Origin: Methanobacteriota archaeon | Lineage (GTDB): Archaea; Thermoplasmatota; Poseidoniia; Poseidoniales; Poseidoniaceae | Direction of reading: 5' to 3' | Assembly: GCA_018650165.1 (NCBI GenBank) | Contig: JABIGM010000050.1 | Span: 32,001-96,000 of the forward strand | DNA length: 64,000 nt | Part shown: piece after piece, positions 1 through 64,000 of the stretch | Numbering within the stretch: the stretch's first letter is position 1 | Layout of the letters: every line of letters starts with the position of its first letter | Position numbers and translations under genes: made by a program | Notes under the pieces: model-generated | Database searches by the model: none | What the model saw: the letters and a program-made list of their open reading frames with translations, nothing else | What the model was told of the DNA's origin: nothing

Positions 1-1
1 A

Positions 2-2821
2 CGCCCTGGAGATTTCATAACTGCATGGGACCCTGTTTCTCTTGAAGTACAAGTCACTAATACTGGTTTCTTTTACAATACTGAAACACGAACTATTGAA
101 TGGTTTGTTTGTGAAGGGGTAAAGGATGTTAGTACTTGTTTTAACGAAAGGGAAGATTATGGAACTGGGGCAATTGAACCGATTGCGGTTGGACAAAACT
201 TAACTTACACATTCCTCACTTACTTTAGTTCTGACGGAGATGAAGGCGCCTATACCCTGGTTTATAGATTCTCAGATTCCGACACAAATACTACGAATGA
301 TGTTGGAATCTATACTTTTAATTTCGCACAACAATTGGTAGATGTCTCCGTGGGAGCGCAAGACCCAATCGGCCAATTGAGTGGATTAGCAAATTACAAT
401 GGTGAAATGATACTCAATACTGACACCGATTATAATATGAGTATAGATGGAATTGTTTCTTCGTGCGCATCATGCGGATTAGTAGCAGGAATTGGATGGG
501 AGTTAATTGACAATTCTGGAACAGTTGTAGCTAATTCATCAAACCAGGTTTCTAATTTACCTTCATGGGGCCAGACCACATTCACAAGGGATATGCCGCC
601 TCTCAATTTCGACACCGAGGGCCGCTATACACTGTCATATGGCCTGATGAATTCGAATGGGACACCTTTAGGTGACATGAATGCGTACAATGATGTTCAG
701 AGTGTAGAGGTCGTATTTGATGACACTGTCGACCTGCAAGTTACCTCTATGTACCCTCTAAATGCTCCGGATTCCTCGACATACTTCTATGGAGATGATA
801 GCGTCTCTGTGACTATATCGAACATAGGAAATCATTCTGTTGTCGAACCTCTAGTAAGGTTCTCTGTAATGGATTTGAGCGGAACTACTGAATCCGAAGA
901 AGATTGTAATCCATCAGTAATTTTGCCAGGCCAATACGAGAGATGTATTTTCGATTTGAACAAGTTAGGCGATAAAAGACTCAAGGTATTCGTAAGTGAA
1001 GCCTTAGAAGAAGGCACTGATGCTAAGCCGGCTGACAACGTGCTGAATGTAGTTTCAGAGGTTATTGCTGGCGATATTAATCCTCTTATTGAACAGAGTA
1101 ATTTCTATGGGAAATACAAGACTGCAGACAACATTACTTTCACAGCACGTACACTGACAACAGCCGCTGGACCACTCACATATTCATGGTATCTAGCAGG
1201 CATGATAGAACTGTCGACCTTACCAGGCTTCATAGAACTCGGAGCAGAAGGTAAAGAAGTGCAAATTCCTGCAAGCGGGATTGGCCTAGGTGACCATTTC
1301 ATTACGCTTAGAGCCGTTGATGCCCTCGGCACAACGGAGTCTACCACTACTGAAATAACAATATTCAACAGTACGGATATTGGAGTTGGCAATTGGATGA
1401 ATGGTTCAGCCGTCACCAGAACACATGCAATCGGAAATTCGATGTATGACTTCCCTCTTTCAGGGGTAAATTATGGACCGGGTGAAAACTTGGAAGCTTT
1501 GCTAAGATTTTCCATAGATGTAATTCCGACAACAGAAGAAATTGATGCCGGAATGGATTGGATGGAATTTGATATTAACATTACATCTTTAATTCCAAAT
1601 AATGTCCCTCGTTCATCTATTGCCATCCACCAATTATATGGATTTGACCAGTTAGATTGGGACCCACTTGATGGAGATAATAGTTTCGAAATCATTGACA
1701 ATGACACCATCAGAGTACACATTATCGAAAACATGGATCTATTACTTGTTGGAGAATTGCCCCCCCCAAATATCGATTCGGGACAGCCAATATTGACACT
1801 CCTCCCTGATGGAGAAATGCAAATCGATTGGGAACCAACTGGAGATTTAACAAATCCATACTTTGGAGGATGGAATATCTATCGAGTTACTAGCCCGATT
1901 ACAGCATCTGCATATTTCCCTGACCCTGAAACCGTTAACAGTGAATTTGTCTGGAATGGTTTGATGAGTGGGACACTATCTGTTACTCTAGAAGGTACAA
2001 CAAATAGTTGGATAGATGAACGGCAATTAGAAACAGGCATTTGTGCATCCTATGCAATTATCCCAATTGATAGAGCTGGCAATCCTGAACACTTGAAAGC
2101 AAAGGTATCCTTAGAAAATGGTTTACCTGGACTAACATGTGGTGATTCAATCGACCCTTCAGCAGAAGTAAGTGGGTTTAAAGCAACTACATCTTACAAC
2201 AATGCCACTTCATGTTACGACCGATTCAATGATTGGAATCGATGCTACGAAATCGAATTGTCTTGGACATGGCCAGATAATGAGCCTGAGGGTGAACTCT
2301 CATGGAACTTATACCGAATTGAACAAAAACCGCAAGATGTAGATTTGAGGTATATTGACCCACTCGTTACTAATTTGACAAATGTTCCCGGTGAAAAGGG
2401 CTCTCTGGTACAATATGGAACTGAATATGATGGAATAATGCCATACAGGACATATTACTACATCCTTGCACCGTTAGATAGCGTGGGTAACGAATACACA
2501 GTAGTAGAATACCCTTCAAGCAATGTGAAACGAGTGTATGTTGAGGACCAATACTGGGTTTACAATGAATACCGTATTCCTGAGCCACCTGAGCCACCTG
2601 AGCCTCCATATGGAATCGAATGGTTAGGGGAACTCGAAGAATACATGCAAATTGAAAATTTCCAAATTGCAGGCATGGTGATGCTGCTTACAATAGTAAT
2701 CAACTTCGTGGGACTGCCTCTGGTTCTGAAAAAGCGTAAGAAGATGGCAAGGGTCCTAGCAAAGCGTGCTGCAAATCAGCCAACGGATTTGGATGATGAG
2801 TTCGAAGATTTCTTCAACTGA
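2..2821 (+). CDS. Large membrane-anchored extracellular multidomain protein (beta-sandwich/CARDB- and FN3-like repeats), 5'-truncated
   Basis: The frame of ORF 335..2821 stays open back to base 2 (RPGDFITAWDPVSLEVQVTNTG...). Thr/Asn/Asp-rich; V-S-V-T-I-S-N-I-G-N CARDB-like segment; W-x-x-Y-R and Y-x-I-x-P-x-D-x-x-G-N FN3-like segments twice; PEPPEPPEPP linker; C-terminal TM (FQIAGMVMLLTIVINFVGLPLVL) followed by KKRKK and an acidic tail. Confidence 0.75.
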   Translation, partial: RPGDFITAWDPVSLEVQVTNTGFFYNTETRTIEWFVCEGVKDVSTCFNEREDYGTGAIEPIAVGQNLTYTFLTYFSSDGDEGAYTLVYRFSDSDTNTTNDVGIYTFNFAQQLVDVSVGAQDPIGQLSGLANYNGEMILNTDTDYNMSIDGIVSSCASCGLVAGIGWELIDNSGTVVANSSNQVSNLPSWGQTTFTRDMPPLNFDTEGRYTLSYGLMNSNGTPLGDMNAYNDVQSVEVVFDDTVDLQVTSMYPLNAPDSSTYFYGDDSVSVTISNIGNHSVVEPLVRFSVMDLSGTTESEEDCNPSVILPGQYERCIFDLNKLGDKRLKVFVSEALEEGTDAKPADNVLNVVSEVIAGDINPLIEQSNFYGKYKTADNITFTARTLTTAAGPLTYSWYLAGMIELSTLPGFIELGAEGKEVQIPASGIGLGDHFITLRAVDALGTTESTTTEITIFNSTDIGVGNWMNGSAVTRTHAIGNSMYDFPLSGVNYGPGENLEALLRFSIDVIPTTEEIDAGMDWMEFDINITSLIPNNVPRSSIAIHQLYGFDQLDWDPLDGDNSFEIIDNDTIRVHIIENMDLLLVGELPPPNIDSGQPILTLLPDGEMQIDWEPTGDLTNPYFGGWNIYRVTSPITASAYFPDPETVNSEFVWNGLMSGTLSVTLEGTTNSWIDERQLETGICASYAIIPIDRAGNPEHLKAKVSLENGLPGLTCGDSIDPSAEVSGFKATTSYNNATSCYDRFNDWNRCYEIELSWTWPDNEPEGELSWNLYRIEQKPQDVDLRYIDPLVTNLTNVPGEKGSLVQYGTEYDGIMPYRTYYYILAPLDSVGNEYTVVEYPSSNVKRVYVEDQYWVYNEYRIPEPPEPPEPPYGIEWLGELEEYMQIENFQIAGMVMLLTIVINFVGLPLVLKKRKKMARVLAKRAANQPTDLDDEFEDFFN

Positions 2822-2871
2822 TTGCGTCAACCGTCTGCTTTATCTCAAATAGTCAAGTGGCCGGATTGCTT

Positions 2872-2954
2872 GCGGCGATCGCATAGCCTGGCCATTGCGT
2901 CGGATTGCTAATCCGATGGGTCTTCCCACGGGGGTTCGAATCCCCCTCGCCGCG
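2872..2954 (+). tRNA. tRNA-Ser (GCU)
   Basis: Acceptor stem GCGGCGA/TCGCCGC, anticodon stem TCGGA/TCCGA with loop TTGCTAA (GCT at 2907-2909), long variable arm GGG-TCTT-CCC, T arm GGGGG-TTCGAAT-CCCCC, discriminator G. CCA not encoded; no intron. Confidence 0.97.
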
Positions 2955-2979
2955 CCTCAAAACAACTCTACTATGTTCG

Positions 2980-4062
2980 TTATTCAGCGTTGAGAACCTT
3001 ACGCTTATCGCTGACTGAATCTTTCCACTTAACCATTAAATTATTCACTATTGGAATTAATACTACAAATCCAGTTGTCCAATACCATATTTGATTTGTT
3101 GGAACTGCAACAACATAAACGAATGCGATAAACATCCAGGCAAGATAACCAAGGGACCGCATAAATGAGTCGAATGCAAGGGGCATACGCCCATTAGAAT
3201 CAAATTCTTCATTAGGATTGATTCTCCATACTGAGATTGAATACCAGATTGTGATTACAGTTGCTAAAACAGCCCATGCTTCTGGCAAACCAGATTCTGG
3301 CCAGAATAGAGGCACTGCGCCTAATAGCAATAGCAGTGCACAGTAGATTTTAGATTCAAAAAGAGTTCTTTCTGGCCCTTTTACATCAGGCATCATAGGA
3401 ACTCCTACCTTACCATACTCTCCACTTCGATAAAGTGCTAAAGCCCAAAAATGGGGCGGAGTCCATAGGAAGATTAGCATGAATAACATCCAAGGGATAG
3501 GTGAAGCGAGGTCAACGGGATTATAATTATCTGGAATACTGGTTGATGCTGCGGCAACAATCCAGCCGATCAGTGGAGGAGTTGAGCCCGCTATACCACC
3601 GATTACGATATTTTGTGGCGTCCTTCTCTTAAGCCAAATTGTGTATACTAATACGTAAAACACTACTGAAAAAAGAGACCAGAATGCCGCTTTCCAGTGG
3701 TATGGAAAGAATATCGCACTACCGCCAACCGCAGTAATAAGTCCAAAAATCAAGGCATGTCTCGGTGAAATCCAGCCATTAGGGAGAGGTCGGGTGCGAG
3801 TACGTGACATTCCGGGGTCTATGTCTCGGTCGTAGACCATATTGATTGCATTAGAACCTCCCGCTGCTAATGTTCCCCCCACAATTGTAACCATGCAAGC
3901 TTCTAGAGTGTTAAACCAAGTTCGATCTCCGGCCAATACCTCACTTCGCACTAAAAGGTCGTGAGCAAAAATTGCACAGACCGCAGTAACTTGAAGCAAT
4001 ATAACAACTCGCAGTTTCATCAACTGCAAATAAATCATTAGAAGACTAGGCTTTTCACTCAT
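2980..4062 (-). CDS. ctaB: Protoheme IX farnesyltransferase (heme O synthase)
   Basis: UbiA-family motifs NMVYDRDIDPGMSRTRTRPLP, YTIWLKRRTPQNIVIGG, FLWTPPHFWALA. Start placed at ATG 4062, overlapping the ctaA stop (ATGAGTGA). Confidence 0.93.
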   Translation of the reverse strand: MSEKPSLLMIYLQLMKLRVVILLQVTAVCAIFAHDLLVRSEVLAGDRTWFNTLEACMVTIVGGTLAAGGSNAINMVYDRDIDPGMSRTRTRPLPNGWISPRHALIFGLITAVGGSAIFFPYHWKAAFWSLFSVVFYVLVYTIWLKRRTPQNIVIGGIAGSTPPLIGWIVAAASTSIPDNYNPVDLASPIPWMLFMLIFLWTPPHFWALALYRSGEYGKVGVPMMPDVKGPERTLFESKIYCALLLLLGAVPLFWPESGLPEAWAVLATVITIWYSISVWRINPNEEFDSNGRMPLAFDSFMRSLGYLAWMFIAFVYVVAVPTNQIWYWTTGFVVLIPIVNNLMVKWKDSVSDKRKVLNAE

Positions 4063-5104
4063 CTTCTCCACCTTCGTTGCTCAGTTGCAATAAAATTAAT
4101 CCAATTGATGCACTAAAGAAACTAGCCACTCCAATTATCAAATGTAGTATAGATAAACTTTCAGGGAAATCTCCCATTTTAGCAAAGACGACATACATGC
4201 CTCCCACTAAAACATTCAGTAACCAAAACCCAGTTGCCAAATCCATACATTTCGCAAAACCATGGTGTGCATTTGTCTCAGTTGCCTTCTCTCGGATTTT
4301 CATTCCACCCATAATCAATGCAATACCAACAATTCCCGCCCCTAAACGATGAACCATTTGAACAAGTATCCCACTTCCATCAAGGCTGGGGAATATGTCG
4401 CCTTGACATTTTGGCCAGCCGTCAGGGAAACCTACTGAACATCCTTGATTTCCATTTGCTGATGATGAGACCCAAGCACCAAGAATCAATAGCAAGAATA
4501 TTGCTCCTGTAAGTATCATCACGCGTTTTAATTCAGATCGTTTGAACTTCAAGGGAGCGAACATCATTGGCCAGTTAGCACCCTCGATTCGTCGCATCTT
4601 GAAATATTGCCACAATAAAATGAACACAAAGGATGATGCAAGACCGAGATGTAGTGCTACAGACCAATCTGCATTGTCAAATTTGACCGTTATTGCTCCA
4701 GCAACTCCTTGAATAGTTAACAAAATCCCAGTAAGGAATGAGACTTTCACCAGGGTATCTCCGTACACTTCTTTTCGTTTCCAAATTATCAAGAAATTTA
4801 TCAAAACTGGTATGGCCATGATACTTGCAAGTAATCTGTGAATCCATTCAGTAAATATTTCAAATGTGGTATAACGATGATCTTCTCCACGACTATCAAA
4901 CTCTCCTGTGTCATTATACCACTCACCTTGGTCTTCTTCAGAAATATCAAATCCCCAAGTCCCGAAACATTGTGGCCAATCTGGACACGATTCACCTGCA
5001 TCATAAATACGGATTGTCCCGCCAACTATGATAACCAGAACCGACATTATTACAACAGCAAGTGGTAATGTCGAGGGGCGTCGGAGCCATTCGGATACCA
5101 TCAT
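4055..5104 (-). CDS. ctaA: Heme A synthase (COX15/CtaA)
   Basis: GESCPDWPQCFG, EWIHRLLA, VALHLGLA, GCSVGFPDGWPKC, VQMVHRLGA, LHLIIG. Conserved His and Cys pairs; multi-TM. Confidence 0.92.
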   Translation of the reverse strand: MMVSEWLRRPSTLPLAVVIMSVLVIIVGGTIRIYDAGESCPDWPQCFGTWGFDISEEDQGEWYNDTGEFDSRGEDHRYTTFEIFTEWIHRLLASIMAIPVLINFLIIWKRKEVYGDTLVKVSFLTGILLTIQGVAGAITVKFDNADWSVALHLGLASSFVFILLWQYFKMRRIEGANWPMMFAPLKFKRSELKRVMILTGAIFLLLILGAWVSSSANGNQGCSVGFPDGWPKCQGDIFPSLDGSGILVQMVHRLGAGIVGIALIMGGMKIREKATETNAHHGFAKCMDLATGFWLLNVLVGGMYVVFAKMGDFPESLSILHLIIGVASFFSASIGLILLQLSNEGGEDE

Positions 5105-5157
5105 GTTGCGGGGGTAATAGGCTCCCTTTTAACAAACCGGACTTCGTGGGCTGGTTA

Positions 5158-6135
5158 ATGAGGACTGTGCTACTAGCCTGCTTATTCGGGGCCATCATAG
5201 TTTTCTCTAGCCATTCCGGCGCCCACGGAGCAGATAGTGTTCATTCAGAGGGGTATATTGTAGACGTTGTTGTTATCGATTTACAGTGTGATGAAAACCA
5301 TACATGCATCTCTAAGCCTACTAACGTCGTAGAATATTTTGGAGCCGATTGGTGTTCTGAATGCCCCGAAGTTGAACAACAATTACAGGAAACTTCTAAT
5401 CAATCGGCCTTGATTATTAGCCACCGCCCTTCATCTATTGATGATTATTGGTTACAAGCCTCTCGCGATAGGTTCCTCGATGTCTATGGATTGTGGGGCT
5501 ACCCTACACTTACTATCGATGGGCATTATATTCTAGCTGGACCTACACAATCGAGAGAACTGAATACACTATTATCAGATTCTGTCTCAAATTACAGTGG
5601 AATCTCAAATTTGACACTAGAAAATAATATTTTGAACTTATCAGGTGACCTTGATGGTCTAATGCTTGATGCTTGGACTGTAAGGTCTACTCAGAATCTA
5701 ACTAACATGGTGGTGAATCATACAAATCTTAGTGAAACTAATGTTGTTGGCCTCAATGGCGACAAATTAGTAATTGTAATATCCCAACCAGGGTTTATCA
5801 AATTGGTTTCAGGCTCATCACTCCCTGCAAATGATTACATTCCAGATGGGGGATTAAACGATATTGGAGAAAATAGCGATTCAGTAAGAGGTTCTACGAT
5901 CATCATTATCACTATTTTGTTACTGATAATTACATTACCTGCAACCTATCAATTACTGGCTGTCATGAAATCTCCAATATCCGAACAACCTGATTCATTA
6001 GAGGAAAAAGAAATTACGAGGAGATTTCATTCAACCGATGGTCCGAATATAGTGGTTGAGCAAAAAATAATTACTAACATTTCTGATAGTGTTATCATGG
6101 GCAATGTCAGCATAGATAGCCTAGAAAATGAATGA
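5158..6135 (+). CDS. Exported thioredoxin-fold (CXXC) protein with C-terminal TM anchor
   Basis: Signal-like N-terminus from ATG 5158; EYFGADWCSECP and GYPT (cis-Pro loop); TM IIIITILLLIITLPA near the C-terminus. Confidence 0.7.
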   Translation: MRTVLLACLFGAIIVFSSHSGAHGADSVHSEGYIVDVVVIDLQCDENHTCISKPTNVVEYFGADWCSECPEVEQQLQETSNQSALIISHRPSSIDDYWLQASRDRFLDVYGLWGYPTLTIDGHYILAGPTQSRELNTLLSDSVSNYSGISNLTLENNILNLSGDLDGLMLDAWTVRSTQNLTNMVVNHTNLSETNVVGLNGDKLVIVISQPGFIKLVSGSSLPANDYIPDGGLNDIGENSDSVRGSTIIIITILLLIITLPATYQLLAVMKSPISEQPDSLEEKEITRRFHSTDGPNIVVEQKIITNISDSVIMGNVSIDSLENE

Positions 6136-6218
6136 TTGCTTTTCTATCGTGATGCGCAGGGTTCAATAACAGGGCGCTGGTCGCAAACTTCGCACGTAAT
6201 GTGCATGAGGTGTCAAGA

Positions 6219-6470
6219 ATGGTCAAACCAATCCGCCCACATACCCGCTTTGAAAGAGCTAGAATCATTGGTGCACGTGCCCTCCAAATAGGAATGGGTG
6301 CACCATTAAATGCTCCTGAAGATGTCCTACGTGAGGCTTTCAAGGAAGAATTAATTTCACTTTATGGACTAGAAGAAGCATCTGTTCGCTTTGTTCTAGA
6401 CCCGCTAAAGATTGCAATGTATGAGTACGATAACGAACTCATTCCAATCGATACCGACCCTCATAATTGA
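6219..6470 (+). CDS. rpoK: DNA-directed RNA polymerase subunit Rpo6 (K)
   Basis: [21 protein letters not shown] signature; DPLKIAMYE; GAGGTG Shine-Dalgarno upstream of ATG 6219. Confidence 0.95.
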
Positions 6471-6480
6471 GGCCCGGACA

Positions 6481-7563
6481 CTAATTGTCTGCGGCGTAGC
6501 CGTAGAAGTTTGAATTAACTGGGTCCGCTATTGCATCTCGCTTGACTAGCATGGTCCTAACTGCCCATAGGTCGGTGAAAATACGGTACTTCAATGTCAT
6601 GTCGAGATAATCGACACCACTAGATCCTCCAGTTCCCATCCTTCTACCAATCATTCTCTCGACCATTCTAGCATGGTGTGAACGGAATAGTAGCATTGCT
6701 TGTTCTAAATCAACTACAGTATCAACAAGTCTTCTTGGCCAAGAAAGTAATGGCAATTCTCGGTATGATTCAATATACAATAGTCCTGCTCTTGCAGGAT
6801 TTGCGACTCCATCTGGGAGTAAAAAATCTCTGGCACCAACTATTCCAGATTCTATTCTTGGACGTATTGATTCTTCAGTACCATGCCCAATCTTCACCAT
6901 GTGAGCGATTACTGACTCGCCGTGCTCCACCATGGATGACAGGTGATCTTCCACATAATTTTGTAGAATTTCAGTATCACCAGATACTCCATTAACTGGA
7001 GTTCTTGCTAACCAACGGGATAACACTTCATTTAGTGAAGGCAATTCATCAATACGATTCATGTTAGCCATTACTGAATCACTTAATTTACCTTCAGAGT
7101 GCAACTTTCTATTATGTTCCATTGGGTCCATCCCTCCAACACGTTGCTCAGATTTCAACCCCAACAACATCTCCAACGTTCGCATTTGCCAACTTTCAAA
7201 GCCTGAAGAAGTTCCTAAACGGTCACGGAATGCTAGGAAATCTTGTGGTGATAACGTCTCCATTACTTTCCATTGAGAGGCCAATAGCCTGAATATCTCC
7301 GAACATCTCTCCAAATGGCTAACAACTACCGGGATTTTATTTTCTTCAACATCGGGAACATTCAGCAAATGAAGGGCTTCTTCTAATTCGCGATTAACTT
7401 GTTTGAACCACAATTCAAAGGCCTGGTGCACCACAATGAAATGCATTTCGTGGTTCGAAGGGGCTGGATCATAACCTTCAGGTCCAGATTGAAGAGATAG
7501 TAGTTCATCCAATTGTAGAAAGTTGCCGTATGTCATACGAATGCCCGGATTTTCACTGCCCAT
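6481..7563 (-). CDS. kynA: Tryptophan 2,3-dioxygenase (heme)
   Basis: MTYGNFLQLDELLSLQ, HFIVVHQAFELWFKQ, FLAFRDRLGTSSGFESWQMR, HARMVERMIGRRMGTGGSSGVDYL. Confidence 0.92.
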   Translation of the reverse strand: MGSENPGIRMTYGNFLQLDELLSLQSGPEGYDPAPSNHEMHFIVVHQAFELWFKQVNRELEEALHLLNVPDVEENKIPVVVSHLERCSEIFRLLASQWKVMETLSPQDFLAFRDRLGTSSGFESWQMRTLEMLLGLKSEQRVGGMDPMEHNRKLHSEGKLSDSVMANMNRIDELPSLNEVLSRWLARTPVNGVSGDTEILQNYVEDHLSSMVEHGESVIAHMVKIGHGTEESIRPRIESGIVGARDFLLPDGVANPARAGLLYIESYRELPLLSWPRRLVDTVVDLEQAMLLFRSHHARMVERMIGRRMGTGGSSGVDYLDMTLKYRIFTDLWAVRTMLVKRDAIADPVNSNFYGYAADN

Positions 7564-7651
7564 GATGAGCCCACAGGGGGTAGGGCTTGAAACCTTGACG
7601 GAGGATAAAAACGAGGATGGAAGTTCAAGTTTTTGGGTTGAAACAATTTTT

Positions 7652-7674
7652 CTATTACTCTATTTGCGTAATAG
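7652..7674. promoter_or_regulatory. Inverted repeat CTATTAC-N9-GTAATAG just upstream of purP
   Basis: Perfect 7-bp arms at 7652-7658 and 7668-7674, 13 nt before ATG 7688. Function inferred only. Confidence 0.35.
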
Positions 7675-7687
7675 TCATTAATGAAAC

Positions 7688-8815
7688 ATGGAAGCCGTCG
7701 ACATGGGCGTAGATATCGGACTGTTGCGAAACTGGCTTGATTCCTATGACCCAGAGCAAATTACGATTGGTGTAGTTGCCTCTCACTCGTCTCTACAAAT
7801 TCTTCATGGCGCCCGCCAAGAAGGTTTCAAAACCCTAGGTATCGCAGTTGGAGAAAATCGTCGCCGATTCTATTCAGCATTCCCTGGTGCAGAGCCAGAT
7901 GAGTGGTTGATGCTAGACAATTATAGAGAAATGCTCGACCATGCCGAATGGTTTAGAGAGCGTAATGTCATCATCATACCCCATGGTTCTCTTGTAGAAT
8001 ACCTTGGAAGTTCGAATTTCAAAAATTTAGAAGTCCCAACGTTTGGAAACCGGGGGATTCTACATTGGGAAAGTAGCAGAGAGTTACAAAGGAGGTGGCT
8101 AGAAGAAGGTGGCTGCTCTATTCCTAAGGTTATCGATGACCCACACGACATAGATGGCCCTGTTATTGTCAAATACGCAGGTGCCAAAGGTGGTGAAGGG
8201 TACTTTATTGCAAGAGATTATCGTGACTTTAAGCGAAATGTAAACCTCGATGAAGAATTCACAATCCAAGAATATGTTCTCGGATGTAGATATTATCTTC
8301 ACTTTTTCTTTGACCCTACCTCTGACGATGGTTTCCAAGTTCAAGGACGTGGAGTTAATGCAGGCAAAAACCTTGGTCGGCTTGAATTAATGAGCATGGA
8401 TCGAAGAGATGAATCGAATGTTGATGAATTTTACAAACTTGGAAGCCTTCGTGACCTGCGTGAAATGAATTTAGAACCTTCATTCGTAGTTACTGGTAAT
8501 CAGCCAGTCGTAATCAGAGAAAGTCTTCTACCGAGAGCTTTTGAAATGGCAGAGGGAACAGTTGCTGCTTCGTTTGAACTAGAAGAAGGGGCACGAGGAA
8601 TGATTGGAGCGTTCTGTTTGGAAACGATTGTCAATGATAAATTAGAATTCAGAGTTTTTGAGATTAGTGCACGTATAGTTGCGGGTTCAAATCCCTTTGT
8701 TGGCGGCTCTCCATACAGTGACATCAATGAACCATTTATGTCCACAGGACGCCGCATAGCACGCTCAATAAAGAAGGGTATAGAGAAAGATTGTCTAGAC
8801 AATATCCTATCTTGA
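7688..8815 (+). CDS. purP: FAICAR synthetase PurP (archaeal ATP-grasp)
   Basis: IGVVASHSSLQI, IIPHGS, IVKYAGAKGGEGYF, IQEYVLG, GNQPVVIRESLL, FEISARIVAGSN. Start may be ATG 7703. Confidence 0.88.
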   Translation: MEAVDMGVDIGLLRNWLDSYDPEQITIGVVASHSSLQILHGARQEGFKTLGIAVGENRRRFYSAFPGAEPDEWLMLDNYREMLDHAEWFRERNVIIIPHGSLVEYLGSSNFKNLEVPTFGNRGILHWESSRELQRRWLEEGGCSIPKVIDDPHDIDGPVIVKYAGAKGGEGYFIARDYRDFKRNVNLDEEFTIQEYVLGCRYYLHFFFDPTSDDGFQVQGRGVNAGKNLGRLELMSMDRRDESNVDEFYKLGSLRDLREMNLEPSFVVTGNQPVVIRESLLPRAFEMAEGTVAASFELEEGARGMIGAFCLETIVNDKLEFRVFEISARIVAGSNPFVGGSPYSDINEPFMSTGRRIARSIKKGIEKDCLDNILS

Positions 8816-8853
8816 AAGGCTTAGGTGCTGCCAATTAAACTCGTGATTAAATC

Positions 8854-10551
8854 TCACTGGTCTTCATCAGAGTCACTACCGTCCCATTCGCCGCTTTCAA
8901 GTGCTGCCAATTTTGCTTTGGCTTCGGCGGCTTGGGCTGCTCTTTTCTCAGGATCGTCAATCGTAAATTCGGAAATAAGCATTATCGCATCGCCGCTAGA
9001 AATCATACCTTCGAATTCCTTGATTTCTCCACCTGCATTACAGATTACTTTGAAACTGGTAGGGTCCTTAGAACGGCGCTTCTTGTGTTTCTTGTAGTGG
9101 TGCACATAGGCCTTGTAAGTTCCACCTGGTGCTTTACCTTCTGGCCAAACTACATTCTCAACTGGCTTCTTTGATTCTGGCCTTACATTGGCATCGACAT
9201 CTAATTCTCCACCGCAAGCAGACTCCCTGTTACCACCATGAATTCTTTCTCCTGATGGGCAGACTACATGCAAATCTAAATCATTATAATTATTCCATAT
9301 CAATGAAATTTGTACATCAGATGATTTTGCACCTTCTCTCTCAAGTCTCTCTTTGAGTTCTTTCATTGCTTCCTGAGTTGCCTTAATAGATTCAAGTTCA
9401 GCAGCCTCATTCTCAACTATCTCTGCCAATCTTTGTTCTTCGGCTTCTGCTAATTCTATTTGACGAGTTTCTTCTAACTCAGTTGCAAGTCTCTCTTCCT
9501 CAGCAATCTTCTCGGTTTCCTCTTCCATGATTGCTTGTTCTATCTCCTCTTCTGTTCCTCTTTCATCAGGGGCATCGAGTGTGAACTCGCATACTAACAT
9601 GATTGGGTCCCCATGAGACAATTCAGATTCATAATGAGCGATTGTTCCACCGGTATTGCATACAACTCTGAACTTAGTCGGGTCTTTAGAACGGCGTTTA
9701 TTGTGCTTCTTGTAATGGTGAACATACACTTTGTAGTCGCCCGGTGGTGCTTTGAAATCAGGCCAAACTATATTTTCAACAGGTTTCTTAGTTTCTGGAC
9801 GAACATTAGCGTCAACATCTAATTCACCGCCACATTCTGAGGTTTTATTTCCTCCATGAATTCTTTCGCCGGAAGGACACAATACATGTAAATCCAAATC
9901 ATTGTAATTGTCCCACATGAGTGAGACTTGAACTTCAGAAGACTTGGCACCTTCTCTTTCCAACCGATTCATCAAGTCGCGTTCGGCCTGTTCCGAAGCC
10001 ATCTGTGCTTCGAGTTCTTCTGATTCTTCTGAGGCCTCGATTTCTGCTTGTCGCACCTCTTCGGCTTCTTCCAGTTCCTGTTGGCGCTCTATTTCTCGCT
10101 CTTCAGCAAGTCGCTTCTCTTCTGCCAAACGTTCTGCTTCGCGCTCTTCAGCAAGTTTCCTGGCCTCTTCTAATTCAGCCTCACGTTGTGCTTCGTACTC
10201 CGCTTTGAGTCTTGCTTCTTCGGCTTCTTCTTCTGCTAAACGTGATTTTTCTTCGTCGATTAATTTTTTTGCTGCATCATCAGCAAGAGACTTACGAGCT
10301 TCTTCCTCTGCTAGTAAAATGGCCCTTTCATCTCTACGTTTTGAAGCAAGGTGCCTTTCTATCTCTGCTAGTTTCCGGTCAAAATCGTTGTGCGCTTTGG
10401 AAAAATCAGGGCTACCTCTGCGTGTTAAGTCTTGACGTTGGATAGTCATACTCCGGCTAGCACGGTCATCCTTTCGAACCAGCATAAACCAGATCCCAAA
10501 TAGAAACGCCCCTCCTAAAAGGCCAATCATTAACCAAGATACGAGGTCCAT
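8854..10551 (-). CDS. Membrane-anchored coiled-coil protein with two YfaP/DUF2135-like domains
   Basis: N-terminal TM; E/A/R-rich coiled coils; two copies of VQxSLxWxNYNDLDLHVxCPSGERIHGGNxxSxCGGELDVDANV...PVENxVWP. Confidence 0.7.
   Translation of the reverse strand: MDLVSWLMIGLLGGAFLFGIWFMLVRKDDRASRSMTIQRQDLTRRGSPDFSKAHNDFDRKLAEIERHLASKRRDERAILLAEEEARKSLADDAAKKLIDEEKSRLAEEEAEEARLKAEYEAQREAELEEARKLAEEREAERLAEEKRLAEEREIERQQELEEAEEVRQAEIEASEESEELEAQMASEQAERDLMNRLEREGAKSSEVQVSLMWDNYNDLDLHVLCPSGERIHGGNKTSECGGELDVDANVRPETKKPVENIVWPDFKAPPGDYKVYVHHYKKHNKRRSKDPTKFRVVCNTGGTIAHYESELSHGDPIMLVCEFTLDAPDERGTEEEIEQAIMEEETEKIAEEERLATELEETRQIELAEAEEQRLAEIVENEAAELESIKATQEAMKELKERLEREGAKSSDVQISLIWNNYNDLDLHVVCPSGERIHGGNRESACGGELDVDANVRPESKKPVENVVWPEGKAPGGTYKAYVHHYKKHKKRRSKDPTSFKVICNAGGEIKEFEGMISSGDAIMLISEFTIDDPEKRAAQAAEAKAKLAALESGEWDGSDSDEDQ
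8960..9965 (-). repeat. Internal domain duplication (about 8960-9348 and 9580-9965)
   Basis: Two about 125-aa copies, near-identical at protein level but diverged at synonymous positions, separated by a charged helical linker. Confidence 0.85.
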
Positions 10552-10653
10552 GTGCGGGCCTAAGATAAACTGGGACTTATTACCATCGGCTATTAATAAC
10601 GGGTAATATTGGAATTTTGTTTAATATACTAATCATATAATCGTTTAACAGGG

Positions 10654-10690
10654 ACAAGCCATACTTGTAATCTATAAGTTATTTCTTATA
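10654..10690. promoter_or_regulatory. Tandem inverted repeats ACAAG-N5-CTTGT and TATAAG-N6-CTTATA in an AT-rich divergent promoter
   Basis: Arms at 10654-58/10664-68 and 10673-78/10685-90; the second overlaps a TTATA element about 22-26 nt upstream of ATG 10712. Confidence 0.4.
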
Positions 10691-10711
10691 TGATTATGCA
10701 AACAATAAATT

Positions 10712-11371
10712 ATGCGCGAGGTACAACTGAAGTGGTCACCCGAATCAATTTCTAAATCAGAAATTGGATTGATCACAAATGTTGCTTCTTCGTATGAAGT
10801 GGTGGCCCATCTTGAAGTAGCTAAAGATGGTGTGCGGCAACTTGTCAAAATTAAATTTAAAGAAGAAAGGGGCCCTGATGACCTGATGAAAATACCATTT
10901 TTGATTGTCGAGGGCCCAATGCGGCCACATCCATTGCCTGAGAATGGAGGTACTGGCTACATTGTAGTTTGGAATAACCACCCATTATCTGTTGCCGCAA
11001 TTAATTTCGATAGCCTGCATGTCATCCCTCCATATGTAATCGGAGAAGATGGTGTCCAAATCACAATACGTGGCCTTCCTGAAGGTGTTAGTGGATTTCT
11101 AAAAGTAGCAAGAGTGATGTTGCCTCCAGACAGTATTAATGTGGTTGATATTGCCGAAATGGAAGATACTATTCTGAAAATACTTACACCCAAACAACTT
11201 GAAATATCGATACTAGCAGTTCGTTCAGGCTACTATGAGAGCCCTCGTAAAATTAGCAAAAAGGAATTATCTGACTTATCCAATATTCCTCGTTCGACTC
11301 TTCAAGAACATTTGGCCAAAGCTGAAGCCGCATTGGTCGACTGGGCTGTAAAAACACATCTCTCCAAGTGA
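10712..11371 (+). CDS. Bat-like (HTH_10) transcriptional regulator
   Basis: C-terminal LTPKQLEISILAVRSGYYESPRKISKKELSDLSNIPRSTLQEHLAKAE matches the haloarchaeal bacterio-opsin-activator HTH pattern (LT.rQ...l..A...GY...PR.....eLA..l.is.sT...HLrkAE). Confidence 0.85.
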   Translation: MREVQLKWSPESISKSEIGLITNVASSYEVVAHLEVAKDGVRQLVKIKFKEERGPDDLMKIPFLIVEGPMRPHPLPENGGTGYIVVWNNHPLSVAAINFDSLHVIPPYVIGEDGVQITIRGLPEGVSGFLKVARVMLPPDSINVVDIAEMEDTILKILTPKQLEISILAVRSGYYESPRKISKKELSDLSNIPRSTLQEHLAKAEAALVDWAVKTHLSK

Positions 11372-11375
11372 GAAA

Positions 11376-11388
11376 GTATTGTCAATAC
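11376..11388. promoter_or_regulatory. Palindrome GTATTG-T-CAATAC upstream of the aro operon
   Basis: Perfect 6-bp arms directly after a purine-rich GAAA, 20 nt upstream of ATG 11409; followed by a C9 run (11393-11401). Confidence 0.45.
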
Positions 11389-11408
11389 ACCACCCCCCCC
11401 CTGTAAAC

Positions 11409-12179
11409 ATGAGCGACATTGAATCACTGTTGCCAAACGGAAAAGGCGTTTGGATTCCGATTGATCATGGAGTCTCCGATTATCCAGTTGTAGGTTTAGA
11501 AAACCTTGATGATTTGATTGCTAGTATCTCGCATGCAGATGCTATTGTTGCGCAAAAAGGTGTTGTATCACAATACGCTTCAAGTGAAGTGAGCATGGTT
11601 GCACATTTATCCGTATCGACTAGGCATTCAGGCGCCAGGTCTAGCGATAAAGTGCTTGTAGGAAGTGTTGAAGAATCATTGTCAAGGGGTGCAAGGGGAG
11701 TCAGCGTACAAGTCAATCTTGGAAGTCCAGATGAACCTGAAATGGTTGAACGCTTGGGCATGATTACCAATGAGGCTCATTTCCTAGATTGCCCAGTATT
11801 GGGCATGGTATATCCACGTGGAGAGAATCTCAACATTATGGATACTGATGATACTGAAGGCGCCGCTCATGCTGCAAGATTAGCATTTGAAATGGGATGT
11901 AGTGTAGTGAAGACAAAATGGACTGGTTCTATTGAATCATTCCGTAAAGTGACATCTGCTGTCCCAATACCTGTACTAATCGCTGGAGGTCCTGCTAATA
12001 ATACTACAAAGCAAATCCTCACCACTGTTTACCAAGCAATGCAAGCAGGTGGTAGTGGTGTTTGTATGGGGAGACAAGTATTCTCACATGAATCTCCAGG
12101 AAAAATGGTAAGTGCACTTCTAGCAATTGTTCATGATGGTCTGGAAGTAGAACAAGCCATGGAACTTACAGGATTGTGA
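11409..12179 (+). CDS. 2-amino-3,7-dideoxy-D-threo-hept-6-ulosonate (ADH) synthase, AroA' (DhnA-type class I aldolase)
   Basis: IPIDHGVS, DAIVAQKGV, GSVEESLSRGARGVSVQVNLGS, MVYPRG, AHAARLAFEMGCSVVKT, PVLIAGGP, GVCMGRQVF; context next to AroB'. Confidence 0.85.
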   Translation: MSDIESLLPNGKGVWIPIDHGVSDYPVVGLENLDDLIASISHADAIVAQKGVVSQYASSEVSMVAHLSVSTRHSGARSSDKVLVGSVEESLSRGARGVSVQVNLGSPDEPEMVERLGMITNEAHFLDCPVLGMVYPRGENLNIMDTDDTEGAAHAARLAFEMGCSVVKTKWTGSIESFRKVTSAVPIPVLIAGGPANNTTKQILTTVYQAMQAGGSGVCMGRQVFSHESPGKMVSALLAIVHDGLEVEQAMELTGL

Positions 12180-12183
12180 AATT

Positions 12184-13155
12184 ATGCAGGTTTGGCTCGA
12201 ATCTGGTACACGCCAAGAAGGTGTGGACCTATTACTTGGTGAAGATTTACTTGTTGATGGTGCTGCTCTATACATTGAAGGACGCCAAGTTGGAAGGAAG
12301 GTCGATGTAAGCAACGCAGATGGACAAGCAAGAGCAAGAGCAATGGCGGGTAGTGTCGAATGGATATTACTTGATCTCGGTGAATGGAAAATGATCCCAA
12401 TTGAAAATATTGTTGCGGTTTGTGATGGTTGCCCGACAAAGGTCGCAGCCCGTATATCTTCATCTGAACAAGTTCTCGGGGCTGCATTTGCATTACAAAT
12501 AGGAGTTGATGCTTTGCTGGTCACTGAAGATATCCTTCCAACCGCCCTTATTGCAAAATCTCAACGAGGAGAAATAACCCACGTTTCATCTGAAATTGAA
12601 AAAGTGCCTTTCGCTCTATCTGAATTAGAAGTTATTGAAGTAAAAGAAGGAGGCATAGGGGACCGAGTTTGTGTGGACCTTACTTCAATGCTAGATATTG
12701 GAGAAGGGATGTTGGTTGGTTCCAGTGCATCATCCATGGTTTTAGTTCATGGAGAGACCATTGAATCTGAATTCGTACCGACTCGGCCATTTAGAGTAAA
12801 TGCCGGTGCATCTCATTCTTACATTCTGAAAGGTGATGGTTCTACTTCTTACCTTTGTGAACTGAAAATGGGTGATGAAGTAATGGTTATTGGCGCCACA
12901 GGAACATCACGAATTGCAACGGTGGGACGTATTAAAATTGAACGAAGGCCGTTTTTGTTATTTCGTTGGAAGGATGACAACCATAATGAGGCAGGTACAC
13001 TTCTTCAGCAAGCAGAGACCGTACGACTTGCCACCTCATCTTTCGACTTTGTATCAATTACAGAACTCGTAGTGGGCACGAAATTAATGGGATGGAGTGG
13101 CGGTGTTGGCCGCCATGTAGGCATGCCAATCAGTGCAGAGGTAATTGAAAAATAG
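12184..13155 (+). CDS. 3-dehydroquinate synthase II (AroB')
   Basis: WKMIPIENIVA, GDRVCVDLTSML, GMLVGS, VPTRPFRVNAGASHSY, GRIKIERRPFL, QQAETVRL. Confidence 0.92.
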   Translation: MQVWLESGTRQEGVDLLLGEDLLVDGAALYIEGRQVGRKVDVSNADGQARARAMAGSVEWILLDLGEWKMIPIENIVAVCDGCPTKVAARISSSEQVLGAAFALQIGVDALLVTEDILPTALIAKSQRGEITHVSSEIEKVPFALSELEVIEVKEGGIGDRVCVDLTSMLDIGEGMLVGSSASSMVLVHGETIESEFVPTRPFRVNAGASHSYILKGDGSTSYLCELKMGDEVMVIGATGTSRIATVGRIKIERRPFLLFRWKDDNHNEAGTLLQQAETVRLATSSFDFVSITELVVGTKLMGWSGGVGRHVGMPISAEVIEK

Positions 13156-13163
13156 GTGAAAGA

Positions 13164-14045
13164 ATGGCAGTTTTAGGCTCAGGCTCTTCTAATGGTGGGT
13201 GCAGTCTCCTCCATGCAGCAGGGCTTGGCTATGGCGCCTCATTGGCTCTTGACCTTCCAGTAAAGGTTAGATTATTGGATAAATCTCCAAAAAAGGAATT
13301 GGTTGACCCTGATGGATTGTTGGCTGCTGTGATAGAAGCATGGAGTAATTCTTCACTTCCTTTACCAGATTACGAGTTGTTTTGGTCGGTTAAATCCAAA
13401 GTTCCCCCTAGACAAGGACTGAAATCTAGTGCTGCAGTTTCTGTTGCAGCGATTCGTGCATTATGTGCCGCTACAGATACTGAACTAGATAATTCTCAGA
13501 TTGTTGATCTTTCTGCTGCTGCTCAGTTAGCAGCAGGAGTCTCACTTACCGGTAGCTATGATGATTCGTGGGCAGCGGTTGAAGGTGGTTGGAAACTCGT
13601 TGATATTAATGCACAAGATGCACGTTCAGGTGTTCTTTTGGAATCTAAAGGGCCATCTTCGGATGATTGGAATGTGCTGTTGATCTTAAGAGGTGACCGT
13701 GAAGAAAGGCCTGCGATTGATGACTTTACTTACCACCAACAAGCATTTTCACAGGCACTTAGTGCTTTACAAGAGGGTAAAGATTTGGTAGCACTAACTT
13801 GGAATGGCAGAGGTGTTGTTGGAGCATTAAATGACCCTGAAGGCCGTAGAATGACAAATGATGCCTTCGTAAATGGTGCAAGAGCCGCTGGAATGAGTGG
13901 CTCGGGGCCAGCAATTGTGATTTTTGCCCCTGCAATAAGCAAACCTACACTTGAACGGTTATCTAAATGGTATGAACGATTTGGTGATGTCGAAGTTATC
14001 AAAACTACAGTAATTAATGCAGTATTCGAAGAGAGTGATGAATAA
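13164..14045 (+). CDS. aroK: Archaeal shikimate kinase (GHMP family)
   Basis: GLGYGASLALDL, VPPRQGLKSSAAVS, AGVSLTGSYDD, AAGMSGSGPA. Confidence 0.9.
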   Translation: MAVLGSGSSNGGCSLLHAAGLGYGASLALDLPVKVRLLDKSPKKELVDPDGLLAAVIEAWSNSSLPLPDYELFWSVKSKVPPRQGLKSSAAVSVAAIRALCAATDTELDNSQIVDLSAAAQLAAGVSLTGSYDDSWAAVEGGWKLVDINAQDARSGVLLESKGPSSDDWNVLLILRGDREERPAIDDFTYHQQAFSQALSALQEGKDLVALTWNGRGVVGALNDPEGRRMTNDAFVNGARAAGMSGSGPAIVIFAPAISKPTLERLSKWYERFGDVEVIKTTVINAVFEESDE

Positions 14046-14087
14046 TCACATTGATGAATAGAAGCCTTCTCAATCGTGTTGATACTA

Positions 14088-15077
14088 ATGCGCATGAGCT
14101 TGGGTGAGAGTATGATTGTCACTCTCTTTGGAGAGTCTCATGGCCCCGCAGTAGGCGCACTTATAGAAGGAATGCCACCAAATATCGAACTTGATTTAGA
14201 ACAATTAATCGACGACATGGTGTCGCGTAGACCTGGTTCAGGTCTTGCAAGCAAAAGGAAAGAAACCGACGATGTTGAAATTATGTCAGGTGTCCATGCT
14301 GGTAAGACCACAGGGATGCCAATTCTCTTATTGATAAAGAATGAAGATGTTCGCTCTAAGGATTATTCATTTTTACCTTATCAACCACGTCCGGGACATG
14401 TTGATCATCCAATTAATGTCAAGACCGAAGGTGCTGCAGATTTACGAGGTGGTGGCTCTTTTTCTGCTAGGCTAACAGCCGGGCTTGTCGCAGCATCGTC
14501 AATTTCTAGAAAAGTAATTCCAGATGAATGGGTTGTTGAAGCAACTATAGGTGCACTAGGTGGTAAAGAAGGTGAAGATGGTATTGCACTTGCTGAACAA
14601 GCACGAAAAGAGGGAGATTCGCTTGGAAGTAGAGTCGATCTAGTAATTTCAGGTTTGCCAGTTGGTCTAGGAGAACCGTGGTTTGATGGCCTTGAACCCG
14701 CTTTAGCAAGAGCGTTGATGGCAATACCTGCTGCTAGAGCTGTTGAGTTTGGCAGAGGTGTTCGCGCAGGCGAAATGCGAGGGAGCCAGCACAATGACAA
14801 ATGGGGTAAAGGCATGACTCTTTCAGAGGGCGCTGATGGTGCACTTGGAGGAATGGCTAGTGGAGCGCCGATTAGGGTAAGAATAACCTTCAAACCACCA
14901 AGCGGTATATCTTTGCCACAAAAAACATTCAATGAAATATCAGGAGTAATGGAGGAGTTAGCAATCAAAGGAAGGCATGACCCTGTCATCGCTCCACGCG
15001 CACGACCTGTTGTCGAAGCAGTTGCACGACTTGTCATTGCAGATTTGGCGATTCGCGGAGGATATATCGATGAGTGA
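14088..15077 (+). CDS. aroC: Chorismate synthase
   Basis: LFGESHGPAVG, SKRKETD, PRPGHVD, GGGSFSARLT, AIPAARAVEFG, FKPPSGI, GRHDPVIAPRA. Start 14088 or 14094. Confidence 0.92.
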   Translation: MRMSLGESMIVTLFGESHGPAVGALIEGMPPNIELDLEQLIDDMVSRRPGSGLASKRKETDDVEIMSGVHAGKTTGMPILLLIKNEDVRSKDYSFLPYQPRPGHVDHPINVKTEGAADLRGGGSFSARLTAGLVAASSISRKVIPDEWVVEATIGALGGKEGEDGIALAEQARKEGDSLGSRVDLVISGLPVGLGEPWFDGLEPALARALMAIPAARAVEFGRGVRAGEMRGSQHNDKWGKGMTLSEGADGALGGMASGAPIRVRITFKPPSGISLPQKTFNEISGVMEELAIKGRHDPVIAPRARPVVEAVARLVIADLAIRGGYIDE

Positions 15078-16314
15078 TATTGTAGTTCACAAATTTGGCG
15101 GTTCCTGTCTTCGAGAAGGCAGTGATATCGACAGAATTGCTGAAATTATACAAAAAACACCAGGTAAGCCATTGATAGTAGTATCTGCCCTCTGGGGAAT
15201 GACTGACCGGCTATACAGGGCAGCCAGAGAACCTCATTATGCTGGACGATTAGTTCAGGATGTCACATCTCAGCACCTACTGTTTGCACCAGGGCTAGAT
15301 TCCGGCGATTTCAGTCAATTATTCAACCAAGTAATTTCTGGTATTTCTATGGAATTGGTTAAATTATCAGGTGGTGAACCATCATTACGATCTGAAAATT
15401 TAATTTTAGCCGCAGGAGAAAGACTGAGCGCCCTTGCTGTTGCACATCGACTACGTTCGATGGGAATGAATGCTCATCCTGTTGGTGCAGAAGATATTGG
15501 GTTAAAACTCAAAGGAACTGGACGTGCAAGTCAGATTGATATTGAAGCGTCATCCCAGAGTTTAAAGCGCGGGAATTTGATTGGCATTCCAATACTAACT
15601 GGATGGTTTGGTGAAGGGTCGGATGGTGATATTGCGATACTCTCAAGAGGAGGATCGGACCATTCTGCTGCTGCTTTTGCAAATTTAATGAATGCAAAGA
15701 AATTGATTCTTTGGAAAGATATTGATGGAATAAAACAATTGAATCCAAGATGGGGAATCGATACTCCAGCGATACCTTACCTCGGCTATGGGCAAGCCGC
15801 TGAATTATCGATACATGGCACACCTGTGATTCACCCAGCGACAGTCACTCCACTCATTGAACAAGGAATTCCTCTTGAGGTTCGCAACATAAATGCTCCA
15901 TTCGTAAAGGCACCTACAGTAATTGGACCGGACATCACCCCTTCATCTGCAATTGCAATTGGTTGTCATCCAGGCGTAGCAGTAATAACGCAAAGGAATT
16001 CAATCAATAGCGAATTATTGGCCCGATTGGAACAGGCTGATGTTCACCCGTGGTTGATGAACTCAACACCAGAGGAAATGCGGATGATCATCCCTACGCA
16101 TGAAATAAAGCATATCTCTGATTTGATAGAGGGCAGCATTGAGTACAAAACTGCAGTCATATCGATAATTGGTAGTTTTGATTATACCTCGATTGATTAT
16201 GAGGTTGTATCTACTAACGAATATGGAACTCGATATATCATAGAAACAAAGGACTTACATCAAGCCCTACGTAACTTGTATCAGTCCTTGTTTTCTCTCC
16301 AAGATTGCAAGTGA
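15070..16314 (+). CDS. lysC: Aspartate kinase
   Basis: VVHKFGGSCL, IVVSALWGMTD, ILAAGERLSA, LSRGGSDHSAA, WKDIDGI, VIHPATV. ATG 15070 overlaps the aroC stop. Confidence 0.88.
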   Translation: MSDIVVHKFGGSCLREGSDIDRIAEIIQKTPGKPLIVVSALWGMTDRLYRAAREPHYAGRLVQDVTSQHLLFAPGLDSGDFSQLFNQVISGISMELVKLSGGEPSLRSENLILAAGERLSALAVAHRLRSMGMNAHPVGAEDIGLKLKGTGRASQIDIEASSQSLKRGNLIGIPILTGWFGEGSDGDIAILSRGGSDHSAAAFANLMNAKKLILWKDIDGIKQLNPRWGIDTPAIPYLGYGQAAELSIHGTPVIHPATVTPLIEQGIPLEVRNINAPFVKAPTVIGPDITPSSAIAIGCHPGVAVITQRNSINSELLARLEQADVHPWLMNSTPEEMRMIIPTHEIKHISDLIEGSIEYKTAVISIIGSFDYTSIDYEVVSTNEYGTRYIIETKDLHQALRNLYQSLFSLQDCK

Positions 16315-17201
16315 GTTGGAAGGTCTAAGATGAAAAGACCGCCAACGATTATGAATACAAAGAGAGTACCTAGTGCCACTCCATAAACCGAAATCAATTC
16401 TACTGATTCTTCCATTCGAAGGGCGGTTTGTTCCGAGAATAGGCTAATGAAGGCTGGTAGAATTGTATTTACTGAAAGTACCAGCATTGCAAGCGTTCCA
16501 GCAATTAGTGGATTGATAACTAATGAACGGTGGTATTTACCAATAATTTTCTTGACATTCATGACATAAACTTCACGGGTTCTGATAGAAGTATCAAGCA
16601 TACTGAATCGGAGTACACCATTAGATAGTTCGAAATACATTACAAGGAGGACGGCATAGATTACCACAAGAATAGTTAGCATCAATTCACTTTCCATAAA
16701 TGCTTCACCAAACAAGTCTTGTGAAAATGAAACCTTTGAAGATGCAAATCTCATTACAGATAGGATGAATAAAACATAAGATACTAACAAGAATCTAGCA
16801 TCTCTGAACATTGTGCCCCAGAATCCAGTTCCTACTGCACAGACTACAACCATTATTTGGAGTATACTTGCTACTGTCATTGAGCCTGTTACTGTAAACC
16901 AAATAGTTCCGACTGCAGGTGTAACGATGTAAGTTAGAATACCCAATGCGATGAGAACGCCATAGCACCCAAGTTGAAGGTTTTGCACCATCTTATCCGC
17001 AGGTAAGAATTTCATTTTTGGGACTAGGGGGCCACCCAATAAGCTCTCAATGAAAGTAGGAATCTCGACTGTTGGAATTGCATCCTTCGGGATTTCTCCT
17101 GAAGAAGAAGAGGTTCCTGCAAGCTTCTTTCTAGAAGGTGCAGAAGAGCGGACGGTTTTTCCGTCATATAGATGGGCTGTGTCACCGGACTTTGTCGCCA
17201 T
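16281..17201 (-). CDS. Hypothetical polytopic membrane protein, last gene of the MoxR cluster
   Basis: Soluble N-terminus then several hydrophobic segments; GGAGGG SD; 12 bp downstream of the DUF58 gene. Confidence 0.65.
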   Translation of the reverse strand: MATKSGDTAHLYDGKTVRSSAPSRKKLAGTSSSSGEIPKDAIPTVEIPTFIESLLGGPLVPKMKFLPADKMVQNLQLGCYGVLIALGILTYIVTPAVGTIWFTVTGSMTVASILQIMVVVCAVGTGFWGTMFRDARFLLVSYVLFILSVMRFASSKVSFSQDLFGEAFMESELMLTILVVIYAVLLVMYFELSNGVLRFSMLDTSIRTREVYVMNVKKIIGKYHRSLVINPLIAGTLAMLVLSVNTILPAFISLFSEQTALRMEESVELISVYGVALGTLFVFIIVGGLFILDLPTHLQSWRENKD

Positions 17202-17213
17202 AATATTCCCTCC

Positions 17214-18536
17214 TCAGAATCCTCTTGCACCTGCTAGTGCGGTAGATAGAAGCATATCTGGCTCCCAATCCATGATGTTGACTCCCAAACTGCTCAGTTC
17301 GCTAATCAGTACATCTCTTTCGGTTTTCAGAACTTCATAACCAGTACGGTCGAGTCTCTTAGCATCGAATTCAAATTCGAGGCTTGAAGGTGAAAGTACA
17401 GTAACATCGAAATTACGAGCTCTGAAATCACGTAGTGCACTAATAATCGTAGGATCATCTTCTAAATTTGAAAGTACGATAATTGGACTTCCCTTATTGA
17501 TATGCGGTAATATTCGGTTAACTACCACTTGAAGTGGTACGTTTCCACGAGCCATTGCGCCTGCTAATTTAGTTAGTATGACGTACAATTGTTTCTTACC
17601 AGTGTCACGGTCTACACTTACAACTTCATCACCGTAGGTGATAAGTCCAACCGAATCTCGTCGACCAAGGAAAAACTTAGCAAGACTAGCGGCCGCCCTT
17701 GTCGAGTAAACCAATGCATTTCGTGAAACAGGACCTGTTTCGGAAACTGCACGTGAATCCACAATCAGAATGATATCACTGACTGCATCTCTCTCACGCT
17801 CATTGACCATTAATTTACCACTACGGGCATATGCAGACCAGTTAATCGCTCGGAATGAATCTCCTTCGAAATACTCACGGAGTGAGTAAAACTCGGAACC
17901 AGGTCCTGGTTGACGGATATTTACCGCACCTGTGAAAATTTTCGGAACACGTGATTTGACGAATGTATCTTTCAATTCTTCCATCTTCGGGAACACAAGG
18001 AAGTCGTTGTAGACATGCAGCTCTTTTTCCTTGTGGAATAACCCGAATGGGTCTTGAACACGGACAGCAACCGGGCCAAGGCTGTAGAATCCTCTCAAGG
18101 GGCATTCGACTGTGTATTCGATGAAGGTTTCACGGCGTGGACCAAGTTCCATTAAGATGTAATTTGCACCATCTTTGATGCGCATTACTTCAGGTACTCG
18201 GTCACGTACTTCCAGAATCTTTCCTAGTGCAGAGTGATTTTGCATACGCAAAGTCACTCCAACTTCACCATCTTCGAAAATTCGGGCACTAGAGAGTTTG
18301 CGCATTGCAGAGACATTAGAAAGAGCAACTCCTTCTTCACCTGTCCATTCATCAGCACGACGACCACTTGCAGATACATCTGCGTGGCTGCCGAATAATG
18401 CGGCCCATGTAAGGAATACAAAGATTACCACAGCAATGGTAACCAGTTGAGAATTCCTCAAGGTTAGACCTAGCAAATACATTGCTACTGCCAGGGATCC
18501 CAGCATTGCACTCTTACGACTCCACATGCTACGCAC
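17214..18536 (-). CDS. DUF58 family protein (vWA-like partner of MoxR)
   Basis: N-terminal TMs; RGFYSLGPV, DPFGL, GSEFYSLREYFEGDSFRAINWSAYAR, ILIVDSRAVS. Confidence 0.9.
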   Translation of the reverse strand: MRSMWSRKSAMLGSLAVAMYLLGLTLRNSQLVTIAVVIFVFLTWAALFGSHADVSASGRRADEWTGEEGVALSNVSAMRKLSSARIFEDGEVGVTLRMQNHSALGKILEVRDRVPEVMRIKDGANYILMELGPRRETFIEYTVECPLRGFYSLGPVAVRVQDPFGLFHKEKELHVYNDFLVFPKMEELKDTFVKSRVPKIFTGAVNIRQPGPGSEFYSLREYFEGDSFRAINWSAYARSGKLMVNERERDAVSDIILIVDSRAVSETGPVSRNALVYSTRAAASLAKFFLGRRDSVGLITYGDEVVSVDRDTGKKQLYVILTKLAGAMARGNVPLQVVVNRILPHINKGSPIIVLSNLEDDPTIISALRDFRARNFDVTVLSPSSLEFEFDAKRLDRTGYEVLKTERDVLISELSSLGVNIMDWEPDMLLSTALAGARGF

Positions 18537-18563
18537 TCTCTCTATTTCCGATCATTAATTTAA

Positions 18564-19739
18564 TCAAACGGTTGGTACAGGTACTTCGCGTAAGATTGCT
18601 TGGATAACTTCACCAGGTTCTAGACCTTTGATCTGGTGTTCAGGCTTCAAGATAATTCTGTGTGCTAGAGCTAATTCTGCAACGGTCTTAATGTCATCAG
18701 GAGTGATGAAATCGCGACCACGTAGAGCTGCTGCTGCGCGTGAAGTCTTCAGGAGAGCCTGAGAACCACGAGGTGAAGCGCCGACTAGAACACGAGGATC
18801 TTCACGGGTTCTTGTTACAACTTCAACCATGTACATGCGTAGAGCTGGGTCGACATAAATGTCTTCACATGCTTGTTGCATAGCGATAACACGCTGTGGG
18901 TCTGTGATAACATCGACATCGACGGCATCCTTTCCACGTTCAATACGACGGCGCAGAATTTCATCTTCATCTGCACGATCTGGGTAACCTACGCTCATCT
19001 TGAACAGGAAACGGTCAAGTTGTGCTTCAGGTAGTGGGTATGTTCCTTCTTGTTCGACAGGGTTTTGTGTTGCCATAACAATAAATGGCGCTGGGAGTTT
19101 GTGAGTGACTGTACCGATAGTCACCTGCTTCTCTTGCATAGCCTCAAGCAAAGCAGCTTGAGTCTTTGGAGGAGCACGGTTAATCTCGTCAGCTAGTAGC
19201 AGGTTACAAAATAGTGGACCTGGTTTGAAGGTAAATTCTCCCTTCTTAGCATCGTAGATGTTTGTACCGGTAATGTCTGCTGGTAGCAAATCCGGAGTAA
19301 ACTGCACACGCTTGAAGTCACAACCTAACGCATCTGCGAAAGTATTGGTCATCAAAGTCTTAGCAAGTCCTGGATAATCTTCGAACAGTAGGTTACCGTT
19401 TGATAGAATATTGATCAGAACGTTGTCAATAACGTGTGCCTTACCGATAATTACCTTCTGGACTTCGGCGCTAATCGCTGACGATATCGCTCCGACGGCC
19501 TGAAGACGTTCACGGACCTCTGGGCTACTCTGGTGTTTAGGCTGTGCCTGTGCCGGGGCTGGTGCTGCGGGTGCAGGTGCTGCAGGGGCTGGGGCCGGTG
19601 CTGCTACTGGCATAGGTGCCGGTGCTGCAGGTGCAGGCGCTGGTGGCGCTGCTGGGGCCGGGGCCGGTGCTGGCGGTGCTGCTGGTGCAGGTGGTGCCGG
19701 CGCAGGGGGGGCTGCGGGTGGTGGTGGTGCTGGCTGCAT
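18564..19739 (-). CDS. moxR: MoxR-family AAA+ ATPase with Pro/Ala-rich N-terminal extension
   Basis: LLFEDYPGLAKT (Walker A), RVQFTPDLLPADITG, LLADEINRAPPKTQAALLEAMQE, ATQNPVEQEGTYPLPEAQLDRF, GASPRG. Confidence 0.95.
   Translation of the reverse strand: MQPAPPPPAAPPAPAPPAPAAPPAPAPAPAAPPAPAPAAPAPMPVAAPAPAPAAPAPAAPAPAQAQPKHQSSPEVRERLQAVGAISSAISAEVQKVIIGKAHVIDNVLINILSNGNLLFEDYPGLAKTLMTNTFADALGCDFKRVQFTPDLLPADITGTNIYDAKKGEFTFKPGPLFCNLLLADEINRAPPKTQAALLEAMQEKQVTIGTVTHKLPAPFIVMATQNPVEQEGTYPLPEAQLDRFLFKMSVGYPDRADEDEILRRRIERGKDAVDVDVITDPQRVIAMQQACEDIYVDPALRMYMVEVVTRTREDPRVLVGASPRGSQALLKTSRAAAALRGRDFITPDDIKTVAELALAHRIILKPEHQIKGLEPGEVIQAILREVPVPTV
19551..19739 (-). repeat. GC-rich low-complexity tract encoding an about 60-aa Pro/Ala (PAAPAP) segment
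   Basis: Translation MQPAPPPPAAPPAPAPPAPAAPPAPAPAPAAPP...; a local GC spike against the AT-rich background. Confidence 0.9.
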
Positions 19740-19759
19740 GTCTTTTTTACCTCCTTAGG

Positions 19760-21340
19760 TTATTTCCCCCAAAGTCGAATTTGCTGCAAAATTTGCCTCA
19801 GTTCTTCGTTGGAGTATGAACGCTGTTGTGAATACAACAACTCAATCAGGCGTGGGTCCTTTACCATGGACTGGATTTCACCTGGTGTTTTCCTGGCCAT
19901 TTCATCACGGGTCAGGTCGCTAACTTGGCGCACTTTGGCCATCATGGCCTCCCGCACGCGGGTAAGATATAGATTCGGATCTACTTTGTTTGGTCTTTCC
20001 CTGAATCTCGTAAGGTCGAATACATGGCGCCAATTTTCTTTCTCTGGAACCACCATAATTGCAATAGATAGCAAAGCCATCAGATTCAGTACAATCAACC
20101 ACTTCAACAAGGTATCACTTGTTAACATTACAATTGCACCCATCGCCTCTGTGAATGGAGATGAAATCGCTGAAGTTATGTGGCGTGATTCATCGAATAC
20201 AATGTAGAAGTTTTTATTTTCACGAGTTATTGTCAACGAAATTTCGTCATTCTCGTGCTCCATCATATCCCTGATTAGTGTGACAAAATAATCTTTATTG
20301 CCTTTCCAATCAGTTTCGCTCCCATCTTGGGAAGAAAGTAATGATTCCCAGCATGACCTTCCGTCATAGTGGATTGAATCACATTGTTGCTTACCAGTAA
20401 CTTCTGCATCTGCAATATCCCAAAGATGGTTAGCAAATACGGAGTGGTCGGAAATGAATACAATACTTCCAGTTACATCGACTTCTCCTTCTCGAATACC
20501 CTTGACTTGGTCAATAGTTTCGATTCCAGGATAATCCATACGTACAATTAGCCCGGTGTTATTACCTCCGAGAATCGGATTGTCTTTGTCGTTTGCGTCC
20601 ATGTTTTCTCTAGCTATGAAAGCAGAGCCTGAAGCATGAGCCAGTACCTTCACATTACGTGAACTATCTTCATTATCTAGAACCTGAATCGCAGTAGGCC
20701 TGTGGAAGAGAATCGGTAGCGCACAATCATCGAATTCACCTGCGTTTGAAAGGTTAGAATCGCTGCAGTACGGTCGCCTCTCATACTGGTCTTCCCATAC
20801 TTTGTTTACTCCAGCAACTGCCCATAACTTTCGTGCATCTGGCGCCTCTTGTACACCAGTTTGGCTAGCTACCTCGTAGTATCTGTTTGGATCGACGACT
20901 GGGGCATCAAAAAATTTCACATCGAACTTATCTGCAACTGTTTGAGCATTGGTAGAGTTTGATGCGATTATGACCTTGCCACCGTTCTGAGTGACGAAAT
21001 CATAAATTGCATCAGCTTCAGAATTATCAAATGGTTTCTCAGGTGCTGCAATGATTAGCATTGTGCGGTGAGGTTCCCTCCAATCATTCACCAACATTGG
21101 AGTAGACATTGTATTTGCAATAACATAATCCAGTCCGTCATCACCAAGATCTCCTCTCATGGTAGATATCTGCTGATACTGAAGATTAGTATCCTCACTA
21201 TCTGTAACATAAGCAGAATACACGGTCTCCTTACCAGAAGCTGTTACAATGATGACAGTTGTTGAAAGTAGCATGGCTGCGACGAAGCCAACTAGTAACC
21301 AAGTTTCTAACTTGACCCCTGTTGTCTCTTCATCAGCCAT
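19760..21340 (-). CDS. DUF4350-like membrane protein (first gene of the MoxR cluster)
   Basis: N-terminal TM; MLIIAAPEKPFDNSEADAIYDFVTQNGGKVIIAS, GSIVFISDHSVFANHLW, YIVFDESRH; second TM near the C-terminus; GAGGTG SD. Confidence 0.7.
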   Translation of the reverse strand: MADEETTGVKLETWLLVGFVAAMLLSTTVIIVTASGKETVYSAYVTDSEDTNLQYQQISTMRGDLGDDGLDYVIANTMSTPMLVNDWREPHRTMLIIAAPEKPFDNSEADAIYDFVTQNGGKVIIASNSTNAQTVADKFDVKFFDAPVVDPNRYYEVASQTGVQEAPDARKLWAVAGVNKVWEDQYERRPYCSDSNLSNAGEFDDCALPILFHRPTAIQVLDNEDSSRNVKVLAHASGSAFIARENMDANDKDNPILGGNNTGLIVRMDYPGIETIDQVKGIREGEVDVTGSIVFISDHSVFANHLWDIADAEVTGKQQCDSIHYDGRSCWESLLSSQDGSETDWKGNKDYFVTLIRDMMEHENDEISLTITRENKNFYIVFDESRHITSAISSPFTEAMGAIVMLTSDTLLKWLIVLNLMALLSIAIMVVPEKENWRHVFDLTRFRERPNKVDPNLYLTRVREAMMAKVRQVSDLTRDEMARKTPGEIQSMVKDPRLIELLYSQQRSYSNEELRQILQQIRLWGK

Positions 21341-21421
21341 TTAGTGTCACCTCGAATTCGGCTACGAGCAAACGCAACATCTTTCGCAACTTCGGACCAT
21401 TCATATAGATTCTCGTGGCTT

Positions 21422-21481
21422 GCTCAATAATAATATTGGAATATCATTCCCGATGAAGCGGTATCATTCCCTATTTGAGCA
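21422..21481. repeat. Intergenic element: TGCTCAA/TTGAGCA inverted ends enclosing two TATCATTCCC direct repeats
   Basis: Direct repeats at 21442-21451 and 21462-21471 (20-bp period); 7-bp terminal inverted repeat. Confidence 0.6.
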
Positions 21482-21494
21482 CAAATAACGCCGA

Positions 21495-22421
21495 TTAACG
21501 ACGAATTGTGGCAGCAAACATTACCGTTAAAATACAAATAAAGGCTGAAATTGCAGGAAGTGAATTTTCTTTAACTTCAAAATCAGAAGAGTCCGTACTA
21601 TCATTTCCTTCATCTTCTTCTTTGACCAAAACGTCTGGCGCATCAACATTAAATTCCAATTCACCCTCATACGAGATGCCGTTTCCTTCACTGGTAATAG
21701 TTACAATAAATTTGCAGGTTTTATCTGGGTGGCTAGAAGGAGCAAGTAATTTGACTGTACCTGCTTTGCTAACAGATATCGCTTCGCCTGTGTTCAAGGC
21801 TGTTATTTGTTCAAAGTTCATCTGAGGGCAACCTTTGAACGAAAGCCCTATTTTCGTTAAAGCATCGTCTACATTACCAATATTTAGTACACGGATTGTT
21901 ACTTCTTCATGGGTACCAGATTTTATTTCAGGCCCTTTACCATTAACCACTGGTTCAAATTCAATTTCAAATCCAAAGACTGATGAAAATTGAACTTGCT
22001 TTTCTATTTCTTTTTCACCAATACTCTGATCTCCAAAGAGAAGGGTCGCTTTCAAAGTAACAATATCGTAATGAGACTGCCTCGCATCTATCAATTCGCC
22101 ATTACTATTCAATCCACTTCCTGAGATCATTAATTCAAATGTCTCATTCGAGTTTGCCGAAACCGATACTTTCCCAGGGTCATCGACAATGAATAAATCA
22201 TTGGTCTCTATTTCAAAATCAAGGTCTGCAGGCACAGGCCGAGAATTGTCCACCCAGAATTTGATAACTAATTCAAAATTATAATTTGAATCTAATTCCA
22301 TAATCATAGGTTCTTTATCGCTATCCCATCCAATTTCCCAATCAGGGACACCTACATCTTGGGCACTTACAACAGGGCTGAGTATTGCCAATAGCAAAAT
22401 AGATGAGATGATTTTCTTCAT
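21495..22421 (-). CDS. Exported beta-sandwich protein with C-terminal TM sorting-like signal
   Basis: Signal peptide MKKIISSILLLAILSPVVSA after a GAGGAGTGA SD; CARDB-like VTIRVLNIGNVDD; C-terminus ENSLPAISAFICILTVMFAATIRR. Confidence 0.75.
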   Translation of the reverse strand: MKKIISSILLLAILSPVVSAQDVGVPDWEIGWDSDKEPMIMELDSNYNFELVIKFWVDNSRPVPADLDFEIETNDLFIVDDPGKVSVSANSNETFELMISGSGLNSNGELIDARQSHYDIVTLKATLLFGDQSIGEKEIEKQVQFSSVFGFEIEFEPVVNGKGPEIKSGTHEEVTIRVLNIGNVDDALTKIGLSFKGCPQMNFEQITALNTGEAISVSKAGTVKLLAPSSHPDKTCKFIVTITSEGNGISYEGELEFNVDAPDVLVKEEDEGNDSTDSSDFEVKENSLPAISAFICILTVMFAATIRR

Positions 22422-22425
22422 TTTA

Positions 22426-23370
22426 TCACTCCTCACATGCTCTTTTGACAAGTATTTTGATCATATTTCTTCGATACCTTGGCGGTAAAGCAGTATTGTT
22501 AACCGGTTTCGTTGAATCGTAGATTGCATTACAAATTGCTTTAACATCGCCATTAGAGATTGCTACTTCCTCATCATGTCTGCGAGGAATACTTTCCAAA
22601 GCAGTTGTTGCAACTCTTAGTGTACTTCTGTCACCCTTCTTCCATGCGGCTGCTGCGCCAGCTTCTGGAAAATCCCATGACTCTCTAACTCGTAACTTGC
22701 GATAGGCTCCAATCCAGTCCTCTACATCATCGGGTAGAGTTACTTTCAGCATAAATTCACCAGGCTGCAGAATATTTCGCGTCATTCCATCTAGTTGATA
22801 GAACTCATTTACCAATACATTTCGAGGGCCATTTGGGCCAATCAGATGTGCTGTAGCATTCAAAACCATCAACGTTGGAGCGATATCTCCTTGGTAAGTA
22901 GCGACACACAACTCATTTTGGTTAGGAATCACTCGGCAATCAGAGCCTGTTCCACAATCACACTTGTGGCACCAATCAATACTACTTCGCCACTCTTCTG
23001 TTTGATTATACCAGAAACATCGAGTATCCAAGCAAAGATTTCCGCCAAGAGTGGCGTTTCTTCGAATTAGCGAGGAAGCCACTTTACTAGCGGCTTCCGC
23101 TACAAGTGGGTGAGCATTGCCACCTTCTGCGAGGTCATGTAATCGTGCCATACAGCCTATTTCGGTCAGAGAAATAGAATCGATTCCTGCGATTTTTGCG
23201 AGTGAAATCACATGAGGTTTAGTATTAATGTGCCATTTGTAATTTGGAATTAAATCGGTGCCTCCTGCGACCCAATCAAATTCTTCACCTGCTTCTAACA
23301 GTCCAGCGGCTATTACACAGGCATCTTCCACAGATTGAGGATGGTGTAATTCAAACGGTGGCATCAGCAT
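22426..23370 (-). CDS. hcrB: Mo-hydroxylase FAD subunit with [4Fe-4S] insert, 4-hydroxybenzoyl-CoA reductase beta-like
   Basis: FELHHPQSVEDA, VAGGTDLIP, RRNATLGGNLCLDTRCFWYNQTEEWR...C...C...C, YQGDIAPTL, AYRKLRVRESWDFP, YRRNMI. Confidence 0.8.
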   Translation of the reverse strand: MLMPPFELHHPQSVEDACVIAAGLLEAGEEFDWVAGGTDLIPNYKWHINTKPHVISLAKIAGIDSISLTEIGCMARLHDLAEGGNAHPLVAEAASKVASSLIRRNATLGGNLCLDTRCFWYNQTEEWRSSIDWCHKCDCGTGSDCRVIPNQNELCVATYQGDIAPTLMVLNATAHLIGPNGPRNVLVNEFYQLDGMTRNILQPGEFMLKVTLPDDVEDWIGAYRKLRVRESWDFPEAGAAAAWKKGDRSTLRVATTALESIPRRHDEEVAISNGDVKAICNAIYDSTKPVNNTALPPRYRRNMIKILVKRACEE

Positions 23371-26171
23371 TACTTACCATCCTCCATTTTTCTTTGCTCG
23401 ATTTTAGTCCAAGCACTACCTGCAAGGCCAAGCCCCTCTAATTGTTCAGAGGTAGGCCTCACTGCGATTTTCCAATCTCCATCTTGGTCCTCGGGGGGAA
23501 CGGTTGGGTCAAATCCAAATAATACTCCATTGATGTAAGGGTCGGTATCTTCTGAACGCTGACGGCGACTATCTCTTCCTCCGTGTTGTGAAGAACGCTG
23601 AACAATTTTTTGCTGTAACTCAGAGAAATCTAAACGTGGCGTAGGTAGGTCTTGGGCCTCAGCAATGTCTTCTCTCTTCATTTTCTTTGCAATTGCTGCC
23701 CAAACCTTGTCTGGTGTCAAAGGTAAATCATTGATTCTGATTCCAATTGCATCGTAAACTGCATTTACCACTGCAGGGAGAATTGGTAGAAGTGGGCCTT
23801 CTCCTGCTTCTTTAGCCCCGAATGGCCCTTCTGGGTCACATGATTCAATTATTATTGGAGTTACATTTGGCATTTCGTGAACACTTGGGATCTTGTAATC
23901 AAGTAAATTTGGATTCTGTAGATGACCGGTTCTCCCATACACCATTTGTTCTGAAAGCACCTGACCCAGACCCATATGGCAAGAACCGATGATTTGCCCT
24001 TCTACTGCGAGTGGATTCAGTGCTTTACCACAATCATGAGCGGCCCAAACATCTGTACATTTGATGAGTCCTGTTTCAACATCAACATCAACTTCGGCAA
24101 CATAGGCTGAAAACGAATATGCAGGAGCAAGGCCCGCTGCTGCACCTTTGTGAACTCCTCCCATCGGCGGTGTTCTGTACGCACCACTAGCAATTAGCGC
24201 ACCTTTGTCCTCTTGTGATTTATGCAATGCCTCGAGATAAGAAACTCCAATCGCGGGGTCTCTTTTACTGTAAATTCTCCTGTCGTTCAGTATCAAATAT
24301 TCCGCCGGCATATCCAATATGCCACTCGCCGCATCCACCAATTGCTCACGAATTTCGAGTGCTGCACTGATGGCAGCATTCGCATTCATGAATGTGACTC
24401 GAGATGAATATGAGCCTAAATCAACTGGACTAGTATCGCTTTCATGGGAGCGAACATGTATCATTTCCAATGGGAGTGCTAACACTTCTGCAACCACTTG
24501 GGCTATAGCAGTAGTAGACCCTTGTCCAATATCTGCAGCACCGGTATGAACTGTAACGCCTCCATCCATATCAATCTGGATATGTACGGTCGCATGAGGG
24601 AATTTATTTGGATCCCAATGAATAGGAAGTCCAGACCCTGATATGAAGAAACCACATCCGATTCCGATTCCCTTTCCTAAAGGTAATTTCCTGAACTTAG
24701 AATCCCACTGGCTACCTTCGCGCACTCGCTCTAATGCTTGCCGCATACCATTCGATGTAATTCTGAATCCAGTAATTGTTTTTGAATGTGGAGGTAATAA
24801 ATTTGCTAACCGTAAATCGATAGGATCTACTTGTAATTTTTCAGCCAAATCATCCATACCTACTTCGATTGCACATCTAGTGTTCACAGCACCATGGCCG
24901 CGCATTGCTCCACTAGCCGGTTTGTTTGTCCAAACACGAGCACCGGTATAATGGAAGGAACCTAACTCGTATGGAGCGGTTGCTAAAACACCATTGTAGT
25001 AAGAAGTGACGTGGCCAAAAGACGCAAATCCGCCTCCGTCAATCAAAGCATCAATCTCAAATCCGGAAATTCTCGCATCCTCATCTGCAAACATTTGTAC
25101 TTCGATGTGAGAGGGATGGCGTCCACGATTTACCCAAAAGACCTCTTCTCTGTCAAAAGTAATTCTAACTGGGCGCCCCGCTTTTCTGGCTAAAATCGCC
25201 GCACACATTTCATGCGGGAAAGGATCTGACTTTCCACCAAATCCACCGCCAACAAATGTTCGTATCACGTTGACCTGGTGCATTGGGACATCTAGAACAG
25301 TCGCTAGAGCTCTGTGTGCATAGTGCGGTACTTGCTGGGGGGTGTACAGTTGTAGACGCCCGTTTGAATCCCAATGAGCAACAACAGCATGGGGTTCGGT
25401 GAAGCCATGATTGACACCCATGAATTTCCATTTGCCATGGTGTGTTGCTCTGGCTTGTTCTAATTTGGAACGGTCACCAAACTCTTGGAAAACTCTTTTT
25501 TGAACATTGGTGGAGCCAATGTGATATTGCCCGCGCCAATGGATTGGATCATCAACGTCCAATAATCCCTTTTTGGGGTCATGAACCGCATCTAGAACTT
25601 CATATTCCACTTCGATTAATGCCGCCGCTTCACGAGCAGTTGGTTCGTCAATTGCAGCAACACAAGCCACAAGGTCCCCTACATGCCTGACTTTTTCAAC
25701 AGCCATTGCGTGTTCATCTTTTGTCACCGGTAGTACACCAAAGCGCTGCGGTGCATCAGCACCTGTAGACACCGCTAAAACGCCCGGTAGTGCTTCGGCT
25801 TTGGAAGTATCAATACTCTTAACCTTAGCATAATGATGAGGTGAACGAACAATTCTTCCAATTATTTCATTTGGCAATCGCACATCATCACCATACCATG
25901 CCTGGCCCGTAACTTTGGCATTACCATCAACTAAAGGAGTTCTTTTTCCAACAGATGTTCCAGTCCTGTATTTATCATGAAGATGTTGACCTGCCGGCTG
26001 TGATTCATTTCCGCCTTCAACTTCTGGGATGAAATCCATGTCTCTATCGGCCATTTCGGGCCTTGAACCACCTGAACCGGGAGGATTAAATTTAATTTTA
26101 CCTGCAACACGCTTTCCATCAACACGAACATCAGTGTTGCTTCCAGGTTGTTGAACATAGCCATCAGTCAT
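23370..26171 (-). CDS. hcrA: Mo-hydroxylase molybdopterin subunit, 4-hydroxybenzoyl-CoA reductase alpha-like, with N- and C-terminal extensions
   Basis: VGKRTPLVDGNAKVTG, QQVPHY, FVGGGFGGK, GAMRGHG, HATVHIQIDMDGGVTVHTGAADIGQGS, GSYSSRVTFM, DCGKALNPLAVEGQ, GPFGAKEAGEG; GAGGTG SD. Confidence 0.78.
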   Translation of the reverse strand: MTDGYVQQPGSNTDVRVDGKRVAGKIKFNPPGSGGSRPEMADRDMDFIPEVEGGNESQPAGQHLHDKYRTGTSVGKRTPLVDGNAKVTGQAWYGDDVRLPNEIIGRIVRSPHHYAKVKSIDTSKAEALPGVLAVSTGADAPQRFGVLPVTKDEHAMAVEKVRHVGDLVACVAAIDEPTAREAAALIEVEYEVLDAVHDPKKGLLDVDDPIHWRGQYHIGSTNVQKRVFQEFGDRSKLEQARATHHGKWKFMGVNHGFTEPHAVVAHWDSNGRLQLYTPQQVPHYAHRALATVLDVPMHQVNVIRTFVGGGFGGKSDPFPHEMCAAILARKAGRPVRITFDREEVFWVNRGRHPSHIEVQMFADEDARISGFEIDALIDGGGFASFGHVTSYYNGVLATAPYELGSFHYTGARVWTNKPASGAMRGHGAVNTRCAIEVGMDDLAEKLQVDPIDLRLANLLPPHSKTITGFRITSNGMRQALERVREGSQWDSKFRKLPLGKGIGIGCGFFISGSGLPIHWDPNKFPHATVHIQIDMDGGVTVHTGAADIGQGSTTAIAQVVAEVLALPLEMIHVRSHESDTSPVDLGSYSSRVTFMNANAAISAALEIREQLVDAASGILDMPAEYLILNDRRIYSKRDPAIGVSYLEALHKSQEDKGALIASGAYRTPPMGGVHKGAAAGLAPAYSFSAYVAEVDVDVETGLIKCTDVWAAHDCGKALNPLAVEGQIIGSCHMGLGQVLSEQMVYGRTGHLQNPNLLDYKIPSVHEMPNVTPIIIESCDPEGPFGAKEAGEGPLLPILPAVVNAVYDAIGIRINDLPLTPDKVWAAIAKKMKREDIAEAQDLPTPRLDFSELQQKIVQRSSQHGGRDSRRQRSEDTDPYINGVLFGFDPTVPPEDQDGDWKIAVRPTSEQLEGLGLAGSAWTKIEQRKMEDGK

Positions 26172-26188
26172 TGTAACACCTCATTTGA

Positions 26189-26761
26189 CTAATTTGGACC
26201 TGAAGGATGGGGGTCAGAGTGGGCTGAACTCGCAGGCTTTGCCGGTGAAGCATCTCCTCTATGGATCTCAGCCGCTGCTTGGATTGATTGAATTATTTGC
26301 TGATATCCTGTACAGCGACAAAGATTACCTTCGATAGCAGTTGATATCTCTGCATCGGTAGGATTAGGATTCTTATCGAGCAGTGCTTGAGAGGAAATTA
26401 AGAAACCAGGCGTACAAAAGCCACATTGGGAACCTCCATGCTCTGCAAAACATTGCTGAATCGGTGCGAGGTGAGCGCCATCAGCAAGCCCTTCAACTGT
26501 CGTGATTGTGCTGCCTTGTACATCTTGAGCCATGGTAAGGCAAGATAAACGTGGTTGGCCATCTACCATCACTGCGCAGCAACCACATGTCCCCATGTCA
26601 CAACCGCGCTTCACTCCGAGGCATCCAACTTTATCTCTAAGGACATCTAGTAAGACTGCATTAGAAGGGGCTAACACCTCTTGAGGTTGCCCATTAACCT
26701 CTGAGTTCCAAACTTTAGTATGTGCCGCTGGAATCATAGAAACATGCTCATCACCTACCAT
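26189..26761 (-). CDS. hcrC: Mo-hydroxylase 2x[2Fe-2S] subunit (HcrC/CoxS-like)
   Basis: GVKRGCDMGTCGCCAVMVDG...SCL; GSQCGFCTPG; GNLCRCTGY. Start uncertain (26761 or 26737). Confidence 0.85.
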   Translation of the reverse strand: MVGDEHVSMIPAAHTKVWNSEVNGQPQEVLAPSNAVLLDVLRDKVGCLGVKRGCDMGTCGCCAVMVDGQPRLSCLTMAQDVQGSTITTVEGLADGAHLAPIQQCFAEHGGSQCGFCTPGFLISSQALLDKNPNPTDAEISTAIEGNLCRCTGYQQIIQSIQAAAEIHRGDASPAKPASSAHSDPHPSGPN

Positions 26762-26856
26762 CTGAGACACCAACAACCCATGGGAAGTCGAATCACCCTT
26801 TCAGCGTTGGCACGATTGGATAATAATTTGAGATGATGAAAAACAATAGTTCTAGA

Positions 26857-28230
26857 TTATTTTCTTGATGAAACTACCGTGTAATCTTCTGACCCGGCCT
26901 TTGGATTATCCCAATCATCATCTCCCGGCAATACTAATCCATCTCCAATTGCTACCAAATCAAATGCTAGTTTAATTTGGTCGCTACAAAGTTTACTCCA
27001 ATCGAAGGATGGGTCTCTCCATTTCATCCACAATCGCATTCTTCTCCACGCGATTGTTCCTCTAGAATAGAGTTTCATCTGTAATTTACCAGCCATAGGC
27101 ATCCACCATAGCATCAACGGGAATACCGCATAAGCGGGAAGTGAAAACAGAAATTCGAGAGTTACACTATATTCTGCAAACTGGGCAATAGGACTTGTAT
27201 CTGAAAGTAAAGCCCAGGTGAATACACCTGCTGCAAGCATCCACCAGATTGGATAAACTACAAATGCAGTATAGAGTTTCAAAGCACCTCGGCTAGATTC
27301 TTTGAATCTTGGCCCAAATATTCTATCACCTGAAAATACCATTAGGTAGGGTGGAATTGAACCAATTATTGCACTCAAGGTAACAAACCCAACCATAAAT
27401 GACCATGCAAATAGCCACCACCAAATCGATATCAGAAATCCTTTACTCGTTACAGATTTTGGTCGAGAATCAACATGTCTCGGTTTGAGATTATAGGAAT
27501 CAAGTAGTTCGACGTGCTCTCTAGTGCGCTGTTCTAACGCCTTACTTTTTGCAGCATCGTTTAGTGCCAGCCATTCCCAGGCTGCTCTGACTCTTCTTGC
27601 ACCAAGTATGTCTTCTCCATAACTAGAGCGCTGTTTTAGATCGGGGGTTTTACGCAAGCGTTCAGCGCGAATAATTGAGCGAGCATTCCAAATTAATTCC
27701 CTATCATTCCAGTTCTCTCTTGAAAGTGATGCACGCGATATCTCACCTGAAATTATTTCGCTCAATCCTTCTACTGAGCCACTAATTTCTATAGGCCTTT
27801 CAACTGTCAGAGCGACCCGTTCACGGAAGTAAGACTTGCGGCTATAATGAATCCCGACTGGAATTACTACAGGCTTTTCATCACCAGCTAATTCATTGGC
27901 GCGTAATGCAATTTTCGCTGCACAATCTCGAATCGCTTTTGCACGGGGAAGGTCGTGAGATTCGCCCTCTGGAAATACAACTACACTTGACCCTGCAGCG
28001 ATTTGTGATGCGATTACTTCTAATTCCTCGTCATCATCTACCACTCCGTCGAATTTGACCTGGTCACCTCTTAGTAGCCCCTTGGTCAACATTTTATCAA
28101 ACAAGCCACCTGGGTGCCAAGATACGATAATTGAGCCTCTGTCTTTTGAAATGTTATCTGCATCTATTATGCTTATTTCACGAAACCACGTGGCCATCAA
28201 AACTCGACTAAACCAGTTTTGCAGCCCCAT
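26857..28230 (-). CDS. Lysophospholipid/glycerol-phosphate acyltransferase (PlsC/LPLAT superfamily) with C-terminal TM region
   Basis: IIVSWHPGGLFD (HX5D variant), VVVFPEGESH, VVIPVGIHY, plus several TMs. Start at ATG 28230. Confidence 0.75.
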   Translation of the reverse strand: MGLQNWFSRVLMATWFREISIIDADNISKDRGSIIVSWHPGGLFDKMLTKGLLRGDQVKFDGVVDDDEELEVIASQIAAGSSVVVFPEGESHDLPRAKAIRDCAAKIALRANELAGDEKPVVIPVGIHYSRKSYFRERVALTVERPIEISGSVEGLSEIISGEISRASLSRENWNDRELIWNARSIIRAERLRKTPDLKQRSSYGEDILGARRVRAAWEWLALNDAAKSKALEQRTREHVELLDSYNLKPRHVDSRPKSVTSKGFLISIWWWLFAWSFMVGFVTLSAIIGSIPPYLMVFSGDRIFGPRFKESSRGALKLYTAFVVYPIWWMLAAGVFTWALLSDTSPIAQFAEYSVTLEFLFSLPAYAVFPLMLWWMPMAGKLQMKLYSRGTIAWRRMRLWMKWRDPSFDWSKLCSDQIKLAFDLVAIGDGLVLPGDDDWDNPKAGSEDYTVVSSRK

Positions 28231-28322
28231 GATTGGTCCTGTGCGGCTGAGGCTTTCACTTCTCGCCCGTTTTAGCAATAAATAAGAGGGTTCAAACAGT
28301 ATTGCCGGTTCGAGCGAATCAG

Positions 28323-28340
28323 AGTACAACAACCTGTACT
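28323..28340. promoter_or_regulatory. Inverted repeat AGTACA-N6-TGTACT in the acyltransferase/S8 divergent promoter
   Basis: Perfect 6-bp arms, 28 nt upstream of ATG 28369. Confidence 0.3.
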
Positions 28341-28368
28341 ACAGATTCCTCCTAATGGCGGTGAAGTT

Positions 28369-30303
28369 ATGAACAACTACAAGCAAATTTTCAGTTTATT
28401 CGGAATTGCAATTCTTTTGGCGCCCTTGGCTGTTGCGACTGTTCCAGTTTCAACATCAACTAATGGTGATGAAGAGCCATTAGGATGGTGGACTGAGACA
28501 ACTGTTGACCGAAATAAAAACAAGGTTGGAGACATGGTTGAGCTTCATATCGACAATCCTATTTTCTTAGATGAAGAAAATACATTACCTTTGATTATCG
28601 ACTTTCACTATACACCTGGCCAAGATGAAATAGACATGCTAAGGGTTAGTGTAGATTATCAACATCAATTCATTCTCCACGGAATCGATGCACTAGCAGG
28701 AAGAGTCCCAGTAACTGAATTGCTTACACTGAGAGACCTTCCGGGAGTTGTAATGGTCGAATTAGATGGTGTCCTCACTATTGCAAATGCAGATGCTCGT
28801 GCTGGTCATGGCGTTGATATGGCATTCGAAGAAACCGGATATGATGGCTCGGGAACAACTGTTGCTATTATTGACACAGGCCTAGATGGCAATCATACCA
28901 GTATTGATGATCAAGACGATGACCCGGTGACTGATGACCCTAAAATTCTGGCATTCTATGATGCAGTTGCTAATGCTGGTAATACCAATGGCACTGATTT
29001 CCCATACGATGACCATGGACACGGTTCACACTGTGGAGGAACAACTGCAGGAACTGGAGCTCCTACCTACGAGCATGTAGGGATGGCACCTCAAGCCCAT
29101 CTAGTTGGCGTCAAAGTTCTCGATGGAGGTGGCTCAGGGTCTTTCGCTGGAGTTATGGCGGGGATGCAATGGACTATCGATACAATGCACCAATACAATA
29201 CAAGAGCCGCTTCTATGAGCCTAGGTGGCCCAGGTGGAATCGAATGGACTTCATCAGAAGAAGACAGTGTTAATCGCCAAGCCAATGAAATGGTACGCGC
29301 CGGTATTGCGCTATTTATTGCAGCCGGTAATACTGCATTTAGTGCCCAAATCGGAACTCCTGGTTCGGCTGAAGATGTAATCACCGTTGGTGCTTTAGAC
29401 AAGAATACTGCTATTGCAATTTATTCGAGCCAAGGCCCAACTGAAGAAGGGCGTGTCAAACCTAACATCGCATACATGGGTAGTGACATTATGTCTGTTG
29501 CAGCAAATACTGGCGACCAATACACCGGTATGAGCGGTACAAGTATGGCTACACCGGGAGCCGCTGGTGTTGGAGCATTGATGTTACAGGCGAACCCCGA
29601 TTTATCTCCATTCGATATTAGAAATATTATGCAAGAAACCGCTACATATCGACAATGTCATTACATGGGTGCAAATGAGCCTTGTCCTGAAGATTTGATC
29701 CCTAAAAATCGGCAAAACAATGTTTATGGCCACGGCCACGTCAATGCTCTTGAATCGGTAATAGAGGCTGCTGAATATCAGCAGCAATGGAACTTTGATC
29801 GCAATATTACCCTGAATGTAAGTAATTCATTGAATTCAAATGGCCATGTATACTTAGGCCCTGGAGATTCGATTGAGATAAGATTGAACCAAGGTGTAGA
29901 CACCGTCCAATGGATGAGCAATGATTTGAGAGATTCATGGTCTAACATTCATTCATACGACCACGGCAGCACGGTTATTCTCGAATATGATGAAATTGTT
30001 CACGAACTCGAACATCTCCCCGGAATTATGCTAGAAGGCAATCACACACTATCGATGAGAGGACTAGAGGGGACTAGTTCAAGTCCTTTGATTTCTATCG
30101 ACATTATGTTAGGTGAAAATATCCCAGTAGAAGATCCCGCAGAAGGTTCAACGAATTTCGTGCTATATGGTTCTGTAATTGCGGCCATATTACTTACAAT
30201 AATCATTCTTGCGGCGACATTAACCAATAGGAATGAATCTGAATTCAACACTAGTGACGACTCTGATATCCAAGAAGTGGTGGATGCTGAAATAATCTCC
30301 TAG
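28369..30303 (+). CDS. Secreted, membrane-anchored subtilisin-like S8 serine protease
   Basis: Signal peptide, prodomain, catalytic motifs IIDTG, HGHGSHCGG, AAGN, SGTSMATP; C-terminal TM. Confidence 0.93.
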   Translation: MNNYKQIFSLFGIAILLAPLAVATVPVSTSTNGDEEPLGWWTETTVDRNKNKVGDMVELHIDNPIFLDEENTLPLIIDFHYTPGQDEIDMLRVSVDYQHQFILHGIDALAGRVPVTELLTLRDLPGVVMVELDGVLTIANADARAGHGVDMAFEETGYDGSGTTVAIIDTGLDGNHTSIDDQDDDPVTDDPKILAFYDAVANAGNTNGTDFPYDDHGHGSHCGGTTAGTGAPTYEHVGMAPQAHLVGVKVLDGGGSGSFAGVMAGMQWTIDTMHQYNTRAASMSLGGPGGIEWTSSEEDSVNRQANEMVRAGIALFIAAGNTAFSAQIGTPGSAEDVITVGALDKNTAIAIYSSQGPTEEGRVKPNIAYMGSDIMSVAANTGDQYTGMSGTSMATPGAAGVGALMLQANPDLSPFDIRNIMQETATYRQCHYMGANEPCPEDLIPKNRQNNVYGHGHVNALESVIEAAEYQQQWNFDRNITLNVSNSLNSNGHVYLGPGDSIEIRLNQGVDTVQWMSNDLRDSWSNIHSYDHGSTVILEYDEIVHELEHLPGIMLEGNHTLSMRGLEGTSSSPLISIDIMLGENIPVEDPAEGSTNFVLYGSVIAAILLTIIILAATLTNRNESEFNTSDDSDIQEVVDAEIIS

Positions 30304-30363
30304 AATCGTAATTTCTCCATGTTTACCGGCTCAACATTGAAAAGCCGTTATGCAAAATCATAG

Positions 30364-33300
30364 ATGAGAAATATGTCTAATCTACCATCTCGGCCTCAAA
30401 GGCCGACAGGAAAACAGAATCTTTCTGCACGAATTGGAAACCTTTCTGCAAATGCAATCCTTGCACCTCCGGTGACTATGGGGACTGTTGGACAAGCACC
30501 AGTAAATGCGGTAAACTCTGGAATGCAAAAATTTGCTCAATTGATTCTATTTGCAATTGCAATGATTGCGATATGGGCAGGACTTCTCTCCATTGCCTTT
30601 GGTGGCGATGAACAAACCCAAATGAATTTCCTAGTCCTTGGAATTGGAGGAATTTTATCAGGTGTTTTGGCGATTAGCCTAGTCGAGTTTCAAGTTAGGA
30701 AGGGGGGAAATGAATTACAAAATGTCCACGATTATATGCTTGGAGTAGCATTTTTCTTCTTAGCAGTGGGCACTCTATGGGGCACTAGATGGCTTATTGG
30801 GTTCTTAGCGGGGCAAGAGGTACATTGGCTTATTCCCGAGGGAACAGACCCCTTGGATAGTGGCTGGATTCCATCTGCAAATGCAATATATTTGCAAATG
30901 GCTGCGACTTTAGCACTTGCTTTGGCACAGACATTCTACCTCATGCGACTGAAAGGAGTAACTACCTTTGGATGGTCAGTAACAACATTTACTCCTCTTG
31001 TAGTAGCCCTTATTGGTTCAAGCATCTGGATGGAGTGGTCAGATAACATAGTATCATGGGAGTTAGGTATCGCAATGATTTCATTAGCCTCGCTTTCGAT
31101 GTGGCTATCTCTACGTGCAAATAGTGGAATAATATTCTCGGTAGTAGCTGTAACCTCAGGCCTATTACCGATGCTCTACGAATATAATAACGAAGATGTA
31201 GGGTCGGGCGGAGCTCTCTCGCTTTTGGTATTCATCATTGCAGTACAGGGAATTCTAGCAGCAGATAGAAGGCTCCGGCAAGATTTGATGCAATGGACTT
31301 CAGCTTTATTAGTTGGAGAAGTTGTACTAGCAATGATACTTGCACGAGATGCAGATTTCGAATTGATTCTTGGACCAATTCGTCAATCGGAACTTGGATC
31401 TCTTGAACCATATCTCACATTACAAGTTGGTTTATGGATGACAGTACTAGTTGCATATTTCCCTGCAACTCTCAAGCGGAGAATTCCTTACATGCCAATA
31501 GGCCTAGCAGGCTCTCTATTCATAATCAGTTCATCCGCAGGCTTAATCCCATGGATTGTAACTTTGGTAATGCTACCGTACCTATTGGTGATATCCAAGG
31601 TCACAAGACAGTGGGTGGCCAATTGTACAATGATCGCTACTGGATTCTCCTTCTTCATACAATCACACTGGATGGGAGGATTTGAGCCAGGTTGGTTGGA
31701 AGCAACAATTCTGATTGTAGTCTTGGCTAGTGGGGAAGTTGGAAGACAAAAAGGCCACCTCTCCGACTGGGCACACTTCGTCACTTTGGGACTTTTAGTA
31801 ATTTCAAAATCCGTTCTATTTGGAGACGACCCGTATGTACCTTGGGCGATATTCATCTACGCTGTTGTTTCATCATACATGATGATGGTCAAATCCGAAG
31901 CAAATGGAAGCAAGCAAGATGCTTTCGAAGCTTCATCCGCTACTGCTGGCTCGATGGTCATTGCTGTAATCCTCTCTTTATTCGATAGACTGGAAGTCCC
32001 ACTCCCCTCAAATATTGCTGAAAATCTAGAAGGTTTCAATGTCACATTAGCATTAGTTGGTTTGATTGTATATGCATCGATGCGTAAATTCAGAACCATT
32101 GAATTAGACCTAGGTGTGATGTTTAATTGGGCTGAAGGAAAAAGAAAATCAATGATGCCGGTATTTGATACTACCACTAATTCATGGGTGGTTGATAATG
32201 GAGGCGCATCTAGTGAGCCTGCTGATTATTCATGGGGGCCACTGGGGCGAATGAGTCTTATTGGACCAATGATTCTCTTCACGGTAGCACTTACTGCAGT
32301 AGGGCCTACTAACTTAGCAGAAAATATCATCTGGACCCTCCTATTGATCATTCCAATTGGAATAATTGTAAAGGAAGTTCTAGACGAAGAGCGGGCTTCT
32401 TCAACGGGAAGAATGATTGCCACATTCACAATGATTGCTGTGGCCGCACCTATGGCCTTAAGTTTGAACTTGGCAAGAGGAGAAACTGACGGTTTGATTT
32501 ATTCTACTATTCTCTTTGATTTGATGCTACTTGCTGGGCCATTAGGAGTATCGGTTTTGCTATCTAAAAAGGGTCTCAATGATGATTCGCTTAATCGTAC
32601 AGCGGACATTGCCACTTTGATGGGGCTATTGGTCCTAGGATTATTCGATACCAGTGGTGGATTATTGTTCCTAACTATGTACATACTAGTATTCAGTAGA
32701 GCTGTGAAACATAGAGTTAATCTTGTATTATGCATAGCACCAATTGCTATACTATTATTCGGATTTGATTCATATGGAGATAGATTCGTTTCAGATGGTG
32801 CAATAGTTGGAGATATCTTATCCAAATTAGATATTATTTCTTACGACCCAAGTGAAATAACAATACTTGGGTTGAGTAGATTCTCATTCTTTGTTATGGC
32901 AACTACAAGTCTAATCATATTGGCACGAGGTGTGTTAGACCGTCAATATGGACTTGATGCAGGTGCCATTGAAGCGCCGATGACAGTACCTGCATTCTGG
33001 CTTACTCTTGGAATGTTTGGTGTATTACCCGAAGCGAGTTGGTTACTGTTAACAATGACAATATTAGTTACAATATACGCTTGGCTTGTTGGAAGAATTG
33101 AGATTATTCCATGGATACCAACCTTGGCGTTAATTTCATTCCTTATTGGATTCACAAATGATTCTAATTTCAGTCATTTCGATGGAGGAGATGTTTTTGC
33201 TCACAGTTTATTGGGAACTGGTTTATTCGCATTAACCCTCAATCAATTAAGTTCCAAAGGCTGGCTTTACAAATATGCTGATGAAGCGATTGATGATCAA

Positions 33301-34398
33301 CTTGCCACGGCTACAATTTTCAATTTGGTCACTATACAGAATCGTGAACGTCTGACTTCTGTTTTGCGTATTTGGACAATTGTAGGCCTCACCTTTTCGT
33401 GGACTGCGTTCAAGGGCATTGGTACGATGATTGGAGCAATATGGGCAACTTATGATACATTTGTAAATGGTCAAAAGTATGCGATATTAGCTATGCCATT
33501 ACTACATGCATTTGCAGTTTGGAATATGCTAGAACAATTCGAACAAAATGGAAACGTACAGGATGCTTTGGTCGGAACTGTTCTGATTCTAAGTGGTCTA
33601 TTGTTTACCCTAATTGCTTCTAAGGCCGAAATAGCATGGAATTGGGAAATATTTGATTGGAGCCATGAGAGTGAATACTACGGCTGGATAGATAGAGTCG
33701 GCCAATTAGGTATCACTTACTTCCTAATTGGAATAACATGGGCGATAGGTGAGGCTGACCAAGAAGGTATGCTATGGGCTATTTGGGCTGTATTCCTATC
33801 CGGAGTTGCAATTCAAGGATTCAGGGATGAAACTGAAACACCTTGGCGCAGAGGCATTGGCTCAATTGGCTGTATCTTTGCACTGTTCATGCTATCATTT
33901 ACCTTTGAAACTGACCTTTACCAATCCATCAATTGGATGTTCATGGGTGTTGTCGCACTAGGGTTTGGTTTTGCATATATCTCTCGAATGGGCGAGGTTT
34001 CAACACTGTATGATCAATCCTATACAGATGCTAAAGATGCAATCCAAATCGATTCTAATGATGGTGACAAATACGTAACAATACCTGAACCAATCACTGA
34101 AGAAACTGAAGAAATAGAGGAAGTAAACGAAGAGACTGTTGAAGATGAAGACGATCTTAGTGAAGATGAACTCGAGCAGGTGCTGGATGAAGTAGGTGAA
34201 GACGAAGATACACACACAGATGGAGAACCTGCGCCGCAATTACAGACTCCATTGCATTACAATTATGATTTGCAACTAGACCAAACGGTTCTTCATGCGA
34301 TTCAGTCATCCCTTGCAGCAACACCGCATGCAGGATTTAAACCGGTTGTTTCAATTGCGAAAAATGGGAATTTGAAAATTGATTTCATACCGCTTTGA
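30364..34398 (+). CDS. Very large polytopic membrane protein of unknown function
   Basis: 1344 aa, almost continuous hydrophobic helices (roughly 30 or more by eye); acidic linker and a small soluble C-terminal domain. Confidence 0.75.
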   Translation: MRNMSNLPSRPQRPTGKQNLSARIGNLSANAILAPPVTMGTVGQAPVNAVNSGMQKFAQLILFAIAMIAIWAGLLSIAFGGDEQTQMNFLVLGIGGILSGVLAISLVEFQVRKGGNELQNVHDYMLGVAFFFLAVGTLWGTRWLIGFLAGQEVHWLIPEGTDPLDSGWIPSANAIYLQMAATLALALAQTFYLMRLKGVTTFGWSVTTFTPLVVALIGSSIWMEWSDNIVSWELGIAMISLASLSMWLSLRANSGIIFSVVAVTSGLLPMLYEYNNEDVGSGGALSLLVFIIAVQGILAADRRLRQDLMQWTSALLVGEVVLAMILARDADFELILGPIRQSELGSLEPYLTLQVGLWMTVLVAYFPATLKRRIPYMPIGLAGSLFIISSSAGLIPWIVTLVMLPYLLVISKVTRQWVANCTMIATGFSFFIQSHWMGGFEPGWLEATILIVVLASGEVGRQKGHLSDWAHFVTLGLLVISKSVLFGDDPYVPWAIFIYAVVSSYMMMVKSEANGSKQDAFEASSATAGSMVIAVILSLFDRLEVPLPSNIAENLEGFNVTLALVGLIVYASMRKFRTIELDLGVMFNWAEGKRKSMMPVFDTTTNSWVVDNGGASSEPADYSWGPLGRMSLIGPMILFTVALTAVGPTNLAENIIWTLLLIIPIGIIVKEVLDEERASSTGRMIATFTMIAVAAPMALSLNLARGETDGLIYSTILFDLMLLAGPLGVSVLLSKKGLNDDSLNRTADIATLMGLLVLGLFDTSGGLLFLTMYILVFSRAVKHRVNLVLCIAPIAILLFGFDSYGDRFVSDGAIVGDILSKLDIISYDPSEITILGLSRFSFFVMATTSLIILARGVLDRQYGLDAGAIEAPMTVPAFWLTLGMFGVLPEASWLLLTMTILVTIYAWLVGRIEIIPWIPTLALISFLIGFTNDSNFSHFDGGDVFAHSLLGTGLFALTLNQLSSKGWLYKYADEAIDDQLATATIFNLVTIQNRERLTSVLRIWTIVGLTFSWTAFKGIGTMIGAIWATYDTFVNGQKYAILAMPLLHAFAVWNMLEQFEQNGNVQDALVGTVLILSGLLFTLIASKAEIAWNWEIFDWSHESEYYGWIDRVGQLGITYFLIGITWAIGEADQEGMLWAIWAVFLSGVAIQGFRDETETPWRRGIGSIGCIFALFMLSFTFETDLYQSINWMFMGVVALGFGFAYISRMGEVSTLYDQSYTDAKDAIQIDSNDGDKYVTIPEPITEETEEIEEVNEETVEDEDDLSEDELEQVLDEVGEDEDTHTDGEPAPQLQTPLHYNYDLQLDQTVLHAIQSSLAATPHAGFKPVVSIAKNGNLKIDFIPL

Positions 34399-34400
34399 AT

Positions 34401-35624
34401 CTAATCTTGCTCAGCAGGATAAGCGCCCCAATATGCTTCACGTGATGCTTGATTCGCAGCCATACAGGAATTGACATCACTACTACGAGAAGGTAGTGTA
34501 GAACTACCATTTAGATGATTGATCATCGGTTCGATATTTGACCAATTTAGAACACCCCACCCAACTTGAGTGCATGGTAAAATAGGACTAATCGGAGTTG
34601 TACCCCCTGTTGGGTCCCAGGTTGCTGCGGAGGGGTACCATCCTGAAAGATTCAAGGCATTGCGGATATCTGAATTAGAAATCTCAACATCTCCATCCAC
34701 GAGATATCCATCTCTGCCCCCGGAACTTGAATCATTGAATTCGGCTCTGAGTGTGGTCATGATGTGGCCCAAAAATCCGGCTGTTCGTGGTGTTGCAAAG
34801 GATGTTCCCGAAGTTTCATGATAGCCATCTGTATCCTGGTGATTGGGTAATGATTGTGTCCAATCTGACGCCATATCTGGGTAAGAACCAGACATTGTCT
34901 CTTTTTGGTCGTCATCCCCCTCTGCATATCCTGAAACTCCAATTGACCATGGCGGGCCTGCAGTGGCATCTTGTACTGCGGGTGAAGGTGAGTTATCAGC
35001 AGCGCCTGTGTGAATCTTGTGATTTTCGACCACAGCGATCTTGGTAGCATCTTCGATTCCAGGCACAGGTACTGAACCAGGTGCTCCAAATGAAGTTGTA
35101 ATGACATCTACCATTGGGTGGGTTCCAGCAGTAATAACGGCATTTTCACTAAAGCCTTCAACAAAGAAAATTATTGCATCGGGGTCGGCATCAAGAACGG
35201 CCCCTGTTACTGCAGTTCCATGACCATCATCCGGGTCATCAAGAATCATCGTGGGTGTACCACCATCAGGAGATTGTGCAAATATTCGTGTTCCAGGGAA
35301 ATATACAATATCGCTTGCAGTAATCGTATCCCAACAAGTTGTGCGATCGTTATCAACACGCTCTTGATAGGTTCCTTGGTTAGTTAAATTACAAATTATA
35401 GTTGTTCCCATGGCCTCAACAAACCAGTCTGGGAGAATCTCTTCGGTTTGGAAATGGTCGTGATAAGGATTTATTCCAGTATCGATAGGAGCTATCACGG
35501 TATAGGGTCTGAAGTTATCCCCATTCGCCATTTCTGTCTCTTTCGGTACGACTTCTTCTTCGCTGAAGCACCCTGCAAGACTAGCACTTGCCATCAAGAT
35601 GGCTAGCAGTAAGGCGCGAGACAT
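34401..35624 (-). CDS. S8-family peptidase, predicted lipoprotein
   Basis: Lipobox LAGC; IAPIDTG, DDGHGTAV, AADN, SGTSFATP. Confidence 0.8.
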   Translation of the reverse strand: MSRALLLAILMASASLAGCFSEEEVVPKETEMANGDNFRPYTVIAPIDTGINPYHDHFQTEEILPDWFVEAMGTTIICNLTNQGTYQERVDNDRTTCWDTITASDIVYFPGTRIFAQSPDGGTPTMILDDPDDGHGTAVTGAVLDADPDAIIFFVEGFSENAVITAGTHPMVDVITTSFGAPGSVPVPGIEDATKIAVVENHKIHTGAADNSPSPAVQDATAGPPWSIGVSGYAEGDDDQKETMSGSYPDMASDWTQSLPNHQDTDGYHETSGTSFATPRTAGFLGHIMTTLRAEFNDSSSGGRDGYLVDGDVEISNSDIRNALNLSGWYPSAATWDPTGGTTPISPILPCTQVGWGVLNWSNIEPMINHLNGSSTLPSRSSDVNSCMAANQASREAYWGAYPAEQD

Positions 35625-35695
35625 AGATTACCGCGGGAGCACCTCATTGAATAATCATCCGCCATAATGAAACACTCAATACACGTGGGATTAGC

Positions 35696-36229
35696 ATGGC
35701 GGGAGAAATGGTTTGGATTGATCTCGAAATGACGGGATTAAATCTTGATAGTGAATCTATTATTGAAATTGCCACAATTGTCACTGATGGTGAATTGAAT
35801 ATTACTGCCATGGGCCCAAATCTGGCAATCAAAGTAAGCGAAGAGTTGCTGGGAAATATGGATGAGTGGAACACAACTCATCACACAGCCTCTGGACTTG
35901 TTGATAGAATAAGGAGCGAAGGTGTTAGTTTAGAAGAAGCGATTAAGCAAACTTGTGCCTTTCTAAAAGAAAATATAGATACAGGTGCTTCTCCACTCTG
36001 TGGCAATTCAATTCATACTGATAGAGCATTTTTGGCAAAAGAAATGCCTGAAATTCTAGACCTGTTACACTATCGTATTGTCGATGTATCTTCAATCAAA
36101 GAGTTATCCAATAGATGGTATCCAAATAATCCAAGATATGACAAAAAAGAAGCACACCGTGCTTTGGATGATATTATCGAATCTATCGAAGAACTTCGCC
36201 ACTACAGGGCTACTTTATTCAGAGATTAA
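35696..36229 (+). CDS. orn: Oligoribonuclease (DEDDh)
   Basis: WIDLEMTGL, IIEIATIVTD, WNTTHHTASGL, PLCGNSIHTDRAFL, HYRIVDVSSIKEL, HRALDDIIESIEELRHY. Confidence 0.95.
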   Translation: MAGEMVWIDLEMTGLNLDSESIIEIATIVTDGELNITAMGPNLAIKVSEELLGNMDEWNTTHHTASGLVDRIRSEGVSLEEAIKQTCAFLKENIDTGASPLCGNSIHTDRAFLAKEMPEILDLLHYRIVDVSSIKELSNRWYPNNPRYDKKEAHRALDDIIESIEELRHYRATLFRD

Positions 36230-37022
36230 TTCCTTTGAACCCGGCAATAATTTCTGCGATTACTGCAATTGCAATCTCTTCGGGGCTCTCTGCCCCAATC
36301 TCAAGTCCAATTGGGCAGTTCACCCGGTCTAACCTCTCTTGAGTAATCCCTGCATCGAGAGCGACTTCAGAGAAAGTTTTCCATTTTGATTTTGAGCCTA
36401 TTACTCCTAATCTCCCCGAATAACCTGCAAATAGTAAGCCGAGTAATCTTTCTTCATCTTCTTTCCAGTCGTGACCTAGAAGCAAAATATCACTAAATCT
36501 AGCCAAGGAATCGGTGTTTTCAGCCATCAAGAAATCTTTGGGACAGGAGTGATGTGACTCTTTAGCTCCTTCAATCGTGGCAAATTCCGCTCTCGAATCC
36601 TGAACTGAGAAACTCCAATTCAAAGGACCACATGCTTCTGCAATCGCCTTAGCACAATGACCTCCTCCCATCAGTAGAATATGTGGCATCGGCATCAGGA
36701 TCTCCATTGCAACGGTAACGTGGCCGCCACATAAACTATCCAGAGGTGTTACCTCATAGCCCTTGGCTCCTTTATTCAATCCAAATGTCACGACCTTACC
36801 GCATGGCTTGATGGCATTTTCCAGCATCTCTCTAAGTTGTGATATCACTTTCAGTTCAAGTCCAGCACCGCCAACGGTACCTACTATGCCATGATTATTC
36901 AATGCTAATTTAGCACCTTCTTTTCCGGGTACTGAACCTGTAGTTGAAATCACAGTTGCAATTGCAACCCCTCGATTTTTGGAAAGTTCATCAAGAGACC
37001 AGTGCAAAATAGATGCCGTCAT
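36219..37022 (-). CDS. xdhC: XdhC/CoxF-family Moco sulfuration/insertion chaperone
   Basis: ATVISTTGSVP, GTVGGAGLE, CGGHVTV, LMGGGH, LGVIGSKSK, PIGLEIGAESPEEIAIAVIAEI. Confidence 0.92.
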   Translation of the reverse strand: MTASILHWSLDELSKNRGVAIATVISTTGSVPGKEGAKLALNNHGIVGTVGGAGLELKVISQLREMLENAIKPCGKVVTFGLNKGAKGYEVTPLDSLCGGHVTVAMEILMPMPHILLMGGGHCAKAIAEACGPLNWSFSVQDSRAEFATIEGAKESHHSCPKDFLMAENTDSLARFSDILLLGHDWKEDEERLLGLLFAGYSGRLGVIGSKSKWKTFSEVALDAGITQERLDRVNCPIGLEIGAESPEEIAIAVIAEIIAGFKGINL

Positions 37023-37561
37023 TGCAATGCCTCCAAATCGGCGGGAGTGTCTATGTTCATATGCACGCCGGGAGCAGAAATCCTAGTGATTTCTAATTGT
37101 TCACGTAATGAAGACTCTTTACTGAGGGCAAGGACCTTATCAATTTCACACAGTAAAAGTGGATGGCCACTTGGGTCTGGAGATGCATTAGAATGGTTCT
37201 CCAATAATGCGGGAATAGTTTCTTTATTCCAACCACATCTATCAACCGGAGAAATCAAAACGCGCCGAGGAGTTCTGCCTAATTCGCTCAGAAGTGAAAG
37301 TAATCCGACCTGTAAGGTGCCTGTCCTGCCATCTTCAGGATTTGGATTTACAACAATTGTTGCATCTTTGCATGAGAGCATCACATCGATTTGTAATTCA
37401 GAGCGAGTTACAACGATAATAGGTTTGCAACCACTCTCCTGAAGGAGACGTACTGCCCTGCCAACCAAGGTTTCACCATTCCATTCGACCAATGCTTTAG
37501 GTTGTCCCAATCGAGATGACGACCCCGCAGCCAGAACAATGGCTGGTACACACTTGGCCAT
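37019..37561 (-). CDS. mocA: Molybdenum cofactor cytidylyltransferase-like NTP transferase
   Basis: IVLAAGSSSRLGQPKAL, VVNPNPEDG, GHPLL, NIDTPADL; 4-bp overlap with xdhC. Confidence 0.8.
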   Translation of the reverse strand: MAKCVPAIVLAAGSSSRLGQPKALVEWNGETLVGRAVRLLQESGCKPIIVVTRSELQIDVMLSCKDATIVVNPNPEDGRTGTLQVGLLSLLSELGRTPRRVLISPVDRCGWNKETIPALLENHSNASPDPSGHPLLLCEIDKVLALSKESSLREQLEITRISAPGVHMNIDTPADLEALQ

Positions 37562-37565
37562 TAGA

Positions 37566-38714
37566 TCACAGGTCCTTGGTAATCTCACGCCCAATTATCA
37601 TACGTTGGACCTGACTGCTTCCTTCATAGATTTGCATTACTTTAGCACCACGCATTAAACGAGCCACTGGGTACTCTTCAGAATAACCATATCCACCATA
37701 GACCTGTACTGCATCTGTAGTAACTTCCATGGCAGTATCTGCTGCAAAGCGCTTCGCATGGGCTGCGGATTCAGTATTACTGATTCCCGCATCTGATTCT
37801 GAGGCTGATTTCCAGGTTAACATCCTTGATGCTTCAATCTTAGTCTTCATATCCGCAAGCATGAATTGAATTGCTTGGTGTCGATGTAGAGGTTTGCCAA
37901 ACGTTTGGCGTTCTCCTGAATATTGTAATGCGTGTTCGTAAGCAGCACGAGCTAGTCCTGTTGCATGAGCTGCAATGTTTGGCCGACTCATGTCGAATGC
38001 CTTCATCGCATTCATCCACCCACCTGATTCTGAAGCACCACACAGGTTTTCAACTGGAATCCTCATGTCATCGAATGACATAGAACGGGTATCAGAACAC
38101 CTTTGGCCCATATTATTCTCTTTCTTTCCTAGAGAAAGACCAGGGGTGTTAGCATCGACAATGAAACCAGACATCCCACGATATCCCGCATTGGGGTCGG
38201 TCTTTGCCAAAACGAAAAACCAATCTGCTTTTCCGGCACCTGTGATCCACATTTTTGAACCGTTGATGACATATTCATCACCATCTTTTACTGCCAGAGT
38301 TTTACAAGCAGCCACGTCTGAACCCGCACCTGGTTCGGTAACTGCATAGGATGCGAGAGCACCTTCTTCAGCAACCATTCGCAAGTATTTGTCCTTCTGT
38401 TCATGAGTTGCCCCTGTAATCAGTGGAGCACATGCTAGACTAGTGGCATATGCCGCTGTTGCAAAACCGGGGTCACCCCATGCTAATTCTTCATTGACAA
38501 GCACTTCTTCCATTGAACCAAGTCCAGGTCCACCATACTCTTCAGAAATATGTAAGTTTAGTAATCCCATTTCATTTGCAGATTTTATTGCATCTTTCGG
38601 GTATTCCGAATTCAAGTCCCAGTGTTCTGCATTTGGTCTGATTTCATCCAAGGCAAACTCTCTTGCTAGTTCTTGGAGCATCGTCTGCATTTCATCTAAT
38701 TGAAAGTCGACCAT
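37566..38714 (-). CDS. Acyl-CoA dehydrogenase
   Basis: YAVTEPGAGSDV, INGSKMWIT, GQRCSDT, RQTFGKPL, AVQVYGGYGY, QIYEGSSQVQR. Confidence 0.95.
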   Translation of the reverse strand: MVDFQLDEMQTMLQELAREFALDEIRPNAEHWDLNSEYPKDAIKSANEMGLLNLHISEEYGGPGLGSMEEVLVNEELAWGDPGFATAAYATSLACAPLITGATHEQKDKYLRMVAEEGALASYAVTEPGAGSDVAACKTLAVKDGDEYVINGSKMWITGAGKADWFFVLAKTDPNAGYRGMSGFIVDANTPGLSLGKKENNMGQRCSDTRSMSFDDMRIPVENLCGASESGGWMNAMKAFDMSRPNIAAHATGLARAAYEHALQYSGERQTFGKPLHRHQAIQFMLADMKTKIEASRMLTWKSASESDAGISNTESAAHAKRFAADTAMEVTTDAVQVYGGYGYSEEYPVARLMRGAKVMQIYEGSSQVQRMIIGREITKDL

Positions 38715-38757
38715 GCTCAGCCCACAAGGCCATTGCGCATAAGAAGTGCTATTCTTC

Positions 38758-39897
38758 TCAAATCGAGAGATAGCCTTGGCGTTGTAATTCGATTAGAACC
38801 AAGAATAGTAAGTAGAAAGAAATCAAAATTCCACCTTCCAATCTACTAAATTTAAATCCGGTCCACATCATTACCAAACATAATGCCACTCCAGCAATCG
38901 TCGCTGGGATAATCAAGTACATTGTTAGGTCATAAGAGGCTTCAGTCAATGTGATTGGGGCCACTAAGGCTGCGATACCAATGGACAATAGTGGGTCTGT
39001 AATATTAGAGCCTATCAGGGTTCCAATCGCAACTCCTTGACTCTTACGTACTGCAACCATTGCGACAGTAAGTTCTGGAAGTGAGGTTCCTAAACCAGAC
39101 ATTGTGGAACCAACAATTGCATGAGGAACATTCAATTTATAGGCGATTTCACAAGCATAATCCACTAACTGAGTCGCTGAATATACAGCCATACTCAGTC
39201 CAATTATGACCATGATCATGTATGCAGTTCCACTCCAACTAAATTCTGTTGAAGACTTAATCTCATTTACAATTTCAAGTTCATCTTCTCTAATTTTATT
39301 AGTATCACTAAGCAACCAAAAGATGTACAGCATATAGATTAAACACAGGATTGCCCCCTCTATACGAGTTAGTCCATCTCCCTCCCATAGTAAAGCAGTC
39401 AAGACAAGTACTGAAAGAAGCATAAGAAGGCCATCTCTTCGTAGCCATGCGGGCCTAATCTCAAGCGGTTTGAAAGCGACAACTATGCCCAATACTAGGG
39501 TGATTTGAACCAATATCGAGCCGTAGATATTACCAACTGCTAGATCCATCAGTGCCGGGTCATTTCCTGCAGCTGTTGCCGAAGCAGTAGCAGTAACAAG
39601 AATCTCGGGGAGAGAGGTTCCAATGCTGACAATCGTTAATCCGATTACAACTTCTGCCATTCCGGCTCTCCTAGCGAGTCCTTTAGCACCCTCTACAAAG
39701 AAATCAGCAGAGGTAATCAGCAATGCCAGTGCTATTATTATCAAAACAATTAGGATGCCGATATTTGTCCAATCATTTTTCTCAGTAATTCCTCCAAGAA
39801 TTGCCAGTGTTACGAACAGTGCGAATGAAATCAGTAATGCATTCCATTGGAGAAGAGCACCAATGCCTTGCTGCTTAACTTCCCCTCCCATGACCAT
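38758..39897 (-). CDS. Ca2+/cation antiporter (CaCA, YrbG-like)
   Basis: Alpha repeats GTSLPEILV...GNIYGS and GTSLPELTV...GTLIGSN. Confidence 0.92.
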   Translation of the reverse strand: MVMGGEVKQQGIGALLQWNALLISFALFVTLAILGGITEKNDWTNIGILIVLIIIALALLITSADFFVEGAKGLARRAGMAEVVIGLTIVSIGTSLPEILVTATASATAAGNDPALMDLAVGNIYGSILVQITLVLGIVVAFKPLEIRPAWLRRDGLLMLLSVLVLTALLWEGDGLTRIEGAILCLIYMLYIFWLLSDTNKIREDELEIVNEIKSSTEFSWSGTAYMIMVIIGLSMAVYSATQLVDYACEIAYKLNVPHAIVGSTMSGLGTSLPELTVAMVAVRKSQGVAIGTLIGSNITDPLLSIGIAALVAPITLTEASYDLTMYLIIPATIAGVALCLVMMWTGFKFSRLEGGILISFYLLFLVLIELQRQGYLSI

Positions 39898-39973
39898 GGC
39901 ATAATGAACCCCTCTTTGATTATTACTTAGGTTTTAGAAAAAACTCATGAATTGAGTCTGATACCACCGGTTT

Positions 39974-40573
39974 GTGTGGTCGCGCTACCTTGCTGAATTT
40001 TGCGGGACTTTTCTGATGGTCCTATTGGGATGTGGATCCGTTGCAATGGGTTGGAGCCCTATTGCAATTAGTGTGACTTTTGGTTTTGCAGTATTCACAG
40101 CAATTATGATTTTCCAGCCAATTTCGGGCGCCCATATTAATCCGGCTGTATCGATTGCATTTGCAGCAAAGGGTGACCTTGAACAAAAAGCGTTACCTGG
40201 GTACTTAATCGCACAATCACTAGGTGCTTGGCTTGCAGCAATGCTGGTCGTTGATGGAGCAACTATTCCCACTGTCTCGATGCCAAATGCATGGGGAATT
40301 GAAATTGCAATTACTCTACTTCTAATGTATTCAATACATGTGCTGGTAAGAAGAAATGTGAGTCGATTCAAACTATCACTCGGAGTAGGGACCATGGTTG
40401 CATTACTGTCATTCTGTTTCGGAGATTCCACCGGCGCTAGTATGAATCCCGCAAGAACACTTGGACCAAATATTGTCACGGGCAATGGGAATTTAATTCT
40501 ATATATCGTGGCCCCTGTAATCGGGGCCGTAATATCAAACTTCATCCCTGGGCCACTTGACGAAGAGCCTTGA
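39974..40573 (+). CDS. Aquaporin (MIP family)
   Basis: AEFCGTF, SGAHINPAVS, TGASMNPART; GTG start. Confidence 0.93.
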   Translation: MWSRYLAEFCGTFLMVLLGCGSVAMGWSPIAISVTFGFAVFTAIMIFQPISGAHINPAVSIAFAAKGDLEQKALPGYLIAQSLGAWLAAMLVVDGATIPTVSMPNAWGIEIAITLLLMYSIHVLVRRNVSRFKLSLGVGTMVALLSFCFGDSTGASMNPARTLGPNIVTGNGNLILYIVAPVIGAVISNFIPGPLDEEP

Positions 40574-43124
40574 TCACATGGTCGAGACTCGGAACGGTGT
40601 GGTCCTCAAGAGGTGGAGCAAACGGTACTGGTGTATCAAGCGCACCGATAATTAGTGGAGCAGATTCTAAAGCATAGAAAGCATCTTCCATGATTCTAGA
40701 TTGCATAGAATGAGCAATACCGCCAAACCATTGACCTTCTTGTAAAATTACAAGACGTCCAGTTCTGGTTACACTAGATACGCATGTTTTTGCATCGAAT
40801 GGCACCAGAGTTCTAACATCAATAATTTCCACTTCAATATCTTCTTTTGATAATTGATCTGCTGCAAGTTTAGCTACATGCACCATTGAACCCCATGTGA
40901 CCAGGGTAACATCTCTTCCCCCACGAATAACTCCCGCTTTACCAATCTTGAGTCTTTCACCCGATGAAATTGCATCTTTGACTGGCTTTGTATCTACTTT
41001 TTGATTAATATTTTGGCCCCAGCCAGTAAGGCCTCCGCGCAACCCATACAAACCAATATGTTCCAAGAAAATTACTGGGTCATCTAGTGCGGCCGCCTCA
41101 CGTAAAAGGTCGTAGGCATCTTGGGGAGTCCCTGGAGCAAGTACTACCAAACCGGGGTCATTTGCATACCATGATTCAATCATATTTGCATGGAATGGTC
41201 CACTTCGTGTCTTTGCACCCAATGGTATTCTGATAGTAATGGGTACATCAGCACCCCATCTCCAGCGTAGCATTGCTGCATTATTTATTAGCGCGTTGTG
41301 GGCTAATGCTGCAAAGCCACCAAATTGTATTTCGGCCATTGGCCTCATTCCAGCAAGAGCAGCGCCTGTAGCGGAATGAATTATGACTGCTTCACATAGA
41401 GGCATATCGAGTAATTTATCTTGATGTCCGTTTGCTTTTAGAGGAATATTCATTCCGAACGCTCCTGCTACTTCCATATCTTCTCCCATGAAAAGTGTGG
41501 AATCCCCATATTGCTCAGCAATATCACACATCGCTTGCTGAATCGCTCTTGAATAAGTCCAACCACCACTCTCGGCATACTCTAGTAAGCACTCACCTAC
41601 TTCTAATACTGGATTTGATTCCCCCATAATTGCAGAACCGGATAAACGTTTCAAATGGTCTTCATGAGTATCGGCATTATGTAGTGATGTTACACCAAGT
41701 GTGACTGTTGAAGGGTCTGCCCATTCCATCTCTTCGACTGAAGAACGGGCAGAATCTACCAATTCTTGTTCCTCTGCTTCCATAACAGAGAGTTCTTTTT
41801 CGGTAATTCCTAGAGAAAGCAGAAGATTTCTATGAGTTGGAATTGGGTCCTTAGCTTCCCAATATGAAAGTAAGTCGCGGTCTACATATCCAGGAGGGGT
41901 GCCTGAAGGTGCACCAAGATAGAGATCATCATGGTGGTGAGCATGCCCACAACCACGCATGGTTTCAATGTGAATTAGAGTTGGCCCCCCGCCAGACAAT
42001 GAAAATTCTCGTGCACAAGCAACAGATGCATGCCAGGATGCAGGGTCTGAGCCATCTATTGTCCACGATGGAATGCCCATTGCCACTGCCTTATCAGCCC
42101 ATAATTCAACATTTGATTGATTTACAGGTGGTGTATCAAGTGCAATTTGGTTGTTTTGTAAAATATATGATATTGGTAAGCCGCGGGTTGCAGCTAGATT
42201 GATTGCTTCCCACCACTCTCCTGATGAGGAAGAGCCTTCGCCTATGCATGCAAGGTGGAATCTCTTCTCATTCTTTTTCCATGCTGAAAGTGCCATTCCA
42301 GTCATCGTAACCGTAGCAATTGGAAGAGGTGCTGTAGGCGGGAGTACGCCTCTGTGGAAGCAACCAACGTGTAAATCTCTACCTCCTGCACCATCGATTC
42401 CCCCATTCATTACTGAATCGATTTTACCCATCTGTGCAGTCATAATATCCATTGGAGTATCGCCCATTGCCATACATAATCCAATATCTCTAATCATTGG
42501 AGCGATGTAATCACCATGATATGGTGAATCGGGAGAGTTGTGTTGGTCTCTTTTGAGAGCAGTAGCCGCTGCAACACAACCCTCTTGCCAGGTAGAACGG
42601 AAGCCCTTTCCGCCAAATTTACCACCATCAGGAGTGTCCATGCCATTTGCAAAAATATCTTTCAGATGAGCATCTAATCCACGAGTTCTTGTCATCATAC
42701 GTTGCCATTCCATTCGCATTTCATTTGTGATTGACATATAGTGTGCCAATCGACGTAAACAGAGTATGACATCAACGATGAAGCGATCACCTCTTCTTTC
42801 TAAATGTAAATCCGTATCTCTTCTTGGAATTATTTCACCTTCAGTCAAACCCTTGACTTTAGTACGCCCGGTCAATCCTTGCTTCAGTGCATCGACAAAT
42901 CTGTTGGAAAAGTCGTGCCATGATTCTCCATCATAGGAATTTTCACCGCGATGTACGAAATCCCATACGGCTCCGATAAGTTGTAGGTGGCCATCGTGAC
43001 GCTCTGCAGTGAAGCGCAGTAACTCGCCTTTAGCAGCATCTGCTGGTAGTGTATTGGTAAATTCTAATGGGCTTTCACCAATCCAATCAGTACCACGAAT
43101 CGTCGGTAATTGTCCTTGAGTCAT
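40542..43124 (-). CDS. Fused E1 alpha/beta ThDP-dependent 2-oxoacid dehydrogenase with extra N-terminal domain
   Basis: GEG...NN ThDP motif (GEGSSSSGEWWEAINLAA...QNNQIA), RGCGH; beta part DMPLCEA, EIQF, GPFHA, RGGRDVTLVTWG, IDVRTLVPFD. Start at ATG 43124. Confidence 0.85.
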   Translation of the reverse strand: MTQGQLPTIRGTDWIGESPLEFTNTLPADAAKGELLRFTAERHDGHLQLIGAVWDFVHRGENSYDGESWHDFSNRFVDALKQGLTGRTKVKGLTEGEIIPRRDTDLHLERRGDRFIVDVILCLRRLAHYMSITNEMRMEWQRMMTRTRGLDAHLKDIFANGMDTPDGGKFGGKGFRSTWQEGCVAAATALKRDQHNSPDSPYHGDYIAPMIRDIGLCMAMGDTPMDIMTAQMGKIDSVMNGGIDGAGGRDLHVGCFHRGVLPPTAPLPIATVTMTGMALSAWKKNEKRFHLACIGEGSSSSGEWWEAINLAATRGLPISYILQNNQIALDTPPVNQSNVELWADKAVAMGIPSWTIDGSDPASWHASVACAREFSLSGGGPTLIHIETMRGCGHAHHHDDLYLGAPSGTPPGYVDRDLLSYWEAKDPIPTHRNLLLSLGITEKELSVMEAEEQELVDSARSSVEEMEWADPSTVTLGVTSLHNADTHEDHLKRLSGSAIMGESNPVLEVGECLLEYAESGGWTYSRAIQQAMCDIAEQYGDSTLFMGEDMEVAGAFGMNIPLKANGHQDKLLDMPLCEAVIIHSATGAALAGMRPMAEIQFGGFAALAHNALINNAAMLRWRWGADVPITIRIPLGAKTRSGPFHANMIESWYANDPGLVVLAPGTPQDAYDLLREAAALDDPVIFLEHIGLYGLRGGLTGWGQNINQKVDTKPVKDAISSGERLKIGKAGVIRGGRDVTLVTWGSMVHVAKLAADQLSKEDIEVEIIDVRTLVPFDAKTCVSSVTRTGRLVILQEGQWFGGIAHSMQSRIMEDAFYALESAPLIIGALDTPVPFAPPLEDHTVPSLDHVIKALRQVAQG

Positions 43125-43180
43125 GGTCCATCCCACCCCTCCGAAGAGGCGTTTTCTTATCAGGCATGCCATTATTCAAA

Positions 43181-44437
43181 TCATTCAGATTCGAGGCGTT
43201 TTGACATTTCTGAATTGTAACAATCACTCAATACCTGACGATTTGAAAGGGTTATCATCAATCCTATGGCCATCGGTATTGCAAGAATTCCTAATGAGAT
43301 TCCCCAATTGTTAGTGTAATCATAAACCGGACCAATAACCATTGGTCCAACTATAGTTCCAGCAGCCCATGCGGTTCCAAAGGCACCAAATGCAAGACCT
43401 GCGCCACCTTTACCGTATACTTGAGTAGTTGCCGCATCTACCATTGGAAGCATTGGAACTTGTGCTGCCGAGATTGCAAATTGGAAAACTCCTAAAATTA
43501 CAATGATACAATATGCTGCAAGAATGACATCATGTATTGAATATGCAACATATCCAGCCGCAAGCATCGTTATGGTTACAACAGTCCAACCGAATATCAT
43601 GTAGCGAACGGGGCCATTGCGATCTACTAGAACGCCCCACAACCAACCGCCTAAACCTTGGGCGACTACCATTACCAACAAGACTGCACCAATCCAGGCA
43701 GCATTTAGGCCCAAACTATCCTTAAGGAATAATGGAACTCCTGCTTCTAGTGCACCAGTTGCTAATGTAGTCATCATCACCAATAGACCGATTCGGAATA
43801 ATACAGGGTTCTGAATGAATACTTTCAGAGGCACTGAGCCTTGAGCCGGCTCACTACCATGACCCAACTCCTTAGTTGTCACATAGATTATTGGAATGAT
43901 GACTGCAGTTGCAGATGCTAGACCAATAAATGCATATTGCGGTCCAATTGTGTAAGCAGCCCCTCCAATTACTGGCCCCATCAAACCGCCAATTGTTGCC
44001 ATTGCAATCAATTTCCCTGACATTTCTCCAAATTTGGTTGGCCAAATATCACTCGCTGCAGCAAATCCTGCAGTCAGAATTGCAGCACCTGATGCGCCAT
44101 GTATCAACCTGGCTATTGCCAAAACAATGAATCCATCAATAGATGTGACTTCCATTGCTACCAAGTAGAGCAAAGATGCTGCAGTTAATGCAACCAATGA
44201 GAATAGAATAGTGCGACCAGGCCCCAGACGGTCGGTCAACCGTCCAGTGTAAGGCCCCAGTAAGAAAAGCGGAACTGCCCAAAGTGAAACTAATGCTGTA
44301 GCTTCAGTATTGGATAATGCAAACTCTGCTCTCCATGATGGAAGTATTGGAACGATGAACGCATAACCCATGAAATCAACTAAAAATGCACAAGATAAAG
44401 CCCAGAAAGCCCACTTCTTATCCGATTCACTCATCAT
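43181..44437 (-). CDS. MFS transporter
   Basis: 12-TM pattern; motif A GRLTDRLGPGR and GVLVDRNG. Confidence 0.9.
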   Translation of the reverse strand: MMSESDKKWAFWALSCAFLVDFMGYAFIVPILPSWRAEFALSNTEATALVSLWAVPLFLLGPYTGRLTDRLGPGRTILFSLVALTAASLLYLVAMEVTSIDGFIVLAIARLIHGASGAAILTAGFAAASDIWPTKFGEMSGKLIAMATIGGLMGPVIGGAAYTIGPQYAFIGLASATAVIIPIIYVTTKELGHGSEPAQGSVPLKVFIQNPVLFRIGLLVMMTTLATGALEAGVPLFLKDSLGLNAAWIGAVLLVMVVAQGLGGWLWGVLVDRNGPVRYMIFGWTVVTITMLAAGYVAYSIHDVILAAYCIIVILGVFQFAISAAQVPMLPMVDAATTQVYGKGGAGLAFGAFGTAWAAGTIVGPMVIGPVYDYTNNWGISLGILAIPMAIGLMITLSNRQVLSDCYNSEMSKRLESE

Positions 44438-45483
44438 TCTTCTTCCTCTCTTGATGGAAGTGAGGTCAACACATCCCCTAGCATTTCAGTAACGTCTTCT
44501 ACACGGGTTGACAATGTAATATCTGTGAGATTCCCCGGTCTTCCGATATCCCACATCAATTCATGGGCTGTTTCAGTTACCAGTCTTGTGAATTCAAGAA
44601 CAGCAGGATCGATTGCAGCTTGGTTATGTTCTGGAATAATATTGACAAGGTCCGGCTTTTCATCGAGTATACTATCCATTACTCCCTCAATGTCAGATGC
44701 TATTACATCCGCTTGGTTTTGTAGAATATCTTCCATTGAACCTCCCCCCAATTTACTAGTTGTAGATTTTGAACCCAACTTTGAACTCCTCTTTGAGGTG
44801 GGTAGATTTCCAGAAACTGAGCCCGCAGCACCCGCATTAGCAGTGGGGCCTAATTCATTGACAATATTGTTGAGAGCTACACGAAGTACATTCGACATCA
44901 AAGAGGGATCTATCTCTTGTTCGATTTCTATGCCTTCTTCTCCTAACTGAGTTAGTATCTCATTGATGAAGTCGACATTAATTTTTTCCGGAGTGACAAT
45001 TCCTTTTAGCATCGGAAGCGCCCATTTAGCATCACCCATCACCATCGATACGTCAAATGTGCCACTTCCGCCTGTACCTGTGGCATTAGAAACGTCTGCT
45101 GGTGGCTGAACGAATTGTTTCTTCGAATGTTTCTCAAGTTGTGCAAGTAACTTATTCATGTCAACCGGTTTTGAAATCACTTCGTTTATTCCTGCTCTGG
45201 CAGCAGAAACCAGATAATCTTCAGAATTTGACCTTGATAGAATCACGATTCTGCATTTGAATGCAAACTCAGGATCTGACATTAATCTCTGAGATGCATC
45301 GATTGCATCACCGGTGTTCCATTCACCATCAATTAGGACAACCTCGGGCATTGTAGCGAGAGCAGTTCCTTCCGCTTGTCGTAAAGTCCCAGCCCTAGTT
45401 ACTTCATACCCGGCTCGCTCTAAAGTTCCTGCAAGAAGATTGCGTCGGCCTTCGTTCTCGTCGGCTACGATAAGTTTCGGCAC
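44434..45483 (-). CDS. Response-regulator receiver protein with unknown C-terminal region
   Basis: LIVADE, GYEV, VVLID, IVILS, VISKP are all REC hallmarks; GTG start. Confidence 0.8.
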   Translation of the reverse strand: MPKLIVADENEGRRNLLAGTLERAGYEVTRAGTLRQAEGTALATMPEVVLIDGEWNTGDAIDASQRLMSDPEFAFKCRIVILSRSNSEDYLVSAARAGINEVISKPVDMNKLLAQLEKHSKKQFVQPPADVSNATGTGGSGTFDVSMVMGDAKWALPMLKGIVTPEKINVDFINEILTQLGEEGIEIEQEIDPSLMSNVLRVALNNIVNELGPTANAGAAGSVSGNLPTSKRSSKLGSKSTTSKLGGGSMEDILQNQADVIASDIEGVMDSILDEKPDLVNIIPEHNQAAIDPAVLEFTRLVTETAHELMWDIGRPGNLTDITLSTRVEDVTEMLGDVLTSLPSREEEE

Positions 45484-45517
45484 ATGCTACTGGCCAACAC
45501 TAAACCCCTTGAAGGTT

Positions 45518-45536
45518 GACCCACCATAGGTGGGTC
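45518..45536. terminator. Hairpin GACCCACC-ATA-GGTGGGTC directly after the moeB stop
   Basis: Perfect 8-bp stem immediately 3' of the moeB stop on the minus strand; no U-tract. Confidence 0.35.
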
Positions 45537-46628
45537 TCAGCCATGTATGATACCTTCTGGGTTTGTTTCAGCCCAATCCAAGATTCCACCCGACAGATTA
45601 TACAATTTTGAGGCATCATAACCGGCTTGAATCAATTGCATTATTGCAATTTGAGACCTCATCCCCGATCTACAGTGGACTAAGACATCTTGGTCTTTGG
45701 GAATTTGGTCAATGGCGGATAATATCTCATCGTGTGGACACATGTACACCGCTTTTGAAATCCGAGCCTGATCCCATTCATTTTGTGAACGGACATCAAT
45801 AAAACATGGATTCCAGCCTTCATCCATTTTTTCGATAGCTTTGGAAGGGGGGATTGTGTGGAACATCAATTCATTGGCAGGGATATCTGATTTTTCAACT
45901 TGTTCACTATTTGAATTACCAAATGAAAGAATTCTTTGCTTAGATTCTAATGAATCATAGATTAGTAATTTACCTGAAAGTGGAGTTCCAATCTCAAGAA
46001 TTATTTTTATTGCTTCACTTGCTTGTATACAACCGATTAATCCCGGAATAACACCGATAACACCTGCATCTGCACAAGATGGAATTAATTCATCCGGTGG
46101 TGCCACGGGAAATAAATCCCGATACCTTGGACCACCTTTGTAATTGAACACTGAGGCTTGGCCTTCGAATCTATAAACCGAGCCATAGACCCATGGAATT
46201 CCTAATTCCATACAGGTATCATCAATTAAATATCTAGTTGGAATATTGTCAGTTCCATCTATGACTAAATCATGTCCCTTAAACAATTCATTTGCATTTT
46301 CCGAGTTCAATCTAACAACCTTTGAAGCAACTGAAATATTTGGGTCTAGGTCGTTAACAAATCTCTTTGCTGAATCAGCTTTAGGATGTCCAATGTCTGT
46401 ACTTCGGTGAATTACTTGCCGTTGTAAGTTGGAAATGTCAACATTATCATCATCAATAAGTGTGAGGTGACCAACTCCTGCTGCAGCAAGATATTGAATT
46501 ACGGGGCTTCCTAAGCCGCCTGCGCCCACGCATAAAATTCGTGCTTTTGCCAGACGTGCCTGCCCTTCTGCTCCGACTTGAGGTAACAGTATATGGCGCG
46601 AATGGCGGTCGATGTTTACCATTCTCAT
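45537..46628 (-). CDS. moeB: MoeB/MoeZ-type E1-like adenylyltransferase with C-terminal rhodanese domain
   Basis: SRHILLPQVG, VGAGGLGSP, SNLQRQ, DGTDN, PSCADAGVIG, rhodanese HCRSGMRS. One of the two CXXC Zn motifs appears lost (PRYRDL). Confidence 0.88.
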   Translation of the reverse strand: MRMVNIDRHSRHILLPQVGAEGQARLAKARILCVGAGGLGSPVIQYLAAAGVGHLTLIDDDNVDISNLQRQVIHRSTDIGHPKADSAKRFVNDLDPNISVASKVVRLNSENANELFKGHDLVIDGTDNIPTRYLIDDTCMELGIPWVYGSVYRFEGQASVFNYKGGPRYRDLFPVAPPDELIPSCADAGVIGVIPGLIGCIQASEAIKIILEIGTPLSGKLLIYDSLESKQRILSFGNSNSEQVEKSDIPANELMFHTIPPSKAIEKMDEGWNPCFIDVRSQNEWDQARISKAVYMCPHDEILSAIDQIPKDQDVLVHCRSGMRSQIAIMQLIQAGYDASKLYNLSGGILDWAETNPEGIIHG

Positions 46629-46631
46629 GCC

Positions 46632-47564
46632 TCAATGTACATTTTCTTCAAGCCATTTTTCGCAATCTATTGCTGCTTGGCAACCAAGACCTGCTGCAGT
46701 GATTGCTTGCTTGTAGCGCGTATCTACGACATCTCCTGCTGCAAATACTCCTTCTACATTTGTCATGGTATGTTCTCTGTGAATCAAATAACCTTCTTCA
46801 TTAGTTTCTAATTGACCTTCAAGGAAGTTGGTAATCGGCGTATGGCCAATTGCGATGAAGGCGCCGCTTACTGCGATTTCTTCAGTGGAACCGTCTCTCG
46901 GGTCTTCTAATACAGCACCGGTCAATCCAGAATCATCGGAAAGCCATTTCTTTACTTGGCGGAATGTCTTAATCTCAATTTTCTCATGATTAGCGGCACG
47001 ATCATACATCACTTGTGATGCACGAAACACATCTCTTCGATGGACAAGAGTAACCTTTGATGCGAACCGCGTTAAGAAAGTCGCTTCTTCCATAGCAGAG
47101 TCTCCTCCACCAACAACCATTATTTCCTGTTCTCTGAAAAATGCCCCATCACAAGTTGCACATGTTGAAATTCCTCTGCCCTTTTGTTCCTCTTCACCTT
47201 CGACTCCAAGCCAAATCGATTCTGCACCTGTTGATACAATGATTGAATGAGTAAGATATTCATCACCTTCTGAATAAACTTTGAATGGGCGCTCTGACAA
47301 ATCAACACGGTCTACGTTACGGTCTTGAACTTCAAGTCCAAATCGTTCAGCCTGTTCGCGCAACTCCATCATCATCTCAGGGCCACCAATTCCTTTAGGG
47401 TACCCTGGGAAGTTTTCGATGTCACTTGTCAGCATCAATTGCCCTCCAGACATGTAGCCTGCAAACATCAGCGGCTCTAACATTGCACGACCTGTGTACA
47501 ACCCTGCAGTATATCCAGCAGGTCCACTTCCGATGATTATTACGTTGCGAATATTGTCGCCCAT
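46632..47564 (-). CDS. trxB: Thioredoxin-disulfide reductase
   Basis: IIGSGPAGYTA, GGQL, GISTCATCDG, VVGGGDSAMEEA, VHRRD, GVFAAGD, QAITAAG. Start at ATG 47564. Confidence 0.96.
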   Translation of the reverse strand: MGDNIRNVIIIGSGPAGYTAGLYTGRAMLEPLMFAGYMSGGQLMLTSDIENFPGYPKGIGGPEMMMELREQAERFGLEVQDRNVDRVDLSERPFKVYSEGDEYLTHSIIVSTGAESIWLGVEGEEEQKGRGISTCATCDGAFFREQEIMVVGGGDSAMEEATFLTRFASKVTLVHRRDVFRASQVMYDRAANHEKIEIKTFRQVKKWLSDDSGLTGAVLEDPRDGSTEEIAVSGAFIAIGHTPITNFLEGQLETNEEGYLIHREHTMTNVEGVFAAGDVVDTRYKQAITAAGLGCQAAIDCEKWLEENVH

Positions 47565-47639
47565 GTATCTACCAAGGGAATAGCATCCTTGAACATTGCC
47601 TCTCAACATTCAAGAATAAACTGCAATTCGCAAGTAAAT

Positions 47640-48179
47640 ATGGATGTTTTTTCACATTGGCTCTGGGGCATGGCATTAACCCGTGGGAAAATGTCATGGA
47701 AGGTTAGTGGACCAATGAGTGTACTACCTGACCTCTTGGCATTTATTCCAAACACAATTTATGGATTGATTTATGGAATATCAAGGGTCGATATCGATAA
47801 CGCAGTTACCGAAGATATGCCTTTTGCGTGGTCGATTTACCAGTGGACTCACTCACTAACAATAGTTCTCGTTCTATTTTTGGCAGCTTGGTATATTCTA
47901 AAATCTAAGGAACATGAAAACCCGAGATATATGGCTTGGATTTTTGTATTGCCTTGGTTTTTCCATATACTACTAGATATTCCCGGGCATACTATTGATT
48001 TCTTCCCAACACCTTTCCTTCACCCATTCAGTGATCTCATGTTGGATGGGGTGAGATGGAGTACCTGGTGGTTCTTCTGGCCGCAAGCCATTATTCTAGG
48101 AGCGCTGTGGTGGTATATTTTGAAGACAGAGAAGGCTCACAGCATAGAAGAAATTGCAGACACTGCCGCCCTAGCATGA
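47640..48179 (+). CDS. Membrane-bound metal-dependent hydrolase (YdjM-like)
   Basis: MDVFSHW, LPDL, QWTHSL, HILLDIPGH metal-ligand pattern; hydrophobic. Confidence 0.75.
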   Translation: MDVFSHWLWGMALTRGKMSWKVSGPMSVLPDLLAFIPNTIYGLIYGISRVDIDNAVTEDMPFAWSIYQWTHSLTIVLVLFLAAWYILKSKEHENPRYMAWIFVLPWFFHILLDIPGHTIDFFPTPFLHPFSDLMLDGVRWSTWWFFWPQAIILGALWWYILKTEKAHSIEEIADTAALA

Positions 48180-48532
48180 GGCTCTAGGCGAGGCTCGATG
48201 TGCTTCTCTTCTGCGCCGGGACCAATAATGCCTAAACCAATCGGTTTACCATGTTCTAATTGTAATTCAATTATTGATTTGATAACTGCTTGTCCCATTG
48301 CCAGTCCGTGCTTTGTACTACCTTTCTCAATTATTCCAAGACATGCTGCACCGTGAATATCGTCACGAGAGATTAAGCGGGAAAGAGCCAATGGAACTTC
48401 CATTGCCCCCGGCACCCATACGATTTCTACAATCGTCATGTCTTCGCTAGCCGCTTGGTTTTCAGCATAAGCAAGCATTCTCGAAATCTCTGCTTTATGA
48501 AAACTCCCACATACAATTGCAATTTGTGTCAT
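48137..48532 (-). CDS. ribH: 6,7-dimethyl-8-ribityllumazine synthase
   Basis: IAIVCGSF, VPGAMEVPL, CLGII.KG.TKH, PIGLGIIGPG. Confidence 0.9.
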   Translation of the reverse strand: MTQIAIVCGSFHKAEISRMLAYAENQAASEDMTIVEIVWVPGAMEVPLALSRLISRDDIHGAACLGIIEKGSTKHGLAMGQAVIKSIIELQLEHGKPIGLGIIGPGAEEKHIEPRLEPHARAAVSAISSML

Positions 48533-49134
48533 ACTCTTTCCTCCAGAATCTTTTCCACAGTTGAAACAATAGTTTGCGTCATTGAATCGACTTCGATATT
48601 AACATGTTCACCAAGTCCTTTCCCGCCAATCGTGGTTAGTTGAATTGTCTCTGGAATTAGATGTAAGGCAAACCCTCCTTCACTAATGTGACCGACTGTT
48701 AAAGAAATACCATCTATTGCGATGTAGCCTTTTTCTTGAATATATTTCATTATATCATCCGGACAGTCGATGAAGATATCCAAAAACTCATTCCCATCAT
48801 CCCGTTCAATTATTTCCCCGACCCCAAATATGTGGCCTGACAGTAGATGCCCTCCTATCTCATCGCCAAATTTGAGGGCGCGCTCAAGATTTACCCAATG
48901 GCCCTCGATTTTTTCTCCTAGTGTGGTCAATGAAAGGGTCTCGGGAATTACGTCGAATGAAATCAATCTATCATCAATATCCACAACAGTAAGGCAGACA
49001 CCATCGACTGAAACTGATGCTCCTTCGACTAACCCGTCTACTGAAACCATTCCAAAATCAATTACTAAACGGATTACTTCCTCGCCTTCTATTTGAGAAA
49101 TCCGACCCATGCCTGCAACAATTCCAGTGAACAT
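48529..49134 (-). CDS. ribE: Riboflavin synthase, bacterial-type (duplicated lumazine-binding domains)
   Basis: MFTGIV N-terminus, SVSVDGVCLTV, VNLERAL, GGHLLSGHI, GYIAIDGISLTV, VNIEVD. Confidence 0.93.
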   Translation of the reverse strand: MFTGIVAGMGRISQIEGEEVIRLVIDFGMVSVDGLVEGASVSVDGVCLTVVDIDDRLISFDVIPETLSLTTLGEKIEGHWVNLERALKFGDEIGGHLLSGHIFGVGEIIERDDGNEFLDIFIDCPDDIMKYIQEKGYIAIDGISLTVGHISEGGFALHLIPETIQLTTIGGKGLGEHVNIEVDSMTQTIVSTVEKILEERV

Positions 49135-49592
49135 CAATTCACCTCCTTGTCTTTGCTATTGTGGAACGAGGAACGTTCTAGTATCCTAGCAATGATTTTT
49201 CGAGTCCCATCCAAATCATCGGATAAGCCTTCAACCCTTACAACTTTGATGTGGCCAAGACCTCTCTCCTCAAGCGAACTACGGATTCGTTCTTCAGCGT
49301 GTTCTTGGTCATATCCTAAAGCAATAATATCGGGATTAACCTTTGGTAAAATATCGAATATTGGTATATCAGGGGAGTTTCCAATCACGGCTTCATCAAC
49401 TGGTTTTAGGCCTTCAACCATCCTTCTGCGTAAATCTTGGCCCGTTATTGGATCATGCTTACGCTTTCTGACAGTATCATCATGAGCAACAACGACTACT
49501 AGGTAATCACCAAGCGATTTCGCTTGCTCCATATAATGCAGATGTCCAGCATGTAATAGGTCGAAGACCCCCACTGCCATCACACGAATCAT
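49134..49592 (-). CDS. ribL: Archaeal FAD synthetase (cytidylyltransferase fold)
   Basis: GVFDLLHAGHLHY, VVVAHD, LKPVDEAVIG, PDIIALGYDQ; located inside the rib operon. Confidence 0.85.
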   Translation of the reverse strand: MIRVMAVGVFDLLHAGHLHYMEQAKSLGDYLVVVVAHDDTVRKRKHDPITGQDLRRRMVEGLKPVDEAVIGNSPDIPIFDILPKVNPDIIALGYDQEHAEERIRSSLEERGLGHIKVVRVEGLSDDLDGTRKIIARILERSSFHNSKDKEVN

Positions 49593-49624
49593 ATGTTATC
49601 CTCCTTTCATGGGAAAAGGTACTC

Positions 49625-50323
49625 TCACTTAGAGCCTAGGGCACTAATCAATTCCTCACCGGTCAAGAATGGTATTCCTCTTTCATTAGCCCAAATGCGA
49701 GCATCTTCTACAGGCAATGCGAGATCCCCGTCAGGTTGTAACATCTCAGCCCCAATGACGACTGGCGTCATTCCGGAGAGACGTGCTAGGCCAACAGCGA
49801 GTTCGGTATGCCCTTGTCGGCGCGACAGGCCGCCTTCTGTCTCTCTACAGACTGGTATATGCCCTGGAGTGCGAAACTCTTCTCCCAGCTTTTCAAGTGC
49901 ATCATCGCCATCTTTTAGTTCGGCATATAGTTCAGCAAACCTTCGAGTAGTGAGTGCTCGATCACGATCTGTGATTCCTGTAAACGTATCACGATGATTT
50001 AACGATAAAGTGAATGCACTGCGAGTATCGTATTGAAGGTCGTTTGTCTGTAAGTGACGAAGTACTGGGTAATCCGCTAATAATCTGGCATCCATGTGCA
50101 AATCTTGTAAAAATGGTAATGAAAACCTCTCTCCAACTTCATGCCCAATTGCAAGGAAAAGTAACCCTCCACAATCGAATCGTAATTGCCTCATAGTTGC
50201 AGCATCGGCACATTGGCCGGGAAATAATAAATCAGTTTCCCCTTCCCTATTCTCTGCATCGAATAAACAGACTGGATTGCCATGACGGAATGCATTAACT
50301 GCGGCCTCCACATGTGCCTCCAT
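49625..50323 (-). CDS. ribB: 3,4-dihydroxy-2-butanone-4-phosphate synthase (archaeal type)
   Basis: FDAENREGETDL, SAFTLSLNH, TGITDRDRALT, FRTPGHIP, RQGHTE. Confidence 0.92.
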   Translation of the reverse strand: MEAHVEAAVNAFRHGNPVCLFDAENREGETDLLFPGQCADAATMRQLRFDCGGLLFLAIGHEVGERFSLPFLQDLHMDARLLADYPVLRHLQTNDLQYDTRSAFTLSLNHRDTFTGITDRDRALTTRRFAELYAELKDGDDALEKLGEEFRTPGHIPVCRETEGGLSRRQGHTELAVGLARLSGMTPVVIGAEMLQPDGDLALPVEDARIWANERGIPFLTGEELISALGSK

Positions 50324-50446
50324 ATTCCGCCCGACCCGGTTCTCTCAAATGAACCAAACCCTCCCTAATTAGAACAATTTTGGTACGAATGACGGAAAGG
50401 GGTTAACATAGGACAGCCCTTCCGCCTGTTCTGCGGGAGTGGGTGC

Positions 50447-51652
50447 ATGGCAGTAAAGTTAGGTCCGGCTGGAGTTCCTCTCTCGTGTAAAGGGCGAACA
50501 ATCGTTGAAGGAATGGACGATATTATCTCTCTCGGATTGGAGACTATGGAGGTACAAACTGTACGCATGGTTTCCCCGCAGCACTTTGAACAGTATTGGC
50601 AGGCTGGAGTTCTAGCTCACAAAACTGGTTTCGAAATGAACATACACGGGCCGTACTATTCTGAACTACTTGGAGACCGTTTACAACGCAATAGAAGCCT
50701 AGCTAAAGTTGAGGCGGCGCTACAAGCGGCTAAAACAATCAATGCTAGGCACGTTACCTTACATGCTGGCCATTATGGCGAGATGGGGCGAGGGCAAGCA
50801 GCAAATGAACAAGTTGCTAGTGTATTCAAAGGAATTGTTCAGAGGGTTCACGATATTTGGAATGATGATGAAGAAATTTATCCTGTATTCCCATGGTTGA
50901 AGGACGGCACTCCTGCTAAAATCGGAGTCGAGACTAGTGGTCGACAGGAACTTTGGGGTAGCCTAGAAGAAGTTCTCGAAGTGGTCAACCATGTTGAAGG
51001 CACAATTCCAGTAATTAATTTGGCACATGTTCACGCCCGTGGACACGGTAGATTGCGTACCTCAGAAGATTATGGTGAATTGTTTGATCAAGTTCGAGAG
51101 ACTATCGGGACTAAACAATTCTATTGTCACTTTTCAGGCGTGGAACACCGCATGGGTAATGCAATGCATTACACTCAGATTAAAAAATCAGATTTGAATT
51201 TCGAGCCGTTAGCTGAATTTATCATCGAAGAAGGCGCTTGGCTAGATATGACTTTGATTTCAGATTCACCATTGCTCGAACACGATGCAATGTATATGGT
51301 TCAAAATATTGAGAGAGCACGACACCGTCAGCTAGAGAGAAAGGCTCGAGAGGATAGGCGCAAGGCACTTGCAGCCCAGGCTAATATTTCCCCAGAGGAA
51401 ATGGAAGCAAGAGAAGTTGAAATCGCAGCAGCACGTGCTAAAGATGCACTTGCTAAAGTTCAACCTGTAAAAGCAACAAAGACTGTTGCCGAACCTGCTA
51501 AGGAAGAGGAAACAGTTGCTGAACCTGCTAAGGAAGAAAAGAAGGTCACTGACGAAAAGAAAGGCGCTGCTAAGGCAAAGAAGTCTGCGGCTAAAAAAGA
51601 TGATAATGATGATCTATTCGTCACAGAAGACGATGATGATGATCTATTTTGA
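50447..51652 (+). CDS. nfo: Endonuclease IV / AP-endonuclease-2 TIM barrel with charged C-terminal extension
   Basis: KLGPAG, IHGPYY, TLHAGHY, GVETSGR, NLAHVHAR, YCHFSG, MHY, ISDSP; then a Lys/Ala/Glu-rich tail ending DDDDDLF. Confidence 0.8.
   Translation: MAVKLGPAGVPLSCKGRTIVEGMDDIISLGLETMEVQTVRMVSPQHFEQYWQAGVLAHKTGFEMNIHGPYYSELLGDRLQRNRSLAKVEAALQAAKTINARHVTLHAGHYGEMGRGQAANEQVASVFKGIVQRVHDIWNDDEEIYPVFPWLKDGTPAKIGVETSGRQELWGSLEEVLEVVNHVEGTIPVINLAHVHARGHGRLRTSEDYGELFDQVRETIGTKQFYCHFSGVEHRMGNAMHYTQIKKSDLNFEPLAEFIIEEGAWLDMTLISDSPLLEHDAMYMVQNIERARHRQLERKAREDRRKALAAQANISPEEMEAREVEIAAARAKDALAKVQPVKATKTVAEPAKEEETVAEPAKEEKKVTDEKKGAAKAKKSAAKKDDNDDLFVTEDDDDDLF
51482..51538 (+). repeat. 30-bp tandem duplication (TVAEPAKEE x2)
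   Basis: actgttgccgaacctgctaaggaagag / acagttgctgaacctgctaaggaagaa. Confidence 0.85.
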
Positions 51653-51702
51653 TAAATCGATTCTACTGCAAAATTGATAATTGAAGGCCTGTAACTCGTT
51701 TC

Positions 51703-52272
51703 ATGGCCTTACCTATATTGTACTCTTTTAGGCGGTGCCCGTATGCAATGCGTGCTCGAATGGCAATAGTACGAACTGGTTTCCAAATAGAGCACCGAGA
51801 AGTGATTCTAAGAGATAGGCCCGACCATATGCTGAAAATATCACCTAAGGGAACGGTTCCTGTAATGCTACTAGCAGATGGTAATGTGATTGAAGAAAGT
51901 TTAGAAATTATGGAGTATGTCCAATCTTGGAAATTGAATGAAGAAGAGAGAGGTTGGATAAATCGTAATGATAACGAATTCAAATTTCATCTTGATAGAT
52001 ACAAATATCCAAATCGATATGAAAATGTCGATGCAGTTGAACATAGAGATGCTGCAAGTAAATATCTCTTAGATCTCAATGTCAATCTCCCTAAAGGAAA
52101 TTTAAGTGATGCCATTTTCCCATTTGTTAGACAATTTGCTAACCACGACAGAGTTTGGTTTGACTCACAAAACTGGACAAGAGTCCACCTATGGTTAAGT
52201 GAAAATCTTGAAAGTGAGGCTTTTGCAAAATGTATGACAAAATATCCTCAATGGCAACCAGAACAAGTCTGA
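51703..52272 (+). CDS. Glutathione S-transferase family protein
   Basis: LYSFRRCPYAMRAR, SPKGTVPV, IEESLEIM, AIFPFVRQFA. Confidence 0.88.
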   Translation: MALPILYSFRRCPYAMRARMAIVRTGFQIEHREVILRDRPDHMLKISPKGTVPVMLLADGNVIEESLEIMEYVQSWKLNEEERGWINRNDNEFKFHLDRYKYPNRYENVDAVEHRDAASKYLLDLNVNLPKGNLSDAIFPFVRQFANHDRVWFDSQNWTRVHLWLSENLESEAFAKCMTKYPQWQPEQV

Positions 52273-52335
52273 AAATCAAAACCTGGTTCGGATTAAAGGC
52301 TCTAATAACTCGCATGTAAGGGGTAATGATAGGGA

Positions 52336-52353
52336 AATCCCCTAAAGGGGATT
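52336..52353. promoter_or_regulatory. Palindrome AATCCCCT-AA-AGGGGATT upstream of gpsA
   Basis: 8-bp perfect arms, 18 nt before ATG 52372 and just downstream of AAGGGGTAAT. Confidence 0.4.
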
Positions 52354-52371
52354 GGTAAGCCACGGGATACT

Positions 52372-53370
52372 ATGGCTCATATTGCGGTACTCGGATTGGG
52401 TAATTGGGGAAGTGCTATTGCACGCTTGTGGCTTCTAGACGGACACAATGTCAAAGGGTGGACTGTTGAACAAGAAGTGTATGAATCAATTACGATGGAA
52501 GGTATGAATCACAAATACTTACCAGAACATTCTCTTGAGGGGCTTGAAGCCACAATGCATGTCGAAGAGGTTCTTGAAGGCAGTGAAATTATTGTACTTG
52601 CATTACCATCATCGGTTATCTTGAATGTTGTTGAGGATATTATAGAGCATCTGAGACCTGGCCATGTACTTCTTGACCTTGCTAAAGGATTAGCACCTGG
52701 AAAGAGATTGATTAGCGAAGCAATTCACCAAATGTTGAACGAGAAAAATATGCATAACCCGTTAGCTGTACTTACAGGTCCGACGATTGCACCTGAAGCC
52801 GCTGGTGGCGTTATGACCACTGCATTAGTTGCCAGCGAAGATATGTCCGTTGCAGAGAACCTTGCTGCAACACTCACAACACCTACATTCATTCTTCATG
52901 CAGCATCAGATCCTGTTGGAGCGGAGTTATGGGGTGCTTTCAAGAATGTAGTGGCCCTTGCTTGTGGCCTTGTTGATGGACTAAAACAAATCGGCTCTTT
53001 GGGTGGTGACAATCTGAAAGCAGCAATTTTCAATGCTGGATTCCGCGAGGGGTGTCTCTTACTTCCACAACTAGGAGCAAGAGCGGAAGTTGCATTTGGC
53101 CCAGCTGGTCTTGGAGACCTCTATGTCACAGCAACTTCACCGCACGGAAGAAACAGAAAGATGGGCGAAAAATTGGGTAGTGGATTGACTCTGGAACAAG
53201 CACTCGAAGAGATGGTAATGGTCGCTGAAGGAGTTAGGGCGGCTCGAATGTTTAGAGACAGGGCTATCGATATGGGTATTGATATACCATTTGTCAAGGC
53301 CCTCAATACCCTGCTTGATGGTTTCATTGATGCTGAAGAGTGCTGCAGAAGAATGGTAATTCTTTCGTGA
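52372..53370 (+). CDS. gpsA: NAD(P)H-dependent glycerol-3-phosphate dehydrogenase
   Basis: VLGLGNWGSA, NHKYLP, LAKGL, LTGPTIA, GAFKNVVALACG, GPAGLGDLYVTATS..GRNR, VAEGV. Confidence 0.93.
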   Translation: MAHIAVLGLGNWGSAIARLWLLDGHNVKGWTVEQEVYESITMEGMNHKYLPEHSLEGLEATMHVEEVLEGSEIIVLALPSSVILNVVEDIIEHLRPGHVLLDLAKGLAPGKRLISEAIHQMLNEKNMHNPLAVLTGPTIAPEAAGGVMTTALVASEDMSVAENLAATLTTPTFILHAASDPVGAELWGAFKNVVALACGLVDGLKQIGSLGGDNLKAAIFNAGFREGCLLLPQLGARAEVAFGPAGLGDLYVTATSPHGRNRKMGEKLGSGLTLEQALEEMVMVAEGVRAARMFRDRAIDMGIDIPFVKALNTLLDGFIDAEECCRRMVILS

Positions 53371-53407
53371 TGGTAGCCTTGATGTGCTTGGCCACGCTGG
53401 GAGTGTC

Positions 53408-53620
53408 ATGGCAGACCTCACTGAATTCGAGTTACGTCTTTTCGAATGGATTAAACAGTCCGATTTTGAGGTCGTAGCTTGGTCTACTAAAAAAGCGGCT
53501 AAATCATTCAAATGCAAAGAAGATGAGATCTATGAAGGAGTTGCTTCTTTGACCAAAAAATTACCAAATAGAATCCAGGTATACTATGAAGAAGGGAATG
53601 TACACATCGCTGCAGAATGA
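53408..53620 (+). CDS. Small hypothetical protein (possible winged helix)
   Basis: 70-aa ORF with a GGAG SD, 4-bp overlap with the next gene; helix-helix-helix then beta-hairpin-like pattern. Confidence 0.6.
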   Translation: MADLTEFELRLFEWIKQSDFEVVAWSTKKAAKSFKCKEDEIYEGVASLTKKLPNRIQVYYEEGNVHIAAE

Positions 53621-53949
53621 GCATGGATAAAGATACCTTACTCATCGATGGTCTTTGCGGCCTATGTACTAAAACTGGGAAATTTATTTCAAATCGCCTG
53701 TCTCGTTATTTGGAAATAACCGAGCAAGAATCAGAGATTGGAATCGAATTGCTAAATCGCTATCAAGTCAACACAGATACACTTGTTTTAATCAGAAAAA
53801 ACAAGATGTATTCGCATTCTTCTGCTGCGATTAGGTGCTTACTATACATGAGGTGGAATTGGATTTGGTTGTTCCCTTTCGCATGGATAATCCCTCGCCC
53901 TATCCGAGATTTCGTTTACAATATTGTTTCCAGTTTTAGGGAGCCCTAA
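53617..53949 (+). CDS. DCC1-like (DUF393) thiol-disulfide oxidoreductase
   Basis: LIDGLCGLC (DxxCxxC), DTLVLI, YSHSSAAI, PRPIRDFVYNIV. Confidence 0.88.
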   Translation: MSMDKDTLLIDGLCGLCTKTGKFISNRLSRYLEITEQESEIGIELLNRYQVNTDTLVLIRKNKMYSHSSAAIRCLLYMRWNWIWLFPFAWIIPRPIRDFVYNIVSSFREP

Positions 53950-53955
53950 TCTTTA

Positions 53956-53969
53956 TTAGGCTAGCCTAA
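53956..53969. promoter_or_regulatory. DtxR/IdeR-family metal-repressor box TTAGGCTAGCCTAA
   Basis: Perfect 14-bp palindrome matching the TTAGG-N4-CCTAA DtxR-family core; overlaps CTTTATT and lies 11 nt upstream of an iron permease ORF. Confidence 0.75.
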
Positions 53970-53980
53970 AACCGACCGGC

Positions 53981-54850
53981 ATGGCGACAACCCTAATGGC
54001 AGACTTGTGGACAGGTGGACTCATTGGGTTTAGAGAAGCTCTTGAAGCGACAATGATTGTTGTAATACTAGTGCTGATACTAAAAAACGGCAAGCGAGAC
54101 GATCTTATTCCTAATATTTGGAAAGGTGTTGCAGCAGGTGTTGGAGCAAGTGTCGTCACCGCTCTGATTTTTGAATTAGTAATTGGGAATTTTGAAGATA
54201 ATGAAGCTTGGTTCGAAGGTATTCTGATGGTTGCATCTTCAGTATTAATTGCAGTAGTAATCTTTCACTTAATCAAGCATCATTCCAAAAATGAATTAGA
54301 AAATCTTGCTGAAAAGGCGATGCTTGACTCTACTAGTGGGGCGAAGTCCCTCTCGGTTATTGCATTCCTTTCAGTATGGAGAGAAGGCTCTGAAACCGTA
54401 GTGTTCCTCGGAGCAAGTACCGATACCCTTTGGGCCATTCTGGGATTGGTCATCGGTATTGGTATCGCAATCTCACTAGGATGGTTAATGATGGCGAAGG
54501 GTGTTAAAATTGACATCAAAAAAATGTTTACAATTTCTACCGTGTTCCTAATATTCGTCGGTGCTGGTTTGTTTGCTCATGGGATTCATGAATTACAAGA
54601 AGACGATGCCGGATTAATCCCTGTTTACAATGAAGAAATTTGGGATTTGAATCCCGAATGGGATGGAGAAGGTGATGCCCCTATTATGCATGATAAAGGT
54701 ACAATTGGTGGTTTATTCCGCGCCATTATTGGCTGGAATGGAGATCCTACATTGCTCGAGTTTTGCGGATGGGTGACTTACCTTGGCGCCATGGCTGCAT
54801 TGATGAAAAGAGATTCCATGGCCCATACACCTGCTGAAGAAAGTGTTTAA
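53981..54850 (+). CDS. FTR1/EfeU-family iron permease
   Basis: Two RExxE motifs (FREALE, WREGSE), multi-TM, GIHELQE. Confidence 0.92.
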   Translation: MATTLMADLWTGGLIGFREALEATMIVVILVLILKNGKRDDLIPNIWKGVAAGVGASVVTALIFELVIGNFEDNEAWFEGILMVASSVLIAVVIFHLIKHHSKNELENLAEKAMLDSTSGAKSLSVIAFLSVWREGSETVVFLGASTDTLWAILGLVIGIGIAISLGWLMMAKGVKIDIKKMFTISTVFLIFVGAGLFAHGIHELQEDDAGLIPVYNEEIWDLNPEWDGEGDAPIMHDKGTIGGLFRAIIGWNGDPTLLEFCGWVTYLGAMAALMKRDSMAHTPAEESV

Positions 54851-55651
54851 TCACAGCGAATCAATGTATTCGAGTACTATTTTTTCTTCGAAAATATCTT
54901 CTTGAAAAGAGAGAGTTGGGCGTGTAATCGATAGTAATGTTACCTCGCCGCCAGCGTTAGGAAATCCTACGATTATCACTGTTGCTAGAGTCGTTTCAAA
55001 TCCATCCCTCTTTACATTAAATCGGGCTATAAATTGAGTATCTTCACCGTACTGGTGGTTTCCTTCTGTTTCGACCTCTTCTAACCAAAACGCATCAGGA
55101 TCAATACTAAAACCACTAATCATTGAATTCATTACATCTATTGATTGACGCATTCTTTTATCATGCATTCCAAGCATAACCCCTAATGTTACACTGGACG
55201 AATCTTGTGACCAAGAGCAGAATGTGTGCGGTGTTCTTGTGCTGAGTATTCCAATCACTGCGCCATCATGAAGCCAAGTATATTGTTCACTGGCGGGCCA
55301 GGAAGGGGCATGTGGATTTTCAGTAGTAATTGGCTCACCCCACTCTTCTGCTCCACTTGGAGTTGAGACCGGATACAATGCAAATAAATTTAATAAAATT
55401 AGCAAAACAAGACTTGTTGCAATTCTTCGGCTCCGATACCTCACCCATTCTTCTCTACCTGCGGGACTAACTAACGAAATTATAATCGCTAAAGGTAGGA
55501 TAACAAAAATCCCCCATGGAATTATCCAGAGAAGTAAAACCCCTACTGATAATGAAATCATTGAGGTTTTGTCAAAATCTTCACTTCGCCATTTGAGGAG
55601 TCCAAACAAGCATGCCACAAGGGCTGTAGATGCGAGAAGACCGCCTAACAC
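54851..55651 (-). CDS. Hypothetical membrane protein with soluble C-terminal domain
   Basis: Several N-terminal TMs then about 170 aa hydrophilic; no recognised motif; GTG start. Confidence 0.6.
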   Translation of the reverse strand: MLGGLLASTALVACLFGLLKWRSEDFDKTSMISLSVGVLLLWIIPWGIFVILPLAIIISLVSPAGREEWVRYRSRRIATSLVLLILLNLFALYPVSTPSGAEEWGEPITTENPHAPSWPASEQYTWLHDGAVIGILSTRTPHTFCSWSQDSSSVTLGVMLGMHDKRMRQSIDVMNSMISGFSIDPDAFWLEEVETEGNHQYGEDTQFIARFNVKRDGFETTLATVIIVGFPNAGGEVTLLSITRPTLSFQEDIFEEKIVLEYIDSL

Positions 55652-55740
55652 GTCCCCCCCTGAACTGTTGTAAGCATAAGTTCAACGCAAATGATGGCCG
55701 ATAAGCGGCACATTGTAATGGGTGTACGCTGGCTTCGAGA

Positions 55741-56550
55741 ATGATGGAGACTAGTTTAACTCTAAATGATGTGTCGTGGCGGCACACTGTTAGAGATTAT
55801 TCTTCTTGGAAACCTTGGGCTAAGAAAGATGGTCCCGGTATACATTCTATCAATCTAGAAATTCACAAAGGTCAGATTCTCGGGTTAATCGGGCCAAATG
55901 GTGCAGGAAAGTCGACCCTGATGAAAGCAATATGTGGCCTATATGATTGCAAAGGGTTCGACAAAACATGTACATCGCGTCGTATTGGAATTGGCTACAT
56001 GCCAGAACAAGTTCGCTGGGAAGGCCGGATAAGTGTAAGGAACACTCTCAAAACAATTTCCCTAATGCGAGAAGAAACTGTTGATGTGGGAAGTATAATT
56101 CAAATTGTTGGCCTTTCCTCAAAATCAGATCATCACCTCGATAATCTATCACAAGGAATGCGCCAACGCCTTTCCTTGGCTTGTGCACTTATTGGGAATC
56201 CAAAAATATTGGTTCTAGATGAGCCGCTGAATGGTTTGGATCCGCTTGCACAGAGAGCTTTCAGTAATCTGTTAGAAAGTCTTGCATCAAAGGGTGTTTC
56301 AATAATAATTTCTTCACATCAAGTTGCCGACCTTGAGATGCTTGCAGACCGAGTTGCACTTCTGCATCACGGTCAATTATTGATTGAAGGCACGCTTTCC
56401 ACTGTCAGAGAAAATCTTGGATTAGATGATAACTCGGGCATATTGGAAATGATTTGTTCAGCCACTGGAATCGACCCTGGTGATGTGAGTCTTGAACTTT
56501 CAAATGACGACTTACTGCCATTCAAACAATTAGGAGGTGAAGAAGAATGA
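55741..56550 (+). CDS. ABC transporter ATP-binding protein (exporter type)
   Basis: GPNGAGKST, LSQGMRQR, LVLDEP, SSH. Confidence 0.93.
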   Translation: MMETSLTLNDVSWRHTVRDYSSWKPWAKKDGPGIHSINLEIHKGQILGLIGPNGAGKSTLMKAICGLYDCKGFDKTCTSRRIGIGYMPEQVRWEGRISVRNTLKTISLMREETVDVGSIIQIVGLSSKSDHHLDNLSQGMRQRLSLACALIGNPKILVLDEPLNGLDPLAQRAFSNLLESLASKGVSIIISSHQVADLEMLADRVALLHHGQLLIEGTLSTVRENLGLDDNSGILEMICSATGIDPGDVSLELSNDDLLPFKQLGGEEE

Positions 56551-57365
56551 GTGCCTTCACCCTTGGCTGGCATATCATGAAAGAACGCCTTTCAGCAGGC
56601 AGAATGTTGGTTATTTGGCCACTACTTGCGATATTCATTATCTTCTCGAGTTGGGGATTATCCGACCCTAAAGCGGATTTGTTATCGGGACTTACTATCG
56701 ATTCCGCATATGATGTGATGTTCGCATCAACAGCATTCATCGGGCTTTCTGCTACGATGGGAGCGGTGTTAATCTCATTTGACGGCATAAGTCGCGACCG
56801 TTTATCAGGAGTTTTAGAAATCAAATTGTCGCAGCCAATTGAACGGTCAAAGTATGCAAGGTCCCTTCTAATTGGACATTGGGGCGCTATTTTCTTCCCT
56901 GTATTGATATTGAATTTATTCAGTCTTGCGATAATTTGGCACAGAATGAATGAATTACCCAGTGTTGAAGAATTTTTCATCTATACCCTAGGTACAGGAT
57001 TACTATTACTTTGGTACACTTCGATTCAACTCTTGGCCTCTTCTTGGGCGAAAGATATGGGTTCATCGATTGCTATTGGATTGGGTGTTTGGATGACATT
57101 CACACTACTGTGGCTAGTTCTAACCACTGTAGTTGCAGGTCTATCAGGGGTTGGAGTTGAAAATCTAAACTCTTCCGAATATGTCGAAATTGGGGGAATG
57201 GTGGATTTGTTTTCACCGAATGGTGTTTACAACCATCTCTTAGAATTACCACTTACTGGTGTCGATAGAGGGATTTCGCCATTAGCATCTACCATTGCTG
57301 CAATCGTATGGAGTGTACTGCCACTACAACTATTCATTCGTAGAATAGAACGTATGCATCCATGA
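56547..57365 (+). CDS. ABC-2 type permease
   Basis: Six-TM pattern; ISRDRLSGVLEIKLSQP resembles the E...GT...LL..P motif; 4-bp overlap with the ATPase. Confidence 0.85.
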   Translation: MSAFTLGWHIMKERLSAGRMLVIWPLLAIFIIFSSWGLSDPKADLLSGLTIDSAYDVMFASTAFIGLSATMGAVLISFDGISRDRLSGVLEIKLSQPIERSKYARSLLIGHWGAIFFPVLILNLFSLAIIWHRMNELPSVEEFFIYTLGTGLLLLWYTSIQLLASSWAKDMGSSIAIGLGVWMTFTLLWLVLTTVVAGLSGVGVENLNSSEYVEIGGMVDLFSPNGVYNHLLELPLTGVDRGISPLASTIAAIVWSVLPLQLFIRRIERMHP

Positions 57366-57411
57366 TAGTGTAAAGCAACACACTAAGTATATTCTGTTCA
57401 TAGGACAAGCC

Positions 57412-59328
57412 ATGAAGGAGAGAATTCCAGCACTGTTGCTAGCAATCCTGATGGCAACAATGTCATTCACAACTGTAACAAGCGCCGAAGATTCAGGACG
57501 ACAAGCGATGGACGTAGATTGTTCAGGCTATACATTTGAAGACCTTTTTGAATACAATAATGCTGTCTTTATGTTTGAAATTTTAGATGATTGGGCGACC
57601 TCTGATTTGTACGCTAATTCATGGGTCAATGAGAGCCGCGCTTCTGTTGTTAGAGATAATCTGGACAGTTTGTTCGAAGGCCTACCTGGAGGAAATGACA
57701 ACTGGATTTCAACTGATGAGAGAGATGCTGTAAGAGAAATCGGTGCCAAGTGTATTGCAGACATGTACACTCGAATTGGAATTCGTGAAGGGCTCCCACA
57801 TCGTGGAGATGTAGATTGGAATGATGTGACGTTCGTCGAAGAAGGTATTGGGCTAGAAGAAGTTAACTTAGTTCCAGAAGGGCATCCAGACGAGAGGGTT
57901 TGCCCCGCTAGTTCAGGACGTATTCCAAGTGATGATTGTAAAGAAGTTCCAACTACTGCAACCAATAACCTTGAGATCTCGATGTTTACAAAAGAAGATG
58001 AAACGCACAATACTAGATTCAATCAACTTCCAAATTTCGGAAATGGAGATTATGAAAACCAAACATTCACAGTCGCCATGAATGCAACAAATGTAACAAG
58101 CGCCACTATGGTGTTCTCATTCCCATACGTTGACGGCCTTAGAATGGCAAACTGGACCATCGAAGATGATGGCGAAACCAATCTAGAAGCAGGGTCTATT
58201 ATTGAAACACACCTTCCTGATGGAAGCGTTAGAGTAACCCTAACCATCGGTTACGACAAAGCAGATTACCCAATGATTCGAAATATCTTCTTTGACATGA
58301 CGACCACTCCTCCTGAAGAAAATGATATTCCAGTTTGGAGTTCTTATGCTCCTGAAGATAATACAATTATCCCAATTATCAAAGATGGTAGTGAAGTTGT
58401 TGCAATCACTGGAAACACGATGGAAAACTGGGCTAGCGATGATAACGCATGGGGCCTAGACTGTGAATTTGCTGAAACCGGCTGGTCCAGTAGAATGAAT
58501 TCCGATGGTGAACTTTTAGTAACATCTGGCTCTTCTGAATCTGGAACTGCAGAGTGCTCTATTGTCGACCCATATGGTGCTACAAACAATGAAACTCACA
58601 CATGGAGGTTTGGCCAGCCTGCGAGTTTTTCAGCAGTAGCAGGTAGTTATTCTGATTCGGTTGATATCGATGCAAATCCGACACTGTTAGTGCAAAGCCT
58701 CGCTGTTGGAATGGCTGCATACCAAAATGGTGGAGATGGGCCGGTAACCAATTTTAATCTCGGCACAACTTCATCCTCAAACTCCGTTAGCTTATCTGGG
58801 ATGTCACCTGGTGAATTCATGATTCACGTTACTGCAAGTTCGGATGGAATGTTAGATTGGAATACAATGTTAGACCTTTCATTAGAAAAGAAGAACACAC
58901 CTCCTGTAATTACTGTCAAAACTGACGAAATCGACGGGACTCAGGCTACTTGGGCATCAGACCAGTACTCGTTCAGTCTATCAGGTACTGCAATTGACCC
59001 CGATGGAGGTGTAGTAACCCTATCTGCAAATATGTGTGGAGAAACCACTACTGCATTCACTAGAGATGGTGAAAATTGGGATGTTAGCCTATCAATCGCA
59101 AAGTGTGTATCCGATGGAGTAACTCAGTATGATGTCATCATTACGGCTACCGACCCCGTTAATGGGATAGCCACTGCAGATGTAAGTGTCCCAGATCCAT
59201 TTGCTGGTTCTAACACAGACACAGGCGACACAGATACCTCAGCCGAAGAGAGCGGCCTACCTTCAATCGGCATGTTTGCAACAATCATTTCGATGCTAGG
59301 TGCTGCACTTTTACTACGCAGAGACTAA
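57412..59328 (+). CDS. Exported acidic protein with C-terminal TM sorting-like signal
   Basis: Signal peptide; Asp/Thr/Ser-rich beta domains; NTPPVI...DPDG (PKD/cadherin-like); C-terminus EESGLPSIGMFATIISMLGAALLLRRD. Confidence 0.75.
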   Translation: MKERIPALLLAILMATMSFTTVTSAEDSGRQAMDVDCSGYTFEDLFEYNNAVFMFEILDDWATSDLYANSWVNESRASVVRDNLDSLFEGLPGGNDNWISTDERDAVREIGAKCIADMYTRIGIREGLPHRGDVDWNDVTFVEEGIGLEEVNLVPEGHPDERVCPASSGRIPSDDCKEVPTTATNNLEISMFTKEDETHNTRFNQLPNFGNGDYENQTFTVAMNATNVTSATMVFSFPYVDGLRMANWTIEDDGETNLEAGSIIETHLPDGSVRVTLTIGYDKADYPMIRNIFFDMTTTPPEENDIPVWSSYAPEDNTIIPIIKDGSEVVAITGNTMENWASDDNAWGLDCEFAETGWSSRMNSDGELLVTSGSSESGTAECSIVDPYGATNNETHTWRFGQPASFSAVAGSYSDSVDIDANPTLLVQSLAVGMAAYQNGGDGPVTNFNLGTTSSSNSVSLSGMSPGEFMIHVTASSDGMLDWNTMLDLSLEKKNTPPVITVKTDEIDGTQATWASDQYSFSLSGTAIDPDGGVVTLSANMCGETTTAFTRDGENWDVSLSIAKCVSDGVTQYDVIITATDPVNGIATADVSVPDPFAGSNTDTGDTDTSAEESGLPSIGMFATIISMLGAALLLRRD

Positions 59329-59364
59329 CCGTCACACTGAAAAGCAGAACGCCGAGGGCGTGTT

Positions 59365-60516
59365 ATGTTCAAAGGCAGGGTGGAGAGTGTCAGCCATGAA
59401 GGCGGCTTACTCGTATCATACTCAGGTGCTTGTCCTGCTCTAGGGTCGGTTATGATCGATTCTGGCGAGACATATATCGGCAAAGTTGATGGAGTAATTG
59501 GTAATCTAAAAGAGTCACTGGTACACATTGCTCACCTCGACAGAAAATCAAATCCCGAAGCTATGCTTGGTCTAGAAATTACAATTAGAACTCGTAAACC
59601 GAGGGATAAACAACACTCGAGTGATGGTCGTCGCGACCGAGATAATCGGGGCGAGCGGGGTGACCGGGGAGGTCGAGATGACAATCGTGGAGACCGCAGG
59701 GGACGCGATAACCGCGGAGACCGAGATAATCGAGATAATCGAGGTGGGAATTCAAACCATCAAAACCGGGATTGGGATTGTCCTAAATGTAATAATTCTA
59801 ATTTTTCTTTCAGAACAGAATGTAATCGCTGTGGCGAGCAAAAAGGAAGAGGCGGTTCTAACTTCCAACGCGATGACAGGCGTGGAAGAGACGACAGGCG
59901 TGGAAGAGACGACAGGCGAGATAATGACCGCCGTGACAATCGTAATACTCACGGCGATAATGATTGGGATTGTCCGAAATGTAAAAATTCCAATTTCGCA
60001 TTCCGAACAGAATGTAATCGCTGCGGCGAATCTAAGGGCAGAGGTGGCTCAAATTTCCAACGTAACGACCGCCGAGGAAGTGATGAGCGACGTGGCGGTA
60101 ATGATCGCCGAGGAAGAGACGATAGACGCGGAGGTAATGACCGACGTGGAAATGGTAACACTCACGGAGAAAATGACTGGGACTGTCGAGAATGTAAGAA
60201 TTCTAACTTTTCATTCAGGAATGAATGTAACAGATGTGGCGCACCTAAAGGAAGAGGGAGTGCACCAACTCAAAAATGGGAAGGTAATGATCGTAGGGCC
60301 GGAGATAGAAATGAATCATCTCAGCCTAGAGCGGGTGATTGGGATTGTCCACAATGTGGTAAATCCAACTTTGCAAAACGCAATGATTGCTTTGGCTGTG
60401 GACGCTCAAAAAGGGTTGGCGGCCCTCGAAATAAAGGACACCACCGCAAATTACGCGACCCCCCGAAATTGCAATCTGCTAAGTACGGTCGCGGTGAGCG
60501 GAGGAATAACGAATGA
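59365..60516 (+). CDS. Gar1/Naf1-like N-terminal domain fused to RGG/RD tracts and four RanBP2-type zinc fingers
   Basis: The first about 75 aa (...IGKVDGVIG....VHI) resemble the archaeal Gar1 core; four W-D-C-x2-C-x3-N-F-x5-C-x2-C fingers at about 59770, 59962, 60175 and 60337. Confidence 0.82.
   Translation: MFKGRVESVSHEGGLLVSYSGACPALGSVMIDSGETYIGKVDGVIGNLKESLVHIAHLDRKSNPEAMLGLEITIRTRKPRDKQHSSDGRRDRDNRGERGDRGGRDDNRGDRRGRDNRGDRDNRDNRGGNSNHQNRDWDCPKCNNSNFSFRTECNRCGEQKGRGGSNFQRDDRRGRDDRRGRDDRRDNDRRDNRNTHGDNDWDCPKCKNSNFAFRTECNRCGESKGRGGSNFQRNDRRGSDERRGGNDRRGRDDRRGGNDRRGNGNTHGENDWDCRECKNSNFSFRNECNRCGAPKGRGSAPTQKWEGNDRRAGDRNESSQPRAGDWDCPQCGKSNFAKRNDCFGCGRSKRVGGPRNKGHHRKLRDPPKLQSAKYGRGERRNNE
59770..60411 (+). 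repeat. Four RanBP2 zinc-finger repeats with RGG/RDDR spacers
   Basis: DWDCPKCNNSNFSFRTECNRCG, DWDCPKCKNSNFAFRTECNRCG, DWDCRECKNSNFSFRNECNRCG, DWDCPQCGKSNFAKRNDCFGCG; short DNA repeats such as gacgacaggcgtggaaga. Confidence 0.92.
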
Positions 60517-61544
60517 GTGCTGAAAGCCATTATCTTGATGCAATTGAAGCAGAAGAGAATGGTGAAATTGACAGTGCCTTAGAGCATGCTAGGCTTGCTG
60601 TCGAAGCAGACCCTGAGCATTCAAACGCATGGTGGATGATTGCATGCCTCCTTTCGCCCGAAGGAAAATATCCAGATATCGAGCAAGCATCAAAGGCAGT
60701 AGTTGCATGTAATAAAGTCATAGACATCGATCCTTCTAGAGTTGATACATGGGTCAAATGTGGACGCTTGATGGTTGATCATTTGGGTCTGCACGAAGAT
60801 GCTCTCGCATGGTGGCAGCGCTGCAGAGAAGCTGCTCCACTAGAATCGGTTCCGATTATAGAACAAGTAACAATTCTTTCAGACCTGGGAATGTATGCTG
60901 AAGCAAGAGACCGCTTAAGTGCGCTTTTCGAAGAGAATTTAGATATTGCAAATTCGCAACTTGCACGAATTACACATCTGCACAAAACTCTCGAGCGTTC
61001 GGCTCAACAGGACCCGAAAGTCCATTTCAAACCGTGGCAAAAAAATCATGGAGGATGGACTGCAATTAAGATGCGAGCAAACAAAGCACCTGTTTCGGAA
61101 AACATGTTGTTTATGTTGTCCACAGTTCCATTTTTGATGATGGAAGTTTTTGCTGCAAGGGCATTATTTGGTTCGGGATGGGGTGCATTTTGTCTGACAA
61201 GCCTGCTTATTTTAGTGACCGTAATAATCGGTATGTCCTTCACAAGAAAATTGTATCAACGAGTGAATAGACCAGGTTTCAACTTACTAAGAGCGATTCA
61301 ATTTGAGGCGAGTTGTGGAAAAGTCGTAATCCCTGAAGATATTCGAGCCTCGAAATTATACATGTTCCTATTCGCTCGACATCCACCTGCATTTCAGCAA
61401 AGATTAGAGAAAATTGTCGAGGCAGACCGTAAACTTCCAAGGAATTGGAAAATGAATCTGCCTGATTTTGAATCACATTACGATGAGATAGGATACATCG
61501 ATGATGAACAAGAAGAAGACTTGACTTCGTACGAAGAAGAGTGA
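60513..61544 (+). CDS. TPR-repeat protein with two central TMs
   Basis: A-x3-D-P-x4-W TPR patterns (AVEADPEHSNAW, IDIDPSRVDTW); hydrophobic pair about aa 200-245; 4-bp overlap with the zinc-finger gene. Confidence 0.72.
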   Translation: MSAESHYLDAIEAEENGEIDSALEHARLAVEADPEHSNAWWMIACLLSPEGKYPDIEQASKAVVACNKVIDIDPSRVDTWVKCGRLMVDHLGLHEDALAWWQRCREAAPLESVPIIEQVTILSDLGMYAEARDRLSALFEENLDIANSQLARITHLHKTLERSAQQDPKVHFKPWQKNHGGWTAIKMRANKAPVSENMLFMLSTVPFLMMEVFAARALFGSGWGAFCLTSLLILVTVIIGMSFTRKLYQRVNRPGFNLLRAIQFEASCGKVVIPEDIRASKLYMFLFARHPPAFQQRLEKIVEADRKLPRNWKMNLPDFESHYDEIGYIDDEQEEDLTSYEEE

Positions 61545-62810
61545 TCATGTCCCAGCAGTATAATCTGTTGCGTATGTGGTTTGCTCTTGGGTTAACTCAT
61601 CAATAGAGAATCCAAGTGTGCTCAATTTTGTATTTGCCAAATCCATATCCTGTTCCAGTGAGATGTCGTAGACCTTTGCATCCATGTCTGCGCCTTCTGC
61701 AGCAAGCCTGCATAGAGATAGGAATTGATTTGCAAAACTCATATCCATTACTTCCGAAGGGTGGCCTTCGGCTGCGGCTAGATTGACTAATCTACCGTCT
61801 GCTAGAAGATATATGCGGCGCCCATCAGCCAGAGTATATTCATCGTTTTCGGGACGTATTGTTCGCATTGAAATAGACCTTTCTTTCAATTCTTTAATGT
61901 TAATTTCACAGTCATAGTGACCTGTGTTTGAAACTAATGCACCGTCTTTCATTGTGTCAACATGGCGTCCCAAAATTACATCTTTCATGCCAGTAGCAGT
62001 ACAAAATATGTCACCAAGAGGAGCTGCATCATCCATACGCATTACTCGGAAACCATCCATCACTGCCCTTAGAGCAGGTAGTGGATCAATCTCTGTGATT
62101 ATGACATTAGCACCCATTCCGCGTGCTCTCATAGCAAGACCACGTCCACAATGACCGTAACCTGCTACGACAAACGTTTTGCCAGCAATCAGTACACTGG
62201 TTGCTCTGATGATTCCATCTAAGGTCGATTGCCCGGTTCCATACACGTTATCGAAGTCCCATTTTGTGATTGCATCATTAACTGCGATTACTGGGTACTT
62301 CAAATCGCCAGCATTTGCCATAGCACGAAGCCGGTGAACTCCTGTCGTTGTTTCCTCTGTTCCTCCAATGACGGTATCTGCAAATTCAGATTTATCACCA
62401 TGAACACGAACAATCAAATCTGCACCATCATCAAGGGTCAGAGTTGGTTTCAACTCTAGTGTTCGGTCTATACACCAATAAAAGTCCTCAACTGATTGCC
62501 CATGCCATGCATGTACTGCATAACCCTCACGAGCCAACCAGGCCGCTACATCATCTTGTGTAGAAAGTGGATTACATCCAGACCATGATACCTCAGCGCC
62601 TGCTGCTCGAATGGTTTCAATGAGAACTGCTGTTTCCTTAGTGACATGGAGGCAACCAGTTACTCTCATCCCTGCAAGGGGTTGGTCTATTTCGGCTTGT
62701 GATTTCAAAGCGGCTAATACTGGCATTCGGGAGCGTGCCCAATCCACACGTAATGCACCTTGGTCAGCTAGGCTCATGTCGGCAACTGTGTAGAACTCGC
62801 CTTTGTCCAT
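61545..62810 (-). CDS. ahcY: Adenosylhomocysteinase
   Basis: RMPVL, GCLHVTKETA, GCNPLSTQD, DDGAD, EETTTGV, KWDFDNVYGTGQS, GYGHCGRG, GHYDCEI, GRLVNLAAAEGHP. Start at ATG 62810. Confidence 0.97.
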   Translation of the reverse strand: MDKGEFYTVADMSLADQGALRVDWARSRMPVLAALKSQAEIDQPLAGMRVTGCLHVTKETAVLIETIRAAGAEVSWSGCNPLSTQDDVAAWLAREGYAVHAWHGQSVEDFYWCIDRTLELKPTLTLDDGADLIVRVHGDKSEFADTVIGGTEETTTGVHRLRAMANAGDLKYPVIAVNDAITKWDFDNVYGTGQSTLDGIIRATSVLIAGKTFVVAGYGHCGRGLAMRARGMGANVIITEIDPLPALRAVMDGFRVMRMDDAAPLGDIFCTATGMKDVILGRHVDTMKDGALVSNTGHYDCEINIKELKERSISMRTIRPENDEYTLADGRRIYLLADGRLVNLAAAEGHPSEVMDMSFANQFLSLCRLAAEGADMDAKVYDISLEQDMDLANTKLSTLGFSIDELTQEQTTYATDYTAGT

Positions 62811-62844
62811 GGACTGGCCCGTGTGGACACACCTCATAGGTGAA

Positions 62845-62889
62845 TCGGTCACAAGGCTCACCTCAAAAGAAGTGGAGCCCGGTGATCAA
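62845..62889 (-). other. Long imperfect hairpin in the ahcY upstream region
   Basis: Minus-strand UUGAUCAC-C-GGGCU-C-CACUUC-UUUU-GAGGUG-AGCCU-U-GUGACCGA, about 18 pairs with one bulge and two mismatches. Confidence 0.6.
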
Positions 62890-62898
62890 CTAACCTCG

Positions 62899-63999
62899 CT
62901 ATTGCTGTTGTTGGAAGTGACCAGCATATTGTTGGGCATAGGTCCTCGCAGTTTCTTCAGGATATCCTTGGGCAATCAATTGTTGTACATATTGCTCCAT
63001 CGGGTCCATTTGTGCTACTCCAGCATATCCTGCCGCAGTTGCAGTGAAGTCGCCACCCATTTGTGTATCAATTCCCATTGTTTCATCTTCAGTTCCGCCA
63101 CGCATTACAAAGAATAGTGATAATAGTACAATTAACAGCAGACCAATTCCTCCACCGAGATATAGCATCAAATTAGAATCTTCTCCTGATTCAATAGCAT
63201 CAGAATTTGGTGCCTTATCCGGGATTCCATCATTATCTGAATCGGTATATTTACCGGACCAACTACAAGATTCGGTTTCATCGTCCCAAATCCAATAAGC
63301 ATCAGGTTCAGCATCAAGAACCTCAACTGGAACTTCTAGACCTTGACATGCAGGTAGAGTGAGTTCTATCCAATAGATAATCGGCCATCGCTTGTCATCT
63401 CCTTCGTATACCTTGACGAAGACTCTCTTGGATTTGGTTTCATTATCGAATAGGTCCTCAATATTCAGAGTTAATTCGAATCCGTCTCCGTCTCCAAGGG
63501 CATCCGATCTAGCCCATTTCTTTTCTAAAGAAAGTGTGTACTTAGCGACTGCTGTTTCATCAAAAGTAGTTTCGAGTAAAGCAACTTCGACATATACATC
63601 TCCTTGCTCTGCACCATCTACAATGTTTCCAGCCAAGGTAATTGTATCGCTCATAACCTTTGAACCATTCAGTGACAAATCAATTTGTACAGTAGGTTCA
63701 GCATCGCCGAACCCTTCTGGAACCACTGAGAAGTACATCTTGTACTTGTCAGAACTCTTTCCAGCTTGGTCGTATACTACTAATTCGATACGAATTAGTG
63801 ATTCTGTCTGCCCACTTGGGTCAACTGTAACGTTGCTGAAAGTGTAAGCCCAAGCACCATCACTGGAATCAGGTATCACGAAATTATGACCTTCCAACTT
63901 GTAATTATCTTCATTGTAAGGCTTGTCAAACAGTACAGTCCATTCATACGACTCTATTCCAGAACCTGTCAGTGCATCTGCATCTGAGGAATTACCTGC
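62899..63999 (-). CDS. Membrane-anchored surface protein (PKD-like domains), 5'-truncated, with Gln/Tyr-rich cytoplasmic tail
   Basis: The frame stays open to the window end (AGNSSDADALTGSGIESYEW, PKD-like); TM LYLGGGIGLLLIVLLSLFFVM; tail MDPMEQYVQQLIAQGYPEETARTYAQQYAGHFQQQQ. Confidence 0.75.
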   Translation of the reverse strand, partial: AGNSSDADALTGSGIESYEWTVLFDKPYNEDNYKLEGHNFVIPDSSDGAWAYTFSNVTVDPSGQTESLIRIELVVYDQAGKSSDKYKMYFSVVPEGFGDAEPTVQIDLSLNGSKVMSDTITLAGNIVDGAEQGDVYVEVALLETTFDETAVAKYTLSLEKKWARSDALGDGDGFELTLNIEDLFDNETKSKRVFVKVYEGDDKRWPIIYWIELTLPACQGLEVPVEVLDAEPDAYWIWDDETESCSWSGKYTDSDNDGIPDKAPNSDAIESGEDSNLMLYLGGGIGLLLIVLLSLFFVMRGGTEDETMGIDTQMGGDFTATAAGYAGVAQMDPMEQYVQQLIAQGYPEETARTYAQQYAGHFQQQQ

Positions 64000-64000
64000 A

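Follow-up and report, generated by a model that had tools for sequence, protein, structure and literature searches.

The window considered here, 64,000 nucleotides of one contig from a Poseidoniaceae (MGIIa) MAG, encodes a three-subunit molybdenum enzyme together with an XdhC-family chaperone, a MocA-like cytidylyltransferase and an acyl-CoA dehydrogenase (Table 1). A preliminary description had reported a small-large-FAD gene order with translational coupling, and this is borne out by strand, coordinates and junction sequences: the TAG of the small-subunit gene is separated from the large-subunit ATG by 17 nt containing GAGGTG, and the large and FAD subunit genes overlap by 1 nt in TAATG. The small-subunit boundary given earlier, 26761, is the first in-frame ATG and the likely start, although the ORF itself runs to 26776.

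Table 1. Features of the enzyme locus and the associated genes, in window coordinates
Feature	Position	Strand	Basis
Small subunit, 2x[2Fe-2S], HcrC-like	26189-26776	-	Pfam Fer2_2 1e-32, Fer2, Fer2_3
Large molybdopterin (MCD) subunit, HcrA-like, 933 aa	23370-26171	-	Pfam Ald_Xan_dh_C, MoCoBD_1, MoCoBD_2
N-terminal extension of large subunit, MGII-specific, residues 1-72	25956-26171	-	Not matched by non-MGII orthologues or HcrA
C-terminal extension of large subunit, MGII-specific, residues 830-933	23373-23684	-	Beyond end of HcrA/TIGR03194 match
FAD subunit, HcrB-like, 314 aa	22426-23370	-	Pfam FAD_binding_5
[4Fe-4S]-type loop insert of FAD subunit, residues 111-155, 7 Cys	22906-23040	-	Alignment to 1rm6_B
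XdhC-family Moco insertion chaperone, ~10 kb off	36219-37022	-	Pfam XdhC_C, XdhC_CoxI
MocA-like cytidylyltransferase (makes MCD form of Moco), overlaps XdhC	37019-37594	-	Pfam NTP_transf_3 4.5e-22
Acyl-CoA dehydrogenase, end overlaps MocA-like start	37566-38714	-	Pfam Acyl-CoA_dh_N, _M, _1

All of the large-subunit motifs cited earlier are present, GAMRGHG at position 421, IHWDPNKFPHATV at 517, TGAADIGQGS at 543, GSYSSRVTFM at 586 and AKEAGEG at 786. AMRGHG is a less exclusive mark of HcrA than had been proposed, since AMRGxG also occurs in E. coli XdhA (GAMRGYG) and its His is shared across the entire Hcr-like superclade, members other than HcrA included. Each subunit matches the models for 4-HBCR (4-hydroxybenzoyl-CoA reductase) best, but all fall under the NCBIfam equivalog cut-offs: the large subunit scores 800.5 bits against TIGR03194 (cut-off 994.55; next family XdhA, 524), the small subunit 187.7 bits against TIGR03193, the gamma-subunit model (cut-off 257.8), and the FAD subunit, in an end-to-end alignment, 219.5 bits against TIGR03195 (cut-off 404.55). 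By comparison, the HcrA reference in our trees (P0141) reaches 1301 bits to TIGR03194 and 1017 bits to 1rm6_A. Among solved chains, the large subunit matches 1rm6_A at 623 bits, followed by CoxL at 272, and the FAD subunit matches 1rm6_B at 158.9 bits, followed by PaoB at 76.9. An AF2 model of the large subunit (pLDDT 84.7) retrieves 1rm6 as the top Foldseek hit, with TM 0.97, rmsd 1.6 Å and 42-43% identity.

The closest known system is HcrCAB of Thauera aromatica (PDB 1RM6/1SB3), to whose equivalog the R. palustris HbaBCD type also belongs; it has the same gene order and domains, is the best match for each subunit, and shares GAMRGHG, TGAADIGQGS and GSYSSRVTFM, along with the motif of the catalytic Glu. 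The HcrA-specific states GGGFG[AH]RT, RGRP[WE] and QVPYY are missing from the MGII large subunit in a motif comparison and are replaced by GGGFGGKS, RGRHP and QVPHY. The MGII protein is also longer than HcrA, by ~72 N-terminal and ~104 C-terminal residues. The N-terminal extension is predicted to be disordered in the monomer (pLDDT <50 at residues 1-43 and 55-62), and MGIIa and MGIIb have in common its motifs GY.QQP, PGSGG and IPE..GG..QP.G.H.HD. The motifs of the C-terminal extension are likewise kept across both groups, and it is predicted to be ordered, with a helix at residues 852-872 and block pLDDT values mostly of 68-96.

The Cys-rich insert in the FAD subunit was correctly recognized in the preliminary description, and its Cys118, 134, 145 and 155 align with Cys122, 138, 146 and 155 of Thauera HcrB (1rm6_B). 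These four Cys are kept in all orthologues examined from MGII and other Thermoplasmatota, and a sequence comparison found no four-Cys loop in E. coli XdhB, the sole XDH-type FAD subunit compared, or in the L029 and L030 FAD subunits. The loop has been named as the distinguishing feature of the beta subunit of 4-HBCR (PMC11760930), and the alignment predicts that the MGII protein keeps an HcrB-type [4Fe-4S] site. MGII loops carry in addition a 3-residue Cys-bearing insert, K[CA]DC, relative to HcrB.

Phylogeny places the enzyme in the Hcr lineage. In our trees, the MGII sequences are sister to a group that we call subclade B (support 99), bona fide HcrA branches off next (support 85-88) and is the nearest characterized lineage, and the resulting Hcr-like superclade (support 97-99) leaves out E. 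coli XdhA and PaoC. Together with the four-Cys loop and the 1.6 Å fit to 1RM6, this agrees with the original proposal of an HcrCAB-type enzyme rather than an XDH, CoxL or aldehyde oxidoreductase. The enzyme is no peculiarity of the source organism: 149 of the 151 Poseidoniales genomes carry one copy of it, orthologues occur elsewhere in Thermoplasmatota, and it is a core gene of the order, the ocean-surface Marine Group II (MGII) archaea, vertically inherited within Thermoplasmatota.

Subclade B (Bacteroidota, Oligoflexia and other MAGs) provides a link to benzoyl-CoA metabolism. Its Hcr-like enzymes are encoded in clusters that also hold class I benzoyl-CoA reductase (BCR), Had, Oah and Dch, where the neighboring Oah scores 564 against a cut-off of 464, Had 438 against 339, and Dch near its cut-off. 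All 5 subclade-B genomes tested have BcrA/D ATPase genes in tandem, just upstream on the same contig in 2 of them. Genes for MocA, XdhC and the FAD subunit adjoin, all members fall under the TIGR03194 cut-off, and the Bacteroidota enzymes have their small and large subunits joined in one fused protein (~930 aa). Gene context, the only guide to the function of these enzymes, would place them in anaerobic benzoyl-CoA degradation. They lack the MGII terminal extensions and sit in a complete pathway cluster that is mostly missing from MGII, but their motif blocks have the same state as those of MGII at all compared, and not the derived states of HcrA, except for an MGII-specific change of GQIEGS to GQIIGSC. 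They are 49-54% identical to P0126, the closest relative outside MGII, a range similar to that of MGII.

A few MGII genomes have such clusters as well, which makes the tie to benzoyl-CoA metabolism stronger than was evident at the outset. An MGII version of a class I reductase subunit (545 bits to MbdN, chain 9g87_B) occurs in 6 of 201 Poseidoniales genomes, and both of the reductase-bearing genomes examined carry the whole reductase-Dch-Had-Oah cluster. Comparison of the two MGII families gives 71-74% identity for the reductase subunit and ~70% for the Hcr-like subunit, similar values that fit old inheritance followed by later loss. The source genome has no detectable BcrAD, HGD-D, AFOR, Dch, Oah, Had or tyrosine phenol-lyase, nor an aryl-CoA ligase, its sole AMP-forming ligase being FadD-like. 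Across 41 Poseidoniales genomes, none reached the benzoate-CoA ligase cut-off and 11 gave no match at all.

We tentatively favor, at somewhat less than an even chance, a ferredoxin-linked Hcr-lineage enzyme that reductively dehydroxylates a phenolic acyl-CoA and is a remnant of an ancestral benzoyl-CoA pathway. It would combine an MCD-molybdenum subunit with one that holds two [2Fe-2S] clusters and with a FAD subunit that has an extra [4Fe-4S] cluster in the inserted loop. Electrons from reduced ferredoxin would enter at this loop and pass from FAD through the two [2Fe-2S] clusters to Mo, the site proposed for the reductive dehydroxylation of a phenolic acyl-CoA resembling 4-hydroxybenzoyl-CoA. 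The absence of ferredoxin noted earlier holds within the window, but a genome search found small 2x[4Fe-4S]-type ORFs elsewhere. The ferredoxin could be reduced, for example, by a POR-type 2-oxoacid:ferredoxin oxidoreductase whose gene lies on this contig, 15 kb outside the window. The cofactor side of this proposal is supported by the linkage of MocA-like and XdhC genes to the enzyme genes: in MGIIb, Bacteroidota and other Thermoplasmatota, the small-subunit gene has the XdhC gene immediately upstream, and in relatives the MocA-like gene keeps synteny with XdhC and with the enzyme genes. The MocA-like protein scores 60 bits, under cut-off, against matur_MocA_YgfJ.

The ancestral pathway would still be complete in a few MGII genomes and lost in most, including the source genome. 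The dehydroxylation product would then enter another route, for which the only candidate seen is a BoxB-like diiron protein present order-wide, or the enzyme may have a different substrate. No sign emerged of the tie to Trp catabolism that had been proposed from TDO in the window. Weighing against the favored reading are the scores under cut-off, the missing HcrA-specific states, the pathway and ligase genes missing from the source genome, and the retention of the enzyme in ~99% of genomes, compared with ~3% for the reductase, which argues for a role independent of the reductase pathway. The Thauera reductase is oxygen-sensitive. Its MGII relative resides in a planktonic archaeon of an order that respires oxygen (Rinke et al., PMC6461757). 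An Hcr-type enzyme in oxygen-respiring cells mostly lacking the rest of the anaerobic pathway could represent an undescribed metabolic system, and its substrate is a testable question.

The reductive direction is not unique to HcrABC, since the Enterocloster urolithin C 9-dehydroxylase UcdCFO, compared here by description, is a xanthine-oxidase-family enzyme that uses an MCD cofactor and dehydroxylates a phenol reductively (PMC11760930). In that system, UcdC is without the [4Fe-4S] loop and NAD(P)H has been proposed as donor (PMC11760930). The substrate is not a CoA ester.

The direction of electron flow is not readable from sequence, because a similar loop occurs in PaoB of E. coli, a subunit of an enzyme that oxidizes its substrate. 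It is conceivable, if on balance unlikely, that the Hcr scaffold was repurposed in MGII to hydroxylate or oxidize some aromatic, heteroaromatic or acyl-CoA substrate, with ferredoxin or another acceptor receiving the electrons by way of FAD and the [4Fe-4S] loop. Universal conservation in an order that respires oxygen, and in which the reductase pathway is almost wholly lost, would fit such a change, as would the MGII-specific extensions, extra loop Cys and GQIIGSC; the catalytic Glu of AKEAGEG is retained, and, as PaoABC demonstrates, an oxidizing enzyme can have the loop. Weighing against this are an active site that, apart from GQIIGSC, has the motif blocks of the BCR-linked subclade B, a reductase as the closest characterized relative, and the failure to find any candidate substrate pathway.

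Quite improbable is an aldehyde oxidoreductase linked to ferredoxin and akin to PaoABC or to archaeal glyceraldehyde oxidoreductase, serving aldehyde detoxification or sugar-acid metabolism. [quoted passage not shown] Among the other solved FAD subunits, PaoB alone has a Cys loop in this position, although the loop sequence is different. The best NCBIfam match of XdhC is the AOR-related maturation factor XdhC_rel_AOR, followed by xanthine_xdhC, both under cut-off, and NCBI names some orthologues 'aldehyde oxidase'. The large subunit, however, scores only 217 bits against PaoC, 164 against glyceraldehyde oxidoreductase (4zoh_A) and 328 against the NCBIfam glyceraldehyde dehydrogenase alpha model, compared with 623-800 for HcrA; PaoC is the farthest sequence in the trees, and the structural match is much poorer (rmsd 3.1-3.9 Å, compared with 1.6 Å). 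PaoABC is periplasmic and has a Tat signal; no Tat-like N-terminus is visible in the translated MGII enzyme.

About as improbable is a xanthine/hypoxanthine dehydrogenase, as Damashek et al. 2021 suggested for purine use by the MGIIb 'xdhC, yagS' genes, citing high pbuG permease transcription tied to putative xdh genes (PMC9723583): the XdhC chaperone and the second-best, XdhA-type NCBIfam matches are consistent with it, but E. coli XdhABC and B. subtilis PucCDE-type enzymes, for all their shared domains, have the gene order large-FAD-small and lie outside the Hcr-like superclade, XdhB is loopless, and uricase (PF01014) and HIU hydrolase (PF00576) were found neither in 41 Poseidoniales genomes (39 of high quality) nor in the source genome. 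The active site also differs, with the Ser of GGGFGGKS and the His of GAMRGHG at what we take to be the positions of Glu802 and Phe914 in bovine XDH.

The acyl-CoA dehydrogenase encoded beside the MocA-like gene is possibly a functional partner of the enzyme. Its best NCBIfam matches, AcrC acryloyl-CoA reductase (388 bits) and cyclohexane-1-carbonyl-CoA dehydrogenase (359 bits), are both under cut-off, and homologues recur close to the enzyme genes in bacteria, in MGIIb and in two further lineages of Thermoplasmatota.

The hcrCAB-like genes of the window encode a Mo/FeS/FAD enzyme of the MCD type that belongs to the lineage of Hcr, the reductase of 4-hydroxybenzoyl-CoA (4-HBCR), carries the cysteine set of the beta-subunit loop, is core to the Poseidoniales (Marine Group II, MGII, with the families MGIIa and MGIIb), and has its closest clades tied to benzoyl-CoA metabolism. 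The Pfam domain set of a Mo-hydroxylase is complete, with each domain above its own cut-off, and the catalytic glutamate motif of the large subunit, AKEAGEG, aligns with AKEASEG of HcrA. Together with the XdhC and MocA maturation genes, these features place the enzyme in the xanthine oxidase/Mo-hydroxylase family. The small gene ends in TAG and is followed by 17 nt including GAGGTG before the large gene starts, while the stop of the large gene and the start of the FAD gene share one base (TAATG); the gene order, coupling and motifs reported in the preliminary description were borne out, every motif lying where it had been placed.

Features of the Hcr-like system and related loci (positions are those of the window unless a genome and contig are named)
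Feature	Position	Strand	Remarks
Secreted or anchored protein, 318 aa	21495-22451	minus	no Pfam match; begins few bases past the FAD-gene stop
FAD subunit, 314 aa	22426-23370	minus	Pfam FAD_binding_5
Molybdopterin subunit, 933 aa	23370-26171	minus	Pfam Ald_Xan_dh_C, MoCoBD_1, MoCoBD_2
MGII-only C-terminal extension of Mo subunit, ~104 residues	23373-23684	minus	motifs common to both MGII families; mostly predicted ordered
MGII-only N-terminal extension of Mo subunit, ~72 residues	25956-26171	minus	motifs common to both MGII families; predicted disordered
Small subunit, two [2Fe-2S] clusters, 195 aa	26189-26776, first ATG 26761	minus	Pfam Fer2, Fer2_2
XdhC	36219-37022	minus	~10 kb from enzyme genes; overlaps MocA-like gene
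MocA-like cytidylyltransferase	37019-37594	minus	overlaps XdhC and acyl-CoA dehydrogenase genes
Acyl-CoA dehydrogenase	37566-38714	minus	overlaps MocA-like gene
BoxB-like locus L031	G000 (source genome):C7:6122-7285		outside window
BoxB-like loci L041-L046			in genomes G003, G027, G056
MGIIb class I cluster L139	G041:C5:28000-47900		outside window
MGIIb class I cluster L141	G037:C26:1-18889		outside window

None of the three subunits reaches the NCBIfam equivalog cut-off for 4-HBCR: alpha scores 800.5 bits against TIGR03194 (cut-off 994.55), beta 219.5 against TIGR03195 (404.55), and gamma 187.7 against TIGR03193 (257.8). The second-best NCBIfam model for alpha is of the XdhA type, at 524 bits. 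Among solved structures, the large subunit matches the alpha chain of Thauera aromatica HcrCAB (1rm6_A) at 623 bits, with chains of CoxL, quinoline oxidoreductase, PaoC and XDH at 272 bits or less, and the FAD subunit matches HcrB at 159 bits and PaoB at 77. Modelled with AlphaFold2 (pLDDT 84.7, pTM 0.88), the large subunit superposes on the alpha chain of 1RM6 with a target-normalised TM of 0.97 and an rmsd of 1.6 A, the runner-up fold being quinoline 2-oxidoreductase (TM 0.87, rmsd 3.3 A). A tblastn search of plasmids gave best matches of at most 36% identity, no named HcrA among them.

The source genome is a 1.75-Mb MAG (completeness 80%), and homologues at 70-95% identity carry the names Candidatus Poseidoniaceae, Thalassarchaeaceae or Poseidoniales. 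Searching the order with TIGR03194 recovered a single copy in 149 of 151 sampled genomes, covering every one of the 22 genera and all 58 high-quality genomes. Scores of full-length matches run from 748 to 835 bits, and in none of the 151 genomes is the cut-off exceeded. Orthologues also occur in several other Thermoplasmatota families, at 49-59% identity. Single copies across the order together with these orthologues indicate a core, vertically inherited gene set rather than a peculiarity of one organism. In a HMMER scan of 1.8 billion representatives, the nearest non-MGII cluster stands at 55% identity. The bona fide HcrA cluster (P0141; 1301 bits to TIGR03194, 1017 bits to 1rm6_A) shares 40% identity with the large subunit of the window, and the remaining near clusters scanned fall, like MGII, below the TIGR03194 cut-off (613-960 bits).

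The preliminary description had set as its refuting test whether the large subunit would branch with xanthine dehydrogenases or aldehyde oxidoreductases, away from HcrA, and the trees came out on the side of HcrA. Both a FastTree phylogeny of 89 rows and an IQ-TREE phylogeny of 36 rows (LG+C20, PMSF) recover an Hcr-like superclade with support of 97-99 and leave E. coli XdhA and PaoC outside it. Within the superclade, MGII, other Thermoplasmatota and bacterial sequences form one clade (support 99), which the long branch of HcrA adjoins with support of 85-88; by trees and structure-chain scores, the enzyme groups with HcrA and apart from the XDH, aldehyde oxidoreductase and CoxL types. When named genomes were scanned and placed in a tree, the 99-supported clade split into subclade A (MGII, Thermoplasmatota, Planctomycetota and KSB1) and subclade B (Bacteroidota, Oligoflexia and others). 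The HcrA-specific states GGGFG[AH]RT, RGRP[WE] and QVPYY, at motifs close to the active site, are all missing from MGII, which reads GGGFGGKS, RGRHP and QVPHY as do most superclade members other than HcrA. At the motif blocks compared, the HcrA states are derived and MGII has retained those of the majority. GAMRGHG is widespread and E. coli XdhA reads GAMRGYG, so GAMRGHG is not diagnostic. Between MGII and subclade B, the motif blocks compared have the same states save for GQIEGS, which becomes GQIIGSC. Five long ORFs in high-GC bacterial loci ("cluster 11"), on the strand opposite to the match, were taken as spurious antisense frames and ignored in the tree. Separately, five loci titled Chitinophagaceae, Chitinophaga, Verrucomicrobiales and Salinimicrobium (L084, L089, L090, L091 and L125) match P0126, the nearest non-MGII relative, with MGII-like extent and identity, and their contigs may stem from MGII and have been misassigned to MAGs of bacteria.

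The FAD subunit has an insert of 45 residues (111-155) with seven cysteines, of which Cys118, 134, 145 and 155 are in register with Cys122, 138, 146 and 155 of HcrB (1rm6_B). We take the latter four to be the ligands of a [4Fe-4S] cluster, and the cluster-ligand cysteines of HcrB were reportedly described by Unciuleac et al. in 2004. All four are kept in every MGII and other Thermoplasmatota orthologue examined; E. coli XdhB has no such loop, nor do the FAD subunits at L029 and L030, two loci on another branch of the superclade. The insert is thus a four-cysteine loop of the 4-HBCR type, and the [4Fe-4S]-binding loop is the feature that distinguishes the 4-HBCR beta subunit from a related dehydroxylase (PMC11760930). 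E. coli PaoB has a cysteine loop of different sequence at the same site. Conservation of the loop therefore favors a ferredoxin-type redox partner, yet, since PaoB also has such a loop, the direction of electron flow is not fixed by the loop alone. A 2-oxoacid:ferredoxin oxidoreductase is encoded on the same contig, 15 kb outside the window, and the genome has three ferredoxin-like small ORFs. We tentatively take ferredoxin to be the redox partner and the reductive dehydroxylation of a phenolic acyl-CoA to be the likeliest chemistry, at somewhat short of even confidence.

The genomic surroundings of subclade B, the sister bacterial enzymes, bear on this reading. Flanking genes there encode Oah, the 6-oxocyclohex-1-ene-1-carbonyl-CoA hydrolase (TIGR03200, 564 bits, cut-off 464), Had, the 6-hydroxycyclohex-1-ene-1-carbonyl-CoA dehydrogenase (TIGR03201, 438 bits, cut-off 339), and a dienoyl-CoA hydratase, Dch, near its cut-off (239 versus 292 bits). 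Genes for an acyl-CoA dehydrogenase, a thiolase, an SDR and a FadB-like protein lie there as well. Tandem BcrA/D-type ATPase genes were found in all five subclade B genomes tested, on the same contig and immediately upstream in two of them. Clusters combining benzoyl-CoA reductase (BCR), Had, Oah and Dch with an Hcr-like enzyme occur at eight loci of Bacteroidota and other bacterial MAGs (L098, L101, L104, L107, L108, L114, L142 and L143). With these genes at its flanks, subclade B seems, despite its sub-cut-off score, to be the genuine 4-HBCR belonging to clusters of the class I benzoyl-CoA pathway. Because the enzymes in the BCR clusters also fall below the TIGR03194 cut-off (the subclade representative P0127 scores 785 bits), that cut-off may be too strict for alpha. 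True 4-HBCRs of Bacteroidota probably escape the TIGR03194-03195 cut-offs, and the equivalog model probably overlooks such enzymes outside Proteobacteria.

No comparable genome context was found for the window enzyme. The source genome, at 80% completeness, yielded no BcrAD, HGD-D, AFOR or BCR subunits; orthologues of the reductase, Oah, Had and tyrosine phenol-lyase genes of MGII were likewise not found, and its one AMP-forming ligase is FadD-like. The benzoyl-CoA pathway (aryl-CoA ligase, reductase and Dch/Had/Oah) was thus not recovered from this genome. Across the order, neither BcrAD nor an above-cut-off benzoate-CoA ligase was found in any of 41 genomes. Oah matches at E <= 1e-20 were found in two of 61 genomes (one above cut-off), and Had exceeds its cut-off in two of 61. 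The two MGIIb genomes with both Oah and Had hold a full class I aryl-CoA reductase cluster, comprising two BcrB/C-type and two BcrA/D-type subunits, Dch, Had, Oah, an SDR, a thiolase and a tyrosine-phenol-lyase-like gene (451 bits to 1c7g); one BcrB/C-type subunit matches MbdN of 3-methylbenzoyl-CoA reductase (chain 9g87_B) at 545 bits. The contig of one of the two clusters, 188 kb long, bears typical MGII core synteny as well, which speaks against an artefact of binning. Six of 201 Poseidoniales genomes, spanning four genera and both families, have an MbdN-like subunit, at 71-92% identity. Its divergence between the families is similar to that of the Hcr-like subunit (~70% identity), and we therefore read the MGII reductase as probably present ancestrally and widely lost; lateral spread of the genes within MGII is a possible alternative. 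A literature search returned no paper linking 4-HBCR, benzoyl-CoA reductase or a class I cluster to MGII, and reports of class I bcr genes are confined to Thermoplasmatota from sediment (PMC9239135).

A second candidate for ring chemistry is a BoxB-like diiron protein (Pfam PaaA_PaaC), found in 60 of 61 Poseidoniales genomes, which scores 170-236 bits against the benzoyl-CoA 2,3-epoxidase model (TIGR03225, cut-off 499). Conserved beside it are genes for an HTH_10 regulator, an uncharacterised 180-aa protein, a 3-hydroxyacyl-CoA dehydrogenase and, in MGIIa only, a DMT transporter; genes for an enoyl-CoA hydratase and an aldehyde dehydrogenase are close by. In G041, one of the two MGIIb genomes, the reductase cluster lies ~5 kb from this BoxB-like core cluster. 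BoxA and BoxC equivalogs were not recovered from Poseidoniales (63-82 bits only). The BoxB-like gene may be tied functionally to the Hcr-like enzyme; co-occurrence outside the order is loose (both in eight sampled genomes, BoxB-like only in 15, Hcr-like only in seven). If the two do act in sequence, Poseidoniales would treat phenolic acids by a hybrid route not described before, Hcr-type dehydroxylation followed by BoxB-like ring opening, a scheme that we consider improbable as a whole. Organic matter from algae and particles could supply the substrates, for example by way of tyrosine, phenol or 4-hydroxybenzoate. A reductase of the Hcr type, oxygen-tolerant or microoxic, would strip the para-hydroxyl from the aryl-CoA with ferredoxin as donor, and the resulting benzoyl-CoA would be opened by the BoxB-like enzyme with the adjoining hydratase, aldehyde dehydrogenase and hydroxyacyl-CoA dehydrogenase. 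Only a few lineages, possibly low-oxygen ones, would then retain the branch with the ATP-dependent class I reductase.

The main alternative is that the enzyme has been repurposed for an oxidative reaction. The gene is present in essentially all genomes and the reductase pathway in only ~3%, a disparity in favor of repurposing; we judge repurposing to be on the unlikely side. Xanthine dehydrogenase fares worse: at the positions that we take to correspond to bovine Glu802 and Phe914 of the purine site, the large subunit has Ser and His, E. coli XdhA lies outside the Hcr-like superclade, the loop is not in E. coli XdhB, and neither uricase nor HIU hydrolase was found in any of 41 Poseidoniales genomes. 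It is the sole published suggestion that we found for this enzyme, a putative assignment made in passing (PMC9723583). An aldehyde oxidoreductase is a poor fit by score, tree, structure and motif. CO dehydrogenase is dismissed by scores of 289-314 bits against CODH models with cut-offs of 950-991, and by a loop reading SGAMRGHG where form I CoxL has AYxCSFR.

The MGII neighbors of the enzyme genes, namely a DUF4350-MoxR-DUF58 block and the gene of a secreted protein, are conserved but uninformative. Both were considered as parts of the enzyme and rejected, since they are syntenic in MGII and absent beside the enzyme in all other lineages; we treat them as inherited neighbors. The 318-aa secreted or anchored protein itself is syntenic with the enzyme in all MGII loci examined and in no other lineage. 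In MGIIb, in other Thermoplasmatota and in bacteria, the genes directly upstream of the enzyme are XdhC and MocA. In the window they form an apparent operon with an acyl-CoA dehydrogenase, overlapping end to end (36219-38714). Homologues of this dehydrogenase recur close to the enzyme in other lineages and it has only generic NCBIfam matches, below cut-off, so that as a functional link it is suggestive and not diagnostic. A CoA-ester enzyme sharing a predicted operon with molybdenum-cofactor maturation genes is in itself unusual.

MGII are among the most abundant surface-ocean archaea and are still uncultured. If the Hcr-like enzyme acts on phenolic acyl-CoAs, then MGII would have a role in the turnover of aromatic dissolved organic matter through chemistry hitherto tied to anaerobes, and the few MGII genomes with the full class I cluster would speak for niches that are anaerobic or microoxic, for example particles and oxygen-minimum zones. 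Complete molybdenum-cofactor synthesis has been assigned to MGII core metabolism, and the client named in that context was a nitrate reductase in three MAGs only (Rinke et al., PMC6461757); the Hcr-like enzyme provides a core client for this cofactor. In the source genome, a sulfite-oxidase-family gene was not found, and the molybdoenzymes recovered are the Hcr-like enzyme, as the only xanthine-oxidase-family member, and one bis-MGD enzyme. The sole gene of the DMSO-reductase family (PF00384) in this genome (G000:C45:8082-9188, minus strand) lies in a 768-aa ORF and is, next to the Hcr-like enzyme, the only molybdoenzyme gene found.

What the first reader, a model, noticed from the sequence alone, without database searches (positions are those of the whole stretch)
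59365..60516. Archaeal Gar1-like protein with FUS/ZRANB2-like zinc fingers and RGG low-complexity tracts
Seen: a short beta-rich N-terminal domain resembling Gar1/Naf1, long R/G/D/N tracts (RGGRDDNRGDRRGRD) and four fingers; finger 3 reads NFSFRNECNRCGAPK and finger 4 is preceded by RAGDW. Established: RanBP2-type fingers of FUS (RAGDWKC...NFSWRNECNQCKAPK) and ZRANB2 bind GGU-containing ssRNA; RGG tracts drive RNA binding and phase separation; eukaryotic Gar1 has RGG arms, whereas typical archaeal Gar1 is the bare core. Inference: a eukaryote-like multivalent RNA-binding, possibly condensate-forming, protein in a non-Asgard archaeon, potentially recruiting H/ACA pseudouridylation (Cbf5) to RNA targets. 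Strong candidate for an undescribed system.
Basis: partly seen in the sequence, partly recalled or inferred. Interest (0 to 1): 0.88.

Follow-up and report, generated by a model that had tools for sequence, protein, structure and literature searches.

The report
Archaeal Gar1 with FUS-like zinc fingers
In the abundant ocean archaea Poseidoniales (Marine Group II), the normally tiny Gar1 subunit of the RNA-guided pseudouridine machine carries a long disordered arginine-rich tail with zinc fingers of the type FUS and ZRANB2 use to bind RNA; published work treats such RNA-binding extensions on Gar1 as eukaryote-specific.

Summary
Window 59365-60516 (+) is a real 383-aa gene.

- **Gar1 core:** residues 1-78 fold as a Gar1 barrel. 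The top structural hits are P. furiosus and yeast Gar1, with TM 0.76-0.81 and Z 10.8.
- **Tail:** four RanBP2-type zinc fingers follow (Pfam E 2e-29), separated by disordered R/G/D/N-rich linkers.
- **Finger types:** fingers 1-3 carry the GGU-contact residues of ZRANB2/FUS. Finger 4 resembles RBM5/RBM10.
- **Orthology:** this is the only Gar1-like gene in the genome, which also encodes Cbf5, Nop10 and L7Ae. It is single-copy in 115 of 121 genomes sampled from the order Poseidoniales.
- **Sister family:** it has a bare 74-aa Gar1 and no such fingers. Elsewhere in the phylum, one unrelated gene had a finger above the cut-off.
- **Variation:** finger number runs from 0 to 5 through tandem duplication of finger-linker modules.
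- **Partner gene:** a TPR-transmembrane gene with an acidic tail lies directly downstream throughout the order.

My reading is that this is the lineage's Gar1 orthologue, with an added multivalent tail that binds single-stranded RNA. RNA binding, Cbf5 binding and condensate formation are untested. I found no paper describing it. This scan has noted the same architecture before, in at least 17 other genomes. Novelty: a new variant of a known kind.

The parts
59354..59358 (+). Shine-Dalgarno-like GAGGG, 6 nt before the ATG. Only 36 nt separate this gene from the stop of the upstream 638-aa surface-protein gene.
   Evidence: Read directly from the sequence.
59365..60516 (+). Complete gene for the extended Gar1 (383 aa plus stop).
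   Evidence: ORF listing and translation. There are more than 368 homologues, all carrying PF00641; those with a source name are from Poseidoniales, Poseidoniaceae or Euryarchaeota.
59365..59598 (+). Gar1 core beta-barrel, aa 1-78.
   Evidence: AF2 model with pLDDT 87.9. Foldseek top hit is 2ey4_D (E 2e-4, TM 0.76/0.81), followed by about 12 further Gar1 chains. VIA gives Z 10.8 and 10.5 for P. furiosus Gar1 and 9.9 and 9.8 for yeast Gar1. hhalign against sister-lineage Gar1 gives Prob 84.5, E 6.9e-6.
59599..59766 (+). Disordered Arg-rich linker 1 (aa 79-134), holding the RGGRDDNRGDRRGRD tract.
   Evidence: pLDDT below 50 in the full-length model. Composition.
59767..59850 (+). RanBP2-type zinc finger 1 (aa 135-162), type A (FUS/ZRANB2-like).
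   Evidence: PF00641, 33.8 bits. pLDDT about 91. Contact-residue signature D, N, F, F, R, N.
59851..59955 (+). Disordered linker 2 (aa 163-197). It contains a perfect 18-nt tandem repeat at 59875-59918 that encodes a repeated six-residue R/D/G unit.
   Evidence: TRF: period 18, 2.4 copies, 100% matches. pLDDT below 50.
59956..60042 (+). RanBP2-type zinc finger 2 (aa 198-226), type A.
   Evidence: PF00641, 34.1 bits. Best PDB match is ZNF265/ZRANB2 finger 1 (1n0z_A, E 1.1e-5). pLDDT about 90.
60043..60168 (+). Disordered linker 3 (aa 227-268), with a 36-nt repeat array at 60062-60151.
   Evidence: TRF. pLDDT below 50.
60169..60255 (+). RanBP2-type zinc finger 3 (aa 269-297), type A.
   Evidence: PF00641, 35.2 bits. 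PDB matches are ZRANB2 finger 2 (2k1p/3g9y) and FUS (6g99_B). pLDDT about 90.
60256..60327 (+). Disordered linker 4 (aa 298-321).
   Evidence: pLDDT below 50.
60328..60411 (+). RanBP2-type zinc finger 4 (aa 322-349), type B (RBM5/RBM10-like: K14, K19, R20, F24).
   Evidence: PF00641, 35.9 bits. PDB matches are RBM5 (7pdv_A) and RBM10 (2mxv_A). In the family, type B is always the last finger. pLDDT about 62.
60412..60513 (+). Conserved basic C-terminal tail (aa 350-383), with the motif GHH..K...DPP.L...KYGRG and a K/R-rich end.
   Evidence: When a type B finger is present, a tail of about 37 aa follows it and is conserved in near relatives. Related GHH/HAH...P..F..RRR ends occur in family f3.
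60500..60504 (+). GGAGG Shine-Dalgarno motif for the downstream gene, embedded in the last codons of gar1. An ATGA stop/start overlap lies at 60513-60516.
   Evidence: Read directly from the sequence.
60513..61544 (+). Conserved downstream partner gene: N-terminal TPR repeats, 1-2 transmembrane helices, and an acidic tail ending in EEE (343 aa).
   Evidence: Only TPR families hit in Pfam. It lies directly downstream of the Gar1-like gene in families f1, f2 and f3. It does not lie next to the bare gar1 of sister family f4 and was not found there with this query.

Best explanation
This gene is the Poseidoniales (Marine Group II archaea) orthologue of Gar1, the accessory subunit of the box H/ACA pseudouridine synthase complex (Cbf5-Nop10-L7Ae-Gar1 plus guide RNA).

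What the tools show: the N-terminal 78 residues are a Gar1 barrel. The remaining roughly 300 residues are beads on a string, with four folded RanBP2-type zinc fingers separated by disordered, net-basic R/G/D/N-rich linkers and ending in a conserved basic tail.

What I infer: the barrel docks on the catalytic domain of Cbf5, as in other archaea. Fingers 1-3 each bind a GGU-like trinucleotide in single-stranded RNA, and finger 4 binds GGN or GGG. Together with the Arg-rich linkers, they give the H/ACA particle, or free Gar1, a multivalent RNA-binding arm of low sequence complexity. That arm would raise local affinity for substrate RNA such as pre-rRNA or tRNA, or act as an RNA chaperone. It would be the functional counterpart of the GAR/RGG domains of eukaryotic Gar1.

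The arm evolved by tandem duplication of finger-linker modules, and finger number ranges from 0 to 5 across the order.
For: **Fold.** The AF2 model of aa 1-81 has pLDDT 87.9. Foldseek's top hits are P. furiosus Gar1 in the Cbf5-Nop10-Gar1 complex (2ey4_D, E 2e-4, TM 0.76/0.81, 28% identity), then about 12 eukaryotic Gar1 chains. The independent VIA aligner gives Z 10.8 and 10.5 for archaeal Gar1, 9.9 and 9.8 for yeast Gar1, and 8.9 for the next, unrelated barrel.

**Sequence.**
- Gar1 is the only Pfam family hit for 16 of 23 N-domains, best E 6.7e-5.
- hhalign of the three-family profile against the sister lineage's Gar1 gives Prob 84.5 and E 6.9e-6, in register over the G.V..V.G...P motif.
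- The top six PDB sequence hits are all Gar1.
- A profile search of 1.84 billion representatives recovers bare 75-95 aa proteins. Three of these pass Pfam's Gar1 cut-off (33.5, 33.2 and 32.6 bits) and two reach about 26.7 bits.

**Orthology.**
- It is the only Gar1-like locus in this genome.
- It is single-copy in 115 of 121 genomes of the order, and in 54 of 56 high-quality ones.
- No genome of families f1 or f3 shows a second, bare gar1, whereas sister family f4 has a 74-89 aa Gar1.
- No ORF is hidden upstream of tfb, the gene that bare gar1 overlaps in f4.
- The genome encodes Cbf5 (DKCLD + TruB_N + TruB_C_2 + PUA), Nop10 and L7Ae.

**Fingers.**
- PF00641 matches at E 2e-29.
- The best solved relatives are ZRANB2, FUS, RBM5 and RBM10, all RNA binders.
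- Across 314 family fingers, the ZRANB2 contact positions are D 100%, N76 83%, F at the W79 position 96%, R82 100% and N86 83%. The contacts themselves come from PMC11789483.
- PMC6384913 shows that FUS and EWS, which have an aromatic residue at R19, still bind GGU, and that fingers with N14 and N24 replaced (an F24 in ABI3-5Sup, hydrophobic residues in RBM10) bind GGN or GGG.

**Disorder.** Linkers have pLDDT below 50 and fingers 1-3 about 90.

**Modular growth.** There are 192-213 nt direct repeats at 64-76% identity and perfect 18-nt repeats.

**Eukaryotic parallel.** PMC8096250 reports that deleting the RGG domains of yeast Gar1 changes RNP dynamics and substrate turnover.
Against: - The N-domain scores below the curated Gar1 cut-offs of Pfam (19 against 29.3 bits) and NCBIfam (about 20 against more than 100 bits), so it has diverged strongly.
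- Family-invariant residues such as SHEGG and AH.DR are not part of the canonical Gar1 pattern.
- The gene has left the gar1-tfb neighbourhood seen in the sister lineage. It is now coupled to a membrane TPR protein, which could signal a changed role.
- Binding to Cbf5, zinc and RNA was not tested and cannot be tested here.
- No H/ACA guide RNA has been identified in this genome.
- Finger 4 is modelled with only moderate confidence (pLDDT about 62).
- One homologue of an RNA-binding finger class (worm T0B2.5) failed to bind RNA despite keeping the contact residues (PMC6384913), so the residue signature does not guarantee binding.
Confidence: 0.72

Rival explanations
1. The barrel descends from Gar1, but the protein no longer works in the H/ACA particle. 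Instead it is a general RNA chaperone, ribosome-assembly factor or RNA-tethering factor that acts with the co-translated membrane TPR protein. One possibility is that it holds RNA or RNPs at the membrane, with the partner's acidic EEE tail masking the basic arm.
For: The N-domain has diverged strongly and scores below the Pfam and NCBIfam cut-offs. The gar1-tfb linkage seen in the sister lineage is lost. Coupling to a TPR-TM-acidic-tail gene is conserved across the order, with an ATGA overlap in this genome. No orthologue of the partner was found in the sister family with this query.
Against: No other Gar1 candidate exists in about 120 genomes that keep Cbf5-type machinery. The Gar1 signature motif and the fold are retained. 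Gene adjacency alone does not show a shared function.
Confidence: 0.15
2. The fingers are protein-binding or DNA-binding modules rather than RNA binders. They could be ubiquitin-like or Ran-like ligand binders, as in Npl4, ZRANB1 or Nup153, or binders of single-stranded DNA.
For: The RanBP2 finger family includes protein-binding members. Some fingers with RNA-like residues did not bind RNA in SELEX (PMC6384913). Nothing here measures binding.
Against: The closest solved sequences are all RNA-binding fingers. D4, N14, the aromatic residue at position 17, R20 and N24 are conserved at 83-100% across 314 fingers. ZRANB1-B, whose human counterpart binds ubiquitin rather than RNA, has K and S at positions R19 and R20, whereas R20 is invariant here. 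The fingers sit in a Gar1 protein with an Arg-rich tail, which is an RNA context.
Confidence: 0.08
3. The gene is eukaryotic contamination, a chimeric assembly, or a spurious ORF produced by repeats.
For: RanBP2 fingers are overwhelmingly eukaryotic. The region has tandem repeats that open long false ORFs in other frames.
Against: The same gene sits in the same neighbourhood, with the TPR gene downstream and the 638-aa surface protein upstream, in 115 of 121 genomes of the order. GC content is 0.44-0.45, within the window's overall range of 0.40-0.50. Gene overlap and Shine-Dalgarno motifs are prokaryotic in style. The frame is supported by two independent domain families.
Confidence: 0.01

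Closest known systems
Archaeal Gar1 (H/ACA sRNP subunit; e.g. Pyrococcus furiosus Gar1 in PDB 2EY4, 2HVY, 3HAY)
   Same: It has the same six-stranded barrel (TM 0.76-0.81, 26-28% identity) and the same G.V..V.G...P signature in register. It is single-copy and co-occurs with Cbf5, Nop10 and L7Ae. P. furiosus Gar1 also ends in a short Lys-rich tail.
   Different: Canonical archaeal Gar1 is a bare protein of about 75-105 aa. This one has about 300 extra residues holding four zinc fingers and disordered Arg-rich linkers. The core is diverged enough to fall below the curated HMM cut-offs. The gene neighbourhood also differs: a TPR-TM partner here, where the sister lineage has tfb.
Eukaryotic Gar1 (yeast Gar1p, human GAR1; PDB 3U28, 7TRC)
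   Same: A Gar1 core plus Arg/Gly-rich disordered extension(s) thought to add RNA affinity. Some relatives in family f3 carry long, true GGGGR-type GAR tracts. PMC8096250 lists RGG domains as a feature that distinguishes eukaryotic Gar1 from its archaeal counterpart.
   Different: Eukaryotic Gar1 has GAR domains on both sides of the core and no zinc fingers. Here the extension is C-terminal only, is mixed-charge R/G/D/N in this genome, and is punctuated by RanBP2 fingers. The extensions probably arose independently, which is an inference.
RNA-binding RanBP2-type zinc fingers of ZRANB2, FUS/EWS/TAF15 and RBM5/RBM10
   Same: They share the W-x-C-x2-C-x3-N-x6-C-x2-C scaffold. Fingers 1-3 keep D4, N14, an aromatic at position 17, R20 and N24, plus an aromatic at position 19 as in FUS and EWS. 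Finger 4 has K14, K19, R20 and F24, as in RBM5/10. Identity to FUS or ZRANB2 fingers is about 50-60% over about 27 residues.
   Different: In eukaryotes these fingers sit in splicing and transcription factors, next to RRM or SR/RGG domains. Here they form arrays of 1-5 on an archaeal H/ACA subunit. Neither their RNA specificity nor their evolutionary origin was determined.

Membership tests
Gar1 (Pfam PF04410; H/ACA RNP subunit) | Six-stranded beta-barrel fold of the Gar1 core. | tested here: met
   The AF2 model has pLDDT 87.9. The top Foldseek and VIA hits are archaeal and eukaryotic Gar1 (TM 0.76/0.81; Z 10.8 to 9.8), ahead of unrelated barrels at Z 8.9 or less.
Gar1 (Pfam PF04410; H/ACA RNP subunit) | Sequence-profile membership. 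| tested here: inconclusive
   It scores below the curated cut-offs: Pfam 19 bits against 29.3, and NCBIfam about 20 bits against 106-139. However, Gar1 is the only family hit, in 16 of 23 members. hhalign against sister-lineage Gar1 gives Prob 84.5, E 6.9e-6. The reciprocal library search recovers bare proteins that pass the Pfam cut-off.
Gar1 (Pfam PF04410; H/ACA RNP subunit) | Sole Gar1-type gene in a genome that also encodes Cbf5, Nop10 and L7Ae. | tested here: met
Gar1 (Pfam PF04410; H/ACA RNP subunit) | Binds the catalytic domain and thumb loop of Cbf5 and stimulates turnover. | not testable with these tools
   No complex prediction or biochemistry is available here.
RanBP2-type zinc finger (Pfam PF00641) | W-x-C-x2-4-C-x3-N-x6-C-x2-C motif, scoring above the family cut-off. 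| tested here: met
   Four copies are present. The whole protein scores 101 bits against a cut-off of 27, and each finger scores 34-36 bits.
RanBP2-type zinc finger (Pfam PF00641) | Compact zinc-ribbon fold that coordinates one Zn through four Cys. | tested here: inconclusive
   Fingers 1-3 are modelled as small beta-hairpin units at pLDDT about 90, and finger 4 at about 62. The finger models were not fold-searched, and zinc binding cannot be tested.
ssRNA-binding (GGU) subclass of RanBP2 fingers (ZRANB2, FUS, EWS) | Contact residues D4, N14, W/F17, R19 (or an aromatic), R20 and N24. | tested here: met
   Fingers 1-3 have D, N, F, F, R, N. The family-wide frequencies are 100%, 83%, 96%, 69% F (K/R in 27%), 100% and 83%. 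The residue roles come from PMC11789483 and PMC6384913. Finger 4 instead has K14, K19, R20 and F24, as in RBM5/10.
ssRNA-binding (GGU) subclass of RanBP2 fingers (ZRANB2, FUS, EWS) | Measured sequence-specific binding to GGU-containing single-stranded RNA. | not testable with these tools
   This needs EMSA, ITC or SELEX.
GAR/RGG domain | Disordered region with clustered RGG/RG repeats. | tested here: inconclusive
   The linkers are disordered (pLDDT below 50) and Arg/Gly-rich (R 26%, G 18%), with 6 RGG and 18 RG motifs. They also hold 15% D and 12% N, so they are mixed-charge. Relatives in f3 have classical GGGGR tracts. Arginine methylation and phase separation cannot be tested.

The most novel reading that the evidence does not exclude
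Poseidoniales independently built a eukaryote-like, multivalent RNA-binding Gar1, or acquired the finger module from planktonic eukaryotes. This Gar1 would concentrate H/ACA particles and nascent rRNA into a condensate-like, nucleolus-analogous assembly. The co-translated membrane TPR protein would regulate or anchor it, with its acidic EEE tail engaging the basic arm.
Probability: 0.15. Interest if true: 0.88.

Novelty: new variant of a known kind. Interest (0 to 1): 0.68.

Why it matters
RGG extensions on Gar1 are described as a feature that separates eukaryotic from archaeal H/ACA particles (PMC8096250). RNA-binding RanBP2 fingers have been characterised in eukaryotic splicing and transcription factors.

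Here a whole order of very abundant, uncultured marine archaea outside the Asgard group has a Gar1 with both kinds of add-on. This offers three things:
- a natural experiment on what such tails do for an H/ACA enzyme;
- a prokaryotic source of compact GGN-binding finger arrays with naturally varying copy number (0-5);
- a test case for whether eukaryote-like RNA-binding architecture arises by convergence or by gene transfer from plankton.

It also corrects database annotation, where most members are labelled 'hypothetical' or 'zinc finger protein'.

Tried and rejected
- **Contamination or chimera:** rejected. The gene and its neighbours recur across the order.
- **A second, canonical gar1:** none in this genome, and none in the f1/f3 genomes searched with PF04410. 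There is no ORF upstream of tfb, where bare gar1 lies in the sister lineage.
- **Weak finger hit on contig 11 near cbf5:** this is the C-terminal zinc ribbon of an unrelated membrane protein.
- **The one above-cut-off finger hit in the phylum outside the order (G193):** a Pro-rich membrane protein with a single generic finger that lacks the RNA-contact residues.
- **Viral source of the fingers:** no relative found in IMG/VR viral contigs or in phage records.
- **Protein atlas on the finger region:** the best clusters are eukaryotic (Chlorophyta, Haptophyta), but at scores of 0.78, below the level the tool treats as meaningful. I did not use this as evidence of transfer.
- **First N-domain profile (A1):** built from near relatives and including tail residues. 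It gave only a weak hhalign result (Prob 4.7, E 0.0085) and a PDB E of 0.13. A clean profile from all three families (A4) was needed.
- **Rfam scan of the window:** found only a tRNA. I did not attempt a search for H/ACA guide RNAs.
- **Non-Gar1 hits in the library search (WD40 proteins):** these are short repeated partial matches and were ignored.
- **Finger phylogeny:** not attempted. At about 27 residues the domain is too short for a reliable tree, and Poseidoniales sequences would saturate the capped hit lists.
- **Literature:** five literature searches, four of them aimed at this question, found no paper on a Gar1-RanBP2 fusion or on Gar1 in Marine Group II.
Full report
**Observation.** The ORF at window 59365-60516 (+) is present exactly as described and encodes 383 aa. 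Pfam finds four RanBP2-type zinc fingers (PF00641, E 2e-29, 101 bits against a cut-off of 27). A six-frame scan of the whole 1.75-Mb genome finds above-cut-off fingers only in this gene. The 209 linker residues are R 26%, G 18%, D 15% and N 12%, with 6 RGG and 18 RG motifs. The whole protein has 89 K+R against 62 D+E, so it is net basic. The tail is therefore an Arg-rich mixed-charge tract, not a pure RGG domain.

**The N-terminal domain is Gar1.**
- Sequence signals for the single protein are weak, but they point only to Gar1: Pfam PF04410 at E 1.2e-3 (19 bits against 29.3) and archaeal Gar1 equivalogs in NCBIfam at E about 4e-4 to 6e-4.
- An AF2 model of aa 1-81, built with 21 relatives, is confident (pLDDT 87.9).
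- Foldseek's best match is P. furiosus Gar1 from the Cbf5-Nop10-Gar1 crystal structure (2ey4_D, E 2e-4, TM 0.76/0.81, 28% identity). About a dozen yeast, insect and human Gar1 chains follow.
- The independent aligner VIA, run against 48,161 chains, also ranks Gar1 first: Z 10.8 and 10.5 for archaeal Gar1 and 9.9 and 9.8 for yeast Gar1. The first unrelated barrel is at Z 8.9.
- My first profile, built from near relatives only, compared poorly with the sister lineage's Gar1.
- A clean 78-residue profile drawn from all three families of the order (A4) gave hhalign Prob 84.5 and E 6.9e-6, in register over the Gar1 signature G.V..V.G...P. It also made the top six PDB sequence hits all Gar1.
- Used against 1.84 billion representative proteins, that profile found 133 proteins at E 1e-3 or better. 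About 112 of these, at E 1e-10 or better, are the family itself. At the tail are bare 75-95 aa proteins. Three of them pass Pfam's Gar1 cut-off (33.5, 33.2, 32.6 bits) and two reach about 26.7 bits.
- Sequence alone therefore links the domain to canonical Gar1 by a transitive step.

**It is the lineage's Gar1 orthologue, not an extra paralogue.**
- This gene is the only Gar1-like locus in the genome.
- The genome also encodes a dyskerin-type Cbf5 (DKCLD, TruB_N, TruB_C_2, PUA), Nop10 and L7Ae.
- The N-domain profile hits one gene in 115 of 121 genomes sampled from the order (54 of 56 high-quality genomes), in all three families.
- Homologues that carry a source name are from Poseidoniales, Poseidoniaceae or Euryarchaeota. 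JGI already labels a few 'rRNA processing protein Gar1', while NCBI calls them 'hypothetical' or 'zinc finger protein'.
- A PF04410 scan of 151 genomes of the class shows that the sister family f4 (genomes of 1.0-1.4 Mb) has a bare 74-89 aa Gar1 above the cut-off. In Poseidoniales the only hit is always the extended gene.
- In f4 the bare gar1 overlaps a TFB gene. In this genome nothing is encoded upstream of tfb.

**The fingers.**
- The best solved relatives are ZNF265/ZRANB2 fingers 1 and 2, FUS, RBM5 and RBM10, all of which bind single-stranded RNA.
- The published ZRANB2-GGU contacts are Asp68 and Arg81 to G1, Val77 and Arg82 to G2 with Trp79 stacking, and Asn76 and Asn86 to U3 (PMC11789483).
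- Across 314 fingers from 121 family proteins, the equivalent positions are D 100%, N 83%, S at the Val77 position (a backbone contact), F 96%, F 69% or K/R 27%, R 100% and N 83%.
- PMC6384913 shows that FUS and EWS, which carry an aromatic residue in place of Arg81/R19, still bind GGU at about 0.2 uM. It also shows that fingers with both Asn replaced (an F24 in ABI3-5Sup, hydrophobic residues in RBM10) tolerate any third base.
- Fingers 1-3 here are of the first kind, which I call type A. Finger 4 (K14, K19, R20, F24) is of the second kind, type B.
- Across the family the order is fixed. One or more A fingers come first. When a B finger is present it is always last, followed by a conserved tail of about 37 residues.
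- In the full-length AF2 model the barrel (pLDDT 80-87) and fingers 1-3 (about 90) are folded, and finger 4 is moderate (about 62). All linkers and the tail are below 50, giving beads on a string.

**Distribution and evolution.**
- Above-threshold RanBP2 fingers occur in 63 of 65 genomes of family f1 and in 26 of 40 of f3. None were found in the 43 genomes of the sister family f4.
- Among the roughly 230 other genomes of the phylum, only one gene passes the cut-off. It is an unrelated membrane protein with a generic finger.
- Members of f2 and several f3 genera have the Gar1 core plus a basic R/G/K/S tail of 70-140 residues with no fingers. Others have one to three fingers, some with long GGGGR tracts very like eukaryotic GAR domains.
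- In the window gene the finger-linker modules are 192-213 nt direct repeats at 64-76% DNA identity, and the linkers contain a perfect 18-nt repeat. This explains the variable finger number (0-5) by tandem duplication and slippage.
- I infer that a basic tail arose at the base of the order and that fingers were inserted and multiplied later. Alternatively the fingers were ancestral and were lost in some lineages.
- The source of the first finger is open. No viral relatives were found. The atlas pointer to algal proteins is too weak to use.

**Neighbourhood.**
- The gene starts 36 nt after a 638-aa surface-protein gene and is preceded by GAGGG.
- Its stop overlaps the start of the next gene (ATGA), whose GGAGG lies within the last gar1 codons.
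- That next gene encodes TPR repeats, one or two transmembrane helices and an acidic tail that usually ends in EEE.
- It lies directly downstream of the Gar1-like gene in f1, f2 and f3, including the forms without fingers.
- It does not lie next to gar1 in f4, where only generic TPR matches of about 19 bits were found with this query.
- The pairing is thus as old as the tail. What it means is unknown. It is the main reason to keep the rival reading of a changed role.

**Mechanism.**
- Shown: domain identities, disorder, residue conservation, orthology and distribution.
- Inferred from established knowledge of archaeal H/ACA RNPs: the barrel binds Cbf5 and modulates its thumb loop.
- Inferred from the residue signature: type A fingers bind GGU/GGG, and the type B finger binds GGN.
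- Inferred by analogy with eukaryotic Gar1, where deleting the RGG domains changes RNP dynamics and substrate exchange (PMC8096250): the arm increases RNA affinity or chaperones substrates.
- Condensate formation is possible but has no direct support.

**Novelty.** Five literature searches, four of them aimed at this question, found no description of a Gar1-RanBP2 fusion, of archaeal Gar1 with RGG tails, or of Gar1 in Marine Group II. [quoted passage not shown] Within this scan the same architecture has been reported before in at least 17 other genomes, with the same reading. My evidence was gathered independently and agrees. I rate it a new variant of a known kind: a known subunit with a previously undescribed, lineage-wide domain architecture.

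Noticed in passing
G000 contig C24:4178-5791 (- strand; outside the window): This is a DEAD-box RNA helicase with a C-terminal tail of about 130 residues that is very rich in RGG/GGGR. A genome-wide scan for R/G-rich 40-residue windows found four ORFs; this one and the extended Gar1 scored far above the other two.
   Followed up: partly
window 60513-61544 (+): This TPR + 1-2 TM + acidic ...EEE tail protein is translationally coupled to gar1 through an ATGA overlap. It lies directly downstream of the Gar1-like gene in all three families of the order, and was not found next to, or as an orthologue of, anything in the sister family. TPR domains that recognise acidic C-termini are known in eukaryotic co-chaperones. 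Whether this one binds its own tail or the basic Gar1 arm is unknown.
   Followed up: partly
L036:1495-1719 and L038:1498-1722 (sister family f4): Here a bare 74-aa gar1 overlaps the start of a TFB (transcription factor B) gene. This gar1-tfb pairing is lost in Poseidoniales.
   Followed up: partly
G080:C38:28086-28385 and G080:C37:5954-6259: One genome of the same family has two copies of the extended Gar1 gene (open frames of 461 and 284 aa) on different contigs. This could be a real duplication or strain heterogeneity in the assembly.
   Followed up: no
window 59621-60523 (+) and several minus-strand ORFs within 59325-60530: Long alternative-frame ORFs of up to 300 aa lie over the gene. They are by-products of the codon-periodic R/D/G repeats, not genes.
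   Followed up: partly
window 57412-59328 (+): This is a 638-aa secreted or surface protein with a weak PGF-CTERM-like end. It sits immediately upstream of gar1 and keeps that position throughout family f1 (35-72% identity).
   Followed up: partly
L062 (G193:C2), ORF 1392-2741 (-): A high-GC relative in the same phylum encodes a 449-aa multi-pass membrane protein with a long Pro-rich linker. It has a single C-terminal RanBP2/NZF-like finger that lacks the RNA-contact residues.
   Followed up: partly
window 2872-2954 (+): A tRNA gene, the only Rfam match in the window.
   Followed up: no
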